A DNA stretch of 64,000 bases from the NCBI GenBank assembly GCA_965228895.1, contig OZ245842.1, positions 5,184,001 to 5,248,000 on the forward strand, read 5' to 3'. The notes beneath the pieces are model-generated. The model saw only the letters and a program-made list of their open reading frames with translations, did no database searches and had not been told where the DNA came from. How positions within the stretch are numbered: position 1 is the stretch's first letter; each line of letters begins with the position of its first letter. Origin of the DNA: Alphaproteobacteria bacterium (GTDB lineage: Bacteria; Pseudomonadota; Alphaproteobacteria; SP197). The translations under genes were made by a program, and so were the position numbers. This document shows, piece after piece, positions 1-64,000 of the stretch.

Positions 1-2
1 GC

Positions 3-86
3 CTGGCGCGTACACACTATGACGGCATCGATAGGTATTTCTCGAACGACAACGTGATCGCATCAACAAGGGAGTACCCGAGATAG
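3..86 (+). CDS. 3' end of an upstream gene of the glycan locus (partial, unknown product)
   Basis: Frame open from the window edge to TAG at 84-86, 25 bp before the next gene and on the same strand as the operon. Confidence 0.35.
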   Translation: MARTHYDGIDRYFSNDNVIASTREYPR

Positions 87-111
87 TGTCGTCTGGCCGG
101 CAGCTTGCGTC

Positions 112-642
112 ATGATCATCTGGTTGATCGGCATGTCGGGCGCCGGCAAGACGACCATTGGGCGCGGTGTCTGGCAACGCTGGCGGGTACGCGACCAAGC
201 CACGTTGTTCTTGGATGGCGATACGTTGCGCGATGTCTGGGGCGACCAGTTGTCTCACGACATCGAGGGACGCGCGCGCAATGCACATCGGATTTCGCAT
301 TTGTGTCGGATGCTTGATGAACAAGGAATCAATGCCGTCGCAGCGGTCTTGTCGATCTTCCCCGAATGGCAGGCGTGGAACCGGCAGACATTCTCATCCT
401 ATTATGAGGTGTTCATCGATCTGCCGATGTCCGTGTTGCAGGCGCGTGATCCCAAGGGTATTTACGCCGCCCAAGAGCGTGGCGAAATGACGAATGTCGT
501 CGGTTGTGACATCCCGTTTCCGCGCCCACCGAAACCTGACTTGATCCTTGATGAACATGACATGTTGGCGCCGCCGGAAGAGCTTGCTGCTCGGATACTG
601 CGGGAGTCCGGCGTTATGCCCGACGCGCATGGAGCGCCATGA
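112..642 (+). CDS. cysC: Adenylyl-sulfate (APS) kinase family protein
   Basis: P-loop GMSGAGKTT, LDGD-x-LR motif, RDPKGIY and VVGxDIPF motifs typical of APS kinase. Confidence 0.8.
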   Translation: MIIWLIGMSGAGKTTIGRGVWQRWRVRDQATLFLDGDTLRDVWGDQLSHDIEGRARNAHRISHLCRMLDEQGINAVAAVLSIFPEWQAWNRQTFSSYYEVFIDLPMSVLQARDPKGIYAAQERGEMTNVVGCDIPFPRPPKPDLILDEHDMLAPPEELAARILRESGVMPDAHGAP

Positions 643-681
643 TGGCGTACGTTTTGTTTTGAGCCGAATGGAGAAGGCTTC

Positions 682-1761
682 TTGAAAGTAAAAATCTTTG
701 GAGCCGGCTCGATCGGTAACCATCTGGCACACGCTTCGCGAAGCCTGGATTGGCACGTCGATGTCGTCGACATTGATCCTGCCGCCTTGGCGCGCATGCG
801 CGAGGAGATCTATCCCGGCCGCTATGGTGCCTGGGATGACGCCATCAGCCAGTTTGACCCACAGGACGCGCCCTCGGACGGTTACGGCCTCATCATCATC
901 GGTACGCCGCCGGATCACCATGTCGCCTTAGCGCGCCAAGCCATTGCTGAAAAGCCGACCGCCCTGCTGATTGAAAAGCCGCTGTCGACACCCGACCTGG
1001 AAGGCCTGGCGGAACTGCATGCTGAGGCACGCGATGCCGGTGTCGCCGTCTTTACCGGCTACGACCACGTTGTCGGCGAGGCAAGCAGCCAGATGAGCCA
1101 GGCGCTGTCGACGGGATCGCTGGGGGTGCTGCAGACCCTGGATGTCGAGTTTCGGGAGCACTGGGGCGGCATCTTCGCGGCCCATCCCTGGCTCGCCGGT
1201 CCGACCGATACCTATCTGGGTTTTTGGCGGCGTGGCGGCGGCGCCAGCGGTGAACACTCTCATGCTGCCAATCTTTGGCAGCACTTCGCCCACGAAGCGG
1301 GTGAGGGCCACGTGACCGATGTTGCCGCGACGCTCGATTACATCGACGACGATGGCGCCGATTATGACCGGCTATGTCTGTTGAACTTGACCACCGAAAC
1401 CGGATTCACGGGCCGGGTCGTGCAGGACGTCGTGACCAAGCCGGCGCGCAAGTGGGCGCGTGCCCAGGGCAGCGCCGGCGCGGCCGAGTGGCGCTGCGGT
1501 TTCGAGCCGGGCCGCGATGCCTTCGTCCCCGAAGGCGCCGAGCCGACGGTCATTGAGAAGACCCGACCTGACGACTTCATCCGCGAACTCCGTCATATTG
1601 CCGACGCAATGACTGCAAACTCTGCGGCGGCCAGCCCGATTTCGCTGGAACGCGGCCTTGATACGATGCTGGTGGTCGCGGCCGCCCATAAATCTCACGC
1701 TGAACGCCGTGTCGTGCGAATCGATCGTTCGTTCGGCTACGGTCCCGACGCCCTTGTCTGA
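682..1761 (+). CDS. Gfo/Idh/MocA family oxidoreductase
   Basis: GAGSIG Rossmann motif, TPPDHH, EKP motif and GGG..EHSH. TTG start after a GGAG RBS. Confidence 0.85.
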   Translation: MKVKIFGAGSIGNHLAHASRSLDWHVDVVDIDPAALARMREEIYPGRYGAWDDAISQFDPQDAPSDGYGLIIIGTPPDHHVALARQAIAEKPTALLIEKPLSTPDLEGLAELHAEARDAGVAVFTGYDHVVGEASSQMSQALSTGSLGVLQTLDVEFREHWGGIFAAHPWLAGPTDTYLGFWRRGGGASGEHSHAANLWQHFAHEAGEGHVTDVAATLDYIDDDGADYDRLCLLNLTTETGFTGRVVQDVVTKPARKWARAQGSAGAAEWRCGFEPGRDAFVPEGAEPTVIEKTRPDDFIRELRHIADAMTANSAAASPISLERGLDTMLVVAAAHKSHAERRVVRIDRSFGYGPDALV

Positions 1762-1791
1762 ACTTCACTCTGCCGAAACGAGCCTTTTGCC

Positions 1792-3336
1792 ATGATGCCT
1801 CGCGACGAAACACCGTTTGATTTCAATGACTTGTTCATACTGGACTTGGCCAACAACCACCAGGGTGATGTCGAGCACGGGCGCCGCGTCATCCGCGAGC
1901 ACGGGACGGTCATCGCACGCCATGGCGTGCGCGGCGTCATCAAGTTTCAGTTCCGCGATCTCGATAGTTTCATCCACGTCAGCCATCTGGAGAGCAGCGA
2001 CAACAAACACGTGCCTCGCTTCCTCAGCACGCGGCTCGATCGCGAAGGTTTTCAGGCACTGTTGGACGAGGTTCGCGCTCAAGGCTTGTTGGCGGCTTGT
2101 ACGCCGTTCGACGAAAATTCGGTCGGCGTCATCGAAGACATGGGTTTTGACATCATCAAGATTGCGAGTTGCTCGGCAAAGGATTGGCCGCTTCTGGAGC
2201 GCATAGCCGATTCTGCCCGGCCGGTTATCGCGTCGACCGGCGGGCTGCTGCAGTCCGACATGGATGCGCTGGTCAGTTTCCTCGATCATCGCGGCGTCGA
2301 CTTCGCGCTGATGCACTGCGTTTCCGTCTACCCGACGCCCGATGAGATGTGCCATCTCAACAACATCGCGACGATGGTGGAGCGTTACGGCGGCCGCCCG
2401 GTCGGCTGGTCGACCCACGAGGATCCTGCGGACATCGTGCCCGTCGGGCTTGCTCGGGCAAAGGGCGCACGGCTTTTTGAGCGTCATGTCGGCGTGCCGA
2501 CCGACACGATCAAACTCAATGCCTATTCATCGACACCTGAACAGTGTGATGCCTGGGTCGGCGCGTGGCACAAGGCGGGCGCGTTGTTGGGCGAGGCAGA
2601 ACGTCAACCACCAACCGCCGACGAGGCCGTGGCGATTGCTGGTCTAAGTCGTGGCGTCTTTGCCAGGCATGATCTGGAACCCGGCCACACGGTCACCCGT
2701 GACGACGTCTACTTCGCCTTTCCACTGCCCGCGGGCGGACTGGAAAGCGGTCAGTGGCGTGATGGTGTGGTGACGAAAAGTGCGATTGGCGTCGATGACT
2801 CTCTGGCGCTTGACAAGGTCGAGGTTCCGGATCGCTCTGACGTGCAGGTCTTGAAGCAGGCCGTGCACGAGGTAAAGGGGCTGCTCAACAAAGCGCGCGT
2901 CGAACTGGGCAGCGAGTTCGAGGTCGAGTACTCCCATCACTACGGTCCAGCCAATTTTCGCGAGACCGGCGTCGTCATCGTCAATTGCATCAACCGCGAA
3001 TACTGCAAAAAGGTTCTGATCCAGCTCGCCGGTCAGAAGCACCCGTCGCACTTTCACAAACGCAAGGAAGAGACCTTTCATGTTCTGTGGGGCGAGTTGC
3101 ACAGCGAGTTGGATGGACGGGAACGAACGCTGGGTCCCGGTGATACGCTCCTCGTCCTGCCCGGCGTCTGGCATCGGTTCTGGACCGACACCGGCTGCGT
3201 CTTTGAGGAGATTTCAACGACCCACTACAACAACGACTCGGTCTATCGGGATCCGCAGATCAAGGCCATGGAGCGGTCGGATCGCAAGACCGTGGTCGAC
3301 CACTGGGGTCGGTTCCAGTTGACGGACAGTGCCTAG
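1792..3336 (+). CDS. neuB: N-acetylneuraminate (nonulosonate) synthase family protein with SAF domain and fused C-terminal cupin (sugar isomerase-like)
   Basis: NNHQGD, KFQ, TPFD, KIAS, HCVSVYPT, GWSTH and ERH NeuB motifs; RGVFA SAF region; C-terminal YCKK..HPSHFHKRKEETF..PGVWHRF..EEIST cupin. Confidence 0.85.
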   Translation: MMPRDETPFDFNDLFILDLANNHQGDVEHGRRVIREHGTVIARHGVRGVIKFQFRDLDSFIHVSHLESSDNKHVPRFLSTRLDREGFQALLDEVRAQGLLAACTPFDENSVGVIEDMGFDIIKIASCSAKDWPLLERIADSARPVIASTGGLLQSDMDALVSFLDHRGVDFALMHCVSVYPTPDEMCHLNNIATMVERYGGRPVGWSTHEDPADIVPVGLARAKGARLFERHVGVPTDTIKLNAYSSTPEQCDAWVGAWHKAGALLGEAERQPPTADEAVAIAGLSRGVFARHDLEPGHTVTRDDVYFAFPLPAGGLESGQWRDGVVTKSAIGVDDSLALDKVEVPDRSDVQVLKQAVHEVKGLLNKARVELGSEFEVEYSHHYGPANFRETGVVIVNCINREYCKKVLIQLAGQKHPSHFHKRKEETFHVLWGELHSELDGRERTLGPGDTLLVLPGVWHRFWTDTGCVFEEISTTHYNNDSVYRDPQIKAMERSDRKTVVDHWGRFQLTDSA

Positions 3337-3344
3337 CCCACGCC

Positions 3345-3983
3345 GTGATCCGTCACCTTGTATTCGATTTTGACGGGACGCTTGTGCCGTCGAACGCCTT
3401 GAAGCGCGATGCCTTTTTCGCCTGCGTCGACCATGTCGAGGGAGCTGCGGCCTTGATACGCAGCATGTTGCTTGTCGACCCGACCCGCGACCGCTACGCG
3501 GTCTTCTCGGAGCTCGCTGAGCACTATCCTGAGTGCGGTGACGCCGACGACTTGGCGTTGGAATACGCAACAATCTGCCACGAACGCATCGTCGCCATGC
3601 TCAAGGACGGTGGACCCGACGAACTTTTTCGATTGCTGCGGGCTAACGGACTGGGACTTCATCTGAGTTCGGGTACGCCGCGCGATGCGTTGGTCGGGAT
3701 CATCCGGGATGCCGGTTGGCAGTCGCTGGTGGACAGTGTCCACGGCGCGCCCACGAGCAAGGCGCAGACATTGCAGGCTTTGATGACGCAACATCGCCTG
3801 GTACCCCAGCAGCTGGCCGTTATCGGCGACGGTGCATCCGACGAGGCCGCGGCCGTAAACGCGGGTTGCCGTTTTCTGCGCGTGGCTGACGATGCCAGCG
3901 ATCTCTACAAGCGCGATGCAGTCGACGCCTTTGCGTTTCTGGCAACGCAGTTGGGGTTGGATCGCTGCGAAACAAGAGTTTGA
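3345..3983 (+). CDS. HAD-superfamily hydrolase (phosphatase)
   Basis: FDFDGTL motif I, SSG motif II, K motif III, IGDGASD motif IV. Confidence 0.85.
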   Translation: MIRHLVFDFDGTLVPSNALKRDAFFACVDHVEGAAALIRSMLLVDPTRDRYAVFSELAEHYPECGDADDLALEYATICHERIVAMLKDGGPDELFRLLRANGLGLHLSSGTPRDALVGIIRDAGWQSLVDSVHGAPTSKAQTLQALMTQHRLVPQQLAVIGDGASDEAAAVNAGCRFLRVADDASDLYKRDAVDAFAFLATQLGLDRCETRV

Positions 3984-3986
3984 TCA

Positions 3987-4868
3987 GTGATGCCCGGCCC
4001 AGCTGACCTGGCTGCGCGGCTCGTGGCGCCGCTTGGGCGTGACAGCTTCACGTTGCTGCGGTCGGGCGTTCACGATGACCCCGCCATCGACGTTTACATC
4101 AATGAGCAGCGTGACTTTGCCGTGCTCGATCCCATGCCGGTTATGGACTATGGCTCCTACGAGCGGCGCTATGAGAAGCTGGGCCTGAAGACCTATGCCC
4201 GCAGCCTTAGTGGACCTGAGGGACGCCTGAAGAAGATCCGGCATCTCATACCAGAGGGCGGTCGTGCTCTTGAAATTGGCGCGGCGGACGGCTCGTTCCT
4301 GAAACTTGCGAAGCAAGCTTTGCCGGAATGCGCGTTCAGCGCCGTGGAGCCGGACCAGCACACGAAGCCGGCGCGCGATGATCTGCCATGGCTCGTTCAG
4401 TTCGAGACTGTTGGCCATGCGATTGAACAAGGTGTCACGTTCGACCTCGTGATGCTGTTCCACGTGTTCGAGCACGTTTTGGTCCCTGCCGCGTTCTTGG
4501 CTGAGGTGCAGCAGATCCTGGCGCCCGGCGGTGCGCTCTTGATCGAGGTGCCAAGTCTCCACGATCCGCTCTTGTCTCTCTATGAGAACTCAGCCTATCA
4601 AGCCTTCTACTTTCAACGCCAGCACCCCTATGTCTATTCGGCTCCATCGCTTGAGCGCGTGTTGGAGAACGGCGGCTTCACGACCCGCCGCGTCATCTCC
4701 TATCAGCGTTATGGGCTCGAGAACCATTTGCAGTGGCTAGCCAAAGGCAGTCCAGGCGGGAACGAACGCTATCGTGCTCTGTTTGCTGAAAGCGATGCTT
4801 CCTATCGCGCGGCATTGGAGGCGGCCGGCACGACTGACACGGTCATCGTCGAGGCGGTTGTCTCATGA
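3987..4868 (+). CDS. Class I SAM-dependent methyltransferase
   Basis: LEIGAADG, FDLVMLFHVFEH, GGALLIEVP. Confidence 0.85.
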   Translation: MMPGPADLAARLVAPLGRDSFTLLRSGVHDDPAIDVYINEQRDFAVLDPMPVMDYGSYERRYEKLGLKTYARSLSGPEGRLKKIRHLIPEGGRALEIGAADGSFLKLAKQALPECAFSAVEPDQHTKPARDDLPWLVQFETVGHAIEQGVTFDLVMLFHVFEHVLVPAAFLAEVQQILAPGGALLIEVPSLHDPLLSLYENSAYQAFYFQRQHPYVYSAPSLERVLENGGFTTRRVISYQRYGLENHLQWLAKGSPGGNERYRALFAESDASYRAALEAAGTTDTVIVEAVVS

Positions 4869-5584
4869 CACCCGGTGGTCACCGCGTTCTCGCCGTGTGT
4901 CCGGCACGGGGCGGCAGCAAGGGCATTGCGCTTAAGAACCTGCGTCCTGTCGGCGGCATACCGATGGTAGCGCGTGTCGGCCAGTTGTGCCGTGAGTTGG
5001 ATTGGCTGGATCGCGCCGTGGTGTCGACGGACCATGAGGAGATTGCCTCCGTCGCGGAAGCAAGCGGCCTGTCGGCGCCCTTTCGAAGGCCCGAGGCGCT
5101 ATCCGGCGACCGCATCGGGGACTTGGACGTCCTACATCATGCTCTCACGACATGCGAGGCCGTGGACGACATCGCCTACGACATTGTCGTCATGCTGCAA
5201 CCAACATCACCGCTGCGCCGGGCTGAGCATGTCACGGGCGCCGTTGATGCGCTGGCAGACGGCGACTGGGATGCGTGCTGGACCGTGTCGGAGACTGACT
5301 CCAAGGCGCACCCGCTGAAGCAACTGATCATCGAAAGCGATCAACTCGACTATTACGACGCCGATGGCGCCAACATTGTCGCGCGCCAGCAACTGTCACC
5401 GGTCTATCACCGCAACGGTCTGGCCTATGCCGTGACGCGATCCTGTATCATCGACCAAAAAACGATCATGGGACGTCGAACCAGGGCTCTGGTAACACCC
5501 GGACACTTCGTCAGCATCGACACGGAATACGACATCGCCCTCGTCGAGTTCCTCATGGCGCGGGGACAAGAAGCAAACGTGTGA
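4865..5584 (+). CDS. neuA: Acylneuraminate cytidylyltransferase (CMP-nonulosonate synthetase)
   Basis: PARGGSKGIALKN, VVSTD, LQPTSPLR, NGLAY, SIDT. ATGA coupling with the upstream gene. Confidence 0.9.
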   Translation: MTPGGHRVLAVCPARGGSKGIALKNLRPVGGIPMVARVGQLCRELDWLDRAVVSTDHEEIASVAEASGLSAPFRRPEALSGDRIGDLDVLHHALTTCEAVDDIAYDIVVMLQPTSPLRRAEHVTGAVDALADGDWDACWTVSETDSKAHPLKQLIIESDQLDYYDADGANIVARQQLSPVYHRNGLAYAVTRSCIIDQKTIMGRRTRALVTPGHFVSIDTEYDIALVEFLMARGQEANV

Positions 5585-6951
5585 AAATCCTCATCTTTAT
5601 CGACGCGGATCTCGTGGTCCGTCACTTCATCATGAGCTTTGCCTTCAGGGAACTCATAGCCCAACATGATGTTACTTTCGTGTTCCCGCAGTCGGGGCAT
5701 GAGCGCATGGGAAAGGTGCGGCCCGAAACGTTGGACCTTTGCGGCGCGGACTACGAGGAGTTGCCAATCGACGCCAAGCGTGTGCGGTTATGGAGTGAAC
5801 TCTTCACCATCGACCGCCTGCGGCTGCGGCCCGGCCGTCAGTTCAAGGCGATCCGCCAGATTTATCGTGGCGCACAGTCGTGGAAGGGTCGTCTTCTTTA
5901 TCAGTCGCTCGCGCTGCCTGGCCTGCGCCAGGTGTTCACGTGGCTCCAATATCGTCGGTTGGCGGCGAACCCCAATCGCGCGATGGAGGCATTGTTCGAT
6001 CGATCCGGCCCCGATCTCGTTGTGCATCCGACGGTGTTGAGCGGACTTTTTATCAACGATCTCGTTCAGCTTGGCGGCCAGCGTCACATTCCACATGTCC
6101 AGATCATGAACTCCTGGGACAACCCATCCAGCAAACAAGCCATTGTCGGGCAGCCCGACCTGTTGCTGGTCTGGGGCGAGCAGACCGAGCAGCACGCTAT
6201 CGCCTATATGGGCATGCCCAAAGACCGTCTCCGCCGCTTCGGTGCGGCCCAGTTTGAGGTCTACAACGAGCCGCCGCGGATGGACCGCGCCGCGTTCTGC
6301 CGGATCCACAACATCGAGCCCGGCCAGCGCATCCTGCTCTACGCCGGATCCAGCAAGGAGACCGACGAGTTCGGGCATTTGACGGCGATCGACGACCTGA
6401 TCGAGCGCGGCGAACTGCCGGCGACGACCGTCGTCTACCGCCCCCATCCCTGGGGCGATGGCGGTCGTGGCGGTCACCGCATCATCGATCACAACTGGAA
6501 ACACGTGCGGCTGGAGCACTCGATGCTCGGCTACCTCGAGCAGGTCAAGGCGGGCAATACGCAGAAGTCGCTGCCTGACTACCGCGACACCCGCGACCTG
6601 CTGTGCAACATCGACGCGCTGGTGTCGCCGCTCTCGACGATCATTGTCGAAGCAGCGCGATTGGGCCGCGCCGTCCTGTGTTTTCTGCCCGAGGACGAGG
6701 TCGAGGAAGCCCAACACCTGCGCATCGCCATGCCCAGCGTCCACTTCGACGCGATGTACGCCATGCCCGGCGTGCTTGTCGCACGCAGCCGCGACGCCAT
6801 GCTTCACTCGCTTCCCGAGCTGCTCGACAACGCCGGCGATGCCGTGAAGATGCAGGCGCTGAAGCAGGCGACCGACACGGTTGTCGAACCTTTTGACGAA
6901 CCTTGGGGCAAACGCTTTGTGCGCCTGGCCGAAGACATGGTGGCCGCATGA
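5581..6951 (+). CDS. GT-B-fold protein, candidate nonulosonate transferase (CDP-glycerol glycerophosphotransferase-like)
   Basis: NSWDNPSSK, LLVWGE, YRPHP and ST(I)IVEAA motifs; GTGA-coupled to neuA. Confidence 0.6.
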   Translation: MKILIFIDADLVVRHFIMSFAFRELIAQHDVTFVFPQSGHERMGKVRPETLDLCGADYEELPIDAKRVRLWSELFTIDRLRLRPGRQFKAIRQIYRGAQSWKGRLLYQSLALPGLRQVFTWLQYRRLAANPNRAMEALFDRSGPDLVVHPTVLSGLFINDLVQLGGQRHIPHVQIMNSWDNPSSKQAIVGQPDLLLVWGEQTEQHAIAYMGMPKDRLRRFGAAQFEVYNEPPRMDRAAFCRIHNIEPGQRILLYAGSSKETDEFGHLTAIDDLIERGELPATTVVYRPHPWGDGGRGGHRIIDHNWKHVRLEHSMLGYLEQVKAGNTQKSLPDYRDTRDLLCNIDALVSPLSTIIVEAARLGRAVLCFLPEDEVEEAQHLRIAMPSVHFDAMYAMPGVLVARSRDAMLHSLPELLDNAGDAVKMQALKQATDTVVEPFDEPWGKRFVRLAEDMVAA

Positions 6952-7925
6952 CGTCGCGTCTTGCCGGCGCCACCTGCGCCGTTACCGGCGGCGCTGGGCT
7001 GATCGGATCCTTCCTCGCCGACCAGCTCGTTGATGCCGGTGCTAAGGTCGTGGTCGTCGACGATTTCTCCAAGGGCTCACGCGACAACATCGCCCACCTC
7101 GATGGCACGATCGACGTTCGCGAGGTCGATCTGGAGGTCATGGAATCGGCCCGCGACGCACTTGCCGGCGCCGACATCGTGTTTCATCTGGCCAGCCGCG
7201 CCTACGGTGTCGGCCATGGTGCCGGGCGTCATGGTGAGATCCTGCGCCATAACGAACGCATTACCGACAACGTTCTGGACGCCATCGTGACGTCACCGCC
7301 TGCGCACCTGCTGGTGACGTCGTCGTCGTGTGTCTATTCCGACGATGGCCCCGACACGGTCCCGGAACTGCCGCTTTTCTGCGGTGAGCCGGAGGCCGCC
7401 AACCGCGGTTATGGCTGGGCCAAACGGTTCCTGGAGCAAAAGGCGATCTTAGCTTCAGAGGAGACGGATGTGCCGATCACCATCGTCCGGCCGTTCAACA
7501 TTTATGGCGAGCGCTATGCCTGGGTCGGCGACTCCAGCCAGGCGATCCCGATGCTGGTCAAGAAGGTGATGGACGGCAACGACCCCGTGGTTATCTGGGG
7601 GTCGGGCGAACAGCGGCGCACCTATCTGCATGCCGCCGATTGTGCGCTCATCATGCGGCGTCTGGTTGAGCTGAGTTACACAGACGGTCCGGTCAACATC
7701 GGCCTCAAGGACACCGTGTCGGTGCGCGAGCTTGTCGAGAACATCTGCCGGCTTGCTGAACGACGTCCGGTTCTGACCTGCGACCGGTCGAAACCGGAGG
7801 GCCGTTTCGTCAAGAGCAGCGATCCCACGAGGCTCTTACAGGCCGTGCCGGGATTCGCACCGACCGTTGGCCTCGACGACGGCCTGAACCGCATGATCGG
7901 CTGGTATCGATCGACCTTTTCATGA
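6948..7925 (+). CDS. NAD-dependent epimerase/dehydratase (GDP-mannose 3,5-epimerase-like)
   Basis: TGGAGLIGS, SSSCVY, YGWAK, RPFNIYG, WGSGEQRR. ATG overlaps the upstream stop. Confidence 0.85.
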   Translation: MTSRLAGATCAVTGGAGLIGSFLADQLVDAGAKVVVVDDFSKGSRDNIAHLDGTIDVREVDLEVMESARDALAGADIVFHLASRAYGVGHGAGRHGEILRHNERITDNVLDAIVTSPPAHLLVTSSSCVYSDDGPDTVPELPLFCGEPEAANRGYGWAKRFLEQKAILASEETDVPITIVRPFNIYGERYAWVGDSSQAIPMLVKKVMDGNDPVVIWGSGEQRRTYLHAADCALIMRRLVELSYTDGPVNIGLKDTVSVRELVENICRLAERRPVLTCDRSKPEGRFVKSSDPTRLLQAVPGFAPTVGLDDGLNRMIGWYRSTFS

Positions 7926-9097
7926 ACCTGGTTCCCGACGGGGCTGCCGGCCGCCTTGGGCGCGGCACGGCGGCCATTCAGCTCTTTACCAAGGGTGATT
8001 TCGGTCAGCGCCTCATCGGTGCCGGTGAAGGCAGCGTACCCCGAGACTTTTTCTATGGTTTCTTGGGAATGGTCGCGCGGGGTTATGACGCACGCTGGCA
8101 GCGCACCGATGGCGCGTATACGGGCGCCGGTGCGTCGATCGATCATCTGCGTGAACGTTTGGTCAGCCGGTTGACCGGCTTAAGCCGCCGCCAAAGGGTG
8201 CTCAAGGAAATGGCCGGCGACTGGCGCCAGGCGAAGGCCGCCGTCAGCTTCACCGATCATTTCAGCCTGACTCTCGGTGACTATCTGGGCCGGCAGACAC
8301 AACGGCCGTTCGCGGCCGGCCTGTTCCATGGCCTCTCGGATATCCAGAACCGGCTGCCGGCGCTCGGACAGATGACGGGCGACCGTTACATCCGCCGCGC
8401 GCTGGCCGGCCTCGACCATGTCGGCTTCTTTGGCCCGGCTGATCGCGATGAAGCGGTGCGGCGTTATGGGCTTGATCCGGAGCAGACCAGCATCTACCCG
8501 TTTGGCATCGATACGGATTTCTGGTCGCCGGGCAACGTCGATACGCGGTCCGATCCGAACGTGCTGTCGGTCGGTTCGGATCCCAGCCGTGACTTCGCCA
8601 CGCTCGCCGCTGCACCGATCGATGCGCCGGTGCGCATCATCACCCGTCTCAAGGTGGATGTTCCGGCCGGACGTGAGGTCGAGGTCACCAGCGGACACTA
8701 CTTCGAAAGCCCGCTCGACGATGTCGGGCTGCGCGACCTCTACCGCAAGGCGTCGGTGGTGGTGGTGACATTGAAGGACGTCTTTCAGCCGACCGGTTAC
8801 AGCGTCTGCCTGCAGGCGATGGCGTGCGGTCGTCCCGTGGTTCTCTCCGATATCAAAGGTCTGTGGGCGCCGGGGCTCTATAAGGACGGCGAGCACTGCT
8901 TGCTGGTACCGCCGGGCGATCCGCGTGCCATGGCCGGGGCGGTCAACCGTCTGCTCGGCGATGCCGAGCTATGTGAACGTCTGGGCAAGGCGGCGCGTCA
9001 GGTGACGCTCGATCATTTTCCGCTGGCGCGCATGGATGACGGCCTCGAGGCGCTGGTGTTGCGGGCGCCTGGAATGGAGCGGCCGTGCCGGACCTGA
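7922..9097 (+). CDS. Glycosyltransferase family 4
   Basis: GIDTDFW, QAMACGRPVV, LLVPPGD. Confidence 0.85.
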   Translation: MNLVPDGAAGRLGRGTAAIQLFTKGDFGQRLIGAGEGSVPRDFFYGFLGMVARGYDARWQRTDGAYTGAGASIDHLRERLVSRLTGLSRRQRVLKEMAGDWRQAKAAVSFTDHFSLTLGDYLGRQTQRPFAAGLFHGLSDIQNRLPALGQMTGDRYIRRALAGLDHVGFFGPADRDEAVRRYGLDPEQTSIYPFGIDTDFWSPGNVDTRSDPNVLSVGSDPSRDFATLAAAPIDAPVRIITRLKVDVPAGREVEVTSGHYFESPLDDVGLRDLYRKASVVVVTLKDVFQPTGYSVCLQAMACGRPVVLSDIKGLWAPGLYKDGEHCLLVPPGDPRAMAGAVNRLLGDAELCERLGKAARQVTLDHFPLARMDDGLEALVLRAPGMERPCRT

Positions 9098-10113
9098 CCG
9101 TCGCCATTGGTTACCACGTGCAGGATGGTCCCTGGGGCGGCGGCAACCGTTTCGCCAAGGCGCTGGGCGCGGCGTTGGAGGCGCGGGGCGACCGGGTTGT
9201 CTACGATCTCAACGATCCGGCGATCGACGCCATCCTTCTGACAGATCCACGCGCCAGAAGCGCCAATGTCTCGTTCGCCGCCGGCAAGGTCCTGCGTTAC
9301 CTGGCGCGCCGGCCGGAAGCGATCGTCTTTCATCGCATCAACGAGTGCGATGAGCGTAAGGGTACCCGCAACATGAACAAGAGGCTGAAGCGCGCCAATT
9401 ATGTTGCCGACCACACGATCTTCATTGCGTCCTGGCTTCAGGACCTGGATGTCTGGCGACGCGAAACGCCGTCATCGGTGGTGCTTAACGGCGGTGATAC
9501 CGCGATCTTCAACAGCCGGGGCGCCGAATTGTGGGACCATCGCGGGCCGCTCCGGCTTGTGACGCACCATTGGGGCGGCAACCGCATGAAGGGGTTCGAC
9601 GTCTATGAAGAAGTCGACCGCCTGATCGGTACGCCGACGTGGAAAGACCACCTTGACTTCACCTATATCGGCAACCTGCCGCGCGACTTCACGTTTAAGA
9701 ACGCGCGTCATCTGCCGCCGATGGACGGCGACATGCTGGCTGATGAGATCCGCGGCCACCACGTCTACCTGACCGCGTCGATCAACGAACCGGCGGGTAT
9801 GCATCACATCGAAGGCGCGCTGTGCGGCCTGCCCCTGCTTTACCGTGACTCCGGTGCGCTGCCCGAATACTGCACGGGCTTCGGCGAGATGTTTAGCGAT
9901 GTGCGCACGTTCCATCATGCGCTCGGCCGTATGATCCAAGCTTACGACGAGCACCGGGCGTCGCTCGGTGACTACGACCACACGGCGGAGCGGATGTGCC
10001 GGGGCTATCTGGACGTGATCGATCGTCAGATGGCCGATCGCGATGCGGTGGTTGCCCAGCGCCGCCTGTGGCGCCAGCCCAGGGTCGCCATCGCCAACCG
10101 GGTATCGGGCTAG
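9085..10113 (+). CDS. Glycosyltransferase (GT4-like)
   Basis: GPWGGGN N-terminus, KGFD, NEPAGMHHIEGALCGLP, SGALPE. Confidence 0.75.
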   Translation: MPDLTVAIGYHVQDGPWGGGNRFAKALGAALEARGDRVVYDLNDPAIDAILLTDPRARSANVSFAAGKVLRYLARRPEAIVFHRINECDERKGTRNMNKRLKRANYVADHTIFIASWLQDLDVWRRETPSSVVLNGGDTAIFNSRGAELWDHRGPLRLVTHHWGGNRMKGFDVYEEVDRLIGTPTWKDHLDFTYIGNLPRDFTFKNARHLPPMDGDMLADEIRGHHVYLTASINEPAGMHHIEGALCGLPLLYRDSGALPEYCTGFGEMFSDVRTFHHALGRMIQAYDEHRASLGDYDHTAERMCRGYLDVIDRQMADRDAVVAQRRLWRQPRVAIANRVSG

Positions 10114-10116
10114 GCC

Positions 10117-12009
10117 ATGTGCGGTATCGCCGGCCTGATCGACTGGCAGACGCGTATGGGTCCGGACGCGGTCCGTCGCGCGGTCGAGGCGATGACGGAG
10201 CGCCTGGTCCATCGCGGGCCCGACGCCGCGGGTCTGTGGCATGACGCCGACGGTGTCGCGACGCTGGGCCATCGCCGGCTTTCGATTATCGACCTCAGCG
10301 AAACCGGCGCCCAACCCATGGTCTCAGGCAATAGTGACCTCGTGATCACCTATAACGGCGAGCTCTATAACTACCGCGACATTGCCGACGATCTGCGCGC
10401 CCAGGGTGTTGTGCTGAGAGGCGCGTCCGACACGGAGGTCCTGCTTGAAGCGATTTCGCTGTGGGGTCTTGAGACGGCGTTGAAACGATCGGTCGGTATG
10501 TTTGCTTTCGCGCTGTGGTCGCGTTCGCGGCGTGAACTCGTGCTGGCCCGCGACCGGCTCGGCAAGAAACCGCTCTATTGGTCATCTCATGGTAATCGGC
10601 TTGCCTTTGCGTCGGAGCTAACCGCGTTGCTCACCCTCGACACCATGCCGCGCGACATCGACCGCGACGCGTTGACTCTCTACATGCGCCATGCCTGCGT
10701 GCCGGCGCCGCGCACCATCCTTGCCGGCGTCAACAAGCTGATGCCTGGTCACACCATGACCTTCCGCGATGGTGAGCAGAAGAGTGGCTGTTTTTGGGAT
10801 CTGCGCGCGATCGCGCGCCAGGGTGCGCGCCAGCCGCTCGACGTTACGCCAGACGAAGCGGTGAAGACGCTCGACGGGTTGGTCGACGACGCGGTCGCCA
10901 AACGCATGATCGCCGACGTGCCGCTTGGCGCGTTCCTTTCCGGGGGCATTGATTCCTCGCTCATGGTGGCCACCATGCAGGCAAGAAGCCGCACGCCGAT
11001 CAAGACCTTTACCATCGCCTTCGACGAAGAAGGCTGGGACGAGGGCGGCTACGCGCGCGATGTCGCCGAGCGGCTGGGCACCGATCATCGGGAACTGCGC
11101 CTGGCGCCGGATACCGGCCTTGCCATGGTCGACGATGTCGCGGCGTTCTACGACGAGCCGTTTGCCGATGCGTCCCAGCTGGCGACCTGGTTGGTCAGCC
11201 GGCTGGCCCGCGAGGACGTGATCGTCGCGCTATCCGGTGATGGCGGCGACGAGCTGTTCGCCGGTTATTCACGTTATGCGTGGGCGACGGCTGCTCACCA
11301 CCGCTTTCAGCGCGTGCCGCAAGGCGCGCGCCGCGCCGCCGCGGCGCTGCTGGCCGACGCGCCGTTGCCCGGCCACTGGGGCGACCGGCTGCGCCATCAC
11401 GCCGGCATGGCGGACGCCGGCGACACCGACGAACTCTACCGCCGCCTTGTCAGCGCGTGGCGTGAGCCCTCCGGTGTTGTTACCGATGCAACGGAGCCGA
11501 CGGGCGTGTTATGGGACCGCACCCTGACCGGTGATGTGCCGGACCCGATCGCCCGCATGCAGTTGCTCGATGCCATGACCTTCCTGCCCGACGACATTCT
11601 GACCAAACTCGACCGGGCCTCGATGGCGGTCAGCCTGGAAGCGCGCACGCCGCTGCTGGACCATCGCATTGCCGAGTATGCCTTTGCCTTGCCGCGCCAT
11701 GTCATGCGCCTCGACGGCGAGGGCAAGTGGCCGCTGCGCCAACTGCTCTATCGTCACTTGCCCAAGGAGCTGTTCGACCGGCCCAAGCGCGGGTTCTCCG
11801 TGCCGGTCGGCGCCTGGTTGCGCGGTCCCTTAAAGGCATGGGCCGAACGTTTGATCGACCGGCGCCGGCTTAACGATGCCGGCCTGCTCAACGCTCGCGC
11901 GGTCGAGGGCGCTTGGCGCCGACACCAGGCAGGGCGCAGCGGCTGGGCCAACGCGCTCTGGGCGGTCCTGATGTTCGAAGCGTGGCGCGACAGCCACGGT
12001 TTCGCCTGA
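10117..12009 (+). CDS. asnB: Asparagine synthase (glutamine-hydrolysing)-like amidotransferase
   Basis: MCGIAG, HRGPD, HRRLSIID, NGELYN, LSGGIDSS, SGDGGDE, KRGF. Confidence 0.93.
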   Translation: MCGIAGLIDWQTRMGPDAVRRAVEAMTERLVHRGPDAAGLWHDADGVATLGHRRLSIIDLSETGAQPMVSGNSDLVITYNGELYNYRDIADDLRAQGVVLRGASDTEVLLEAISLWGLETALKRSVGMFAFALWSRSRRELVLARDRLGKKPLYWSSHGNRLAFASELTALLTLDTMPRDIDRDALTLYMRHACVPAPRTILAGVNKLMPGHTMTFRDGEQKSGCFWDLRAIARQGARQPLDVTPDEAVKTLDGLVDDAVAKRMIADVPLGAFLSGGIDSSLMVATMQARSRTPIKTFTIAFDEEGWDEGGYARDVAERLGTDHRELRLAPDTGLAMVDDVAAFYDEPFADASQLATWLVSRLAREDVIVALSGDGGDELFAGYSRYAWATAAHHRFQRVPQGARRAAAALLADAPLPGHWGDRLRHHAGMADAGDTDELYRRLVSAWREPSGVVTDATEPTGVLWDRTLTGDVPDPIARMQLLDAMTFLPDDILTKLDRASMAVSLEARTPLLDHRIAEYAFALPRHVMRLDGEGKWPLRQLLYRHLPKELFDRPKRGFSVPVGAWLRGPLKAWAERLIDRRRLNDAGLLNARAVEGAWRRHQAGRSGWANALWAVLMFEAWRDSHGFA

Positions 12010-12022
12010 GGCCGGTCAAGGT

Positions 12023-12829
12023 ATGCGCAAGGATATGATCGCCAGCGCCGACTTTTCCGGCCTCGCCGAACCGGATTTTGTCGAGCGTTATTGGACCGAA
12101 GTCTGGCAGCGTCAGGGAACGTCCGATAGTGCGGTGGCCAAGATCCCGACGAAGCCGGAATTCCGCGTCATGACGCCCTATCTGGATGCGCTGCCCCAGG
12201 GCGCGCGCATCGTCGACGGCGGCTGCGGGTTGGGCGACTGGGTGGTGTGCTTGAAGCAGCGCGGCTTCGATGTTCTGGGTATCGATATCAGCCGCGAGAC
12301 CGTCGCTATTCTCAAGGAACGCTTTCCCGATGTCGCCTTCGAGGTCGGCGACATCAGAGAGACCGGTTTGCCCGAGGCAAGCGTCGACGTCTATTTCTCC
12401 TGGGGTGTCTTCGAACACTTCGAGGAAGGGTTGGGCCGCTGTATCGACGAGGCGCTCAGGATCCTAAAGCCCGGTGGTCATCTCTTCATCACCGTGCCTT
12501 TCGACAACATCCGCATGTCACTCAAGGCTTCGTTCGGCAGTCCCGGCGCCTACCGTGAGGCGCGCGACGACGAGCGTTTCTATCAATGGCGGTTGACCCG
12601 CGAGGAGTTGGCGCGCGAACTCTCCCACGGCGGATTCGAAGTCCTCGACGTCATGCCGATGCATAAACGCCAGGGCATGCTGCGTTCGCTGCATCACGAG
12701 TTCGGCCTGCCCTATGGCTGGCTCTTGACGCGCGGCCTTGCGTTCGGTCTGGCGCCCGTCGTGCCTGGACGCGTTGTCGCCCACATGCTGATGGCCGTGG
12801 CGCGCCGTCCGGACGAAACGGCGGGCTGA
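12023..12829 (+). CDS. Class I SAM-dependent methyltransferase
   Basis: VDGGCGLG, GVFEHF, LKPGGHLFITVP. Confidence 0.85.
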   Translation: MRKDMIASADFSGLAEPDFVERYWTEVWQRQGTSDSAVAKIPTKPEFRVMTPYLDALPQGARIVDGGCGLGDWVVCLKQRGFDVLGIDISRETVAILKERFPDVAFEVGDIRETGLPEASVDVYFSWGVFEHFEEGLGRCIDEALRILKPGGHLFITVPFDNIRMSLKASFGSPGAYREARDDERFYQWRLTREELARELSHGGFEVLDVMPMHKRQGMLRSLHHEFGLPYGWLLTRGLAFGLAPVVPGRVVAHMLMAVARRPDETAG

Positions 12830-12834
12830 GCCGG

Positions 12835-13644
12835 ATGGGCGAGATCTGTGGCGATGGCGCGATGTCGGCGGGCGCGCGTGTGGCCTATCTCCTCTGCAAT
12901 GCCGGACGCAACATGGCTGGCGCGTTTGTGCCGCTAAAGGTCGAACGTTGGCGCTTGCCACATGCCGAAATCGGCCGGGCTCGCCATCGCCTGACGTCGC
13001 CGTCGCGCATCGTTTCCGAACACGCGCTGTCATCCGTTCTACGCGCGTGGGCGCCCGATCGCCCGATTACGATCATCGATATCGGTTGTGGCAGCGGCGG
13101 CGCGCGTGAGATGTTTGCCGCCGCCGGACTTCATGGCACCTATGTTGGCGTCGATGTCGACGATCGCTTTCAGCCCGACGGCTGGCCGATGTTCGAAAGC
13201 CGTTTCGTCCAGGCCGACGCCCATGCTGCCGACCTGCCCCAGGCCGATCTGATCTTCTCCTTCTCGGCTCTCGAACACATCCCTGACGACAACCGCCTGA
13301 TCGAACGGTTGCGTGGTTTCGTCAAACCGGACGGCCTTCAGCTCCACATCGTGCCGGCCGGCTGGGCGCTCGCCGCCTATCTGTGGCACGGCTATCGCCA
13401 GTACTCGAGAGCCGCGGTTCGCCGGCGTTTCGACCGCGCGACCACCCGTGTCATCGCCGCCGGCGGCGTGCCCAGTCTGCTGCTCCATGTCTTCGGTATC
13501 GCCGTGCCGGAGATCCTCCTTCGCCGGAACCTTCGCCGCCGTTGGCCTCAAGCCTTCGGTCGCGCCTTGGCTGCTGGCCTGGGCGCCGACCGGTGGCTCG
13601 CCATCGCCCCGACCAACTATGTCGTCGTCGAGCGCGCCGCTTGA
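12835..13644 (+). CDS. Class I SAM-dependent methyltransferase
   Basis: IDIGCGSG, SALEHI, KPDG. Start uncertain. Confidence 0.8.
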   Translation: MGEICGDGAMSAGARVAYLLCNAGRNMAGAFVPLKVERWRLPHAEIGRARHRLTSPSRIVSEHALSSVLRAWAPDRPITIIDIGCGSGGAREMFAAAGLHGTYVGVDVDDRFQPDGWPMFESRFVQADAHAADLPQADLIFSFSALEHIPDDNRLIERLRGFVKPDGLQLHIVPAGWALAAYLWHGYRQYSRAAVRRRFDRATTRVIAAGGVPSLLLHVFGIAVPEILLRRNLRRRWPQAFGRALAAGLGADRWLAIAPTNYVVVERAA

Positions 13645-13712
13645 GGATGGGTTTTGCGTGCGGCCGCGATCCGCTCTAAAAGGCCGCATCACATCCGCTC
13701 TTCGCAGTAATC

Positions 13713-14681
13713 ATGACACAACGGACGGCCCTTATCTTCGGCATCAGCGGTCAGGACGGTGCCTATCTGACGCAACGCCTGATCGACCATGGTTATGCCG
13801 TGCACGGCGCCTCGCGCGATGTTGCCAACCGGGATTTCGATGGCCTTGCGGCGTTGGGCATCAAGGATCACGTCACACTTCATTCGGTCTCGACGCTGGA
13901 TCGCGAGCAGGTGGGCCGGTTGGTGGCGGACGTAGCGCCGGACGAGATCTACAACCTGGGCGGCCAGAGTTCGGTCGGCCTGTCGTTCGAACAACCGCTT
14001 GAGACATTCCACAGCAACGTCACCGGCACCGCCAACCTGCTTGAGACCATCCGGTTATCGAGACCGGACACCCGTTTCTACAACGCCTGCTCAGGCGAGT
14101 GTTTTGGTGATCTGGGCGACGGCGAGGCCGCTGACGAAACGACGGCGTTTCGACCTGTCAGCCCCTATGCCGGGGCCAAGGCCACGGCCTTTTGGATGGT
14201 CGTTTGTTATCGTGAAACCTATGGCCTGCACGCCTCATCCGGCATCCTTTTCAACCATGAATCGCCGCTGCGTCCCGCCCGTTTTGTGACACGGAAGGTC
14301 GTCGCTGCCGCCGCCAGGATCGCCGCCGGATCCGATGAGAAGCTGACGCTTGGCGATACCACGATACGCCGTGATTGGGGTTGGGCGCCCGAATACATGG
14401 AGGCGGTGCGGCGCATGGTGCAGCTCGACACACCCGAAGACTTTGTTATCGCCACCGGTGTCCCGCACAGCCTTCAGGAGTTTGTCGAAACGGCGTTCGA
14501 TCACTTCGGCCTCGACTGGGCCGACCATGTGATGACCGACCCGTCACTGTTCCGTCCGTCGGAAATACGCCAGAACGCCGGAAATGCCGCCAAGGCCGCG
14601 CGGCTTCTGGACTGGCGGGCCACGGTGACCATGCCCGAGGTCGTCGTGCGCATGGCGGAGGCCGAATCGGCGCGTCGTTGA
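13713..14681 (+). CDS. gmd: GDP-mannose 4,6-dehydratase
   Basis: GISGQDGAYL, QSSVGLSF, SPYAGAK, GILFNHESPLR, RFVTRK, RDWG. Confidence 0.93.
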   Translation: MTQRTALIFGISGQDGAYLTQRLIDHGYAVHGASRDVANRDFDGLAALGIKDHVTLHSVSTLDREQVGRLVADVAPDEIYNLGGQSSVGLSFEQPLETFHSNVTGTANLLETIRLSRPDTRFYNACSGECFGDLGDGEAADETTAFRPVSPYAGAKATAFWMVVCYRETYGLHASSGILFNHESPLRPARFVTRKVVAAAARIAAGSDEKLTLGDTTIRRDWGWAPEYMEAVRRMVQLDTPEDFVIATGVPHSLQEFVETAFDHFGLDWADHVMTDPSLFRPSEIRQNAGNAAKAARLLDWRATVTMPEVVVRMAEAESARR

Positions 14682-15799
14682 GCGAACTGCGACAACTTGC
14701 CGCCCGGAACTTGAGGGCCGGGCGCTGCGCCTGGCGGCGTGGACTCCATGTCTGCGGTCTCTACCGTCCGCAACTGGCGCCGGTGAACATTGTTGTCGAG
14801 CGTGCCGACTGGGTGCTCAAACGTTTTGGCGAAGAGATCGTCGAACACGTCAACGACTCCCATCCGGGCACGGCAGCTGTTACTACGGCGCCCGACCTGA
14901 TGGTTGATACGACCGTGCACTTTGCATCGCAGTACATGTGGCTAACTTGGGGTCAGCACATGTCGCGGTCAAATCGCTTCGTCGTCTCCTTCTTTCACGG
15001 CAAGCGCGAAGACGGCGACAATATCGACCGTCACATCGATCTTTTCCTGGAGTCGGTGCCCCGACTATCCCGCATTGTGACGGCCGCCAGCATTATCGAG
15101 GAACGCCTGACCTCATGGGGCGTCGATCCCCAGCGGATCGTGCGCATTCCCCTCGGTGTCGATGCCGAGGTCTTTCGGTTTCCCGACGCGGCGCAACGGA
15201 CGGCGGCGCGCCGGCGCTTCGGCGTGCCGGATGGCGCCTTGTGCATCGGGTCCTTCCAGAAGGACGGTGTCGGCTGGGGTGAGGGCGTCGAGCCGAAACT
15301 GATCAAAGGACCCGATCTTTTTGTCGAAGCGGTCGCGCGGATTGCGCGTGAGAGGCCGGTGCATGTTCTCCTGACCGGCCCGGCGCGGGGTTTTGTCAAA
15401 CAAGGACTCGAATCACACGGCATTTCCTTTCACCACGAATACCTCAAAGACCAGCGTGAACTCACTGCCTGTTACCATGCGCTCGACCTCTATCTCGTCA
15501 CGTCGAGAGAGGAGGGCGGGCCGCTGGCTTTGCTGGAGAGCATGGCGACTGGCGTGCCGGTCGTTTCGACACCGGTGGGCATGTCACCGGACGTCATTGA
15601 GGACGGTAGGACAGGCGGTCTTGCCGACGTCGATGCCGACAGCCTTGGTCAACGTGCTCTCGACCTGCTGGCTGACGATGATGCGCTCACGGCGCTTAAA
15701 CATAACGCGCGCCAACGGGTGCTTGCCTGTGATTGGCGCGAGGTCGCACGCCAGCACTATGACAAGGTCTACAAACCCTTGATCGGTGGGCCCTCGTGA
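14678..15799 (+). CDS. Glycosyltransferase family 4
   Basis: GSFQKDG, KGPD, SREEGGPLALLESMATGVPVV. TTG start overlapping the gmd stop; the track's 14375 start is over-extended. Confidence 0.85.
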   Translation: MSELRQLAARNLRAGRCAWRRGLHVCGLYRPQLAPVNIVVERADWVLKRFGEEIVEHVNDSHPGTAAVTTAPDLMVDTTVHFASQYMWLTWGQHMSRSNRFVVSFFHGKREDGDNIDRHIDLFLESVPRLSRIVTAASIIEERLTSWGVDPQRIVRIPLGVDAEVFRFPDAAQRTAARRRFGVPDGALCIGSFQKDGVGWGEGVEPKLIKGPDLFVEAVARIARERPVHVLLTGPARGFVKQGLESHGISFHHEYLKDQRELTACYHALDLYLVTSREEGGPLALLESMATGVPVVSTPVGMSPDVIEDGRTGGLADVDADSLGQRALDLLADDDALTALKHNARQRVLACDWREVARQHYDKVYKPLIGGPS

Positions 15800-16893
15800 C
15801 CGCACTGCGCGATCCGCTGACCAAACGCTTGGCGCGGAGCGCCTATCGGTTTGGTCTCGGTGTCGAAGTACTGTCCCGATCGGGCGGGCGGTCCGGTGAG
15901 CCACGTTTGTTCTATGGCGGCACGCGGCCCGGCAACAGTGGTGGTGCGCTGGTCAAGATGCAGCGTCTGGTCGAGTACTTCCCGGAGGATCGTAAGCGCT
16001 ACAACTTGGTCTACCTGATGAGCAACACCCCTTACCTGCCGCCGTTTGCGCTCGACGCGCTCAAACGCCGTGGCGTGCCGATCGTATTGAATCAGAACGG
16101 CGTTTTCTATGGTGGCTGGTTCGCCGGCGACTGGCAGGCGAAGAACCGCGAGATGGCGGTCGCCTATCACGCCGCCGATCATGTCTTCTGGCAAAGCGCG
16201 TTCTGCCGCCGGTCTGCCGACCGATTTCTCGGCGAGCGGGATGGCGCGGGCGAGGTGCTCTTCAACGCCGTCGACACCGACCATTTCTCGCCCGCAACCG
16301 AACGCCCTGAACGCCCGCTGACCTTTCTGGTCGCGGGTAAGATCGACCAGCATCTTTTCTATCGTATTGACTCAAGCCTCAGGGGTTTTGCCGAGGCGCG
16401 CCGGCGCGGTTTGGATGCCGCCATGATCATTGCGGGTTTGCTCGATACGCGAATCGACGGGATGACACGCGCGCTCATCGATGACCTGAGACTTGGCGAA
16501 CGGGTCTCCGTCACCGGTGGCTATCGTCAGGCTGACGCACCGTCGGTCTATCGCCAGGCGGACATCTATCTCATGACCAAACACAACGACCCCTGCCCGA
16601 ACACGGTCCTGGAAGCCATGGCATCCGGCCTGCCGGTGATCTATTCGGCGACCGGCGGTGTGCCGGAGCTGGTTGGCGAGGAGGCCGGCATCGGACTGGC
16701 TTGCGCGGAAAGCTGGGACGAACCGCATTGGCCCGCGCCTGACGCGTTGGCGCAGGCCATGTTGCAGGCTGCCGAAGCGCGAGAGACGATGGCGTCGGCC
16801 GCGCGTGATCGCGCCGTCGCCCGGTTCGGCATCGAACACTGGATCGGCCGTCATCGCGCGGTCTTCGAGTCGTTGCTGGAAAACCGCGCATGA
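15796..16893 (+). CDS. Glycosyltransferase family 4
   Basis: NAVDTDHF, DPCPNTVLEAMASGLPVI, GGVPELV. Confidence 0.88.
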   Translation: MTALRDPLTKRLARSAYRFGLGVEVLSRSGGRSGEPRLFYGGTRPGNSGGALVKMQRLVEYFPEDRKRYNLVYLMSNTPYLPPFALDALKRRGVPIVLNQNGVFYGGWFAGDWQAKNREMAVAYHAADHVFWQSAFCRRSADRFLGERDGAGEVLFNAVDTDHFSPATERPERPLTFLVAGKIDQHLFYRIDSSLRGFAEARRRGLDAAMIIAGLLDTRIDGMTRALIDDLRLGERVSVTGGYRQADAPSVYRQADIYLMTKHNDPCPNTVLEAMASGLPVIYSATGGVPELVGEEAGIGLACAESWDEPHWPAPDALAQAMLQAAEARETMASAARDRAVARFGIEHWIGRHRAVFESLLENRA

Positions 16894-17678
16894 GCCCGGG
16901 AACGAAACGCCTGATCCTCGGTATCGCCGGCGTCTTGGCGTTGCCGCTACATTTGATTCCGGCACGCTTGCGCCGCGGACTTTTGTTCGGCGCCATAACT
17001 CTTGAATCGCGTCTCGGCACGCCGGCGGAGAGCCTCAAGCGACTCTATGGTCTGAGCGACGATCTCGAACGTGTCATCGCTGACCGCGCGATGGCGCTGG
17101 GTGACGGCATCCACCCCAAGCACCGGCTGACCAACTACCATGACTTTTTTGTCGCGCGCATCGATGACGGCAAGCGCGTGCTGGATATTGGCTGTGGCTA
17201 TGGCGAAGTCGCGCGTTCGATTGCGCGGGCGCGCCCGTCTTCGATGGTCACCGGCATCGACATTGAAGCGCCGCTGATCGATCAGGCCAAGGCGGCGGAT
17301 AATCCCGCCAACCTGACCTTTGTCCTGGGTGATGCGCTCAAGGATTTGCCGGACGGCCATTGCGACGTCATCGTGCTCTCCAATGTGCTGGAGCATCTGG
17401 AACATCGTATCGAATTCTTGAAGGGTTTGAGGACACGGCTGACGCCCGAGCGTGTCTTGATCCGCGTGCCGCTTTATGAACGCTCCTGGCATGTGCCGAT
17501 GCGCGATGAGCTTGGCATCACCTATTTTTCCGACCGAACGCACTTCATCGAACACCGCCTGAGGGAATTCGAAGATGAGGTGACAGAGGCTGGCTTCGTC
17601 ATCGTCGAATGTCAGACGTTCTGGGGTGAAATCTGGGCCGACTGCCGGTCTGCCCAAGACAGAAAGCAAAGTGACTGA
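16890..17678 (+). CDS. Class I SAM-dependent methyltransferase
   Basis: VLDIGCGYG, LSNVLEH. Confidence 0.85.
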   Translation: MSPGTKRLILGIAGVLALPLHLIPARLRRGLLFGAITLESRLGTPAESLKRLYGLSDDLERVIADRAMALGDGIHPKHRLTNYHDFFVARIDDGKRVLDIGCGYGEVARSIARARPSSMVTGIDIEAPLIDQAKAADNPANLTFVLGDALKDLPDGHCDVIVLSNVLEHLEHRIEFLKGLRTRLTPERVLIRVPLYERSWHVPMRDELGITYFSDRTHFIEHRLREFEDEVTEAGFVIVECQTFWGEIWADCRSAQDRKQSD

Positions 17679-18523
17679 TGCCTGACGTCAGCGTCGTTCT
17701 GCCCTGTTTCAACGCGCATGCGTTTCTCGATCGCGCGCTGGACAGCGTGAGAGCGCAGACCGTCGCTGACCTCGAAGTCCTGATTGTTGACGATGGCTCG
17801 ACCGATCCCGACACCGTTGCCTATCTGGATGCGCTTGATCCGGCTATCCGCGTCGTCCGTCAGGAGAACCGCGGGCTTGCCGGTGCGCGCAACCGGGCGT
17901 TCGAGGAAGCGCAAGGGCGTTTTGTGCTGCCGCTGGACTGCGACGACTGGATCGCGCCTGACTTTATCGCCAAGGCTCTTGCCGTGGTCGGTGATAACGA
18001 CAACGCTTTCGCATTTGCCTGGCTTGATGTCTTCGGCGACTTCTCGGCGGTTCTTCAGAAAAACTGGAACCTCTACGAGCAGCTTTTCTTCAACCAACTG
18101 CCTTACTGCATGTTGATCCCGAAGGCATTGTGGGCGCGCGTCGGCGGTTATGATGAGACCATGCGTTGGGGTTATGAGGACTGGGACTTCAACATCCGCC
18201 TGGGTCTGGCTGGCGCCGAGGGTCATGTCGTTGCCGAGCCGTTGTTTCACTATTACGCCAGCGGTGGCGGCATGTTGCAGACCATGTCGAACCGCCGCTA
18301 TGCGGAATTGTGGGCGGGTATCCAGGTGAAACATTCGGAGACCTATCGGCTTGGTTCCTTGCTGGCGCTCAAGAAAGCGTGGGCGGGCAAACCGTCGACC
18401 TACCCGCCGGCGCTGTTGCTTGTTTGGTGGTTTGCCTTTCGGACCCTGCCGCGCCCGCTGTTTCAGGCGCTATTCGACCGCCTCTTGCGTCATTCTCACG
18501 TGCGGCGCACGGCTGGCGTCTGA
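17678..18523 (+). CDS. Glycosyltransferase family 2
   Basis: VSVVLPCFN, VDDGSTD, NRGLAGARN, LDCDD, EDWD. Confidence 0.92.
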   Translation: MPDVSVVLPCFNAHAFLDRALDSVRAQTVADLEVLIVDDGSTDPDTVAYLDALDPAIRVVRQENRGLAGARNRAFEEAQGRFVLPLDCDDWIAPDFIAKALAVVGDNDNAFAFAWLDVFGDFSAVLQKNWNLYEQLFFNQLPYCMLIPKALWARVGGYDETMRWGYEDWDFNIRLGLAGAEGHVVAEPLFHYYASGGGMLQTMSNRRYAELWAGIQVKHSETYRLGSLLALKKAWAGKPSTYPPALLLVWWFAFRTLPRPLFQALFDRLLRHSHVRRTAGV

Positions 18524-18532
18524 CGTCACGCC

Positions 18533-20416
18533 ATGTGCGGTGTTACCGGCCAAGTCAACCTTGATGGTCTCGATCGCGATGCGATAGCGCCCCGGCTTGA
18601 TCGGGCGGTGGCACGCCTCAGGGCGCGCGGACCGGACGCCAACGGCACGTGGTTCGACCGATGCGCCGCGCTCGGTCACACTCGCCTTGCCATCATCGAT
18701 CTGAGCGAAGCCGGCGCCCAGCCAATGACCGATGACGGTCTGGCGCTGGTCTATAACGGCGAGATCTACAATCACGCCGACCTCCGGCGGGAACTGGAAA
18801 CGCTCGGCCACCGGTTCCGTGGCCAGTCCGATACCGAGGTGCTTTTGAAGGCATGGCGCCAATGGGGCGCCGCCGTGCTGCCGCGCCTGAACGGCATGTT
18901 CGCCTTCGCTCTGTGGGATGGTCGCGAGCTCATTCTCGCCCGCGACCGCTTCGGCAAGAAACCACTGCTTTATGCCAGCGACGGTCGGCAGCTCACCTTT
19001 GCCTCCGACCTCGTCGCGCTCGAGCATCTCGAAGCGACGCAACGCCCGGTCGATCCGGCCGCTCTGCGACTCTTCTTCGCGCTGCGCTATCTGCCGGAAC
19101 CCTGGTCGATCGCCCAGGGCGTGCGTCATTTGGCGCCCGGTCACGTCGCGCGTTTTTCGCAAGACGGGCTCCAGGTTGAGAGCTGGGTCTCACCATCTCC
19201 CGCCGGCCCCTATGCGGACGAGGCCGAGGCTGCGCGCGATTTGGCCGATCGTTTCGACGCCGCCGTTGCCGCGCGTCTGGTTGCCGATGTGCCGGTTGGC
19301 GCGTATCTCTCAGGCGGTGTCGACTCCGGTCTCGTGACCGCGGCCATGGTGCGTCACGCGCGCGATGTCAGGAGTTTCACGGTCGGTTTCGCCGGCGTTC
19401 CCGACTATTACGAGGAACGTCCGGCCGCGCGCCGTGTCGCCGATCATCTGGGTCTCGACCACTCGGAGATCGAGGTCAGTCCGGACGACGCACTTGCCGC
19501 GATCGAACCGATGTTCGACGGCCTCGACGAACCGTTCGCCGATTCCTCCGCGCTACCGTCCTACATTCTGGCCCGCGAAACCCGCCGGCACGTGACCGTG
19601 GCGCTGTCCGGTGACGGCGGCGACGAGGTCTTTGGCGGCTACCGCATGTATCAAGGGGAATTTTGGGCCGGGCGTTATGGCGCCTTGCCCGGTTGGCTGC
19701 GCCGGGGCCTGATCGAGCCGATGGTCGGCGCCATGCCGGACGGCAAGGGCTCGCGGCTGACCGATCATGCGCGGCGCCTCAAACGTTTTGTCGATCACGG
19801 CGCCAAACCGGCGATCGCACGGCGTGCCGGCCTGGCGCGGCTGCTGGACGAACATGAGCTCGACGCCTTGATGGCCGTGCCCAGCGAAGCACCGACCGTC
19901 GAACAACTGTTCGCCATCGCGCGGCGCGACGCACCGGCCGACGATCCGTTGACCGCCCTTTTGATCGGTGATCAGGTCCTCGGTCTGCCCGGCGACATGC
20001 TGGCCAAGGTCGACCGCACGTCGATGGCGGTCAGTCTGGAGGTCCGCTCGCCGTTTCTCGATCCCAGTGTCGTCGCATCGGCGAATGCCATGCCGGGTCC
20101 CTGGAAGCTCAAACCCGGTCAGGGTAAGGCAATCCTAAAGAAGGCGTTCTCGGACTGGCTGCCGGACGACGTGTTCAGTTTGCCGAAGAAGGGTTTCGAA
20201 CTGCCGATCGACCGTTGGCTAACGGGACCGCTGGACGATCTCACGCGCCGCGCCATTGACCGCGGGCGGCTGGAGCGCCAGGGTCTGATCAAACCTGACT
20301 TGCCGGCGCGCTGGTATGACGATCTGAACTCTGGCCGCCGCGATACGGCTTGGCACCTGTGGGCGATGATCAGCTTCGCCGCCTGGTCGGAACGCCGCGA
20401 GGCCGGTTGGTCATGA
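18533..20416 (+). CDS. asnB: Second asparagine synthase-like amidotransferase
   Basis: MCGVTG, RGPD, HTRLAIID, NGEIYN, LSGGVDS, SGDGGDE, KKGF. Confidence 0.93.
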   Translation: MCGVTGQVNLDGLDRDAIAPRLDRAVARLRARGPDANGTWFDRCAALGHTRLAIIDLSEAGAQPMTDDGLALVYNGEIYNHADLRRELETLGHRFRGQSDTEVLLKAWRQWGAAVLPRLNGMFAFALWDGRELILARDRFGKKPLLYASDGRQLTFASDLVALEHLEATQRPVDPAALRLFFALRYLPEPWSIAQGVRHLAPGHVARFSQDGLQVESWVSPSPAGPYADEAEAARDLADRFDAAVAARLVADVPVGAYLSGGVDSGLVTAAMVRHARDVRSFTVGFAGVPDYYEERPAARRVADHLGLDHSEIEVSPDDALAAIEPMFDGLDEPFADSSALPSYILARETRRHVTVALSGDGGDEVFGGYRMYQGEFWAGRYGALPGWLRRGLIEPMVGAMPDGKGSRLTDHARRLKRFVDHGAKPAIARRAGLARLLDEHELDALMAVPSEAPTVEQLFAIARRDAPADDPLTALLIGDQVLGLPGDMLAKVDRTSMAVSLEVRSPFLDPSVVASANAMPGPWKLKPGQGKAILKKAFSDWLPDDVFSLPKKGFELPIDRWLTGPLDDLTRRAIDRGRLERQGLIKPDLPARWYDDLNSGRRDTAWHLWAMISFAAWSERREAGWS

Positions 20417-21543
20417 AGATCTGTCAGCTCTGCGCGGTCGACTTCACGATGTACCGGTTCCTGCTGCCGTTGTGCCTGGCCATACAGGAGGCTGGTCACG
20501 AGGTCGTTGCCGTGTGTTCGCCGGGCCCGCTGCTCGACCGGGTCGAAGCCGCCGGCATTCGCTGCCGTCCGGTCGTCATCGAGCGCAGCATGAATCCGTT
20601 CGCGCAGAGACGCGCGGCACGTGCTCTAAAGCGCCTGTTCGAAGAAGAGGCATTCGATATCGTTCATGTCCATACGCCGGTCGCCAGTCTGGTTGGACGT
20701 TATGCGGCATGGCGCGCCGGCGTGCCGTGCGTCGTCTACACCGCCCACGGTTTCTATTTTCACGAAAACATGGCGTGGCCGAAGCGCAACCTGATCATCG
20801 CGCTGGAATGGTTGGCGGGCCGCGTCACCGATGTGCTGCTGACGCAATCCGAGGAAGACGCCCAGACCGCGCGTCGCTTGAAGCTGACCCGTGCGCGTGT
20901 CGTTGCGGCGATCGGCAACGGCGTCGACACCACGCGCTTTTCGCCTGGTGATGACGCCGTGCGCCGACGACTGCGCGGCGAGCTCGAGACGCCGGAGGAT
21001 GCGGTTGTCATCATGATGACCGGCCGTTTGGTTGCCGAGAAAGGCTATCCCGAGCTGTTTCGCGCGATGGCGGGTGTCGACGCGCACTTGTGGGTCGCCG
21101 GCGACCGTTTGGCCAGCGACCACGCCGATGCCATCGATGACGCGCTGGACGAGGTATCGGCGGACCCGCTGCTGGCGCCGCGCGTTCACCTGTTGGGCCA
21201 ACGCGACGATGTCCCCGACCTGCTGCGTGCCGCCGATATCTTCACGCTGCCGTCCCATCGCGAAGGCATGCCGCGTTCGATCATCGAAGCCATGATGACC
21301 GGCCTGCCAGTTGTCGCGACCGATATCAGGGGCAGCCGCGAGGAGGTGGTCGATGGCGAGACCGGGCTTCTTGTGCCGGTCAAGGATACGAGGTCGCTGC
21401 AGAGTGCCCTGGCGCGTCTTGCCGACGACCCGGCGCTTCGCGCGCGCATGGGCGAGGCCGGGCGCGCGCGGGCGCTAGAGATCTACGACGAAAAACTGGT
21501 TATCGAACGGCAGTTAGACTTGCTGGATTTGCGGGCAGTCTAG
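20413..21543 (+). CDS. Glycosyltransferase family 4
   Basis: YTAHGF, GNGVD, GRLVAEKG, PSHREGMPRSIIEAM. ATG overlaps the asnB stop. Confidence 0.9.
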   Translation: MKICQLCAVDFTMYRFLLPLCLAIQEAGHEVVAVCSPGPLLDRVEAAGIRCRPVVIERSMNPFAQRRAARALKRLFEEEAFDIVHVHTPVASLVGRYAAWRAGVPCVVYTAHGFYFHENMAWPKRNLIIALEWLAGRVTDVLLTQSEEDAQTARRLKLTRARVVAAIGNGVDTTRFSPGDDAVRRRLRGELETPEDAVVIMMTGRLVAEKGYPELFRAMAGVDAHLWVAGDRLASDHADAIDDALDEVSADPLLAPRVHLLGQRDDVPDLLRAADIFTLPSHREGMPRSIIEAMMTGLPVVATDIRGSREEVVDGETGLLVPVKDTRSLQSALARLADDPALRARMGEAGRARALEIYDEKLVIERQLDLLDLRAV

Positions 21544-21550
21544 GCAGCGG

Positions 21551-23263
21551 TCACGCGTCGTCTTTGTCGCCGGCGGGCTTCTTTTTCCGCCGGCTTTTCT
21601 TTTCCTTGGGCAGGACGGTGATCGCCCACTTGATGGTCGTCGACTCGCCATTCAGGCCACCGGAAACAACGATCTGGCTGGAACGCCGCATGGTGCCGCC
21701 ACCCAGATAGATCGAGTCGGCAACGGAGACCACGCCGCCCTGGGCGCGGAAACGCCAGCCTTCGCCCGACGCCAGACGCATCAGGACGCTGGCGCCGTCG
21801 CGGATCGCGGCGGCCTGGACATCCGGATGCAGGTGAAAGCGCAGCGTGAACTGTTCGCCGCCGGGACCGTCGGCAATGTCCTCGCCGCGCAAATCGGTGC
21901 CGTCGGCGTTCATGAAAAGACGTCGGCGATGGATCAACCGGCTGTTCGCCCGGTAGCCGTCATGGCTCAGGGTAAGCCAGGTCGCGCCTTCCTGCTCGTC
22001 CCGCTCGACGGTGACCTCTTTGGGCGCGCGGCCCAACGTGCCGTCGGCGCGGAATTCGACGGCATTGTTGTCGTCGATGCCCAGGGTCGAATGCGCCGCT
22101 GTCGCACGGCACGCCGCGCGCCATTCGCTGTTCGGGCCGTGATAGGCACCGACGTTCACGATCAGACGTTCGCGGCCGATACTCATCTCAAAGCTCAAGG
22201 GTCCTGCCTGGGCCTCGCCGGCAAAATCAGCCGGTGGCGGGGTGCCGGTATCGACCAGCATCAAGGTGCGCCGGGCGACGATCCGTTCGTAGCCGGTCTG
22301 CAGCGCGCGCGATGTCGGTTTGCCCGTCGCCTGACCCAGCGCCAGAACGTTGTCGATCAGTTCGGCCTGTTCCTCCGACGACCCGTTGAACAGCGCCAGG
22401 CCGCCATCGCCGTGACGGTAGAAGCGCAGCATCGGCGCGGTGCGGTCGATCGCCAGCTGCAGCCAGTCCGGGGTCGGTTTCTTCGTGGCGATCAGGGCGA
22501 AGCGGATCTCGACGAGATCGCGCATGAGCTGGAACTGCACGCTGGCGTTGCGTTCAGCCTGCCCGCCGTCAGGCAGGGATTGGCGGTCGAGCTCGTGCTC
22601 CAGCAGCCGAAGGCCCTGGGGCAGCCGGCGTTCGGCGCCCGGCAGGGTCATGCCGGCATAGATCAGCGCTTTGACCGCCGCGATTCGGCCGATGCCCTCG
22701 GGCCCATGACCGACGACGCGGGCGAGGTGGCGCGTCTGTTCGGCGAGGCTTTGCAGGAAGCGGCGGCGAAACAGGATATCGGAGCCGTTGAGCAGGAAAC
22801 CGCCATGGGTCAGCCATGCCGCCAGCCGCCGGCCCAGGATGTCCGGGCGCCAGCAGAAGCGTTCCCAGCTGCCGCATTCGGCCATCCAGTTGGCGCAGGC
22901 ATGGCGCGCCGCGCCACGGGCGTCACCGCCCAGCTCTCTGAGGTCGCGCAGCCACTGGAAGCCATGCAGTTCGGCGACCCAGCCGTCCCACGCCTCCGTC
23001 GGATACCAGTCGACGCTGCCCGGTTTGCCGTCGAATTGCAGGGTCTGGCCGGCAAACCGCCAGGTCCCCTTCATGATCTGGCGCGCGCGGTCGGCATCGC
23101 CGGGCCACGGGTCGGTCGGCGCCTGGGCCAACCGCTCGGGCTGACGCCCGCCCAAGGTAAAGCGATAGAGCGGGCTGGCATACGCCACCGCGCGCAGTGA
23201 ATCGATGGGTCCACGCATGGCACGCCGACGGCGCCGCGTGATGTCGCCTCCGCTGGCCATCAA
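21551..23263 (-). CDS. Heparinase II/III family protein
   Basis: LHGFQWLRDL, HGDGGLALFNG, LSFEMS, RATAAHST, SHDGY, RFHLHP; conserved position downstream of rpe. Confidence 0.85.
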   Translation of the reverse strand: MMASGGDITRRRRRAMRGPIDSLRAVAYASPLYRFTLGGRQPERLAQAPTDPWPGDADRARQIMKGTWRFAGQTLQFDGKPGSVDWYPTEAWDGWVAELHGFQWLRDLRELGGDARGAARHACANWMAECGSWERFCWRPDILGRRLAAWLTHGGFLLNGSDILFRRRFLQSLAEQTRHLARVVGHGPEGIGRIAAVKALIYAGMTLPGAERRLPQGLRLLEHELDRQSLPDGGQAERNASVQFQLMRDLVEIRFALIATKKPTPDWLQLAIDRTAPMLRFYRHGDGGLALFNGSSEEQAELIDNVLALGQATGKPTSRALQTGYERIVARRTLMLVDTGTPPPADFAGEAQAGPLSFEMSIGRERLIVNVGAYHGPNSEWRAACRATAAHSTLGIDDNNAVEFRADGTLGRAPKEVTVERDEQEGATWLTLSHDGYRANSRLIHRRRLFMNADGTDLRGEDIADGPGGEQFTLRFHLHPDVQAAAIRDGASVLMRLASGEGWRFRAQGGVVSVADSIYLGGGTMRRSSQIVVSGGLNGESTTIKWAITVLPKEKKSRRKKKPAGDKDDA

Positions 23264-23269
23264 AACGGC

Positions 23270-23929
23270 TTAGCCGCGCAATGTGGCGATATTGGTCGCG
23301 TAAGCCGCCGTGTCGCCCGTGAAGACGGCGCTGCCGGCAACCAGCACATCGGCGCCGGCCGCAATCGCCTGGGGTGCGGTTTCAGGGGTGATGCCGCCGT
23401 CGACTTCCAGGTCAATCGTACGTCCGGTCGCGTCGATCTTTGCCCGCAGCGCCTTGATCTTGTCGAGCGCCGCCGGAATGAAGCTTTGACCGCCAAAGCC
23501 GGGATTGACGCTCATGACCAGCACCAGGTCGACCAATTCGAGTACGTGGTCGACCGCGTCGACCGGTGTTGCCGGGTTGAGCGAGATGCCGGCCTTCTTG
23601 CCGAGCGCCTTGATGCGCTGCAGCGAACGGTGCACGTGGGGACCGGCTTCGGGATGCACGGTCAAGATATCCGCGCCCGCCTCGGCGAAGGCGTCGAGCA
23701 GCGGGTCGACCGGCGTGATCATCAGGTGCACATCGAAGGTCTTGGCGCTGTGCGGGCGCAGCTTGGCGACCACCGGCGGTCCGATCGTGAGGTTCGGCAC
23801 GAAGTGACCGTCCATCACATCGACATGGATATAGTCCGCGCCGGCCTTGTCGACGGCCCGGATCTCCTCGCCCATGGCGGCGAAGTCGGCCGCCAGGATG
23901 GAAGGCGCGATGCGAATACCTTGTGGCAT
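23270..23929 (-). CDS. rpe: Ribulose-phosphate 3-epimerase
   Basis: [37 protein letters not shown]. Confidence 0.97.
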
Positions 23930-23946
23930 GACGATGAGGTAACAGG

Positions 23947-25233
23947 TTAGCAAATCCGCCGCAAGCGAACGGCATAGAAGCCGTCCAGACCGCCGCGCTC
24001 GGGCCAGTGGCAGGGTAGGGTCCGCAGCGCGCCCCGGCCGTCGATAAGGCCAGGATCGCCGCCGGTTTCAGGTGGTGTCACGGGGACGATCTCGACATCG
24101 TCGCGACGCGCGAAGAGCGCGTCGGTCTGTGCCGTGCCTTCCTCTTCTTGCAGCGAGCAGACGGCATAGACGACCAGCCCGCCGGGTCGCACCATGGTGA
24201 GCGCATTGTCGATCAGGCGTTTCTGCAGATCCGCCAGACGGGCCACGTCGTCGGGCCTTTTGGTGCGGGCGATATCGGGATGGCGCCGGATCGTGCCGGT
24301 GCCGCTGCATGGCGCATCGATCAGCACGGCATCGGCGGGTGTCTCGGGCTGCCACGTCGTGGCATCAGCGCTGACCGGCGCCGCGGTAAGCGAGAGCCGC
24401 TTGAGGTTTGCCTCAAGTCGAGCGAGGCGTCTGTCGGACAGATCGACCGCAGTGACCCCACCGCCGGCCGCGGCGAGTTGGGCGGTCTTGCCGCCCGGCG
24501 CCGCGCACAGGTCGATCACCGATTGGCCGGTGACATCGCCGAGCAGGCGGGCCGGCATCGCCGCGGCGGCGTCCTGCACCCACCATTGACCGTCCTCAAA
24601 GCCATCGAGCGCGGTGACATCGCCGCCTGGTTCGAGGCGCAGGGAGCCGGTCGGCAAACGCTCGGCCTCCAGTCGGTGCGCCCAGTCGTCGCTATCGCCC
24701 ATGACACTCAGGTCAAGCGGCGCCCGGGTCAGATGGGCCGCGCCGATCGCGCGTGCGGTGGCCTCGCTATAGGCCGCCGTCCAGCTTTCGAACAACCACT
24801 CGGGCGTGTTGAGCAGGATGGCGTCCTGGGTCTCGATCTTAGCCGCACCTTCCCGCTGCAGGCGGCGCAGGACGGCATTGACCAGCTTGGCGAAGGGCGG
24901 ACACATCTGTTTCGCCAAATCGACCGAGGTCGAGATCGCGGCGTGGGGCGCCAGGTCCAGAAACAGGAGCTGCGCGACACCGATACGCAACACCTGGCGC
25001 GCCATCAACGCGCGCTTGGGCAGGCGGCGCTCCAGGCAGGAGCGGATGAGATCGTCGATCTGGCCCAGGCGGCGCAGGGTGTCCGAGGCGATGGCGCGCG
25101 CCAGCGCCCGGTCGCGCGGCTCGAGTCCGCCGAAGACCTTGTCGTTCTCCAGAACATCATCGAGCGGTCGGCGGTGATCGAGCACGGACCCGAGGGCGGC
25201 GAGCGCCACCGCCCGGGCGTTCTCAGGCGTCAC
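23947..25233 (-). CDS. rsmB: RsmB/NOP family rRNA m5C methyltransferase with NusB-like N-domain
   Basis: [37 protein letters not shown] start overlaps the upstream stop. Confidence 0.9.
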
Positions 25234-26327
25234 GCGCCGCCCTGGCGCATGGCGAGGTAACCGAGCTCGCTCCAGGGCGCATAGACCTCGCATTCGGCGA
25301 GGTAGGCCATGTGGGAGTCATAGACGCGGCGGGTCAGGTCGTCGGTCGCGGCGAGCGCCTCCAGGACGGCCGCCGTTTCTTCGCGCACCCGCTCGATAAT
25401 CTCGGGCGGAAAGTGGCGGATCTCGACCTCCGGGTCGTCGGCAAGCGCCGGAAACGTCTTGGTGTTGTGGTACTGGAAGTCGGCCGTCGTCTCGAGCGCC
25501 GTGGCGTCGGCGGCGGCCGCCACGATGACTTGCAGGTCATCGGGCAGGGCCTTGAGTTTGTCCTGCCGGACGATGATCTCCAACGACGGGCCGGGTTCAT
25601 GGAAGCCGGGCAAATAATAGTAGCCGGCGACCTTGTTGAGGCCGAACGCAAGATCGTTCCATGGCCCGACCCAGTCGGCGCCGTCGATCGCGCCGGAGGT
25701 CAGGCTGGAGAAGATATCGCCGGGCGGTATCAGCACCGGCTCGACGCCGAGACGCTTCAGAACGTCGGCGCTAAGCCCGGCGATACGGAAGCGCAGGCCG
25801 CGCAGGTCATCCAGCGTCTCGATCGGGCGCTTGAACCAGCCGCCGGCCTGGACGCCGCTGGAGCCGGCATAAAACGGCGTGACGCCAAAGCTGTCATAGA
25901 CCTCCTGCCATAAGGCTTGGCCGCCGCCGAAACGCAGCCAGCTCGTAAACTCCAGGGCCGTCATGCCGAACGGCACGCCGGTGAAGAAGTGCAGCACGGG
26001 CGCTTTGCCCGCCCAGTAATAGGGCGTGCCGTGGGCGAGGTCCGCCGTGCCCTGCTGGACCGCGTCCAGGCTCTCGAACGGCGGCACCAGTTCGCCGGCG
26101 GCATGCAGGTCGATGGTCAGGCGCCCGCCGGACATGGCGCCGACCCGGTCGGCAAAGCGCTGCGCGTTGACGCCGACCCCCGGCGCGCCACGCGGCCAGG
26201 CCGTCACCATGTTCCACACAATCGAATCCTGAGCCCGCGCGACAGCCGGAGCGGCGAGCGGGACGGCCGCGGTCGCGGCCAGAATGCGGCGCCGGCTGAC
26301 GCGGCTTTTGGCTGATAAGCTTGTCAT
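25230..26327 (-). CDS. TRAP transporter substrate-binding protein (TakP/DctP-like, Tat signal)
   Basis: SRRRIL Tat peptide, AAGELVP, YYWAGK, QAGGWF, DWVGPWND, PGFHEP. Confidence 0.9.
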   Translation of the reverse strand: MTSLSAKSRVSRRRILAATAAVPLAAPAVARAQDSIVWNMVTAWPRGAPGVGVNAQRFADRVGAMSGGRLTIDLHAAGELVPPFESLDAVQQGTADLAHGTPYYWAGKAPVLHFFTGVPFGMTALEFTSWLRFGGGQALWQEVYDSFGVTPFYAGSSGVQAGGWFKRPIETLDDLRGLRFRIAGLSADVLKRLGVEPVLIPPGDIFSSLTSGAIDGADWVGPWNDLAFGLNKVAGYYYLPGFHEPGPSLEIIVRQDKLKALPDDLQVIVAAAADATALETTADFQYHNTKTFPALADDPEVEIRHFPPEIIERVREETAAVLEALAATDDLTRRVYDSHMAYLAECEVYAPWSELGYLAMRQGGA

Positions 26328-26367
26328 GGCGCCATACTGACGCGACAGCTCGTGCTCGACCAGCCTG

Positions 26368-27216
26368 TTAACCCCAAGGCCCGGCGGCGCCGGCCATCTC
26401 GCGCAGGCGCGCGACGCGTTCGGCGGTGCGCGGGTGGGTGCTGAACAGTCCGTCGATGTTGTGGGCGTGCAGCGGGTTGACGATGAACATATGGGCGGTC
26501 GCCGGGTTGTCTTCGGCTTCGCGGTTGTCGATGCGCGAGCCGCGCTCAAGTTTCTCCAGTGCCGAGGCAAGCCACAGGGGATGACCGCAGATCTCCGCGC
26601 CGATCTTGTCGGCCTCGTATTCCCGGGTCCGGCTGATCGCCATCTGTACAAGCGCCGCGGCCAGCGGCGCCAGGATCATCATCAAGATGACGCCGATCAG
26701 CCCAAGCGGATTGTTGCGGCTGCCGCCAAAGAAGATCGCGAAGTTGGCCAACAGTGTCAACGCGCCCGCGATGGTCGCCGTGATCGTCATGATCAAGGTG
26801 TCGCGGTTCTTCACGTGGGCGAGTTCGTGCGCCATGACGCCGGCGATCTCCTCCGACGTCATGTTTTTCAGGAGACCGGTCGTTGCCGCGACCGCCGCGT
26901 TCTCCGGGTTGCGGCCGGTGGCGAAGGCGTTCGGCTGCGGCGTGTCGATGACATAGACCTTGGGCATCGGCAGATCGGCGCGTTGGGCCATTTGTTCGAC
27001 AAGGCCATAGAAGTCCGGGGCGTTCTGGCGGTTGACCTCGCGCGCCTTGTACATCTTCAGCACCATGGAACCGGAGTTCCACCAGGCGAACAGGTTCATG
27101 CCGCAGGCGGCCACCAACGCGATCAGCATGCCGGCCTCACCGGCCAGCATGAATCCGGCGCCGATAAACAGGGCGGTCATCGCCGCCATCAGCATGAAGG
27201 TCTTGATTTGGTTCAT
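26368..27216 (-). CDS. htpX: Zinc metalloprotease HtpX
   Basis: [32 protein letters not shown]. Confidence 0.96.
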
Positions 27217-27256
27217 ATTCTCTACCGTTCCTTTGCCCTCGTGTGGCCCCGCATGC

Positions 27257-27286
27257 ATGTGGGGATGGCAGTCCCCAGCGGTCAAG
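27257..27286 (-). promoter_or_regulatory. Putative RpoH (sigma32)-type promoter of htpX
   Basis: Minus strand CTTGAC-N16-CCCCACAT about 40 bp upstream of the htpX start; htpX is a classic heat-shock gene. Confidence 0.4.
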
Positions 27287-27352
27287 ATGCAGGGCCCTCG
27301 ATTGGACCCACGGGCCCGAATCCACTACCCTGGCGCGGAAGCGAGAGGGGCC

Positions 27353-27706
27353 ATGCCTCAAGAGAACGTTGAGGAGAAGCTACGCAAACGACGCGACGAA
27401 GCAGCCATGCTGCGCCGGGCGGCGCGTTCGACGACGCCCAGGGCCTACCAGACACGCAAGGTCGAGCGGCCTGTGACGTTCGAGCATGACCCGACCATCG
27501 ATGCCCAGGAGACCTACACCAATCTTTTCGGTGCCTTCACCAGCGGCACCACCATGCGCGAACATATTGCCAACGCGATGGTGCTGGGTGCCAATCTCTT
27601 CGCTTATCTCCTGCTCGCCACCGTTTTGAGCGTGGCGCAATGCTCTCTGTGGTATGAACCCGGCATGTATTCCGATCCCGATCGCGTTCAATCAACGGGC
27701 CGCTGA
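27353..27706 (+). CDS. Hypothetical protein with a C-terminal hydrophobic segment
   Basis: ATG after GAGAGGGG; one hydrophobic stretch ([17 protein letters not shown]). Confidence 0.55.
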
Positions 27707-27708
27707 AC

Positions 27709-27873
27709 ATGAGTGACAACAAGCAAAAGACAGACGAGACGGGCAAGAAACCCGCGACCAAACGAGTGGGACCGGACGGCAAGCCGTTGCCTGAAGAAAT
27801 CGGTGGGCCGAAAGGGCCGGAACCCACACGTTATGGCGACTGGGAGGTCAACGGCCGGGTCTCCGACTTCTGA
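27709..27873 (+). CDS. DUF1674 / SDHAF4-family small protein (54 aa, absent from the ORF track)
   Basis: Manual translation ends [25 protein letters not shown], the DUF1674 signature; located divergent from htpX. Confidence 0.9.
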
Positions 27874-27878
27874 CCGGG

Positions 27879-28817
27879 ATGAACCGCGTCGAGCGCCTTT
27901 GCCGCTGGGGCCTGCTGGCGGCGATGCTGGTGCTGGGCGCCTGCGCCGACAGACTTTCCGATGCCTCGCTGCCGGACAACCCGGATGTTCAGGAGACCGT
28001 GCGCCTGGCGCGCGAAGGCGATCCCATCGCCCAGACGGTCATGGGCAATCTTTATGAGACCAACGTGTTCGGTGCGCCCGACTACCGGCGCGCGGCGGCC
28101 TGGTACATGGAAGCCGCACGCCAGGACGACGCGCTCGCCAGGTATTTTCTCGGCAACCTTTATGAGCGCGGCCTCGGTGTCGATCGCGACTACGCGACGG
28201 CTGCGGCGCTCTACAAGTCCGCCGCCGATGGCGGCAACACCAGCGCGGCGTTCAAGCTCGGCTACTTTCACGAAAAGGGCCTGGGTGTCGCCCAGGACTT
28301 TGCAGCAGCCCGGCGCTGGTACGACGTGGCCGAGCAGGGCTGGACCGGCCAGCGGGTTCAGCCGTTGCAGCCGGAATATTTGGTCGTTGCGCCGGCCGCT
28401 GGCCCAGCCGAACCGGAGACCATAACGCTGGTGCCGGTCGCCAGCTTGGCGTCGCTGCCGGTCACCTTTCAGCCGGCCGATAGCGCGACGCCCGCGGACG
28501 TTGCCACCGCCGGTACCACGGTTGCCGACGTCGCGCCTTCGCCGGCGGCGGCACCTGGGTTCTATCTTCATCTGGCGTCGCAGCGCGACCAGAACGAGGC
28601 GCTTGCCGCCTGGCAGGACGCCCATGACCGGTTCCCGGATTTGCTGGATGGCCTGACCGTGGCGCTTGCCAAACTCGATCTCGGCGCCGGTGCGGGCGTC
28701 TACTATCAGGTGCTGGCTGGGCCGATCGCGGCGGAAGAAGACGCGGACATTATCTGCGCGCGCCTTCAACCACAGGACCAGTACTGCGATCCCATACCGC
28801 TGACTGACCTTCCCTAA
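27879..28817 (+). CDS. Lipoprotein with Sel1-like repeats and a C-terminal SPOR domain
   Basis: LGAC lipobox; three A..LG.LY..G.GV..D...A..WY repeats; SPOR-like C-terminus YYQVLAGP...C..L. Confidence 0.8.
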   Translation: MNRVERLCRWGLLAAMLVLGACADRLSDASLPDNPDVQETVRLAREGDPIAQTVMGNLYETNVFGAPDYRRAAAWYMEAARQDDALARYFLGNLYERGLGVDRDYATAAALYKSAADGGNTSAAFKLGYFHEKGLGVAQDFAAARRWYDVAEQGWTGQRVQPLQPEYLVVAPAAGPAEPETITLVPVASLASLPVTFQPADSATPADVATAGTTVADVAPSPAAAPGFYLHLASQRDQNEALAAWQDAHDRFPDLLDGLTVALAKLDLGAGAGVYYQVLAGPIAAEEDADIICARLQPQDQYCDPIPLTDLP

Positions 28818-29781
28818 TCAGCGCTACGGTCCCGCCGCCGGCGGAGACCATCTGCAGCATGACTGGATGAAGCCATGCGGCGGCATCATCGCAATAGAGG
28901 ATAGGCTGTGATGTTGTCGTCAAATCGCCAGCCTCGAGCGCGATGTCATAGGTTGTGATAGCCCGCGGCGCCGAGACGTCCGCTGCCGTCTGCTCACAAT
29001 CAAACGCCTCCGGCGCCATGACATAGAGTACCGGTAAAACGTCGAAGGGCCGAAAACCGTCGGCCCAGAAGACGTATCGCCAAACGAGTAGCCAGGGTTC
29101 GCTTATCTCGGCGAGTTCGCGGGCAAAGCCACCTCGGTGTTCAAGCTGCGCCAGATCGTCTGTCGTCACAACGATCTCGGCGCTCGCGCTGAACGCGATG
29201 ACCGTCAGGGGAATGCCGCTGGCCAGCACGGTCCGAACGGCCTCGGGGTCTTTGCGCACATTCATGTCGTGCAGATGCATCAGGGGATTGTCACCGACGC
29301 CGAACACCTCGCCCGGCCGGCGCCCCATGACTGCGACAATCTGTGAGATCCCTTGCGCCGCTTGAGGATGGTTGCGGATGAGCGTCGCAATATTGGTCAA
29401 AGGACCAAGCGCAAGAACGGTCAGGGGTTGCTGCTCCAACGCCGTCACCATGGCATCGACTGCAGGACTGGATTCGCCGGAAGTGGCCTCCGCAGCGCCA
29501 CGATGGATGGCGAGGACGCCATCTGGCTGTGACAGGTCAAGCATGCGCAGGGCCGACTGATGGGTGCGGGCGATATCCGCGTTGCCAAACACCGTGCTGA
29601 TGCCGCGAACGTCGAGATCCCCGGACTTGAGCGCTAGACCGAGCGCCCAGCAGTCGTCGACATCTTGGAACCACTCCTTATCGCAGGCCGCATCGGTGTC
29701 GATCCATACCGGCAGATCAGCATGCGCGGATGTCGGCCACACAAGAGAAATGGCAACAACGGCGGCGCCCAGCCGTGTCAT
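28750..29781 (-). CDS. Nucleoside hydrolase (IU-NH) family protein with signal peptide
   Basis: WIDTD..DVDD, STVFGN, ALGPLTNIA, N..KDPEA; AHA signal cleavage site. Confidence 0.85.
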   Translation of the reverse strand: MTRLGAAVVAISLVWPTSAHADLPVWIDTDAACDKEWFQDVDDCWALGLALKSGDLDVRGISTVFGNADIARTHQSALRMLDLSQPDGVLAIHRGAAEATSGESSPAVDAMVTALEQQPLTVLALGPLTNIATLIRNHPQAAQGISQIVAVMGRRPGEVFGVGDNPLMHLHDMNVRKDPEAVRTVLASGIPLTVIAFSASAEIVVTTDDLAQLEHRGGFARELAEISEPWLLVWRYVFWADGFRPFDVLPVLYVMAPEAFDCEQTAADVSAPRAITTYDIALEAGDLTTTSQPILYCDDAAAWLHPVMLQMVSAGGGTVALIREGQSAVWDRSTGPVVEGARR

Positions 29782-30464
29782 GGTTCGGGCTCCGGCCGCT
29801 TGCCGATGACGCAGATTGCCGCGGGTGATAGCTCCTGCAGGGTCTCGATCTGAATGGCGATGAGACCCGCGCGACGCATGTCGTCGGCCATTGCATCGCC
29901 GGCCGCCCGCACCGCAGCGTCCGTCTGTTCGCCCATGCGCGGCTGGAAGGTGAGCAGGGTTTCTCCGCCAGGCGCCAGGCGCTTGCTAAGCGCCGTCAGT
30001 ACTTCGACCGGGTCGCGCCAGAACATGGCGACGTTAATGCCGAAGATTCGATCGAATGGACCGGTGAGTGCAGGGTCGCGCCATGCGACGTCATCGCCGA
30101 CCGTGCCGACAAAAAGGCGCAGTCTTCCGTTTGCAACCATGTGCCGGTTGCGCCTTGCGGCCATGGCGCGCATCGCCGGCGCGTGATCGATGCCGACCGC
30201 CGTGCCGCGATCCAAAAAACGGCAGGCTTCTTTCAGCGCAATTCCCGGTCCAAATCCGACCTCCAGAACCCGATGCTCCGGTTCCAGCCCCATCAGCTCG
30301 ACCGTCCAGATGTTGCGCCGGCGGTTCGACGAGCGCCGGGCCATGATCAATCCGGCGACCCTGCCCATGACGCCATGGGGTTGACGGAACTGGCCGATCA
30401 CGTATCGCTTGATCGCTCCGCGCGGGTTGGCGCGTTGCGGGTCCGGTTGGGCCACGTCAGTCAT
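29778..30464 (-). CDS. Class I SAM-dependent methyltransferase
   Basis: QFRQPHGVMG N-terminus, VLEVGFGPG, LAPGG. Confidence 0.85.
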   Translation of the reverse strand: MTDVAQPDPQRANPRGAIKRYVIGQFRQPHGVMGRVAGLIMARRSSNRRRNIWTVELMGLEPEHRVLEVGFGPGIALKEACRFLDRGTAVGIDHAPAMRAMAARRNRHMVANGRLRLFVGTVGDDVAWRDPALTGPFDRIFGINVAMFWRDPVEVLTALSKRLAPGGETLLTFQPRMGEQTDAAVRAAGDAMADDMRRAGLIAIQIETLQELSPAAICVIGKRPEPEP

Positions 30465-30699
30465 GGCGGCGGTGTCCCGCGCCAACGCGCACCAGGAAGC
30501 CGACAAGGCCCGCGAACATGACCATGCCCAGAGCCTGTTTCATGCGCAGATCCGGCGCGCCGAAAAGGTCGGGCGCGAACATGTTCCATGAAACGTGGGT
30601 CAGAACTGCCAGGCCGAGACCGATCGCGATGATCTTCGCCGTTGCTAGAGCGTATCGTTTGATCGGGCGGTTGCTGGTGATGTGATGGGTGTCGGTCAT
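30457..30699 (-). CDS. Small two-TM membrane protein
   Basis: 80 aa, two hydrophobic helices around SWNMFAPDLFG; coupled within the operon. Confidence 0.65.
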   Translation of the reverse strand: MTDTHHITSNRPIKRYALATAKIIAIGLGLAVLTHVSWNMFAPDLFGAPDLRMKQALGMVMFAGLVGFLVRVGAGHRRHD

Positions 30700-30706
30700 G
30701 GATCGG

Positions 30707-31189
30707 TCACTCCTCTTTGTGTGGTTGGGTGGCGCAGATGGCGCGCCATGCGGGACTGTCGAGGGCAGCGCCCAGGCTCCGTAGAACGGCGGTCGCCGAC
30801 GCCATCTGCTCTGGCGTCAGATCAAGGTCTAAACGCTTAAAGGCGCCTGCCTCGCGAGCGCGCATTGCGGCGAACGTCGTGCGGCCGTGTTCGGTGGGCG
30901 AGACCAGCACCGAACGTTTATGGGCGGGGTTCTCAAGCGTTTCCACGTAACCGCCTTCCAGGAGCTCGTTCACCAGAACCTGGATGTGTTGGCGGCTTAC
31001 CGGTCGGACCCGTGCCATCTGCGGCACGGTTTGGGGGCCACCTTCGATGACACTTTCCAGAACCGCGCGCATGCCTGCCGAGACGTCGCCGTCCCCGTGC
31101 AGGGTGCTGACGGCATGGCTGAGCTTGTGAAACAGCCGGCGCACCGCCAAGGCCAGGGGATACAAACCTTCGATTTGTTCTCTGTTCAT
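30707..31189 (-). CDS. MarR family transcriptional regulator
   Basis: GPQTVPQMAR..VSRQHIQ..VNEL and NPAHKRS winged-helix pattern. Confidence 0.88.
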   Translation of the reverse strand: MNREQIEGLYPLALAVRRLFHKLSHAVSTLHGDGDVSAGMRAVLESVIEGGPQTVPQMARVRPVSRQHIQVLVNELLEGGYVETLENPAHKRSVLVSPTEHGRTTFAAMRAREAGAFKRLDLDLTPEQMASATAVLRSLGAALDSPAWRAICATQPHKEE

Positions 31190-31218
31190 GCTGTTCCCGC
31201 TCGACCACGCAGCATATT

Positions 31219-31255
31219 TGACAATTAACATGTCGTTATGACAATGTTATTGTCA
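31219..31255. promoter_or_regulatory. Tandem palindromic operators, probably MarR autoregulation
   Basis: Perfect TGACAAT-GTT-ATTGTCA at 31239-31255 and degenerate TGACAAT-TAA-CATGTCG at 31219-31235, in an AT-rich stretch upstream of marR. Confidence 0.65.
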
Positions 31256-31268
31256 AGTGGTGTTTGAC

Positions 31269-31300
31269 AAAAAAGACCCTCGGCTTGCAACGCCGGGGCC
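31269..31300 (-). terminator. Rho-independent terminator of the PNPOx-like gene
   Basis: Minus strand GGCCCCGGC-loop-GCCGAGGGTC followed by T6, 25 bp after the stop. Confidence 0.6.
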
Positions 31301-31324
31301 CCGCAGTCTGTTGAGTACTGGGTC

Positions 31325-31978
31325 TTAGCCGAACGCGATCTTGGCCAGATGCTCCGGTTGCGCGACGCCTGCCTTCAGCCGCTCGTCGTCGATCGGCGGG
31401 TCGATCACCGTGCGCACCGGCACGACGCCCGCCCAGATATCGAGCGCGTAATCCTCCTCGTCATCGGACGGGCCACCGACACGGATCTTGGCCGAGGCTT
31501 CGTCGATCTCCATGGCGACCACCGTCGTCGCCTTGAGTTCCTGGTCCAACACGGGCCTTAAGGTCGGCCAGCGTCCGGGCGTGATGTGATCGACAAAGGC
31601 CTCCAGCGCGGCGAGCTTGGCGGCCTTGTCCTCCACGATGTGGGCATGGCCGAACAAGGTTGCCGAGCGATAGTTGATGCTGGAATGCATGCCGGACCGC
31701 GCCAACACCAAGCCGTCCAGATGGAAGATGTTGACGCAGACCGGAATGCCCGTCTTCACCGTGCGCAGCATGCGGCTTGCCGACGACCCGTGCCAATAAA
31801 GCTGATCACCTTCACGCCACATGCTGGTCGGCGTCAGGTAGGGCTCGTCGTCGATGATGTAGCCGACCGTGCCCATGATCGCGGCATCGATAACCGTATA
31901 GAGCGTGTCGCGATCATAGTGGCCGCGTTCGTGCAGGCGCTTGACCCGCGTCTTCTTGCTGGGGGTGAAGTCGTTCAT
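31325..31978 (-). CDS. Pyridoxamine 5'-phosphate oxidase-like flavin-binding protein (NimA-like)
   Basis: RGHYDR, YWHGSSASRM, DGLVLARS..HSSINYRS, WAGVVP. Confidence 0.9.
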   Translation of the reverse strand: MNDFTPSKKTRVKRLHERGHYDRDTLYTVIDAAIMGTVGYIIDDEPYLTPTSMWREGDQLYWHGSSASRMLRTVKTGIPVCVNIFHLDGLVLARSGMHSSINYRSATLFGHAHIVEDKAAKLAALEAFVDHITPGRWPTLRPVLDQELKATTVVAMEIDEASAKIRVGGPSDDEEDYALDIWAGVVPVRTVIDPPIDDERLKAGVAQPEHLAKIAFG

Positions 31979-31982
31979 GCGT

Positions 31983-32723
31983 TCATCCAGGTTTGCGGCC
32001 CGAGAAGATGGCGTGGCCGGCTTTGAGCCAATGTACGTCGACATCGACGAGCCCCGCGTCTTTCAGCCAGGTGAGTTGATCGACCAGCGTTGACGGCTGG
32101 TCGACCGGGTCCGGTTCGGGCACGCCATAGTGGTTCCACTCGTCCTCGCGGAAGAAGTCGAGCATCTTCTCGTTGCCGTCGAGCGCCAGGGAACGCTCCC
32201 GAACCCCGTCATCCCAATGGCGCGCCCACAGATCCTTGGTTTCCCCGGTGCACGGTTCGAGGAGGTCGCAGATGACAAAGACGCCGCCCGGCGCGAGTGC
32301 TGCGGCGATGTCCTTGGAGAGTTGCGCCTTGCCGGGACCGTCAAGGTGATGGATCGCCAGAGACGACACCACCGCGTGGAATGGCTGGTCGAACGTGCGC
32401 CATGCCGTATCGGCGATGTCGAACAGCTTGGTCGTATGCTGCCCGCCGTGCTTGGCGAGCTTGTCGGCGGTCGAAGCCAACATGGCTTCCGATCCGTCAT
32501 AGGCGTGGACCGTGGCATCCGGAAAGCGGGTCGCCAGAGCCTCGGCCAGCAGACCTTCGCCGCTGCACAGCTCCAGCATGTGCACCACACCGTTTGCCGG
32601 CGGGATCACACTGACGATGGTGTCAATCTGCACATCACGTTCCGGCACGAAGTAGGCGCCGTAGTCGATGAAGTGCTGGGAATCGTTTTCGGACCAGACG
32701 GTTCCGTCTTTTGTCTCGGCCAT
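31983..32723 (-). CDS. Class I SAM-dependent methyltransferase
   Basis: LELCSGEG, VVSSLAIHHL, LAPGG. Confidence 0.85.
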   Translation of the reverse strand: MAETKDGTVWSENDSQHFIDYGAYFVPERDVQIDTIVSVIPPANGVVHMLELCSGEGLLAEALATRFPDATVHAYDGSEAMLASTADKLAKHGGQHTTKLFDIADTAWRTFDQPFHAVVSSLAIHHLDGPGKAQLSKDIAAALAPGGVFVICDLLEPCTGETKDLWARHWDDGVRERSLALDGNEKMLDFFREDEWNHYGVPEPDPVDQPSTLVDQLTWLKDAGLVDVDVHWLKAGHAIFSGRKPG

Positions 32724-32927
32724 GGTCTTGTCTCCAATGCGTTCGTCTGTCGGTTTCGGATGTTTCCAGCCGACTGACGAGCCAACGCCCCGTCAAGCCA
32801 GCTGCGGGCAGATCGCCCAACGGGTTCGTCGTACGGCGTGGCGCCGTCGTCGCATCATAAGATGTCAGGTGGGTTCAGATCGTACTTCGCCAGGTCATGG
32901 TTACTCTCCGTTGAGGGTGGAACGGAG

Positions 32928-32966
32928 CCAATCATGCCGGCTATTGGTCCCGCCTCAAGGTCCATT
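32928..32966. promoter_or_regulatory. Putative MocR operator B
   Basis: ATTGGTC-N10-GTCCATT plus an extra CCAA half-site; matches the site at 35117-35165. Confidence 0.55.
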
Positions 32967-32988
32967 TGGGGCAAACTAAGGGATCCAA

Positions 32989-34386
32989 TTAGAGGTTGGG
33001 ATGGCGATGGTAGAGCGGATGGGCGGTTTCGAAGGCCTGCGCGGCTCTTAGCACCAGGGCGTCCTCGTAGCGCCGCCCGACGATCTGCAGGCCGATGGGC
33101 AGGCCGCCGGCGCTGAAGCCGCAGGGGACGGTGATCGCCGGCTGTTTGGTCGCGTTGAACGGGCCGACGAGGACCTCGTAGTTGTCGGTCTCCATGCCCC
33201 AATCCGGCGGATGGTCATGGCCGTTGGGGAAGGGCAGGACGGTGCAGGCGGGCGTCAGCAGGAGATCGAAACGGCGATGGAAGTCGATCATGACGCGCGC
33301 CATCTCGCCGCGCCGGCGGTCGGCGTCCAGCAGATCGCCGGCGGGAAGGTCGCGCCCCATCTCTGCTGACTCGAGCATCTCATGGCCCAGTCTTGCCCGC
33401 TGTTCTGCCGGCATGACATCGACGGACGCGGCGGCCAGACCGTGCCACAAAACGTCGAACCATGGTGTCGGGTCCTCAAACGGCGGATCCGCTTCCTCGA
33501 CGGTCGCGCCGAGGCTCTTGAAGATATCGATCGCCTGACGGCAGGCGGCGGCGATCTCCGGGTCGACCGGCGCAAAGCCCAGATTGCCGCTATAAGCGAT
33601 CTGAAGCCCGGCGACGCCGTCGTCGAGACCGGCGACATAGTCGCAGCCGTCATCGGGCAGCGCGTGCCAATCGGTGGGGTCATAACGCGCGATCAGGTTC
33701 ATGGTCATGGCGGTGTCGCGCACGGTGTGCGAGACCGGGCCGCTCGCCGAGAGCTGGCCGAAGTCGTTGCCGTGATCCTGGGGCACGCGGCCGAAGGTCG
33801 CTTTGATGCCGACCAGACTGCAGAAAGCCGCCGGCGTTCGGATCGAACCGCCGCCGTCGCTGCCGATCGAGATCGGGCCGCAGCCGGCGGCGACCGCCGC
33901 GACGCTGCCGCCGGACGATCCACCGGGCGTGCGCCCGGTATCCCAGGGATTGACGGTGAGCCCGGTCAGCGGGCTGTTGGTGATGCCGGAATTGCCGAAC
34001 TCCGGCGTTGTCGTTTTGCCGATCAGCACCACGCCGCCTTCCCGGAGTCTGGCGACCAGCGGGGCGTCGCGGTCCCATGGACCGGCGGGATCGACCGCCA
34101 AGCTGCCGCACAGCGTCGGCCAGCCCCTGGTCTCGATCAGATCCTTGATGGAGATCGGCACGCCGTCGAGCGGCGACAGCGGCGATCCGGCCGCCCATCG
34201 TTCCTCGGACGCCTTGGCGGCGGCGAGCGCGGCGTCGTCATCGCGCAGACAGAACGCGTTGAGGATCGGGTCGACCTGATCGATCCGGTCCAGTACCGCT
34301 TGTGTCACCTCAACCGGCGACAGTGTTTGCGCGCCATAACCTGCAGCCAGATCAGATGCGCTTTGCCAGATGATGTCGTCGCTCAT
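32989..34386 (-). CDS. Amidase (amidase signature family)
   Basis: GVPISIKD, GKTTTPEFG, PGGSSGGS, GSDGGGSIRTPA. Confidence 0.93.
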   Translation of the reverse strand: MSDDIIWQSASDLAAGYGAQTLSPVEVTQAVLDRIDQVDPILNAFCLRDDDAALAAAKASEERWAAGSPLSPLDGVPISIKDLIETRGWPTLCGSLAVDPAGPWDRDAPLVARLREGGVVLIGKTTTPEFGNSGITNSPLTGLTVNPWDTGRTPGGSSGGSVAAVAAGCGPISIGSDGGGSIRTPAAFCSLVGIKATFGRVPQDHGNDFGQLSASGPVSHTVRDTAMTMNLIARYDPTDWHALPDDGCDYVAGLDDGVAGLQIAYSGNLGFAPVDPEIAAACRQAIDIFKSLGATVEEADPPFEDPTPWFDVLWHGLAAASVDVMPAEQRARLGHEMLESAEMGRDLPAGDLLDADRRRGEMARVMIDFHRRFDLLLTPACTVLPFPNGHDHPPDWGMETDNYEVLVGPFNATKQPAITVPCGFSAGGLPIGLQIVGRRYEDALVLRAAQAFETAHPLYHRHPNL

Positions 34387-35096
34387 ACCCGAAGAGACTG
34401 TGTCATCGCTCCCAGCGATTGTTTCTGGTTGCCCGCGTCATCGAAGTTCGCGCGGTCAAGCCAGGATTCGAAACAATCGCCCACGGCCGGCCACTCCTCG
34501 GCGAGTAACGAAAACCACGCGCTGTCGCGGTTGTGACCATCGACGATCATGTGGCGGAAGAATACGCCTTCGAACGCAAAGCCCAAACGCAAAGCGGCCG
34601 ACCGCGACTTTTTGTTGAGCGCGTTGCACTTCCACTCAAGGCGGCGATAACCCAGATCGTCAAACGCCTGGCGCATGACCAGATAGAGCGCCTCCGTTGC
34701 CGCCGGCGTGCGCTGGAGGAAGGGGGCGAACCAGATATGGCCGATCTCGATCGAGGCGTTGGCCGGCACGATGTTGAGGTAGCTCAAAACGCCGGCCAGC
34801 CGGTCGGGGTTCAACGTGCGCACCGCATAGAAGATCGGATCGAACGAGGTGGCCGCCTGGGTCAGCCAGCGGCCATAATCCGCGCTGTCGGCGAACGGGC
34901 CATAGGGCAGATAGTGCCAGATTTCATCGGCGCCGTCCCCCTCATGCCCGGCCCGATAGAGCCCATCGGCATGATCGCGCGGATTGATCGGCTCAAGGCG
35001 CACCAGCGTGCCCTCGATCGGTGCGCGCGCGGGGATCAGGCATACCTGGTCCGCCACCGCATCGCCGTGTTCCCGGCGGGGTGGAAGTTTTGTCAT
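34383..35096 (-). CDS. GNAT N-acetyltransferase (RimJ/RimL-like)
   Basis: IEIGHIW, LQRTPAATEA, GYRRLEWKCNALN, GHNRDSAWFS. Confidence 0.9.
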   Translation of the reverse strand: MTKLPPRREHGDAVADQVCLIPARAPIEGTLVRLEPINPRDHADGLYRAGHEGDGADEIWHYLPYGPFADSADYGRWLTQAATSFDPIFYAVRTLNPDRLAGVLSYLNIVPANASIEIGHIWFAPFLQRTPAATEALYLVMRQAFDDLGYRRLEWKCNALNKKSRSAALRLGFAFEGVFFRHMIVDGHNRDSAWFSLLAEEWPAVGDCFESWLDRANFDDAGNQKQSLGAMTQSLRV

Positions 35097-35116
35097 GGGT
35101 CGAAGACTGCTCCGAA

Positions 35117-35165
35117 ATTGGACTTGTCTCAAGGGCCAATAGGCCTAACTAATGGGTGCCAATAG
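35117..35165. promoter_or_regulatory. Putative MocR operator A in the divergent promoter
   Basis: ATTGGAC-N10-GGCCAAT inverted repeat plus ATGG and a second CCAATAG, between the GNAT and mocR starts. Confidence 0.6.
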
Positions 35166-35177
35166 AGGTCACCTCCC

Positions 35178-36662
35178 ATGGCCAAGACCGCATCCGACAA
35201 CCCCGTCCTGCCGCTTGCCTTCGACAGGTCGTTGCCGGAACCGCTGCACCGCCAGCTTTATGACCAGCTCTGCGCGCTGATCCTGGCCGGCCGCTTGCCG
35301 CCCGGCATTCGCCTGCCGTCGTCGCGCACGTTGGCGGCCGATCACGGGGTGTCTCGCAATACCGTCGTCAGCGCCTACGACCAACTGCTGGCCGAAGGCT
35401 ATGTCTCGGGCACGGTTGGTTCGGGAACCTATGTCTCGACCGTCCTGCCCGATGATCTCTTATCGGCGCGCGCAGCGGAGCCCGCCGGTCATGACGTCAC
35501 GACCGGCGAACCGTCGGCGCGGGGCCGCCGCCTTCAGGCCATGGCGCCATTGCGCAATCGGCGGCACCAGGCTTTTCTGGCCGGGGTCCCCGACCTCGAA
35601 CATTTCCCGTTCGATCAGTGGGCGCGTCTCTTGAACCTGGCCTGGCGCCGGCCCGACAGGGCGCTTCTGGTCGGCAACGATCCCGGTGGCTATGCGCCGC
35701 TGCGCCGCGCCATCGCCGGCTATCTGTGGACGGTGCGCGCCGTGCGCTGCGCGCCCGAGCAGGTCGTCATCGTCGCCGGTGCGCAACAGGGCATTGGCTT
35801 GGCGGCGAACGTGTTGCTTGACCACGGTGACGCCGTCTGGATCGAAGACCCCAGTTACTCGGGCGTACGCAGCGCCCTGGCCGGTGCCGGCGTCAAGACT
35901 GTCGCGGTTCAAATCGACGATCAGGGCATCGACGTTACCGAAGGCGAAAAGCGCTCGCCCGGCGCGCGGTTGGTCTGTGTCACGCCGTCGCATCACTTTC
36001 CTTTGGGTGTCACCATGAGTCTTGGCCGCCGACTGGAACTGCTCGACTGGGCCGAGCGCAACGACGCATGGGTGCTGGAGGACGACTATGACAGCGAGTT
36101 CCGTTACGCCGGCCGGCCGTTGGCCTCGCTGCAGGGGCTCGACCGGTCCGGCCGGGTTATCTATGCCGGCAGTTTTTCCAAGGTGATGTTTCCGTCGCTC
36201 CGTCTTGGTTATCTCGTCGTCCCGACCGGACTGGTCGACGTCTTCCGCCGGGTACGCTCGGCGCTCGACGATCATCCGCCGTCGATCGCGCAGCCGGCGC
36301 TGGCGCGTTTTATCGAGGACGGTCACTTCGCATCTCACATCCGTCGTATGCGTCGCCTCTATGGTGCCCGGCAGGAGGCACTGCTTGACGCTGCCGCCCG
36401 GCATTGGAAGGGGTTGTTGGACGTTCAGTCCGACGACGCCGGCATGCATCTGGTGGCCTGGCTCAGCGAAGAGGTTCGCAAGCGCATGAGCGACCGCGAG
36501 GCGTCCGCCCTGGCCTTTGACCACAACGTGACGACCCAACCGCTTTCCGGGTTCGCGTCGCGCACGGATCTGCGTCAAGGACTGGCGCTGGGCTATGCCG
36601 CGATCCCCGAAGAGGAGATCGAAGCCGGCGCGCTGCGGCTGGCCGAGGCGCTGAGTCCTTAG
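35178..36662 (+). CDS. MocR/GabR family regulator (GntR HTH plus PLP aminotransferase domain)
   Basis: LPSSRTLA..VSRNTV..AYDQL..EGY, EDDYDSEFRY, GSFSK..PSLRLGY. Confidence 0.95.
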   Translation: MAKTASDNPVLPLAFDRSLPEPLHRQLYDQLCALILAGRLPPGIRLPSSRTLAADHGVSRNTVVSAYDQLLAEGYVSGTVGSGTYVSTVLPDDLLSARAAEPAGHDVTTGEPSARGRRLQAMAPLRNRRHQAFLAGVPDLEHFPFDQWARLLNLAWRRPDRALLVGNDPGGYAPLRRAIAGYLWTVRAVRCAPEQVVIVAGAQQGIGLAANVLLDHGDAVWIEDPSYSGVRSALAGAGVKTVAVQIDDQGIDVTEGEKRSPGARLVCVTPSHHFPLGVTMSLGRRLELLDWAERNDAWVLEDDYDSEFRYAGRPLASLQGLDRSGRVIYAGSFSKVMFPSLRLGYLVVPTGLVDVFRRVRSALDDHPPSIAQPALARFIEDGHFASHIRRMRRLYGARQEALLDAAARHWKGLLDVQSDDAGMHLVAWLSEEVRKRMSDREASALAFDHNVTTQPLSGFASRTDLRQGLALGYAAIPEEEIEAGALRLAEALSP

Positions 36663-36681
36663 GCCTGATAAACGTCGAAAC

Positions 36682-37704
36682 TCAACTCATGTAAGCCTCG
36701 GCGTGGATACCAACCCCGTCGGCCGCCTTGACGATGCCGTTCCAGACGCCGTCGACAACCGGCACGCCGGTTTTCTTACGTTCCGCCCGTAAACGGCGCT
36801 CCGGTTCGCCGGGGATCATGACCGCGTCGACACCGGATACCGCCGGTACTGCCTTGACCTTGGCCAGCACGTCTTCGGCATCGCGCTCGTAACCGCCGCC
36901 CGGCCGGACATGGGTGATGTCGATACCGATTATCAGCCAGTTGTATTCCAAGGGGTTTGATAGAAGCGCGTAGCCGACGAGCTCAGCGATCAGCGCCATG
37001 CCGTAACCCTTCGGCCCCGCCGCGGGCAGGATGGCGCCGCCGGCATAGAAGTCCTCGACGTCGGATGTCGGCAGGCCGTCGCGGTCGACAATGTGACCGG
37101 GCGGAACCGCATCGCCCTTGGCCCGCGCGACCGCCAGCTTGCCTTGCGCGGTGGCCGATGTCGCGAAGTCGACGACGACATTGCCGTGTTTGCCGCCCGG
37201 CATGGCAAAGGCGTAGGGATTGGTGCCGAGCAAGCCGCGGGCACCGCCGAAGGGCGTTACGATTGGCCATTCCTGATGACCGCCGCCGCCCAGGATCATC
37301 GCCATCATGTTGTGATCGGCGAGCGCGTCGGCATAGGCGCCGATGCGTCCGGTGTGGCCGCAGTTGGTGACGGCAGCGACAGCAATGCCCGACCCGCCAA
37401 CCGCCGCGACGAGTTGGTCGACGGCCAGTTCCATGGCGGCGATGCCGAAGCCGCCGGCGCCGTTGACCCGCAGCACGTTGCCTTCCTGGCCATGCAGGAC
37501 TGGCTCGGCATTGGCGTCGATAAAGCCCGATGCCATCAAGTCCAGGTAATAGGGGATACGGTTGACGCCGTGGGACTCGACGCCGCGCATGTTGCACTCG
37601 ACCAGATGGCTGGCGACGGAGGCCGCAATTGCCTGGCTGGCGCCTGCGGCACGCAGCGTATCTTCGGTCAGCTGTCGCAGACGATCGGCGGCAACAACGG
37701 GCAT
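36682..37704 (-). CDS. Ldh_2 family (malate/L-lactate/ureidoglycolate-type) oxidoreductase
   Basis: GVESHG, HTGRIG, LGTNP, DFATS, GPKGYG, IPGEPE. Confidence 0.9.
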   Translation of the reverse strand: MPVVAADRLRQLTEDTLRAAGASQAIAASVASHLVECNMRGVESHGVNRIPYYLDLMASGFIDANAEPVLHGQEGNVLRVNGAGGFGIAAMELAVDQLVAAVGGSGIAVAAVTNCGHTGRIGAYADALADHNMMAMILGGGGHQEWPIVTPFGGARGLLGTNPYAFAMPGGKHGNVVVDFATSATAQGKLAVARAKGDAVPPGHIVDRDGLPTSDVEDFYAGGAILPAAGPKGYGMALIAELVGYALLSNPLEYNWLIIGIDITHVRPGGGYERDAEDVLAKVKAVPAVSGVDAVMIPGEPERRLRAERKKTGVPVVDGVWNGIVKAADGVGIHAEAYMS

Positions 37705-37854
37705 GGCGAAAACCTTCTTGGTACGGGTGGCGCTGCGAGAACGATGATGCCTTGGGACCGACGCGCGTGCTACCGATCGATGATGACGGCACAACACATT
37801 GGCCGCAGCGACGCGGACCGCTAGAGTCCGGGCGTGTGTGACGGGAGAACCACC

Positions 37855-38829
37855 ATGGTGGAAGACCGCGGCGATTTCACATTCAGGGCGCCATCGCTCT
37901 ATGGCACCGCTGACGACATCACCTATGCCGGCGCTCTGTCGTTTCTCAGGCGCCGCTACACGCGCGATCTGGCGGGTGTTGATGTCGTTGTCTCCGGCAT
38001 TCCCTACGATCTCGGCACGTCGAACCGGCCGGGCAGCCGGTTCGGGCCGCGCGCTATCCGTCAGGCGTCAACCCACATCGCCTGGGGGCCGCAATGGCCC
38101 TATGACTTCGACCCGCTGCATCGTCTCGCCGTCATCGACTGGGGCGATCATGCCTTCGACATCGGCTATCCCGAGCGCATGACGACATCGGTCGAGACGA
38201 GCACGCTAGGTTTTTTCAAGGCCGGCTGCTTCCCGATGACCATGGGTGGCGATCATTTCGTCACCTATCCGCTGTTGCGCGCCGCCGCCAAGCACCACGG
38301 CGAGGGTCTGTCGCTGATTCATTTCGACGCTCATACCGACACGTCGCGCACCGACAACCTGAACCACGGCTCGATGTTCTATCACGGGACCAAGGAGGGG
38401 CTGATCGATCCCGCGCGCTCGATCCACATGGGGATCCGCATGCATGTCAGCTACGACGACGGCTTCAACGTCATCGACGGCTGGCAGATGCAGCAGCGTT
38501 CTGTCGACGACATCGGTGCTCAGATCCGCGACGTCGTGGGCGACAACAAGGCCTATGTCACCTTTGATATCGATTTCCTGGACCCCGCCTACGCGCCGGG
38601 CACCGGGACGCCGGTCGTCGGCGGCCCGACCACGACCGTGGCGCTTGATGTGCTGAGGCACCTTCAGGGCCTTGATCTCATCGGCATGGATCTGGTCGAG
38701 GTCGCGCCGGAATACGATGTCGGCGAATGCACCTCGCTGGCCGGCGCGTCGATCCTGTACCAGATGCTCCACGTCCTGGCCCAAGACCGGCCGGTCATGA
38801 TCGAGCCCGATGGCGAGGGTGGCGGCTGA
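37855..38829 (+). CDS. speB: Agmatinase / ureohydrolase
   Basis: RPGSRFGP, GGDH, HFDAHTD, TFDIDFLDPAYAPGTGTP, DLVEVAP. Confidence 0.88.
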   Translation: MVEDRGDFTFRAPSLYGTADDITYAGALSFLRRRYTRDLAGVDVVVSGIPYDLGTSNRPGSRFGPRAIRQASTHIAWGPQWPYDFDPLHRLAVIDWGDHAFDIGYPERMTTSVETSTLGFFKAGCFPMTMGGDHFVTYPLLRAAAKHHGEGLSLIHFDAHTDTSRTDNLNHGSMFYHGTKEGLIDPARSIHMGIRMHVSYDDGFNVIDGWQMQQRSVDDIGAQIRDVVGDNKAYVTFDIDFLDPAYAPGTGTPVVGGPTTTVALDVLRHLQGLDLIGMDLVEVAPEYDVGECTSLAGASILYQMLHVLAQDRPVMIEPDGEGGG

Positions 38830-38903
38830 TCGGCGAAAACAATATAGCAATAATTTGCTTTTCAAATTAGCTTGGTCCGACCGACTCAAGAAGGAGACCA
38901 GCC

Positions 38904-39590
38904 ATGATCCACACGGCTCTTGTCACCGGCGCCAATCGTGGAATCGGTTTTGAGATCTGCCGTCAGCTTGGCGCGGCCGGCCACAAGGTGGTCCTGGGCG
39001 CACGCGATCCCAGCCAGGGTGACGCAGCGGCCCAGGAGCTTCGCGATCAAGGTCACGATGTCACGGCGGTGGCGCTGGACGTGGCCGATGAGGCGTCGGT
39101 GGAAGCCTGTGCCTCGGCCCTGACGGCCCAAGGGGCCGAGGTCGACATTCTGATCAACAATGCGGGATTTCTGGCAGAGGGCGACCTGCTCACCGGTCCC
39201 CACGCGATGGAGGAGGCGATTGCCGTCAACCTGATGGGACCGCTCAGGACGGCGCGCGCCTTCATGCCGGCCATGGAGAAACGCGGTTGGGGGCGCGTCG
39301 TCAACGTTTCGTCGGCCTGGGGGTCGTTCGCCCGGGACCTGGAGGGTCCGGCCGCCTATGCCATCACCAAGGCCGCGCTGAACGCGCTGACCGTGCGTCT
39401 GGCGCGCGAGGCCGGCAACGGCGTCAAGGTCAACAGCATCGATCCGGGCTGGGTGCAAACCCGCATGGGCGGCGCGGATGCCCATCGCACGGTCGAGCAG
39501 GGTGCCGATACCGCGGTCTGGCTCGCCACGCTTCCCGATGACGGCCCGACCGGCGGGTTTTTCCACGACCGCAAGCCGGCCGCGTGGTGA
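38904..39590 (+). CDS. SDR family oxidoreductase
   Basis: TGANRGIG, NNAG, YAITK, PGWVQT. Confidence 0.92.
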   Translation: MIHTALVTGANRGIGFEICRQLGAAGHKVVLGARDPSQGDAAAQELRDQGHDVTAVALDVADEASVEACASALTAQGAEVDILINNAGFLAEGDLLTGPHAMEEAIAVNLMGPLRTARAFMPAMEKRGWGRVVNVSSAWGSFARDLEGPAAYAITKAALNALTVRLAREAGNGVKVNSIDPGWVQTRMGGADAHRTVEQGADTAVWLATLPDDGPTGGFFHDRKPAAW

Positions 39591-39637
39591 TGGCCGCGCT
39601 GTGCTAGACTAAGCCGGCATTTGGAGGATGGAGAGCC

Positions 39638-40216
39638 ATGAACAAGGTGAGCTTCGCGCACATGGCCGACGGCACGGCCGAGGACTACCAAATCATTGCC
39701 GAGGCGACGGCCAAATCGAGCGAGCCCCTGGCCGACGATCTCCTGGCGCTGCTCCAGGTCAACGAGCGCGTCGACTTCGGTTTCAAGGTGACGCGTCTGG
39801 AACATGCGTTGCAGGCAGCCACCCACGCCTTCCAAGACAATCAAGACGAGGAGATGGTGGTCGCGGCACTGATGCACGATATCGCCGACACCATCGCGCC
39901 GTTCAACCATGCGGAGACGGCCGCGGCTATCCTCAGGCCCTATGTCTCCGAACGCACGGCCTGGGTCGTCGAGCAGCACGGCTTCTTCCAGACCTATTAC
40001 TACAACCACTTCTTCGACCGTGACCGCAACGCGCGCGACTGCCTGAAAGGCCACCCGCACTTTCAGGCCTGCGTCGACTTCTGCGAGAAATACGATCAGA
40101 ACGCGTTCGATCCGAACTTCCAATCGATGCCACTCGAATCATTCGAGCCGATGGTCCGGCGCGTCTTCGCACGCACACCCGACTTCTTCGCCGACGCCAA
40201 CAACAGCGCGGCCTGA
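39638..40216 (+). CDS. HD domain protein (phosphohydrolase or PhnZ-like oxygenase)
   Basis: EHALQAAT, AALMHDI, NH, QH, YDQ. Confidence 0.85.
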   Translation: MNKVSFAHMADGTAEDYQIIAEATAKSSEPLADDLLALLQVNERVDFGFKVTRLEHALQAATHAFQDNQDEEMVVAALMHDIADTIAPFNHAETAAAILRPYVSERTAWVVEQHGFFQTYYYNHFFDRDRNARDCLKGHPHFQACVDFCEKYDQNAFDPNFQSMPLESFEPMVRRVFARTPDFFADANNSAA

Positions 40217-40276
40217 CGCACCAGCCGTGATCATGGCCCCGGATCAAGTCCGGAGCGCTGACCTACCAGGGGCGCG

Positions 40277-42217
40277 TCAGCGGTTCTGGCGGTTGTCGAC
40301 GAGGTCGTCGACGACGCCGGGATCGGCCAATGTTGACGTGTCGCCCAGATTGCCGAAATCGTTCTCGGCGATCTTGCGCAGAATGCGCCGCATGATCTTG
40401 CCCGATCGGGTCTTGGGCAGGCCCGGCGCCCATTGCAGCCAGTCGGGCGAGGCGATCGGGCCGATCTCCTTTCTGACCCACTGCACCAGTTCTTTCTGCA
40501 GGTCGTCGGTCGGGTCTTCGCCGACATTCAAGGTGACATAAGCGTAGATGCCCTGGCCCTTGATGTCGTGGGGCGCGCCGACCACGGCGGCTTCGGCGAC
40601 CTTGGGATGGGCGACCAGCGCGCTCTCGACTTCTGCCGTCCCCATGCGGTGACCGGAGACGTTCAACACATCGTCGACGCGGCCGGTGATCCAGTAATAG
40701 CCGTCATCGTCGCGGCGGGCGCCATCGCCGGTGAAATAGCGGCCGGGATAGGTCGCGAAATAGGTCTGAATGAACCGCTCGTGGTCGCCATAAACCGAGC
40801 GCATCTGGCCGGGCCACGAATCGAGGATGACCAGATTGCCTTCGCACGCGCCGACTTGCGCCTCGCCGTCGTTGTTGACGATCGCCGGTTTGACGCCGAA
40901 GAACGGGCGGGTTGCCGAGCCCGGTTTGAGTTTGGTTGCGCCGGGTAACGGCGTGATCAAGATGCCGCCGGTTTCCGTCTGCCACCAGGTGTCGACGATC
41001 GGGCAGCGGCCGTCGCCGACCACGCGGTGGTACCATTCCCAGGCTTCCGGATTGATCGGCTCACCCACGGAGCCAAGCAGACGCAAGGTCGCGCGGCTGG
41101 TCTTCGTGACGGGCTCGTCACCTTCGCGCATCAGCGCGCGGATGGCCGTCGGCGCGGTGTAGTAGATATTGACCTTGTGTTTGTCGATCACCTGCCAGTG
41201 GCGCGAAGCGTCGGGATAGTTCGGCACGCCTTCGAACATCAGCGTGGTCGCGCCGTTGGCGAGCGGCCCGTAGACGATGTAGCTGTGGCCGGTGACCCAG
41301 CCGACATCGGCGGTGCACCAGTAGATATCGCCATCGTGATAATCGAAGACGTACTGATGCGTCATCGACGCATAGACGATGTAGCCGCCGGTGGTGTGCA
41401 GGACGCCCTTCGGCTTGCCGGTCGAGCCCGAGGTATAAAGGATGAAAAGCGGGTCTTCCGCATTCATGACCTCCGCCGCGCATTCGGCATCGACGCGCTC
41501 CTTGATGTCGTGCCACCAGTGATCGCGGCCGTCCATCATGCCGACATCGGCGCCGGTGCGCTTGACCACCAGCGTGTGCATCACCGACGGGCATGCCGTC
41601 AATGCCTCATCGACATTGGCCTTCAGCGCCACCTTGCGGCCGCCGCGCAGGCCCTCGTCGGCGGTGATGACGATGTTGGAATCGCAGTCCTGAATGCGGT
41701 TGGCGAGCGAATCCGGCGAGAAGCCGCCGAACACCACCGAATGGATCGCGCCGATGCGCGTGCAGGCCAGCATGGCATAGGCGGCCTCCGGGATCATCGG
41801 CATGTAGATCGTGATCCGGTCGTCCTTTTTCGCACCCATCTTGGTGAGCGCGTTGGCCATGCGGCAGGTTTCCTCGAACACCTCGCGGTAGGAGATGTAG
41901 CGGGCGTCTTCGTTGGGATCGTCCGGCTCCCAGATGATCGCGGTCTGGTTGGCGCGGTTGGCGAGATGGCGGTCCAGGCAGTTGGCCGAGACATTCAGCT
42001 TGCCGTCCTCGAACCACTTGATCGAGACGTCGCCGTCATAGCTCGTGTTCTTGACCTTGGTGTAGGGCTCAATCCAGTGGACGCGCTCACCGTGTTCGCG
42101 CCAGAACCCCTCGGGATCATCGATCGACCGCTGGTACATCTGCAGATATTTGTCGTTGTCGACCCAGGCGTGTTTCGCCCATGCGTCGGCTACCGGGTAG
42201 ACGTGCTCCTCGGTCAT
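40277..42217 (-). CDS. acs: Acetyl-CoA synthetase
   Basis: [37 protein letters not shown]. Confidence 0.97.
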
Positions 42218-42363
42218 GCTGCGATCCTCCCTCAAACGGCGTGTTGACCTGCCGTATACACGATTCGTCCTGGCATTGTTGCCACAATGGACGGCGCGGG
42301 CAAGAATCCGCGGCCCCACGACTCACCCCAACAGCCGCCCGATCCGGGCAGGAGTTTCATGCG

Positions 42364-43110
42364 ATGCAGCTTCATTTGAGTACCTGGCAAGAAGTCGAGA
42401 CCTACCTCAAGCGATCGACCGGCATTGTCCTGCCCATCGGCTCGACCGAACAGCATGGTCCCAACGGGCTTGTCGGTACCGATGCGATCTGCCCCGAGGT
42501 GGTCGCCAAGGGCCTTGGTGAGGCGGCTGACGCCATGGTGGCGCCGACCATCAGTGTCGGCATCGCCCAGCATCACCTGGGCTTCGCGGGCTCCATGTGC
42601 CTGCGGCCGTCCACTTTGATCGCTGTCATGCGCGACTACGTGATGTCGCTCGCCAAACACGGCTTCGACCGGTTCTTCTTTCTGAACGGCCACGGCGGCA
42701 ACATCGCGACCATCCACGCCGGGTTCGCGGAAATCCATTCCGACATCAGTCTGGAGGCGTGGCAGAGCAATCGGCCGATCCGCTGTGCGTCGAAAAACTG
42801 GTGGGACGGCGAGGGCGTCAGCAAGCTGGGCGAGGAACTCTATGGCGACGACGAGGGTCAGCACGCGACCTGCAGCGAGGTGTCGCTGACGCAATTCGCC
42901 TATCCCGACTCGATCAAGAACGTGAACTTTGAATCCCGCGCGCCAGCCTATAGCGGCATTCATGACGCCGATGACTACCGGCAGCGCTACCCGGACGGCC
43001 GCATCGGCAGCCTGCCCTCGCTCTCGACGCCGGAACACGGGCGCCAGTTCTACGAACTCGCAGTCGAAGATCTGGCCGTGTCGTATCAGAAGTTTCTCGA
43101 CGAAGCGTGA
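42364..43110 (+). CDS. Creatininase family amidohydrolase
   Basis: PIGSTEQHGP..GTD, NGHGGN, HA..SE. Confidence 0.9.
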   Translation: MQLHLSTWQEVETYLKRSTGIVLPIGSTEQHGPNGLVGTDAICPEVVAKGLGEAADAMVAPTISVGIAQHHLGFAGSMCLRPSTLIAVMRDYVMSLAKHGFDRFFFLNGHGGNIATIHAGFAEIHSDISLEAWQSNRPIRCASKNWWDGEGVSKLGEELYGDDEGQHATCSEVSLTQFAYPDSIKNVNFESRAPAYSGIHDADDYRQRYPDGRIGSLPSLSTPEHGRQFYELAVEDLAVSYQKFLDEA

Positions 43111-43162
43111 GTGACCCGGCCGTGTCCCCGACCCTGCCAGCCACAAGAATGGAGAGAGCGCC

Positions 43163-43864
43163 ATGTTGACCCGACGTCATATCTGTTGCGGCCTGCCTGT
43201 GGCCGCTGCCGCCTCGACCCTGGCCCAACCTGTTTATGCGAGCGCCGCTGAGCCTCTTGCATCGGACGATAGTGCATCGCTGACGCCGGCCGACGTTCTC
43301 GCGGAGCTGAAAGCTGGCAACCAGCGTTTTGTCGCAGGCGACGTGCGCAAATGCGATCCCATGAGCCGCATCATCGCGACATCGGAAGGTCAGAACCCCA
43401 CGGCCTCCGTCATTGGTTGCATCGATTCCCGGGTGCCGCACGAGCAGGTTTTCGATCAGCGCATCGGCGACATCTTCAGCGCGCGCATTGCCGGCAACTT
43501 CGTGAATGTCGACATGGCCGGCAGCCTGGAGTTCGCGACCGCGATCGCCGGCGCCAAGCTCGTCGTTGTGCTCGGCCACAACAACTGCGGTGCGGTTAAG
43601 GGCGCCATCGACGGCGTGCAGTTGGGCAACCTCACGGCGACCTTGACCAACATCATGCCGGCGGTTGCCGAAATCGACCCCGACTACAGCGGTAGCTCAT
43701 CCGATGCCGCGCTCGTGCAGGACGTGGCGGTGGCCAACGTGAAACTCAACGTCGCGAAGTTGCTGCGCGACAGCGAGGTCATCCGTGACCTCGCCGAGAG
43801 CGGTGATCTCATGGTTGTCGGCGCCATGTACGACATCTCAACCGGCGTCGTCTCGTTCATGTGA
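43163..43864 (+). CDS. Beta-class carbonic anhydrase, Tat-exported
   Basis: TRR signal, CIDSR, RIAGN, GHNNCGAV. Confidence 0.92.
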   Translation: MLTRRHICCGLPVAAAASTLAQPVYASAAEPLASDDSASLTPADVLAELKAGNQRFVAGDVRKCDPMSRIIATSEGQNPTASVIGCIDSRVPHEQVFDQRIGDIFSARIAGNFVNVDMAGSLEFATAIAGAKLVVVLGHNNCGAVKGAIDGVQLGNLTATLTNIMPAVAEIDPDYSGSSSDAALVQDVAVANVKLNVAKLLRDSEVIRDLAESGDLMVVGAMYDISTGVVSFM

Positions 43865-43936
43865 TGCGATGCGGCACGGGGTTATGAAACGCGCGGCAAA
43901 CGTTCTAAGGTCGCGGCCGACACATAGGGAGGGCCC

Positions 43937-45490
43937 ATGAACGGAGCCGAAAGTCTGGTGCGTACGCTGGTCGAGGGCGACGTCGACGTTTGTTTCACCA
44001 ACCCCGGCACGTCGGAGATGCATTTCTGCGCCGCGCTCGACAAGGTCGACGGCATGCGCTGCATCCTCGGCCTGTTCGAAGGTGTTGTGACCGGGGCGGC
44101 CGACGGTTACGGCCGCATGTTGGACAAGCCGGCGGCGACGCTGCTGCACACCGGTCCCGGTCTCGGCAACGGTCTGGCCAACCTGCATAACGCGAAAAAG
44201 GCGAACACGCCGATCGTCAACATCGTCGGCGAACACGCGACCTATCATATCGAGCACGACGCGCCTTTGACCGCCGATATCGAGGGCATCGCCTGGCCGG
44301 TCTCCCATTGGGTCAAGACATCCAGCGACGCGCCATCGGTCGCCGTCGACGGCGCCCAGGCGATCGCCGAGGCGTCCGCGGCGCCGGGCCGTATCGCGAC
44401 ACTGATCCTGCCGGCCGATACCGCCTGGAACGACGCCAAGGGACCGGCGGCTGTGCCGGAGGTCCTGCCGCCCGAGCCTGTCGACGAGGGCACCATCCGC
44501 AACTGCGCGGACATTCTGCGCTCCGGTGAGCCCGTCATGTTGAAGCTTGGTGGCAAGGCGCTGCGCGCGGATGCGCTCGCGATGGCAAACCGGATCGCCC
44601 AGAAAACCGGTGCTCAAATGCGCACGGAGTTCGGCGCCGCCCGGTGTGAACGCGGCGCCGGGCGGGTTGCCGTGGAACGCATGCCTTACATCGTCGATCA
44701 GGCGCTCGGCGTCACCAACGACATCAAACACATGATCGTCGTCGGCACCAAGAAGCCGGTCGCGTTTTTTGCCTATCCCGGCAAACCAAGCCTGCTCTAC
44801 CCCGAGACCTGCCAGGTCCACACGCTCGCCACGGTCGATCAGGATATTGCGGGCGCGCTGGCCTGGCTCGCCGACGAGCTTGGCGCGGGCGATCTCGATC
44901 CTCTACTGGAACAGCCGGATAAACCGGACCTGATGTCCGGCGACCTGACCTTGGAATCGATCGGTGCGGCGATCGGCCACCTGCTGCCCGACGGCTGCAT
45001 CGTCTCCGACGAGGCGATCACGTCGGGCCGCCATCTGCATCCGCTGACCCGTGGCGCGCCGCCGCACGACTGGTTGTTCGGCACCGGCGGCTCGATCGGC
45101 CGCGGTCTGCCCGAAGCCACCGGCGCCGCTATTGCCTGTCCCGACCGCAAGGTGCTGTCACTGACCGGCGACGGCAGCGCGATGTACACCATTCAGGCCT
45201 TGTGGACCCAGGCTCGCGAGAATTGCGACGTCACCACAGTCATCTTCAACAATGGCGGTTACGCCATCCTGCACGGTGAGCTGTTGAACGTCGGCGCCAA
45301 TCCAGGACCCAAGGCGCATGACATGTTCGACCTGGACCGGCCATCGATCGACTGGGTCGCCATGGCCGCCAGCATGGGTGTCGAGGGCGTGCGCGCCGAG
45401 ACGACCGAACAGTTCAACCGCGCGCTTGCCGCGGCGCTCTCGAACGACGGTCCCAATCTGATCGACGCGGTCCTGCCGGGTGCAGCCTGA
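43937..45490 (+). CDS. ThDP-dependent acetolactate synthase large subunit-like enzyme
   Basis: NPGTSEMH, LFEG..TGAADGY, GDGSAMY..N ThDP motif. Confidence 0.9.
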   Translation: MNGAESLVRTLVEGDVDVCFTNPGTSEMHFCAALDKVDGMRCILGLFEGVVTGAADGYGRMLDKPAATLLHTGPGLGNGLANLHNAKKANTPIVNIVGEHATYHIEHDAPLTADIEGIAWPVSHWVKTSSDAPSVAVDGAQAIAEASAAPGRIATLILPADTAWNDAKGPAAVPEVLPPEPVDEGTIRNCADILRSGEPVMLKLGGKALRADALAMANRIAQKTGAQMRTEFGAARCERGAGRVAVERMPYIVDQALGVTNDIKHMIVVGTKKPVAFFAYPGKPSLLYPETCQVHTLATVDQDIAGALAWLADELGAGDLDPLLEQPDKPDLMSGDLTLESIGAAIGHLLPDGCIVSDEAITSGRHLHPLTRGAPPHDWLFGTGGSIGRGLPEATGAAIACPDRKVLSLTGDGSAMYTIQALWTQARENCDVTTVIFNNGGYAILHGELLNVGANPGPKAHDMFDLDRPSIDWVAMAASMGVEGVRAETTEQFNRALAAALSNDGPNLIDAVLPGAA

Positions 45491-45494
45491 GATC

Positions 45495-46268
45495 GTGAGC
45501 CACGACAACGAATACCACGATGCGATGATCGCGGTCCTGGAGCTGGTCTGGGGCGAGGGGTTCATGGCGCCGGGCGGCAAGGGCAATGTCGACCGCATGG
45601 TCGAAGGCTTCGACCTCGACGGCAAACGGGTGCTGGATATCGGCTGCGGTATCGGCGGTCCGGCGATCGTTCTGGCGCGCGACCACGGCGCCCATGTGAC
45701 CGGCACCGATCTTGAAGCGCCGCTCGTCGCGAAAGCCAAGGCCTATGGCAACGCGGCCGGTCTTGACGACAAGCTCGACTTCCAGGTGGTGGAAGCCGGC
45801 CCCTTGCCGTTTGACCACGGCAGTTTTGACATCGTGTTCAGTTCCGGCGCGTTCACCCAGATCGAGGACAAGGAGAGCATGTTCTCCGAATGCTTGCGTG
45901 TCCTCAATCCGGGCGGCTGGGTCACCGTCTACGACTGGCTGAAGTCGCCGGGCGAGTATAGCGACGCCATGCGCTACTGGTTCAAGATGGAGGGCCTGAC
46001 CTATGCCATGCGCACCCTCGAGAAATACCGCGAGGTGTTGCAGGGCGCCGGTCTCGTCGATGTCGTCGTCGAGGACGCATCGCCGTGGTATCGCCAGGAA
46101 GTCCGCCAGGAATACGAAAAGCTCAAGGGCCCGTTCTACGACCGTATGGTCGAGCTGATCGGCAAGGACGACGCCGACTACTTTGTCGAAAACTGGCGCG
46201 CCATGATGACAGTCTGCGAATCCGGCGAGATGCTCCAGGGTTACAGCCGCGGCCGTAAGCCGGGCTGA
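45495..46268 (+). CDS. SAM-dependent N-methyltransferase (sarcosine/phosphoethanolamine MTase-like)
   Basis: LVWGEGFMAPGG, VLDIGCGIGG, VLNPGG. Start is GTG 45495 or 45480. Confidence 0.85.
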   Translation: MSHDNEYHDAMIAVLELVWGEGFMAPGGKGNVDRMVEGFDLDGKRVLDIGCGIGGPAIVLARDHGAHVTGTDLEAPLVAKAKAYGNAAGLDDKLDFQVVEAGPLPFDHGSFDIVFSSGAFTQIEDKESMFSECLRVLNPGGWVTVYDWLKSPGEYSDAMRYWFKMEGLTYAMRTLEKYREVLQGAGLVDVVVEDASPWYRQEVRQEYEKLKGPFYDRMVELIGKDDADYFVENWRAMMTVCESGEMLQGYSRGRKPG

Positions 46269-46277
46269 ACAAGGCTG

Positions 46278-46694
46278 TTAGGCCTTGATGCCGCACATTT
46301 GGCACAGGTCCTTCCAGTGCTGGTCGGAGACCGGCACGACCGAGAGGCGCGACTGGCGCACCAGGGCCAGATCGTCGAAACGGCCGTCCTGCTTGATCTC
46401 TTTCAGCGTCACCCGGTTCTTGACCGGCTTCAGCGGTTTGACATCGACGACGACCCAACTGGTGTCCGGCTCCGCCGTCGGGTCGTGATAGGCCTCCTTG
46501 GTCACCTGCATGACGCCGACGATCGCCTTCTGATCGACCGAGTGATAGAAAAACGCGCGGTCGCCCTTCTTCATCTTGCGGATATTGGCGGCGGCCTGGT
46601 GGTTGCGCACGCCGTCCCAATAGGTCTCGCCTTCTTTGACAAAGTCATCCCAGCTCCATTCGCTGGGTTCTTGTTTCAAAAGCCAATAGGCCAT
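46278..46694 (-). CDS. EVE domain protein
   Basis: YWLLKQEP, WDGVRNHQA, FFYHS, SRLSV. Confidence 0.93.
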   Translation of the reverse strand: MAYWLLKQEPSEWSWDDFVKEGETYWDGVRNHQAAANIRKMKKGDRAFFYHSVDQKAIVGVMQVTKEAYHDPTAEPDTSWVVVDVKPLKPVKNRVTLKEIKQDGRFDDLALVRQSRLSVVPVSDQHWKDLCQMCGIKA

Positions 46695-46707
46695 GACGCG
46701 GCCCTCC

Positions 46708-47001
46708 CTAGCTGACGTCAGTGGTGCCGAGCACGGCCTTCCAGGGTCGGATCTCGACCCGCTCGAAGACACCGTTGATGGCATAGGGGTCCTGGGCCGC
46801 CCATGCCTTGGCGGCGTCGAGATCGTCGGCCTCGATGACCAGCATGGAACCGATCATGGCTTGGCCGTCATCGCCCAGAAGCGGTCCGCCGAGTCGGATC
46901 ATCGCGGCGTGTTCGCCGGCAAACGCCAAATGTGCGTCGCGGTTGGCAAGCCGCGCCGACCCGTCACCGGCCTTGTCGATCGCGTGTATGACAAAAAGCA
47001 T
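46708..47001 (-). CDS. YciI family protein
   Basis: R..HL, GGPLL, GSMLVI, DPY. Confidence 0.9.
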   Translation of the reverse strand: MLFVIHAIDKAGDGSARLANRDAHLAFAGEHAAMIRLGGPLLGDDGQAMIGSMLVIEADDLDAAKAWAAQDPYAINGVFERVEIRPWKAVLGTTDVS

Positions 47002-47018
47002 GATCGTCTTCCTTTGTT

Positions 47019-48032
47019 TCAACGCTTGTTGGCGGCGACCCCATCAAACTCCGCGCCGGACGGACGCATCATCAAGTTGCCGGCGGCGTCGTCAACCGTC
47101 AGCCGGCCCGCCAGCACGTCGTCGACGGCCGAGCAGATCGGCATTTCGATGCCGTGGCGCTTGGCAAGCGCCAGGACCGCCGGCGCCGCCACCGCGCCTT
47201 CCACGACACTTGCCCGCCCGGCCATGATGTCGGCGAAACTCTCGCCCCGGCCAAGCGCCAAGCCGGTCGAATAGTTGCGCGACTTTTCGCCGGTCGCGGT
47301 CAAGACGAGATCGCCCAGGCCGCTCAAGCCCATCAGCGTTTCCTGGCGCCCGCCGAGCGCCATGCCGAGGCGCACCATTTCGGCCAGACCGCGGCTGATC
47401 AAGGCCGCGCGCGCGTTGTCGCCCAGGCCTCGGCCCATGGCGATACCGCAGGCGATCGCGATGACGTTCTTGACCGCGCCGCCGATCTCGATGCCGTCGA
47501 GATCGTCGCTTTGGTAGATACGGAAGTTGGGCGACGTCAGCGCATCGGCGAGAATCACCGGCACGTCGTCCGCGCCGGCAACCGTCACGGCAGTCGGCAG
47601 GTCGCGCGCGACATCGGCGGCGAAAGATGGCCCGCTCAACGCTGCGATCCGCGCCTCCGGCAGTTCGTCGGCGGCAATGCCGGTCATCAGCTCGCCGGTC
47701 GCCAACTCGATGCCCTTTGTGCAGACGCAGGCGATGGCGCCGGGCTTCAAGGTCTTGGCGAGGTCATGGGCGACGGTGCGGAAGTGGGCCGACGGCATGA
47801 CCAGCAGGACAATGGCGCGATCGGCCAGTCCGCTTAGGTCGGCGGTCGCCCGGATGGCGGGATCGAGCGCGATGCCCGGAAGAAAGACGGGGTTGTCGTG
47901 GTCGGCATTGATGGACGCGACGGTCTCCGCCTCATGGGCCCATAGAAGGACGTCGCAGCCGGCGCGCCGCGCGTTGATGGCAAGGGCGGTACCCCAGGCG
48001 CCACCACCGACGATGCCGACCGATCCCGTCAT
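47019..48032 (-). CDS. gpsA: NAD(P)H-dependent glycerol-3-phosphate dehydrogenase
   Basis: [44 protein letters not shown]. Confidence 0.96.
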
Positions 48033-49078
48033 GCCTTGGCTCCTGCGGATGCCCGAGCCGCCTCGGGGTCGAGCGGCCAGCGGGCCCGCGCCGGGATGTC
48101 GAGCGCATCCGTTTCGCCCAAACGAAAACGCTCCAGACCGGCCCAGGCGATCATGACCGCGTTGTCGGTGCAGAGCCGCGGCGGTGGCGCCACCAGTGTC
48201 ATAGCGTGCGTCTCCGCGGTCACCTCCAGAGCCTGGCGCAGCGCCTTGTTGGCGGCGACCCCGCCGGCGACGACCAGGGTGGACGCCCCTGGATGGACAG
48301 CGTGAAACATCGTGATCGCGTTGGCCGTCCGGTCGGAGATCGTGTCGACCACCGCTTGCTGGAACGAGGCGGCGAGGTCGGCGCGATCGCCATCGTTCAT
48401 GGGCTCTTGGGCCTCCATGACATGGCGCACGGCGGTCTTCAGGCCGGAAAACGAGAAATCGCAGCCGTCGCGTCCAAGCATCGGGCGCGGCAGAGAAAAA
48501 CGTGCGGAATCAGCAGTTTGAGCGGCTCTCTCGACCGCCGGGCCGCCGGGAAACCCCAGCCCCAACAGCTTGGCTGTCTTGTCGAAGGCCTCGCCGACCG
48601 CATCATCGACCGTTGTGCCCAGGCGCTGGTAACGGCCGACGCCGTCGACGATCAAAAGCTGGCAATGGCCGCCGGAAATCAGCAGCAGCAGGTAAGGAAA
48701 GTCAACGCCGTCGGTCAGGCGGGCGGTCAGCGCGTGACCTTCCAGATGGTTGACGGCGACCAGCGGCAAACGGTGGGCCGCGGCGATCGCCTTGGCCTCC
48801 ATCAGACCGACGATGACGCCGCCGACAAGACCCGGGCCGGCGGTGACGGCGATAGCGTCAAGGTCGGACCAAGCCAGATTCGCTTCGTCCATCGCACGGC
48901 GGATCAGCGGGTCCAGGTGATCGATATGGCTGCGCGCGGCGATCTCCGGCACGACGCCGCCATAGGGAGCATGCTCGGCGATCTGCGACAACACGAGGTC
49001 GGCCAGGATATCGCCGTCGCCATTCACGACCGCGACGGCTGTCTCGTCGCAGCTTGTCTCAATACCCAACATGTTCAT
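48029..49078 (-). CDS. tsaD: tRNA threonylcarbamoyltransferase subunit TsaD
   Basis: [43 protein letters not shown]. Confidence 0.97.
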
Positions 49079-49173
49079 GGCGCCAATGTAGGGTGCTGGC
49101 CCTGCCTTGCCTACCGCCAGCACGCGATCTGCGGTGTCGACACGGCCCCGACATCGTCCTAAAGCATGCCGCC

Positions 49174-50091
49174 ATGACGGCGATCAAACTCGGCACGCGC
49201 GGCAGCAAGCTCGCGCTCTGGCAGGCTCATGCGGCGCGTGACGCGCTCATGGCTGCCTTCCCCGACGAGCCGGAGCCCGAAATCGTGGTGATCAAGACGA
49301 CCGGCGACCGGGTGCGCGACCGCCTGTTGTCGGAGATCGGCGGCAAGGGCCTGTTCACCAAGGAAATCGACAAGGCGCTGCTTGAAGGCCGTATCGACGC
49401 GGCCGTCCATTCCATGAAGGACGTCGAGACTTGGCTTACAGACGGCACGGCGCTGGTTTCGTTTCTGCCGCGCGAAGATCCGCGCGAGGCTTTCCTTTCC
49501 GCGTCCGCCGCTTCGCTTGACGGTTTGCCGCAAGGTGCCAAGGTTGGCACCGCATCGATCCGGCGGACCGCGCAACTGCTGGCGCGCCGGCCGGATCTGG
49601 AGATCGTCATGCTGCGCGGCAACGTGGATACACGCATCGCCAAACTGGCGGCCGGCGAGATGGCCGCGACCTTGCTGGCGATCGCCGGTCTGAAGCGCTT
49701 GGGCCGCGACGGTGAGGCCGCCGCGGTGCTTGACCCCGCCGACATGCTGCCCGCCGCCGGCCAGGGCGCCATCGGTTTTGTCTGCCGCGCCGATGACGCG
49801 CGAACCCTTGAAAGGCTTGAGGCCATCAACGACATCGCCGCCGCAACCGAAGTCACCGCCGAGCGCGCGGTCCTCGCCCGGCTTGACGGTTCGTGCCACA
49901 CACCGATTGCCGCGCTCGCCCGCGTCAACGGTGATAGCCTCCATCTCGACGCCATGGTGCTGGCGACCGACGGCAGCCAGCAGATCGCAGCGGCGTCCGA
50001 AGGTTCGCTGACCGACCCCGCTGGCCTGGGCGACGCGGTCGGCCTTGACCTGCTTGAGCGCGGCGCGCGGGCTCTCTTGGCCGGCGGCTGA
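49174..50091 (+). CDS. hemC: Hydroxymethylbilane synthase
   Basis: [36 protein letters not shown]. Confidence 0.97.
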
Positions 50092-50808
50092 ATGCGCGTC
50101 CTCATCACGCGGCCTGAGGTGGACGCCCGGTCCTTCGCCGACAAGCTTGCCGAACGCGGTGTCGAAAGCGTCATCGCGCCGGTCATGACCGTGGTCTTCA
50201 ACGAAGGCCTGGATCTGGACCTTGACGATACCCAAGCCGTGCTCCTGACCAGCGCCAACGGGGCGCGGGCCTTGGCGCGCGCCACAGAACGGCGTGATTT
50301 CGATGTTGTGGCCGTCGGGCCCGCCACGGCGGATGAGGCGCGTGAACGAGGGTTTGCCTCGGTCGCGACCGCCGGCGGTGATGTCGAGACATTGGCTGAT
50401 CTCGTCATCGAACGGCTTCAGCCGACCGCCGGAACCCTGCTTCACGTCGCAGGGAGCGTCACGGCCGGCGATCTCGCGGGGCGGCTGAAAACCGCGGGTT
50501 TCTCTGTCAAACGCGCGGTTGCCTACCGTGCGCAGGCGCTGGATACGTTGCCTGCAGCGGCCTGCGACGCGATTACCCACGGCACCGTCCAGGGTGCGGC
50601 ATTTTTCTCGCCGCGTACCGCGGCCGTCTTTGTTAAGCTGGCCCATGCGGCGGGTGTCGAGGACCGGCTACAGGGGCTTCAGGTCTTCTGTTTGAGCGAG
50701 GCGGTGGCCGAGGCGAGCGAAGCGGCCACCTGGCGGGAGATTCTCGTGGCCGCGCAACCTGACGGCGGGGCGCTGATCGATCTGATATGCTCTGCCCTGA
50801 CCGACTAA
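50092..50808 (+). CDS. hemD: Uroporphyrinogen-III synthase
   Basis: MRVLITRP, TSANG, VGPATA, FFSPRTA; directly follows hemC. Confidence 0.92.
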   Translation: MRVLITRPEVDARSFADKLAERGVESVIAPVMTVVFNEGLDLDLDDTQAVLLTSANGARALARATERRDFDVVAVGPATADEARERGFASVATAGGDVETLADLVIERLQPTAGTLLHVAGSVTAGDLAGRLKTAGFSVKRAVAYRAQALDTLPAAACDAITHGTVQGAAFFSPRTAAVFVKLAHAAGVEDRLQGLQVFCLSEAVAEASEAATWREILVAAQPDGGALIDLICSALTD

Positions 50809-50824
50809 CTGACAGGCGCACGCC

Positions 50825-52279
50825 ATGCAGGACAAGGATAAAGACAAGAAGACCGATAAGCCTGAGACGGACGAGACCAAACGCGACGACGACACGCCAT
50901 GGTCGGCCAAGCCCGAAACGAACGACGAAAAGCCGGCAACCGACGGCGCCGACATAGCCGACGCCGACGACACCGAAGTCGACCCCGCAAGCATGACCGA
51001 CGTGACGGATGTTGCCGAAGAGACCGACGGCAAGGCAGATGACCTTGCCGATGCGGCGGAACCGGTCGATGAAAGCTTGAGCGCGGACGCAGAGACCGCA
51101 ACACAGGATCCTCCGCGCGAGCATAAGCGCGGCTTATCGTTCGGCGGCATTCTTGGCATCATCGTTCTGGTCGTGGTGGTGGCTGGGGCTGTTGCGTGGT
51201 TTGGGCCGCGTCTTTTCCCCAACGAGGCGGCAACGCTGAGTTCCGAGTTTGAGCAGAAACTTGCCGCGCTCGAAGCCGATGTCGGCAATCTTGGCGACCT
51301 CAGCGACCGTGTGTCGAAGCTTGAGTCCGACGTGGCGTCAGCGACGTCGTCGACGGATACGTCGAGCGACCTCACCAATCAGGTCAGCGACCTCGGCGAC
51401 CGCGTCACCAAACTGGAGACGACGGCGAGTACGGCTACGGGCACAACGACGGGCACCGGCGACACGCCAGATATCTCGGCGCTCGAAGATCAGATCAAGA
51501 AACTCGAAGCTTCCGTCGCCGCCCTGTCGTCGGCATCCACGGGTGACAGCACGGGCGATGCCGGCGCGCTCAGCCAATCGGTGACGGCGCTGCAGCAAGA
51601 GGTCGAGGCGACGTCTCAGGCGGTCAGCGACCTGAAAGATGAAATTGCCAAGCTCGACAATCTCTCCGGCGATGTCACCAGCCTCTCTGGCGACGTCACC
51701 AGCCTGACCAGTCAGGTCAACCAGTTGGCGGGCCGCAGTGTCGATCCCAAGGCGGCCTTTGTCGTTGCCATCGGCCAGTTGCGCGAGGCGGCCATGAGCT
51801 CGGGCGCGTTCGATCAGCAGCTTTCCGCAGCCAGCGCCGTCGCCCCCGATGACAGCGATGCCCAGGCCGCGCTCGCCAAGCTTGAGCCGTTGGCAGCGTC
51901 GGGTGTCGCCTCACTCTCCAGCCTGCAGGCCGATTTCGGTGCGACCGCGGATGCGGTGGTGGCGGCTTCAAACGCCGGCAGCGGCTGGATCGATCAGACG
52001 TTGTCGAGCCTGGAGGGCCTGGTCTCGATCCGGCGGGTCGGCAGCGATGTCGAAGGCGATACGCCTGAGGCTGTGGTTGCCCGTGCGGAAGCTGCGCTGG
52101 ATGCCGGTGACCTGAGCACCGCGGTCAACGACGTGTCGAGCCTGACTGGCGACGCGGCGACCGCAGCGGCCGACTGGCTGGCCAAGGCGCGCGACCGGCT
52201 GGACGTCGATCAAGCGCTCGAGACCTTAAGCGCGCGGGCGTCGGGGCTGGTGACCGGCGCTACCGAGAGCGGCAGCTAA
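50825..52279 (+). CDS. COG4223 / mitofilin (alphaproteobacterial Mic60) family membrane protein
   Basis: Acidic N-tail, single TM, long coiled coil, C-terminal LVSIRR..ARAEAAL..GDL..A..W mitofilin motif; between hemD and hemY. Confidence 0.8.
   Translation: MQDKDKDKKTDKPETDETKRDDDTPWSAKPETNDEKPATDGADIADADDTEVDPASMTDVTDVAEETDGKADDLADAAEPVDESLSADAETATQDPPREHKRGLSFGGILGIIVLVVVVAGAVAWFGPRLFPNEAATLSSEFEQKLAALEADVGNLGDLSDRVSKLESDVASATSSTDTSSDLTNQVSDLGDRVTKLETTASTATGTTTGTGDTPDISALEDQIKKLEASVAALSSASTGDSTGDAGALSQSVTALQQEVEATSQAVSDLKDEIAKLDNLSGDVTSLSGDVTSLTSQVNQLAGRSVDPKAAFVVAIGQLREAAMSSGAFDQQLSAASAVAPDDSDAQAALAKLEPLAASGVASLSSLQADFGATADAVVAASNAGSGWIDQTLSSLEGLVSIRRVGSDVEGDTPEAVVARAEAALDAGDLSTAVNDVSSLTGDAATAAADWLAKARDRLDVDQALETLSARASGLVTGATESGS
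51662..51705 (+). repeat. In-frame 21-bp tandem duplication (LSGDVTS x2)
   Basis: ctctccggcgatgtcaccagc ctctctggcgacgtcaccagc; adds one heptad to the coiled coil. Confidence 0.7.
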
Positions 52280-52282
52280 GCC

Positions 52283-53614
52283 ATGCGTCGTCTGGTATTT
52301 TATGTTCTCGGCCTGGCGATCCTGATCGCCGTTGCCGTCTGGCTTGCCGACCGCCCCGGCAATGTCGAGATTCAATGGGGTGATTACCTGATCACCACGT
52401 CGGTGGCGGTCCTGGTCTTGATCGTTGTCATCTTGGCGGTGGTCGTTGCGATCCTCTATCGCGGCTGGATCTGGCTCAAGAAAGGGCCCGGTCGGTGGCG
52501 CAAATCGCTGCACCAGAACCGTCGCGAGAAGGGGTACGAGTCCCTGACACGTGGCCTCGTCGCGCTCGCCGCCGGTGATTCCAGCGAGGCCCGCCGCTAT
52601 GCGCGCCGCGCCGACGACATGCTCGACCGGCCGCCGCTGACGCTTTTGCTGTCGGCCCAGGCGGCCCAGCTTGACGGCGACGACAAGGCGGCGACCGAGA
52701 CCTTCGAAGCCATGCTGGAACGACCGGAAACCGAATTCCTGGGTCTGCGCGGCCTGATGGTGGAGGCGCTGCGGCGGGGCGACTATCAGGCGGCCCGTGA
52801 GTATGCCCGGCGCGCCCACCAGTTGCGCCCCGACGCCGCCTGGGCGGCCGAGGCGCTGTTCGAGCTGGAGACCCGCGACGGCGACTGGCAGTCCGCTCAG
52901 CGCACGCTCGAATCCGCTGTCGACCGGCGTGCGCTCGGCAAAACCGCCAGCAAACGCCGTCGCGCCGTCGTCCTGGTCGAGCGCGCCCGCGATGCGCTCA
53001 AGGATCTCAGGCGGTCGGAAGCCATCAAGCTTGCCCGCGAGGCCCATGCGGAGTCGCCGGAGCTGGTACCGGCCGCGGTTCTGCTGGCCGACCTCCTGGT
53101 CGACGAGCAGAAGTTCCGCCCGGCCGCCAAGACAATCGAGCAGACCTGGGTCATCAACCCCCATCCCGATTTGGCTGAGGCCTACCGGCGCGCCGCGCGG
53201 GACGAGGACGCGATCGCCACCTATCGGCGCATGGAAAAACTGGTCAAGGCGGCGCCGAACGCGATTGAATCGCATGTCGCGTCGGCCCGCGCCGCGCTCG
53301 ATGCCGGCCTGACCGGCGAGGCGCGGCGGCACCTGGACGATGCGGCCAAGATCGAGATGAGCCACCGGATCGCCCAGCTCTACGTCGCGCTGGAGGAAAA
53401 GGAAGGCAATGGCGAGGCGGCCCAGGATTGGCTGCGCAAGGCCGCCGATGCGGAGGTCGACGAAGGTTGGCAATGCGAGCGGTGTGGCCATATTGCGGAC
53501 ACCTGGATGCCGGTTTGCCCGCACTGCGGAACCTTCGATTCACTTGCCTGGACCAAACCCCATGCCGTCGCGCCGGCCGTCACAAGCCGCGCTTTGACCC
53601 CCTTGGCGTCATAA
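52283..53614 (+). CDS. hemY: HemY-domain TPR membrane protein
   Basis: Two N-terminal TMs with WLADRPG, TPR-like helices, C-terminal CERC..CPHC; follows COG4223. Confidence 0.85.
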   Translation: MRRLVFYVLGLAILIAVAVWLADRPGNVEIQWGDYLITTSVAVLVLIVVILAVVVAILYRGWIWLKKGPGRWRKSLHQNRREKGYESLTRGLVALAAGDSSEARRYARRADDMLDRPPLTLLLSAQAAQLDGDDKAATETFEAMLERPETEFLGLRGLMVEALRRGDYQAAREYARRAHQLRPDAAWAAEALFELETRDGDWQSAQRTLESAVDRRALGKTASKRRRAVVLVERARDALKDLRRSEAIKLAREAHAESPELVPAAVLLADLLVDEQKFRPAAKTIEQTWVINPHPDLAEAYRRAARDEDAIATYRRMEKLVKAAPNAIESHVASARAALDAGLTGEARRHLDDAAKIEMSHRIAQLYVALEEKEGNGEAAQDWLRKAADAEVDEGWQCERCGHIADTWMPVCPHCGTFDSLAWTKPHAVAPAVTSRALTPLAS

Positions 53615-53673
53615 TTCGGCCCTAGCGTGGGGCCATTCAAACGACCCCCATCGACCTCCAGGAGGCGCTTGTC

Positions 53674-55707
53674 ATGCGCACATTCTCCGTAGTCGCCTGT
53701 TTCGTACTGTTGCTTGCGGCACCCGCCGTGGCGCGTGCCGCCGACGACGCCCTAACGCTGAAACGGGCCGTTCTGTCGACCGGTGGTGTCGGTTACTTCG
53801 AATACGAGGCAACGGTCGATGGCGACCAAACACTGAATTTCGACGTCCGGCTCGACCAGGTCGACGACGTTTTGAAGAGCCTGGTGGTGTTCGATAGCGC
53901 CGGCGGTGTCGGCTCGGTCAGCCTGCCCGGCCGCGCCGGTCTTGCCGACCTGTTCCGCGACCTGCCGTTTGACGGCTCGGCGCTCCAATCGCCGGCGACG
54001 CTGCTGCGCGCGCTGACCGGTTCGGAGGTGACGATCGAGGGACCGTCACGGGTCTCCGGGCGGATCCTGAGCGTCGTCCCCGAAACGCTTCAGCTCGAAG
54101 ATGGCACCACCATCACACGCCACCGCCTGACCGTCATGGGCGAGGACGGCCTGGCCCAGGCAATCCTGGAAGACGCCAACGAGATCACGTTCGCCGATGC
54201 CGAGTTGGAAGAACAGATCGCCGGCGCATTGGCCGATCTGGCCCAGCACCGGGTGCAGGATCGCCGCACGCTGGAGGTTAAGGTTTCCGGCGAGGGCGAG
54301 CGCCTCGTGCGTATCGGCTATGTGGTCGAAGCGCCACTCTGGAAAACCAGCTACCGGCTCGCCCTGGGCGATGACGGCAAGGCGCTGCTGCAGGGCTGGG
54401 CGGTTCTGGAGAACATGAGCGGCCAGGATTGGAACGCCGTCGACCTGACGCTGGTCAGCGGCAATCCCGTGACCTTCCGCCAGTCGCTCTATCAGGCCTA
54501 TTACGTGGCGCGCCAGGAAGTGCCCGTCGATGTCGCTGGCCGTGTCTTGCCGCCGGTCGATACTGGCGCCGTCGGCGGGCTGGCGCGCAGCGAAACCGCT
54601 GAGAACGAAGCAGACTTCGGCGCGGCCCTCTACGCCGCTGAGGAAATGATGATGGAATCGGCCGTCATGGCCGATATGGCTGCACCGGTAGCGCAGGAGC
54701 CGGGCTACGCCAACCTGGCCACGGCGTCGACCGAGGAAGCCGCGACCCAGGTAGTCTTCCGCGTTCCTCAGCCGGTCACCGTCGATCGCGGCCAGTCCCT
54801 GATGGTCCCGCTGGTTGATCAGGACGTTGACGTCGCGCATGTCGCGCTCTATTCGCCAAACGTTCAGGCGCGCCATCCGTTGGCGGCGGTCGAGCTGACC
54901 AACAACACGGATGTCGGCCTGCCCCCGGGCGTTGTGACGATCTATGAGAAGTCGGCGGTCAGCGGCGGCGAGACCTTTGTCGGCGATGCGCGGCTCGGTG
55001 CGCTGCAGGCCGGCGACAGCCGCCTGATCGCCTATGCGGTCGACCAGAAGACCCTGATCGATCGCGAGGACGATTACACGGCGGCGATCACCCGGGCGAC
55101 CATCGACCGTGGTGTTTTGCATGTCTCGCACACGCAAACGCAAACCACGACCTACACCATCGAAGCGCCGGTGGGCGAAGCGCGCGAGGTCATCCTGGAG
55201 CACCTGCGCGTCTTCGGCTGGGACCTCGTCGCGCCCGCCGGCGATGTCGAGAAGACCGACACCGCCTACCGCATTCCGGTCAGCGTGCCGGCCGGCCAGA
55301 CCGTTAAGATCAAGGTGGTGATGGAGCAGCCCCAGGCCGAGAGCATGAACCTCTTGACCATGGCCGATCCGCAGGTTGTCTACTTTGCCGAGAACAGCGA
55401 AGTCCCGGCCGACGTGCGCGACGCCTTCAAACGGCTCGCCGAACTGAAAGGCGCGGTGGCGGATACCGAGTACAAGATCGCCGAGACCGAGCGTGAACGC
55501 CAGGTGCTGCTCGTGGAGCAGGAGCGGTTGCGCGACAACCTGGACACGGTGCCGCGAGAGAGTGATCTCCACACCCGCTACATGACGAAGCTCGGCGAGC
55601 AGGAAGACGCCATCGAAAGTCTGCTGCTGACCATGGACGATCTGCGCAACGAGCTCGCGGCCCGGCGCCAGGCACTCACAGACTATGTCAAGGGATTGAC
55701 GATCTAA
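53674..55707 (+). CDS. DUF4139 domain-containing secreted protein
   Basis: Signal peptide, GVGYFE, DDVLKSL, WKTSYRL, GWAVLEN.SGQDW..V.L.LVSG.P, C-terminal coiled coil. Confidence 0.8.
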   Translation: MRTFSVVACFVLLLAAPAVARAADDALTLKRAVLSTGGVGYFEYEATVDGDQTLNFDVRLDQVDDVLKSLVVFDSAGGVGSVSLPGRAGLADLFRDLPFDGSALQSPATLLRALTGSEVTIEGPSRVSGRILSVVPETLQLEDGTTITRHRLTVMGEDGLAQAILEDANEITFADAELEEQIAGALADLAQHRVQDRRTLEVKVSGEGERLVRIGYVVEAPLWKTSYRLALGDDGKALLQGWAVLENMSGQDWNAVDLTLVSGNPVTFRQSLYQAYYVARQEVPVDVAGRVLPPVDTGAVGGLARSETAENEADFGAALYAAEEMMMESAVMADMAAPVAQEPGYANLATASTEEAATQVVFRVPQPVTVDRGQSLMVPLVDQDVDVAHVALYSPNVQARHPLAAVELTNNTDVGLPPGVVTIYEKSAVSGGETFVGDARLGALQAGDSRLIAYAVDQKTLIDREDDYTAAITRATIDRGVLHVSHTQTQTTTYTIEAPVGEAREVILEHLRVFGWDLVAPAGDVEKTDTAYRIPVSVPAGQTVKIKVVMEQPQAESMNLLTMADPQVVYFAENSEVPADVRDAFKRLAELKGAVADTEYKIAETERERQVLLVEQERLRDNLDTVPRESDLHTRYMTKLGEQEDAIESLLLTMDDLRNELAARRQALTDYVKGLTI

Positions 55708-55715
55708 TTCTATCG

Positions 55716-55760
55716 GTGACCGGTTGTCTCCCGCGCGCTACCTTTTGCGCGCGGGAGACA
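55716..55760 (+). promoter_or_regulatory. Putative sigma70 promoter inside a perfect 14-bp inverted repeat that covers the RBS
   Basis: GTGACC-N17-TACCTT; arms TGTCTCCCGCGCGC (55725-55738) and GCGCGCGGGAGACA (55747-55760). Confidence 0.5.
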
Positions 55761-55764
55761 GGCG

Positions 55765-57390
55765 ATGACAACAAACGGCAAGGCTGATCTCGTCCTGAAG
55801 GGCGGCCGCGTGTGGTGCGGCCTGGACCTGGGTGCGGCCGAAGCGCTGGCGATTAAGGACGGGTGCGTTTTGGCCACCGGTCCAGCATCCGAAATCGAGG
55901 TGTTGGTGGGTCCGGCGACCCGGACCATCGATTTGCGCGGCCGGCTGGCGATGCCCGGCTTCTATGATGCACACATGCATTTGATGTCGATGGGCCGCGC
56001 AGCCCAGCACATCAACCTGCGCGCATCGGCCGTCAACACGCTTGACGGTCTGCTCGAGCGGGTCGCCGAGCGGGCCGCGCAGACACCGCCGGGCGAATGG
56101 GTCGAGGGGCGGGGCTATGACCACACCGTTTTCGCCGAAAACCGCCATCCACAACGCCACGAGATCGATCAGGTCGCGCCCGACAACCCGGTCTGGCTCG
56201 GCCGCTGCTGCGGGCACATGGGTGTCGCCAATTCGGCGGCGCTCAAGCTCGCGGGCATCGATCGCGATACGCCGCAGCCCGATGGCGGCGTCATTGAAAA
56301 GGTCAACGGCGAGCCGACCGGACTGTTGCAGGAGCGCGCCCAGGTGCTGGTCAGATCGGTCATCCCGACACCCTCCCTGGAAGACCTGATGTCGGCCGTT
56401 CAGTCCGCTGGTGAGCGTTGCCTCTCCTACGGCATCACCTCGGTCATGGACGCCTGTGTCGGCGCCCATGGCGGTTGGCGCGATGTCGAGGCCTATGAGA
56501 CGGCTGCCGTCACCGGCCGGTTGCCGGTCCGCATGTACATGGGCATCGCCGGCGGTCCCGACGGCATCGCCGATGAAGCCTACGCCAAGGGCCGCGTCAC
56601 CGGCATCGGCAACGGCAGACTGACGGTCGGCCCGATCAAGTTCTTTACCGACGGTAGCGCCGGCGGCTGCACGGCGGCCATGCGAAAACCTTACACCAAT
56701 GGCGCCGATGGTGTGCTGATCCTGGAAGACCGCGATCTCGATGAGATGGTGGCGCATTACCACAACCGCGGTTACCAGATCGCCATCCATGCGATCGGCG
56801 ACGCGGCGGTCGACCAGACCATCGAGGCGCTTGATCGCGCGCTCAAGAAACTGCCGCGCGACAACCACCGTCACCGCATCGAGCATTGCGGCTGGGTCGA
56901 CGATGCGAACATCCAGCGCATGATCGACCTTGGTCTGACACCGGCGCCGCAACCGATTTTCATGCGCGATTTCGGCGACAGTTATCTCAATGTCCTGGGC
57001 GAGGAACGTTCGGCCTGGGCCTACCCCATGGCGCACTGGCAACGCGCCGGCCTTAGGCCCGCGATGAGTTCCGACACCCCGGTCTCGGACGTCAACCCGT
57101 TCGTCAATCTCTATGCGGCGGTGACGCGCCAGACATCATCCGGTCACGTCATCGGCGCCGATCAGGCGCTGTCGCTCGACGAGGCCTTGAGCGCCTATAC
57201 CGAAAACGGCGCCTATGCCGGCTTCGCCGAGAACAGTCGCGGGCGATTGGCGCCGGGCATGGCGGCCGACATCGCCATCGTCGACCGGGACATCATCGAA
57301 CGACCGAACGAGGAGCTGCTCGAAACGCAGGTCGACGGCACGTTGATGGACGGCGCCGTCGTCTTCGATCGTCACGAGGAGTTCCGCTAA
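55765..57390 (+). CDS. Amidohydrolase 3 family (YtcJ-like)
   Basis: PGFYDAHMH, KFFTDGS, HAIGDAA, RIEH, SSD.P, G.LAPG..AD. Confidence 0.92.
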   Translation: MTTNGKADLVLKGGRVWCGLDLGAAEALAIKDGCVLATGPASEIEVLVGPATRTIDLRGRLAMPGFYDAHMHLMSMGRAAQHINLRASAVNTLDGLLERVAERAAQTPPGEWVEGRGYDHTVFAENRHPQRHEIDQVAPDNPVWLGRCCGHMGVANSAALKLAGIDRDTPQPDGGVIEKVNGEPTGLLQERAQVLVRSVIPTPSLEDLMSAVQSAGERCLSYGITSVMDACVGAHGGWRDVEAYETAAVTGRLPVRMYMGIAGGPDGIADEAYAKGRVTGIGNGRLTVGPIKFFTDGSAGGCTAAMRKPYTNGADGVLILEDRDLDEMVAHYHNRGYQIAIHAIGDAAVDQTIEALDRALKKLPRDNHRHRIEHCGWVDDANIQRMIDLGLTPAPQPIFMRDFGDSYLNVLGEERSAWAYPMAHWQRAGLRPAMSSDTPVSDVNPFVNLYAAVTRQTSSGHVIGADQALSLDEALSAYTENGAYAGFAENSRGRLAPGMAADIAIVDRDIIERPNEELLETQVDGTLMDGAVVFDRHEEFR

Positions 57391-57429
57391 CCCCTTCCGC
57401 ATCCAACCAGGAAAGACGTTCCGCCGCCC

Positions 57430-58293
57430 ATGATCCCCAACGTCACAACCTTTTTCGATCCCCGTACATCGTCGCTGACATATGTCGTCGCCGAGCCCGA
57501 TGGTACGGCCTGTGCGATCATCGATTCGGTGCTGGACTATGACGCGCCTTCCGGTCACACCACGACCGAGAGTGCCGACAAGCTGATCGCCTTCATCGAG
57601 GCGGAGGGGCTGGAAGTCGCCTGGATCCTCGACACCCACACCCATGCCGATCACATGACGGCGATGGCCTACCTGAAGAATCGTTTCGGCGCGCCGACCG
57701 GCATCGGCGCTGATGTGGCGCAGGTTCAGGGCAATTTCGTCAAGCTTTTCAACATCGCCGATGAGGTGGCGACCGACGGCAGCCAGTTCGACCATCTGTT
57801 CGACGATGACGAGACCTTCATGATCGGCGCCATGGAAGCGCGCGTCATGGCGACGCCCGGCCACACGCCGGGCTGCATCACCTATGTGATTGGCGATGCC
57901 GCTTTTATCGGCGACACCATGTTCATGCCCGACAGCGGCACGGCCCGCTGCGACTTCCCCGATGGTGACGCGGCAACACTCTATGCGTCGATCCGGCGCA
58001 TTCTCGATCTGCCGTCTGATACCCGGTTGTTCGTTTGTCACGACTATCAGCCCGACGGGCGCGAGCTGGCCTATGTCGCCTCGGTGGCCGATCACCGCCA
58101 GGGCAACATCCACGTCAACGATGACATCGACGAGGGCGCCTTCGTCACCATGCGCACGACGCGTGACGCGACGCTCGCGGTACCGGCGCTGATCCTGCCG
58201 GCAGTCCAGGTCAACATCCGCGCGGGCCGCGTGCCGGAGCCGGAAGCAAACGGCATCAGCTATCTCAAGATGCCGCTGAACGTCTTTTCGTAG
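57430..58293 (+). CDS. MBL-fold hydrolase (Blh / persulfide dioxygenase-like)
   Basis: THTHADH, TPGHT, GDTMFMPD.GTARCDFP, CHDY, QVNIRAG. Confidence 0.9.
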   Translation: MIPNVTTFFDPRTSSLTYVVAEPDGTACAIIDSVLDYDAPSGHTTTESADKLIAFIEAEGLEVAWILDTHTHADHMTAMAYLKNRFGAPTGIGADVAQVQGNFVKLFNIADEVATDGSQFDHLFDDDETFMIGAMEARVMATPGHTPGCITYVIGDAAFIGDTMFMPDSGTARCDFPDGDAATLYASIRRILDLPSDTRLFVCHDYQPDGRELAYVASVADHRQGNIHVNDDIDEGAFVTMRTTRDATLAVPALILPAVQVNIRAGRVPEPEANGISYLKMPLNVFS

Positions 58294-58353
58294 CGCCGCG
58301 ATATGGCGCATTCGGACCATCGATTTGGCGCCACACTTGAAAAGGACGCTTAG

Positions 58354-58374
58354 GCCCGCCGCGCTTCGGCGGGT
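58354..58374. terminator. GC-rich hairpin between convergent genes
   Basis: GCCCGCCG-N5-CGGCGGGT; no clear U-tract. Confidence 0.35.
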
Positions 58375-58377
58375 CGT

Positions 58378-60063
58378 CTAACCCAGGCGCGTCGCCTTGT
58401 GGTGAGCGACAAAATGCGGCGGGTAGTCGTGTTTTTCGATGGCGATGTCGAGGAGATAGGGAAGGCCTTTCTTGTTCGCGGCCAGCGCGCGCTGAAGCGC
58501 CGGCTCGACATCGCTGGGATTGTCGACATGCTCGCTCTCACAGCCCTGGGCCGCCGCGATGGCCGTGAGATCGGCGCCGACCAGGAAGTTGGTCGCGACT
58601 TCCTGCTGGCCATTCAGAACCTGAGCATATTGCGGCCAGCCGAACGCCTTGTTGTTCAAGACGACCCAGGTGACGCCCAGTCGCTGCTCGGCGGCGGTGG
58701 CGAGCTCCATCATGGCCATCTGCATGGCGCCGTCGCCGGTGACGCAGACGATGTTCTTGTCGGGTGCTGAGAGTTTGGCGCCGATGGTGCCGATCACGCC
58801 CATGCCCATGGCCGTCTGCTCGCCCATGGGTATCGAGCAGCCGGCATCAAGCACCTTGTAATAGGGCCAGTAGTAGGACCACAGATCGGCGCCGCCGTTC
58901 TCATGCACGATGATGGTGTCGTGGCCGAAGACGTGGTTCAGCGCCTGCATGACCTGGCGGGTGCGGATCGGCGTCTTGGCTTGAGCGCTGTCGGCTTCTG
59001 TCTCGGCCAGATAGGCGGTGCGCGCGGTCTCGATCTTGCCGACCCGCTCCTGGCGATTGGTGTCGTCGATCGTCGGCAGCGCGTCCAGGATATCGGTCAG
59101 GCTCAGCGCCGCGTCGCCGGCGAGCGCGACGTCCGGGCGTTTGTTGAGCGCGATCGCCTCGGGCGCGATATCGAGCTGAACGTGTTTGACGCCATCCGGC
59201 CAATAGAGCCAGGCGCCGGTCGAGAAGTCCTCAAGACGCGTGCCGATGGTGAAGAAGAGATCGGCCTCGTCGTGATAGGCCTTGCCGGCTTCGGTGAAGT
59301 AGAGACCGGTCTGGCCAAGCGCCAGAGGATGGTCCTCGGCGATGATGCCGCGCCCGCCCGGCGTCGTCATGACCGGGGCGCCCAAGGTCTCGGCGAGTGC
59401 CTTGACCTGATCGAAAGCGCCCGACGAGACCGCGCCGCTGCCGCACCAGATAAGCGGGCGCTTTGCCTCGGCCAGCGCGGCCGCCGCTGCCGTGACGTCC
59501 GCGCCGTCGGGCCGGCTCAGATGGCGGCCCAGGGCCTTCTGGTAGGCCGGCATGGGAACAGCCTTGAGGCCGATATCCGACGGTACCTCGATGAAGACCG
59601 GACCGGGTCGGCCGTTGACGGCGAAATCGAAGGCGCGCGCGATGACCCAGGGCGTCGTCTGGGGATCGGTGATGCGAACCGCCCACTTGGTCACCGGCTT
59701 CAGATGGGCAATGGCGTCGAGCTCCTGGAACGCGCCCTGGCCGTCGGTCGCCAGCGGCACGCCGTTGGCCAGCGCGATCACCGGCAGCGACGCCGAATGG
59801 GCCTCGAGCAAGCCGGTCGCCAGATTGGTGATGCCGGGCCCGGGATTGCCGAAGCAGATCTCGGGACTGCCGGTCAGCCGCGCCGCGGCAAACGCGCAGG
59901 CGACGCCGGAGTGTTCATGACGGGTCAGGACGATGTCGATGCCCGTATGCTCGGCGATATCGGCGACCAAATGCAGGGGATTGCCAGGCATGCCATAGAG
60001 CCGCTCGACGCCCTCGGCCGCCAAGGCTTCGGCGATCGCCTGCCACGGGCTTTTGTTTTCCAT
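58378..60063 (-). CDS. Thiamine pyrophosphate-binding enzyme
   Basis: TRHE, GPGITN, QELD, GRPGPV, GDGAMQM..NN ThDP motif. Confidence 0.9.
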   Translation of the reverse strand: MENKSPWQAIAEALAAEGVERLYGMPGNPLHLVADIAEHTGIDIVLTRHEHSGVACAFAAARLTGSPEICFGNPGPGITNLATGLLEAHSASLPVIALANGVPLATDGQGAFQELDAIAHLKPVTKWAVRITDPQTTPWVIARAFDFAVNGRPGPVFIEVPSDIGLKAVPMPAYQKALGRHLSRPDGADVTAAAAALAEAKRPLIWCGSGAVSSGAFDQVKALAETLGAPVMTTPGGRGIIAEDHPLALGQTGLYFTEAGKAYHDEADLFFTIGTRLEDFSTGAWLYWPDGVKHVQLDIAPEAIALNKRPDVALAGDAALSLTDILDALPTIDDTNRQERVGKIETARTAYLAETEADSAQAKTPIRTRQVMQALNHVFGHDTIIVHENGGADLWSYYWPYYKVLDAGCSIPMGEQTAMGMGVIGTIGAKLSAPDKNIVCVTGDGAMQMAMMELATAAEQRLGVTWVVLNNKAFGWPQYAQVLNGQQEVATNFLVGADLTAIAAAQGCESEHVDNPSDVEPALQRALAANKKGLPYLLDIAIEKHDYPPHFVAHHKATRLG

Positions 60064-60146
60064 TATCCCCTCCCCGACTGGTTGTGGACCAAAGCCTAGA
60101 GCAGTCGGGCCGCTGGGGCATCCATCTAGGCGCGTGACAGCCGCCA

Positions 60147-60175
60147 TTGACGGGTGCCGGGCGAAACACTAGCTT
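60147..60175 (+). promoter_or_regulatory. Sigma70 promoter of tRNA-Thr
   Basis: TTGACG-N17-TAGCTT followed by a GC-rich discriminator. Confidence 0.65.
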
Positions 60176-60199
60176 CCGCGCCCATCAACGCACGGGTTC

Positions 60200-60274
<75 letters not shown>

Positions 60275-60340
60275 TTTTTTCGTGATAAATCAATGAGATA
60301 TAGACACGCCTCGGTTGGCGCAAAGTCCCTGATCGCCTAG

Positions 60341-60360
60341 TGGGTAACGTTCTGGGTAAC
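60341..60360. repeat. TGGGTAAC direct repeat, candidate integrase arm-type sites
   Basis: TGGGTAAC at 60341-60348 and 60353-60360, about 70 bp from the tRNA 3' end. Confidence 0.5.
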
Positions 60361-60439
60361 ATGAGAAGAAATCGTGGTAAGCGACTGGTCTGGCGCGTCG
60401 AGTGTCAGCTCGCTGGCGAGAATGGAGTAGCCCGTCAGA

Positions 60440-60505
60440 GATTCACGAGTCGAATCATCGACTTACGTAAGTTGTTGATTCCGCTCAGAGAATCCGTATG
60501 ATTCT
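60440..60505 (+). promoter_or_regulatory. TA promoter region with six GANTC sites, an IHF site and a -10 palindrome
   Basis: GANTC at 60440, 60447, 60452, 60477, 60490, 60500; TTGATT-N16-TATGAT; AATCAACAACTTA on the minus strand at 60468-60480; AGAATC-N5-GATTCT. Confidence 0.6.
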
Positions 60506-60518
60506 AGGCGCAATGAGC

Positions 60519-61067
60519 ATGGCTAATCAAAATCGCCCGAGGTATATGCCCAACACCAGCAAGGCGTTGGAAGTCATCCTGTGGTTGGGCACACGCCAAC
60601 GCGGTATCGATGTATATCACCTCGTCAAAGCAGCCTTCTTTGCCGATAAGTCCCACATCACTGAGTATGGTCGGCCCATCATTGGGGACGACTACGAGGC
60701 CAAGACGTATGGGCCGCTGCCTCGCGTGATCTATGGGTTGCTGAAACACGATCTGCTGGAGATCCAGGCGGCGGGCACGAACGGCAAGCTTCCGTTCGAA
60801 ATCAAGGACGCGTACTGCGTTTACCCTGACCGTCCACCTAACCTCAGAAGGCTCTCGCAGAGCGATGTCGAGGCGCTGGAGTACGGCTACGACATCGTGA
60901 AGGACAAGTCTTTCGACGAACTGGTTGAGCTAACCCACGACGACCCTGCCTATATCAATGCCGATGGCGGAATGATGGATTATCGAGACTTCATCCCGTC
61001 AGACGACCCCGAACGCGATGAAAAAGCTCAGGACATTCTAGAGGTCGCTAGATACGCAGTAGTATAA
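60519..61067 (+). CDS. Panacea (DUF4065, SocA/GepA) domain antitoxin
   Basis: K..FFADK.H..EYGRPI.GD.Y.A..YGP.P..IY..LK and L.ELTH..P motifs. In-frame starts at 60498, 60513 and 60519; 60498 lies inside the -10. Confidence 0.85.
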   Translation: MANQNRPRYMPNTSKALEVILWLGTRQRGIDVYHLVKAAFFADKSHITEYGRPIIGDDYEAKTYGPLPRVIYGLLKHDLLEIQAAGTNGKLPFEIKDAYCVYPDRPPNLRRLSQSDVEALEYGYDIVKDKSFDELVELTHDDPAYINADGGMMDYRDFIPSDDPERDEKAQDILEVARYAVV

Positions 61068-61071
61068 GGCC

Positions 61072-61422
61072 ATGTTTGCGCCTGGCGATGTGGTGTTGGT
61101 TTGGGACGCGTTCGTCCGACCACCCAAAGAGAAGCTGCATATTTGCATCTCTAACGAGAAGCAGCTGTTTCTGCGGATCAATAGCGCGCCTAGATACAAG
61201 CCTCATTTGAAGCTCGACGGATCATCAGACTTTCTCCGCCACGATAGCTACGTCGAGCTTACTCAGCTCGTCCGTCTTCGGCGATATGACATTGACAACG
61301 CTCGAACCTTAGGGCGCGTTTCGAAGCGCCAGGCCGCCGAGATTGTTGCGGCCGCGCAGTCGGCCAAGACACTGACAGCAGACCATGCGGACTTCATCGA
61401 AGAGTGCCTGCGGAGCGTGTAG
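61072..61422 (+). CDS. Putative toxin, divergent MazF/PemK-like
   Basis: PGDVVLV..P.K.K..ICIS..RINS..LRHDSYVELTQL..LGRV..EI pattern parallels MazF/NdoA; 4 bp after the Panacea gene. Confidence 0.6.
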   Translation: MFAPGDVVLVWDAFVRPPKEKLHICISNEKQLFLRINSAPRYKPHLKLDGSSDFLRHDSYVELTQLVRLRRYDIDNARTLGRVSKRQAAEIVAAAQSAKTLTADHADFIEECLRSV

Positions 61423-61645
61423 ATCCGCCAGCTACTTCACCGTTGGAAAATCCGTCTCGTTTTCTAATGGACAGCCGCCGATGATCAGCGCAGCATCATA
61501 AAGCGGAGCCCCACAGGTGCGCGAACACCCGTGAGGCCCCTGACCACAACGACCTACTGCACAGGTGCGTCATGGCTGCAAAACCACATACCACAATAGA
61601 GAACTGTTGCACGCCTCCAGTGGGTCTCAACCACGGGAGAAAACA

Positions 61646-62065
61646 ATGCACAGTATTTCACGACGTTCCGCGCTTACCGGTGCCGCTGCGATACCGGTAG
61701 CCGTGGCGGCCCCTGCCGTCGCCGGGGATCATCCAGACGCTGAGCTCATCGCCCTTTGGCATGAGCGGCAGCGCGTTGGCGACCTTCGGGATTGGCACGA
61801 TCACTCTGACGAGGCCCTGGATGCTCGTGGCGAAGCCATCCACGAAATCGGTAGGCGCATCGTGGCGACACCCGCACACACGCTAGAGGGCCTTGCCGTC
61901 AAGGTCCGCCTGTTCGGTGCAAACGAGATGCCCGGCAATCATGTACTCACCCAACCGCTCTATCAGGGCCTACTTGCGGATATCGAACGGCTCAACTGTG
62001 TCGCCTCCGAGCCAATGACAACGCGCGAGGACGAGCTGCTGATGGTTGGAGGTAGCCATGTCTAA
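61646..62065 (+). CDS. Prophage hypothetical protein with a twin-arginine-like N-terminus
   Basis: GGGAGA RBS; ISRRSALTGAAA..PDAELIAL..PAHTLEGLAVK. Confidence 0.7.
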   Translation: MHSISRRSALTGAAAIPVAVAAPAVAGDHPDAELIALWHERQRVGDLRDWHDHSDEALDARGEAIHEIGRRIVATPAHTLEGLAVKVRLFGANEMPGNHVLTQPLYQGLLADIERLNCVASEPMTTREDELLMVGGSHV

Positions 62066-62357
62066 TGAAAACCTAGAACGCGCAGCTGCAATGGCCGCCA
62101 GCACCGCCAATCTCACCGCGTATGCAGCGTCAAGACTTAAAACCTCCGTCTTGGATCTAGAGGCAGACTTAACGGACTTACGCGGGGCGGCGGCGACACT
62201 ACACCAACTTGCCATGAAGCCGTCAGCCACCGGGGGTTCTGACAGTGAACTCGACGATGCCCTAGCATATCTAGCTGGCAATATCGTCAGTTACTCCGAC
62301 AGTCTATGGCATACGTTCGAGGATCTGCTGGCCGCCCAATCGGAACAGCAACCGTGA
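62058..62357 (+). CDS. Prophage hypothetical helical protein
   Basis: GGAGG RBS; overlaps the upstream stop. Confidence 0.6.
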   Translation: MSNENLERAAAMAASTANLTAYAASRLKTSVLDLEADLTDLRGAAATLHQLAMKPSATGGSDSELDDALAYLAGNIVSYSDSLWHTFEDLLAAQSEQQP

Positions 62358-62636
62358 CTAACCGGGGCCGTCCATCGGGGCGGCCCCATTTTCCAGCCAT
62401 ACCATTGACCGTTCCCAATCGGCGCTGCCAAGCGTAGGTGTTACCTCGGTATAGGGCGCGATGGTAGCCCGGCCCTTGTCTGCCAACTCCTTCCTGTTGA
62501 CGTTGGGCGTGTTCCCAATCGTCCACCAGACACGATGAAGGCGGCAGACACCGTGAAGCTTCGTCGAGGTCATCACAATCTCATCGCAGTTGCCGCAGAA
62601 CGGGCAAGCCGGGAAGCCTCTATGGGCTCTGGTCAT
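62358..62636 (-). CDS. Small Cys/His-rich (zinc-finger-like) phage protein
   Basis: ATG 4 bp after the tail gene stop; CPFCGNC..CRLH. Confidence 0.5.
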   Translation of the reverse strand: MTRAHRGFPACPFCGNCDEIVMTSTKLHGVCRLHRVWWTIGNTPNVNRKELADKGRATIAPYTEVTPTLGSADWERSMVWLENGAAPMDGPG

Positions 62637-62640
62637 CGCG

Positions 62641-63663
62641 TTACTCGTAATTGATATTGACGCTGCCGCCATCGAAGTTGCCGCCGCCAACAGAGGTCAG
62701 GCGAACCCTGTCCAGCTCGGCTGTCAGTGTCTTCGTGCCCGCCATATAGGCGACGTTGTTCCCATTGTCGGCGGCTATCAGGCTTGTTGCCGCCCAGAGA
62801 TTCGTGGAGGAATTCAGAAGCTCTAGGTGAACCATGCCGTCAAGCTCGGTCGCTGCGCCCTGAAGGTTGAGGAGAATGAAACCGGATGAGTTGGCAACAC
62901 CCGCAGTTTGCGAAGAATCCACGTTGGAACCCGTGTACCCGGATGTCTCGATGCCACCGCTGTCGCCAAGTTGGATGATGATGTCGGACGAACCGCTAAG
63001 GCTGACACCGGCCAGCATAACGGTGATCTTCTTTGTCCCCGAAGGGATCGAGGTGAAGTCCTTTGTGGTGCCAGAAGTCGTCGCCTGTGGTGTCTCTAGC
63101 GTGATGCCGAACGTGGGCAAGTCCTGCATCGTCGGAGTGTTGCCCGCACCGTTCGAAGTCAGAACCTGCCCGGAGGTGCCCTCATCAATAGGCGTAATGC
63201 CGAAGGCAAACCAGTTCGTGCCGTCCGTGGAGATCTGGACGCCTTGCTGATCACCGAGGGTGAGGGTTGTCTCACCGTTGATAGTCTCCGACGCGTTGCC
63301 GTCCAAGGTGATGTCCGAGCCGCCGTCGTTCACAACCGTAAAGACGAACGGGACGCCAACCGTGCCTGCGGCGGGCGTGGTGATCGTGATGCTGCCCGCA
63401 GTGGCGCGAATCAGCTTGCCCTGATCGCTGGTTTGGACGGTGTAGTTGACGCCCGTCGCCGTGACACCCGCGCCGCCAATGACTTTCCCAAAGGCCGAGG
63501 TGATGGCTGTCCAGGTGGCTTCCAGCGCCGTCTTGATGGGGTCGGCAAGCTTGGTCTTGTGCTTTGCCCACGTAACCGTGTTGTCAGCGCCAGACGTACC
63601 GTCATCAGGCGGAGGCGTGGAGTTGTAGCCCGATATTGACGGTGGGGTGAAAGGGTTAGCCAT
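62641..63663 (-). CDS. Phage tail fibre / receptor-binding-like structural protein
   Basis: AGGA RBS; G/T/S-rich; STDGTNWF and GTSGQVLTSNGAG motifs; beta-rich C-terminal head. Confidence 0.65.
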   Translation of the reverse strand: MANPFTPPSISGYNSTPPPDDGTSGADNTVTWAKHKTKLADPIKTALEATWTAITSAFGKVIGGAGVTATGVNYTVQTSDQGKLIRATAGSITITTPAAGTVGVPFVFTVVNDGGSDITLDGNASETINGETTLTLGDQQGVQISTDGTNWFAFGITPIDEGTSGQVLTSNGAGNTPTMQDLPTFGITLETPQATTSGTTKDFTSIPSGTKKITVMLAGVSLSGSSDIIIQLGDSGGIETSGYTGSNVDSSQTAGVANSSGFILLNLQGAATELDGMVHLELLNSSTNLWAATSLIAADNGNNVAYMAGTKTLTAELDRVRLTSVGGGNFDGGSVNINYE

Positions 63664-63677
63664 TACTCATTCCTTGT

Positions 63678-64000
63678 TCAAAAGCCGCCATTGTTCCGCT
63701 TCCACTTTGCCATCTCGGAATCACTGGCATTGCGTGCCCACTCATCGAAGGCCTTGCTGTCGTCCTGAGCACCCGGTGTCTGTGCTGCCCTGACAGCTGA
63801 GGTCATAGCCTCCACGTCCGCCGTCACTTCAGGATCGGGCCGTGACGCCAGTTCCTTCTCCAGCGCCTTGGTGGCGCGCTTGAGGGCGCTGCCCCAAACG
63901 TCCGGTGCCTTGTTGCGGGCAGTAAAGGCAGCGGCGAAGCGCGGGTCGGTATAGAACTCTCCCAGCAGAAACTTCTTCACCGAGTCCTCTGATACCGCGC
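63678..64000 (-). CDS. Phage protein, 5'-truncated by the window edge
   Basis: Frame stays open to the window end; stop is 14 bp before the tail gene start. Confidence 0.6.
   Translation of the reverse strand, partial: AVSEDSVKKFLLGEFYTDPRFAAAFTARNKAPDVWGSALKRATKALEKELASRPDPEVTADVEAMTSAVRAAQTPGAQDDSKAFDEWARNASDSEMAKWKRNNGGF

Follow-up and report, generated by a model that had tools for sequence, protein, structure and literature searches.

Six GANTC sites packed into 65 bp were found in the promoter region of a toxin-antitoxin (TA) operon carried by an integrated element of an alphaproteobacterial genome, and the same word proved to be enriched upstream of homologous operons in preference to every other pattern of its form. 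With about even confidence, the array may be regarded as a conserved, GANTC-specific promoter feature of this TA family that is most likely read by the GANTC methylation/GcrA system; we infer methylation and GcrA as the readers, and likewise the direction of the effect. The interpretation given in the earlier note is supported in part. The window, that is, the whole 64,000-nt stretch of DNA analysed, belongs to a host genome assembled as one contig of 5,528,408 bp with 62.4% GC.

The toxin-antitoxin operon and its integrated element

The first gene of the operon, panA, encodes a Panacea-domain antitoxin that matches PF13274 (Panacea, DUF4065) with an E-value of 1.2e-15 and 58.9 bits, against a cut-off of 25.7 (Table 1). 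A search at E<=1e-20 returned 154 PanA homologues, mostly of 180-185 aa, whose N-termini align with MANQNRPRY; because of these N-termini and lengths, ATG 60519 (or 60513) is the likely start codon instead of the start at 60498 that had been assumed earlier. No helix-turn-helix (HTH) domain was found in PanA by Pfam, and the Foldseek search with its structural model gave no match at E<=0.001, the best match of the model in the VIA-wide structure comparison being a DarTG chain (Z 8.2). The partner is predicted to be a toxin of the MazF/PemK fold, the top Foldseek matches of its model being all MazF, with TM 0.6-0.68. The 116-aa frame gave no Pfam, PHROG or PDB sequence-family match, and the MazF matches in the profile search were weak (E 0.5). 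Of the 86 loci searched, 55 have a homologue of the toxin gene directly after panA, and several of the others are cut off. The Pfam domain, the fold and the promoter scan described below agree with the identification of the 65 bp, in the earlier note, as the promoter region of a Panacea/MazF-like pair. Directly after the toxin gene there is a terminator-like hairpin (61505-61540); coinciding with it, at 61502-61577 of the minus strand, the SymR antitoxin RNA is weakly matched (29.3 bits versus a gathering score of 61, E 0.004).

The operon lies next to a tRNA-Thr gene whose last 49 bp recur 15.56 kb downstream (genome 5259788-5259836, outside the window), and these repeats bound an integrated element of 15,562 bp and 59.5% GC, with the TA pair at its attL end. 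Genes of the element code for a P4-type tyrosine integrase that carries an Arm-DNA-bind_3 domain, an AlpA-type excisionase, an AAA_25 primase/helicase-like protein, a product with a weak Terminase_2 match, and several phage-like proteins of no assigned function. The term prophage, under which it had been introduced, holds as far as a phage-like integrated element is meant; since the element is too small and incomplete for a full prophage, it is better described as an integrative element that resembles a satellite or remnant, for which we take P4-like satellites with defence cargo near their ends as the comparison. The element also has a methylase of its own, a ParB-N and Dam (PF05869) protein with an NPPY motif (L147:12206-13231, minus strand, equivalent to window positions 72206-73231), which sits upstream of the weak small-terminase match in an arrangement resembling the 'ParB-Tls locus' of alphaproteobacterial phages. 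The P4-type integrase probably has its arm-type sites in the direct repeats TGGGTAAC(A), of which each arm beside the 49-bp core holds two. The GANTC cluster itself was rejected as a set of such sites, because TGGGTAAC is the repeat common to both arms and the other arm, at 75400-75787, is without GANTC. Elsewhere in the window, ARAGORN places a tRNA-Phe at 33079-33169 on the plus strand; at 91 nt, and with its anticodon at position 37, it is longer than is usual for this tRNA in bacteria.

Table 1. Coordinates of the features; positions are those of the window unless the genome (contig C1) is named
Feature	Position	Strand	Remarks
tRNA-Thr (CGT), integration target	60200-60274	+	ARAGORN; Rfam tRNA, 79 bits
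attL core, 49 bp	60226-60274	+	last 49 bp of tRNA-Thr; exact direct repeat
Arm-type repeats TGGGTAAC, probable	60341-60348, 60353-60360	+	two copies
Arm-type repeats TGGGTAAC, other arm, probable	75652-75671 (75652, 75664), window-equivalent		adjoin the integrase gene; outside the window
GATTC	60440		upstream trio; centre about -67 from the predicted transcription start
GAGTC	60447		upstream trio; centre about -60
GAATC	60452		upstream trio; centre about -55
GATTC	60477		overlaps the predicted -35; centre about -30
GAATC	60490		in the -35/-10 spacer; centre about -17
GATTC	60500		overlaps the predicted -10; centre about -7
Imperfect palindrome GAATCATCGACTTAC/GTAAGTTGTTGATTC	60452-60481		30 bp, 26/30 self-complementary; GANTC caps both ends
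Perfect core ACTTACGTAAGT of the 30-bp palindrome	60461-60472		12 bp
Perfect IHF-consensus match AATCAACAACTTA	60468-60480	-	overlaps the predicted -35
Predicted sigma-70 promoter TTGATT-16-TATGAT	60475-60502	+	promoter scan; -35 at 60475-60480, -10 at 60497-60502
Palindrome AGAATC-N5-GATTCT	60489-60505		spans spacer and -10; from sequence
panA, Panacea-domain antitoxin, 182 aa	60519-61067	+	PF13274; alternative starts 60513, 60498
Partner toxin, 116 aa, predicted MazF/PemK fold	61072-61422	+	AF2 pLDDT 95.9
ParB-N + N6_N4 methylase fusions, 453-489 aa	genome C1: 326764-328164, 932173-933639, 4304160-4305518		outside the window
MT-A70-family adenine methylase, 218 aa	genome C1: 2921911-2922567 (L148:1462-2118)		DPPW motif; outside the window
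MITE copies	genome C1: 1043946, 5086550, 5097206, 256146, 221036 and others		outside the window

The GANTC cluster and the promoter

Each of the six GANTC sites listed in the earlier note was recovered at exactly its position. The word is rare in this genome, with 97 occurrences in the window versus 304 expected from dinucleotide shuffles. As the genome carries 9511 GANTC (1.72 per kb), about 0.11 are expected per 65 bp, and the 0.25 per span given earlier was too high. In the genome-wide sliding count that had been proposed as a check, the cluster is the densest 65-bp window in 5.53 Mb and the only one with six sites, the next best, its own sub-windows aside, having four. None of 20,000 Markov-1 simulations of the 246-bp arm contained six GANTC, the mono-shuffles of 60420-60520 reached a maximum of four (2 of 20,000), and the density of GANTC in non-coding DNA gives about 0.003 such clusters expected per genome. 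Two-hairpin MITE copies of the host genome hold 4-6 GANTC each, with GAATC/GATTC at the hairpin bases, and a hairpin MITE is present in at least 5 of the 10 other clusters of at least five GANTC in 150 bp. The origin of the cluster as a copy of this GANTC-rich (CIR-like) MITE was rejected, the blastn search of 60275-60520 against the genome matching only itself. DNA homologues of 60275-61430 were sought in 33 family genomes, with no match beyond the genome itself and one of 28 bp.

The consensus scan found three promoter-like sites versus 0.7 expected, and the predicted transcription start of the sigma-70 promoter, at about 60509, leaves a leader of only 4-10 nt. The overlaps described earlier, of GATTC 60477 with the -35 and of GATTC 60500 with the -10, hold by the scan because TTGATT and TATGAT occupy 60475-60480 and 60497-60502, respectively, and the palindrome formed by the last two sites, AGAATC-N5-GATTCT, is likewise present. 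The perfect IHF consensus reported over the -35 corresponds to a single perfect match to WATCAANNNNTTR on the minus strand, one of 91 in the whole genome, and the same layout of IHF consensus and -35 occurs at -43/-42 in the homologous loci L026, L028 and L030. A promoter-like sequence of the minus strand, TTGATT-18-TAGAAT at 60501-60530, overlaps GATTC 60500 and is directed to attL; this is a consensus match only, which in the excised circle would read across attP to the integrase gene. Over the region, only the tRNA exceeded the threshold in the search for an RNA family (Rfam) or structured leader, and the DNA fold, at a z-score of -1.97, was equalled by 11 of 200 shuffles.

The fit of CGAGTCG (60446-60452) to the Caulobacter GcrA motif YGAKTCG, as proposed earlier, is correct and extends to the 60452 site on the other strand (TGATTCG), so that three of the six window sites agree with the GcrA box when 60500, which fits YGAKTCK, is included. 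The published GcrA boxes, as given in the available parts of PMC9976885 and PMC4647560, lie at -20+/-1 and -30+/-2 in the spacer and at +2..+30, and the two best boxes of the window, at about -55 and -60, fall outside these positions. GANTC sites are found near the start, itself predicted, at about -30, -17 and -7, which is the arrangement expected by position of a CcrM/GcrA promoter, where GANTC falls within about 40 bp of the start.

Conservation of GANTC upstream of homologous operons

In total, 88 loci encoding PanA relatives were gathered, and five of them were excluded beforehand: L015 (25% identity), L019 (contig shared with L100), and L056, L088 and L089 (without upstream DNA). At least 150 bp of upstream DNA were available for 75 of the remaining 83, with 32 of these at >=50% PanA identity, and L045, the upstream region of which is identical to that of L044, was dropped to give 31 de-duplicated loci. 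The clusters before homologous operons that the earlier note had suggested looking for were found in this set as an enrichment of 7.5-8.4-fold. Upstream of panA, 64 GANTC occur in 4805 bp (13.3 per kb), and the other 84,303 bp contain 150 (1.78 per kb), which makes the enrichment 7.5-fold, the next N-centred palindrome reaching 2.7-fold; Markov-1 simulation of the 31 upstream regions gave 21.7+/-4.7 GANTC, with a maximum of 39 in 2000 runs. In the -120..-1 interval before panA, GANTC is the first of 136 XYNZW patterns with 8.4-fold enrichment (the next, 3.7-fold), at least one site being present at 27 of the 31 loci and none at four. Generic gene upstream regions contain 0.17-0.47 GANTC in -120..-21 (n=30, 38, 47 and 1599) versus 1.77 in the PanA family. 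The sites are most frequent in the intervals -80..-61 and -40..-21 relative to the ATG, with 0.48 per locus per 20-bp bin compared with about 0.03 in coding DNA, and they adjoin, overlap or directly follow the -35 (TTGAWTC, GANTC-TTGAAC, GASTC-TTGCG); in three homologous loci GANTC lies between the -10 and the ATG. The six sites of the window are the highest number per promoter, the family maximum being otherwise five (L092).

The upstream regions cannot be aligned with one another, the 32 sequences falling into 29 clusters; each of the four bases occurs at the centre of homologue promoter sites, and no dyad symmetry was detected past the 5-bp core at promoter GANTC (0.26-0.33 per position versus 0.17-0.30 elsewhere); therefore, the 5-bp word is the conserved unit. 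Since it is the top pattern, 7.5-8.4-fold enriched in otherwise unalignable DNA, the GANTC word itself appears, on the sequence comparison, to be selected in PanA-family promoters. The enrichment stays with panA at the loci that have no tRNA in the fetched DNA (21 of the 22 scanned). The extended Caulobacter GcrA motif, to which the earlier note had drawn attention, is no commoner at family promoter GANTC than elsewhere: YGAKTCK was found at 18 of 58 promoter sites versus 47 of 158, and YGAKTCG at 11 of 58 versus 30 of 158. The 43 homologues of less than 50% identity, many of them AT-rich, gave 5.1 versus 3.1 GANTC per kb. All of the four named homologue sources are alphaproteobacterial, and the nearest of them, Rhizobium and Methylorubrum (L013, L014), whose hosts are presumably CcrM-positive, have 0 and 1 upstream GANTC. 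The plasmid homologue search, in which published regulon data were sought, gave no match at E<=1e-20.

Methylation machinery of the host

The earlier note had supposed that the host carries ccrM, and had itself treated the absence of the gene as decisive against its proposal; the host was found to be without a canonical CcrM. The only PF01555 matches of its genome are three ParB-fused methylases with 96-102 bits, compared with 209-238 bits for the CcrM-like genes (366-415 aa) of other families in the class, and the same three genes, with 22-26% identity, were the only tblastn matches of the 377-aa CcrM-like protein of a relative. The CcrM equivalog NF050803 reached 42.5 bits at best in the host, and 8 of 12 family relatives had no PF01555 match. 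The three ParB-fused methylases are considered accessory, because such ParB-N and N6_N4 methylase fusions are absent from the same-genus genomes G001 and G002. Phage records with a match to them number 1071; among the 25 matches listed, the identity is at most 49% and none has a stated specificity.

As to the reader of the mark, the expectation that the host carries gcrA was borne out: PF07750 matches both halves of one 148-aa frame, which aligns with Caulobacter GcrA at E 1e-28 with the DNA-binding domain conserved, and GcrA was found in 11 of 12 family relatives. At the positions of the methyl-pocket residues R33/N34/I37/G38 of Caulobacter GcrA, as named in the portion of PMC5887438 at hand, the host protein has K/N/V/G, that is, identical residues or conservative changes. 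According to the accessible text of PMC4647560, GcrA binds unmethylated DNA too, the Kd for methylated probes being only 1.4- to 1.7-fold lower.

An MT-A70-family adenine methylase is encoded in the host (G000) and in all 12 family relatives, and in none of eight genomes of other families in the class; the distribution of canonical CcrM across the family and the other families is opposite to it. Because this distribution is that expected of a replacement writer, MT-A70 may have replaced CcrM, as far as gene content indicates. The family-wide MT-A70, the ParB-Dam-like methylase of the element and the three beta-class methylases fused to ParB are the candidate GANTC writers. Within 220 bp upstream, gcrA of the host has no GANTC and the MT-A70 gene has one.

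The genome-wide depletion of GANTC was rejected as proof of methylation, being similar with and without PF01555: the observed-to-expected ratio (Markov-1) is 0.29-0.35 in the family genomes, including three without PF01555, and 0.44 and 0.22 in two CcrM-like-bearing relatives. The depletion is also recorded for the CcrM-less Magnetococcales in the part of Gonzalez 2014 that was available. The non-coding to coding ratio in the host is 1.95 for GANTC and 1.9 for CTNAG. In a comparison of G000 with a same-genus genome, 76 of 134 non-coding GANTC were conserved (0.57), compared with 0.60 for TGNCA and 0.58 for ATNAT, the count being inflated by MITE copies.

Alternative explanations

It is possible, although we consider it unlikely, that the GANTC sites are operator half-sites for PanA, a PanA-toxin complex or an AlpA-type regulator, in which case the TA operon would regulate itself and the match to the CcrM word would be coincidental. 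The sites do form palindromes (the 30-bp GAATC...GATTC, 26/30, and AGAATC-N5-GATTCT), the spacing of successive promoter GANTC, 11-14 bp in 8 of 31 cases and 30-35 bp in another 8 of 31, suggests helical phasing, orthologous repressors that are 50-70% identical can still share one specificity, and the N-terminal half of the PanA model is like the winged-helix domains of such regulators as PadR, MecI and MarR (Z 4.1-5.0). However, these Z-scores are in the range that the tool calls common, PanA has neither a Pfam HTH nor a significant Foldseek match, the symmetry at the promoter sites ends with the 5-bp core, and the number, position and central base of the sites vary freely across homologues; moreover, the word that is kept coincides exactly with the target of CcrM, and the four named sources of the family all belong to the Alphaproteobacteria.

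That a strong AT-rich promoter gave rise to the cluster incidentally, as a chance extreme with no factor reading GANTC, we hold to be improbable. The region has 47-49% GC in a genome of 62%, AT-rich patterns are enriched 2-3.7-fold in PanA-family promoters, and the letters of TTGATTC/TTGAATC at the -35 and of the IHF-like ATCAA cores are compatible with GANTC; one GANTC does arise from TTGAWTC at the -35 in the window, L020, L030 and L050, and the ATCAA half of the IHF match is the hexamer TTGATT in reverse. On the other side stand the 8.4-fold enrichment of GANTC against <=3.7-fold for all remaining patterns of that form, the composition-keeping simulations, which reach neither six sites nor the family total, and the location of most family GANTC outside the -35 hexamer. 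Hardly credible, finally, is the possibility that the sites belong to the P' arm of attP and assist recombination, as accessory sites of the integrase arm, Xis/AlpA or IHF type, with no connection to the TA operon: the cluster is 166-230 bp from the 49-bp core, the element has genes for both an AlpA-type excisionase and an integrase that carries an arm-binding domain, and there is one perfect IHF consensus match, but the arm-type repeats are TGGGTAAC, two per arm, 75400-75787 lacks GANTC, and the enrichment follows panA at loci that do not adjoin a tRNA (21 of 22 scanned).

Proposed mechanism and comparison with known systems

In the preferred reading, that of a GANTC-specific promoter feature read by methylation and GcrA, the 65 bp would be the control region of the two-gene panA and MazF-fold toxin operon, carried as cargo at the attL end, and selection would act on the six GANTC themselves as cis-elements. 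They are placed upstream of, on and between the -35 and -10 hexamers of the predicted sigma-70 promoter, which would give an almost leaderless transcript. The reader would most likely be the GANTC epigenetic system of the Alphaproteobacteria, in which N6-adenine methylation of the word is recognized by GcrA; this sigma-70 cofactor stimulates open-complex formation at promoters with a methylated GANTC at about -20 or -30, within the spacer, or shortly past the start. The transcription of the TA pair would, in this case, follow whether its own DNA carries the mark on both strands, is hemimethylated because it has just been replicated, or arrives unmethylated.

A further version, which we rate as improbable, takes the six-site array for a sensor of a foreign methylase, with methylation by an invading or induced phage switching PanA-MazF as an abortive-infection trigger. 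Its premise would be that GcrA was kept, CcrM was lost and MT-A70 does not write GANTC, so that GANTC marks would come only from mobile-element methylases, namely the resident ParB-fused enzymes or the CcrM-like ones found in many phages of Alphaproteobacteria. This version would, more widely, make the PanAT family the first of the toxin-antitoxin families in which GANTC methylation acts as the gate.

The arrangement is like the sigma-70 promoters of the Caulobacter GcrA/CcrM system (PmipZ, PcsM and ctrA), for which the available parts of PMC4647560, PMC9976885 and PMC5887438 place GANTC in the spacer and near the start, and, as in Caulobacter, a GcrA with a conserved DNA-binding domain is present. 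However, it has six sites, compared with one in most GcrA-activated promoters covered by these parts, the operon is mobile TA cargo and no cell-cycle gene, the YGAKTCK preference is not enriched in the PanA family, and the host lacks a canonical CcrM. The PanAT systems (Kurata et al. 2022, PMC8832971), as far as the accessible text goes, share the position of the Panacea antitoxin next to its toxin, and PanA with MazF/PemK-like PanT toxins is a validated combination there; the PanA described here differs from that account in being without the N-terminal HTH. The alphaproteobacterial phages with GANTC and ParB-fused methylases, treated in the consulted part of PMC6536676, are matched by the ParB-fused adenine methylase of the element and the three more of the host; the enzyme of the element is, in distinction from the CcrM family, of the Dam/PF05869 type.

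The literature search, in which the matches on TA, methylation and GcrA were judged on titles and abstract openings, gave no link of Panacea TA systems to GANTC/CcrM. In the Dam-dependent switches agn43/OxyR and pap/Lrp, several methylation targets are packed in a promoter or operator, where binding of a protein and methylation could be mutually exclusive, and the present cluster is alike in its packing; it differs from agn43 and pap, which rely on GATC and Dam in another phylum.

Significance

The sensing of the trigger is a central open question for TA and abortive-infection systems. With a word of cell-cycle methylation kept in the promoters of a whole PanA-MazF family, TA modules would be linked to the state of DNA replication and methylation. 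In the host lineage, an alphaproteobacterial family with GcrA, without CcrM and with MT-A70 in every genome examined, either the writer may have been replaced or the reader may work without its mark.
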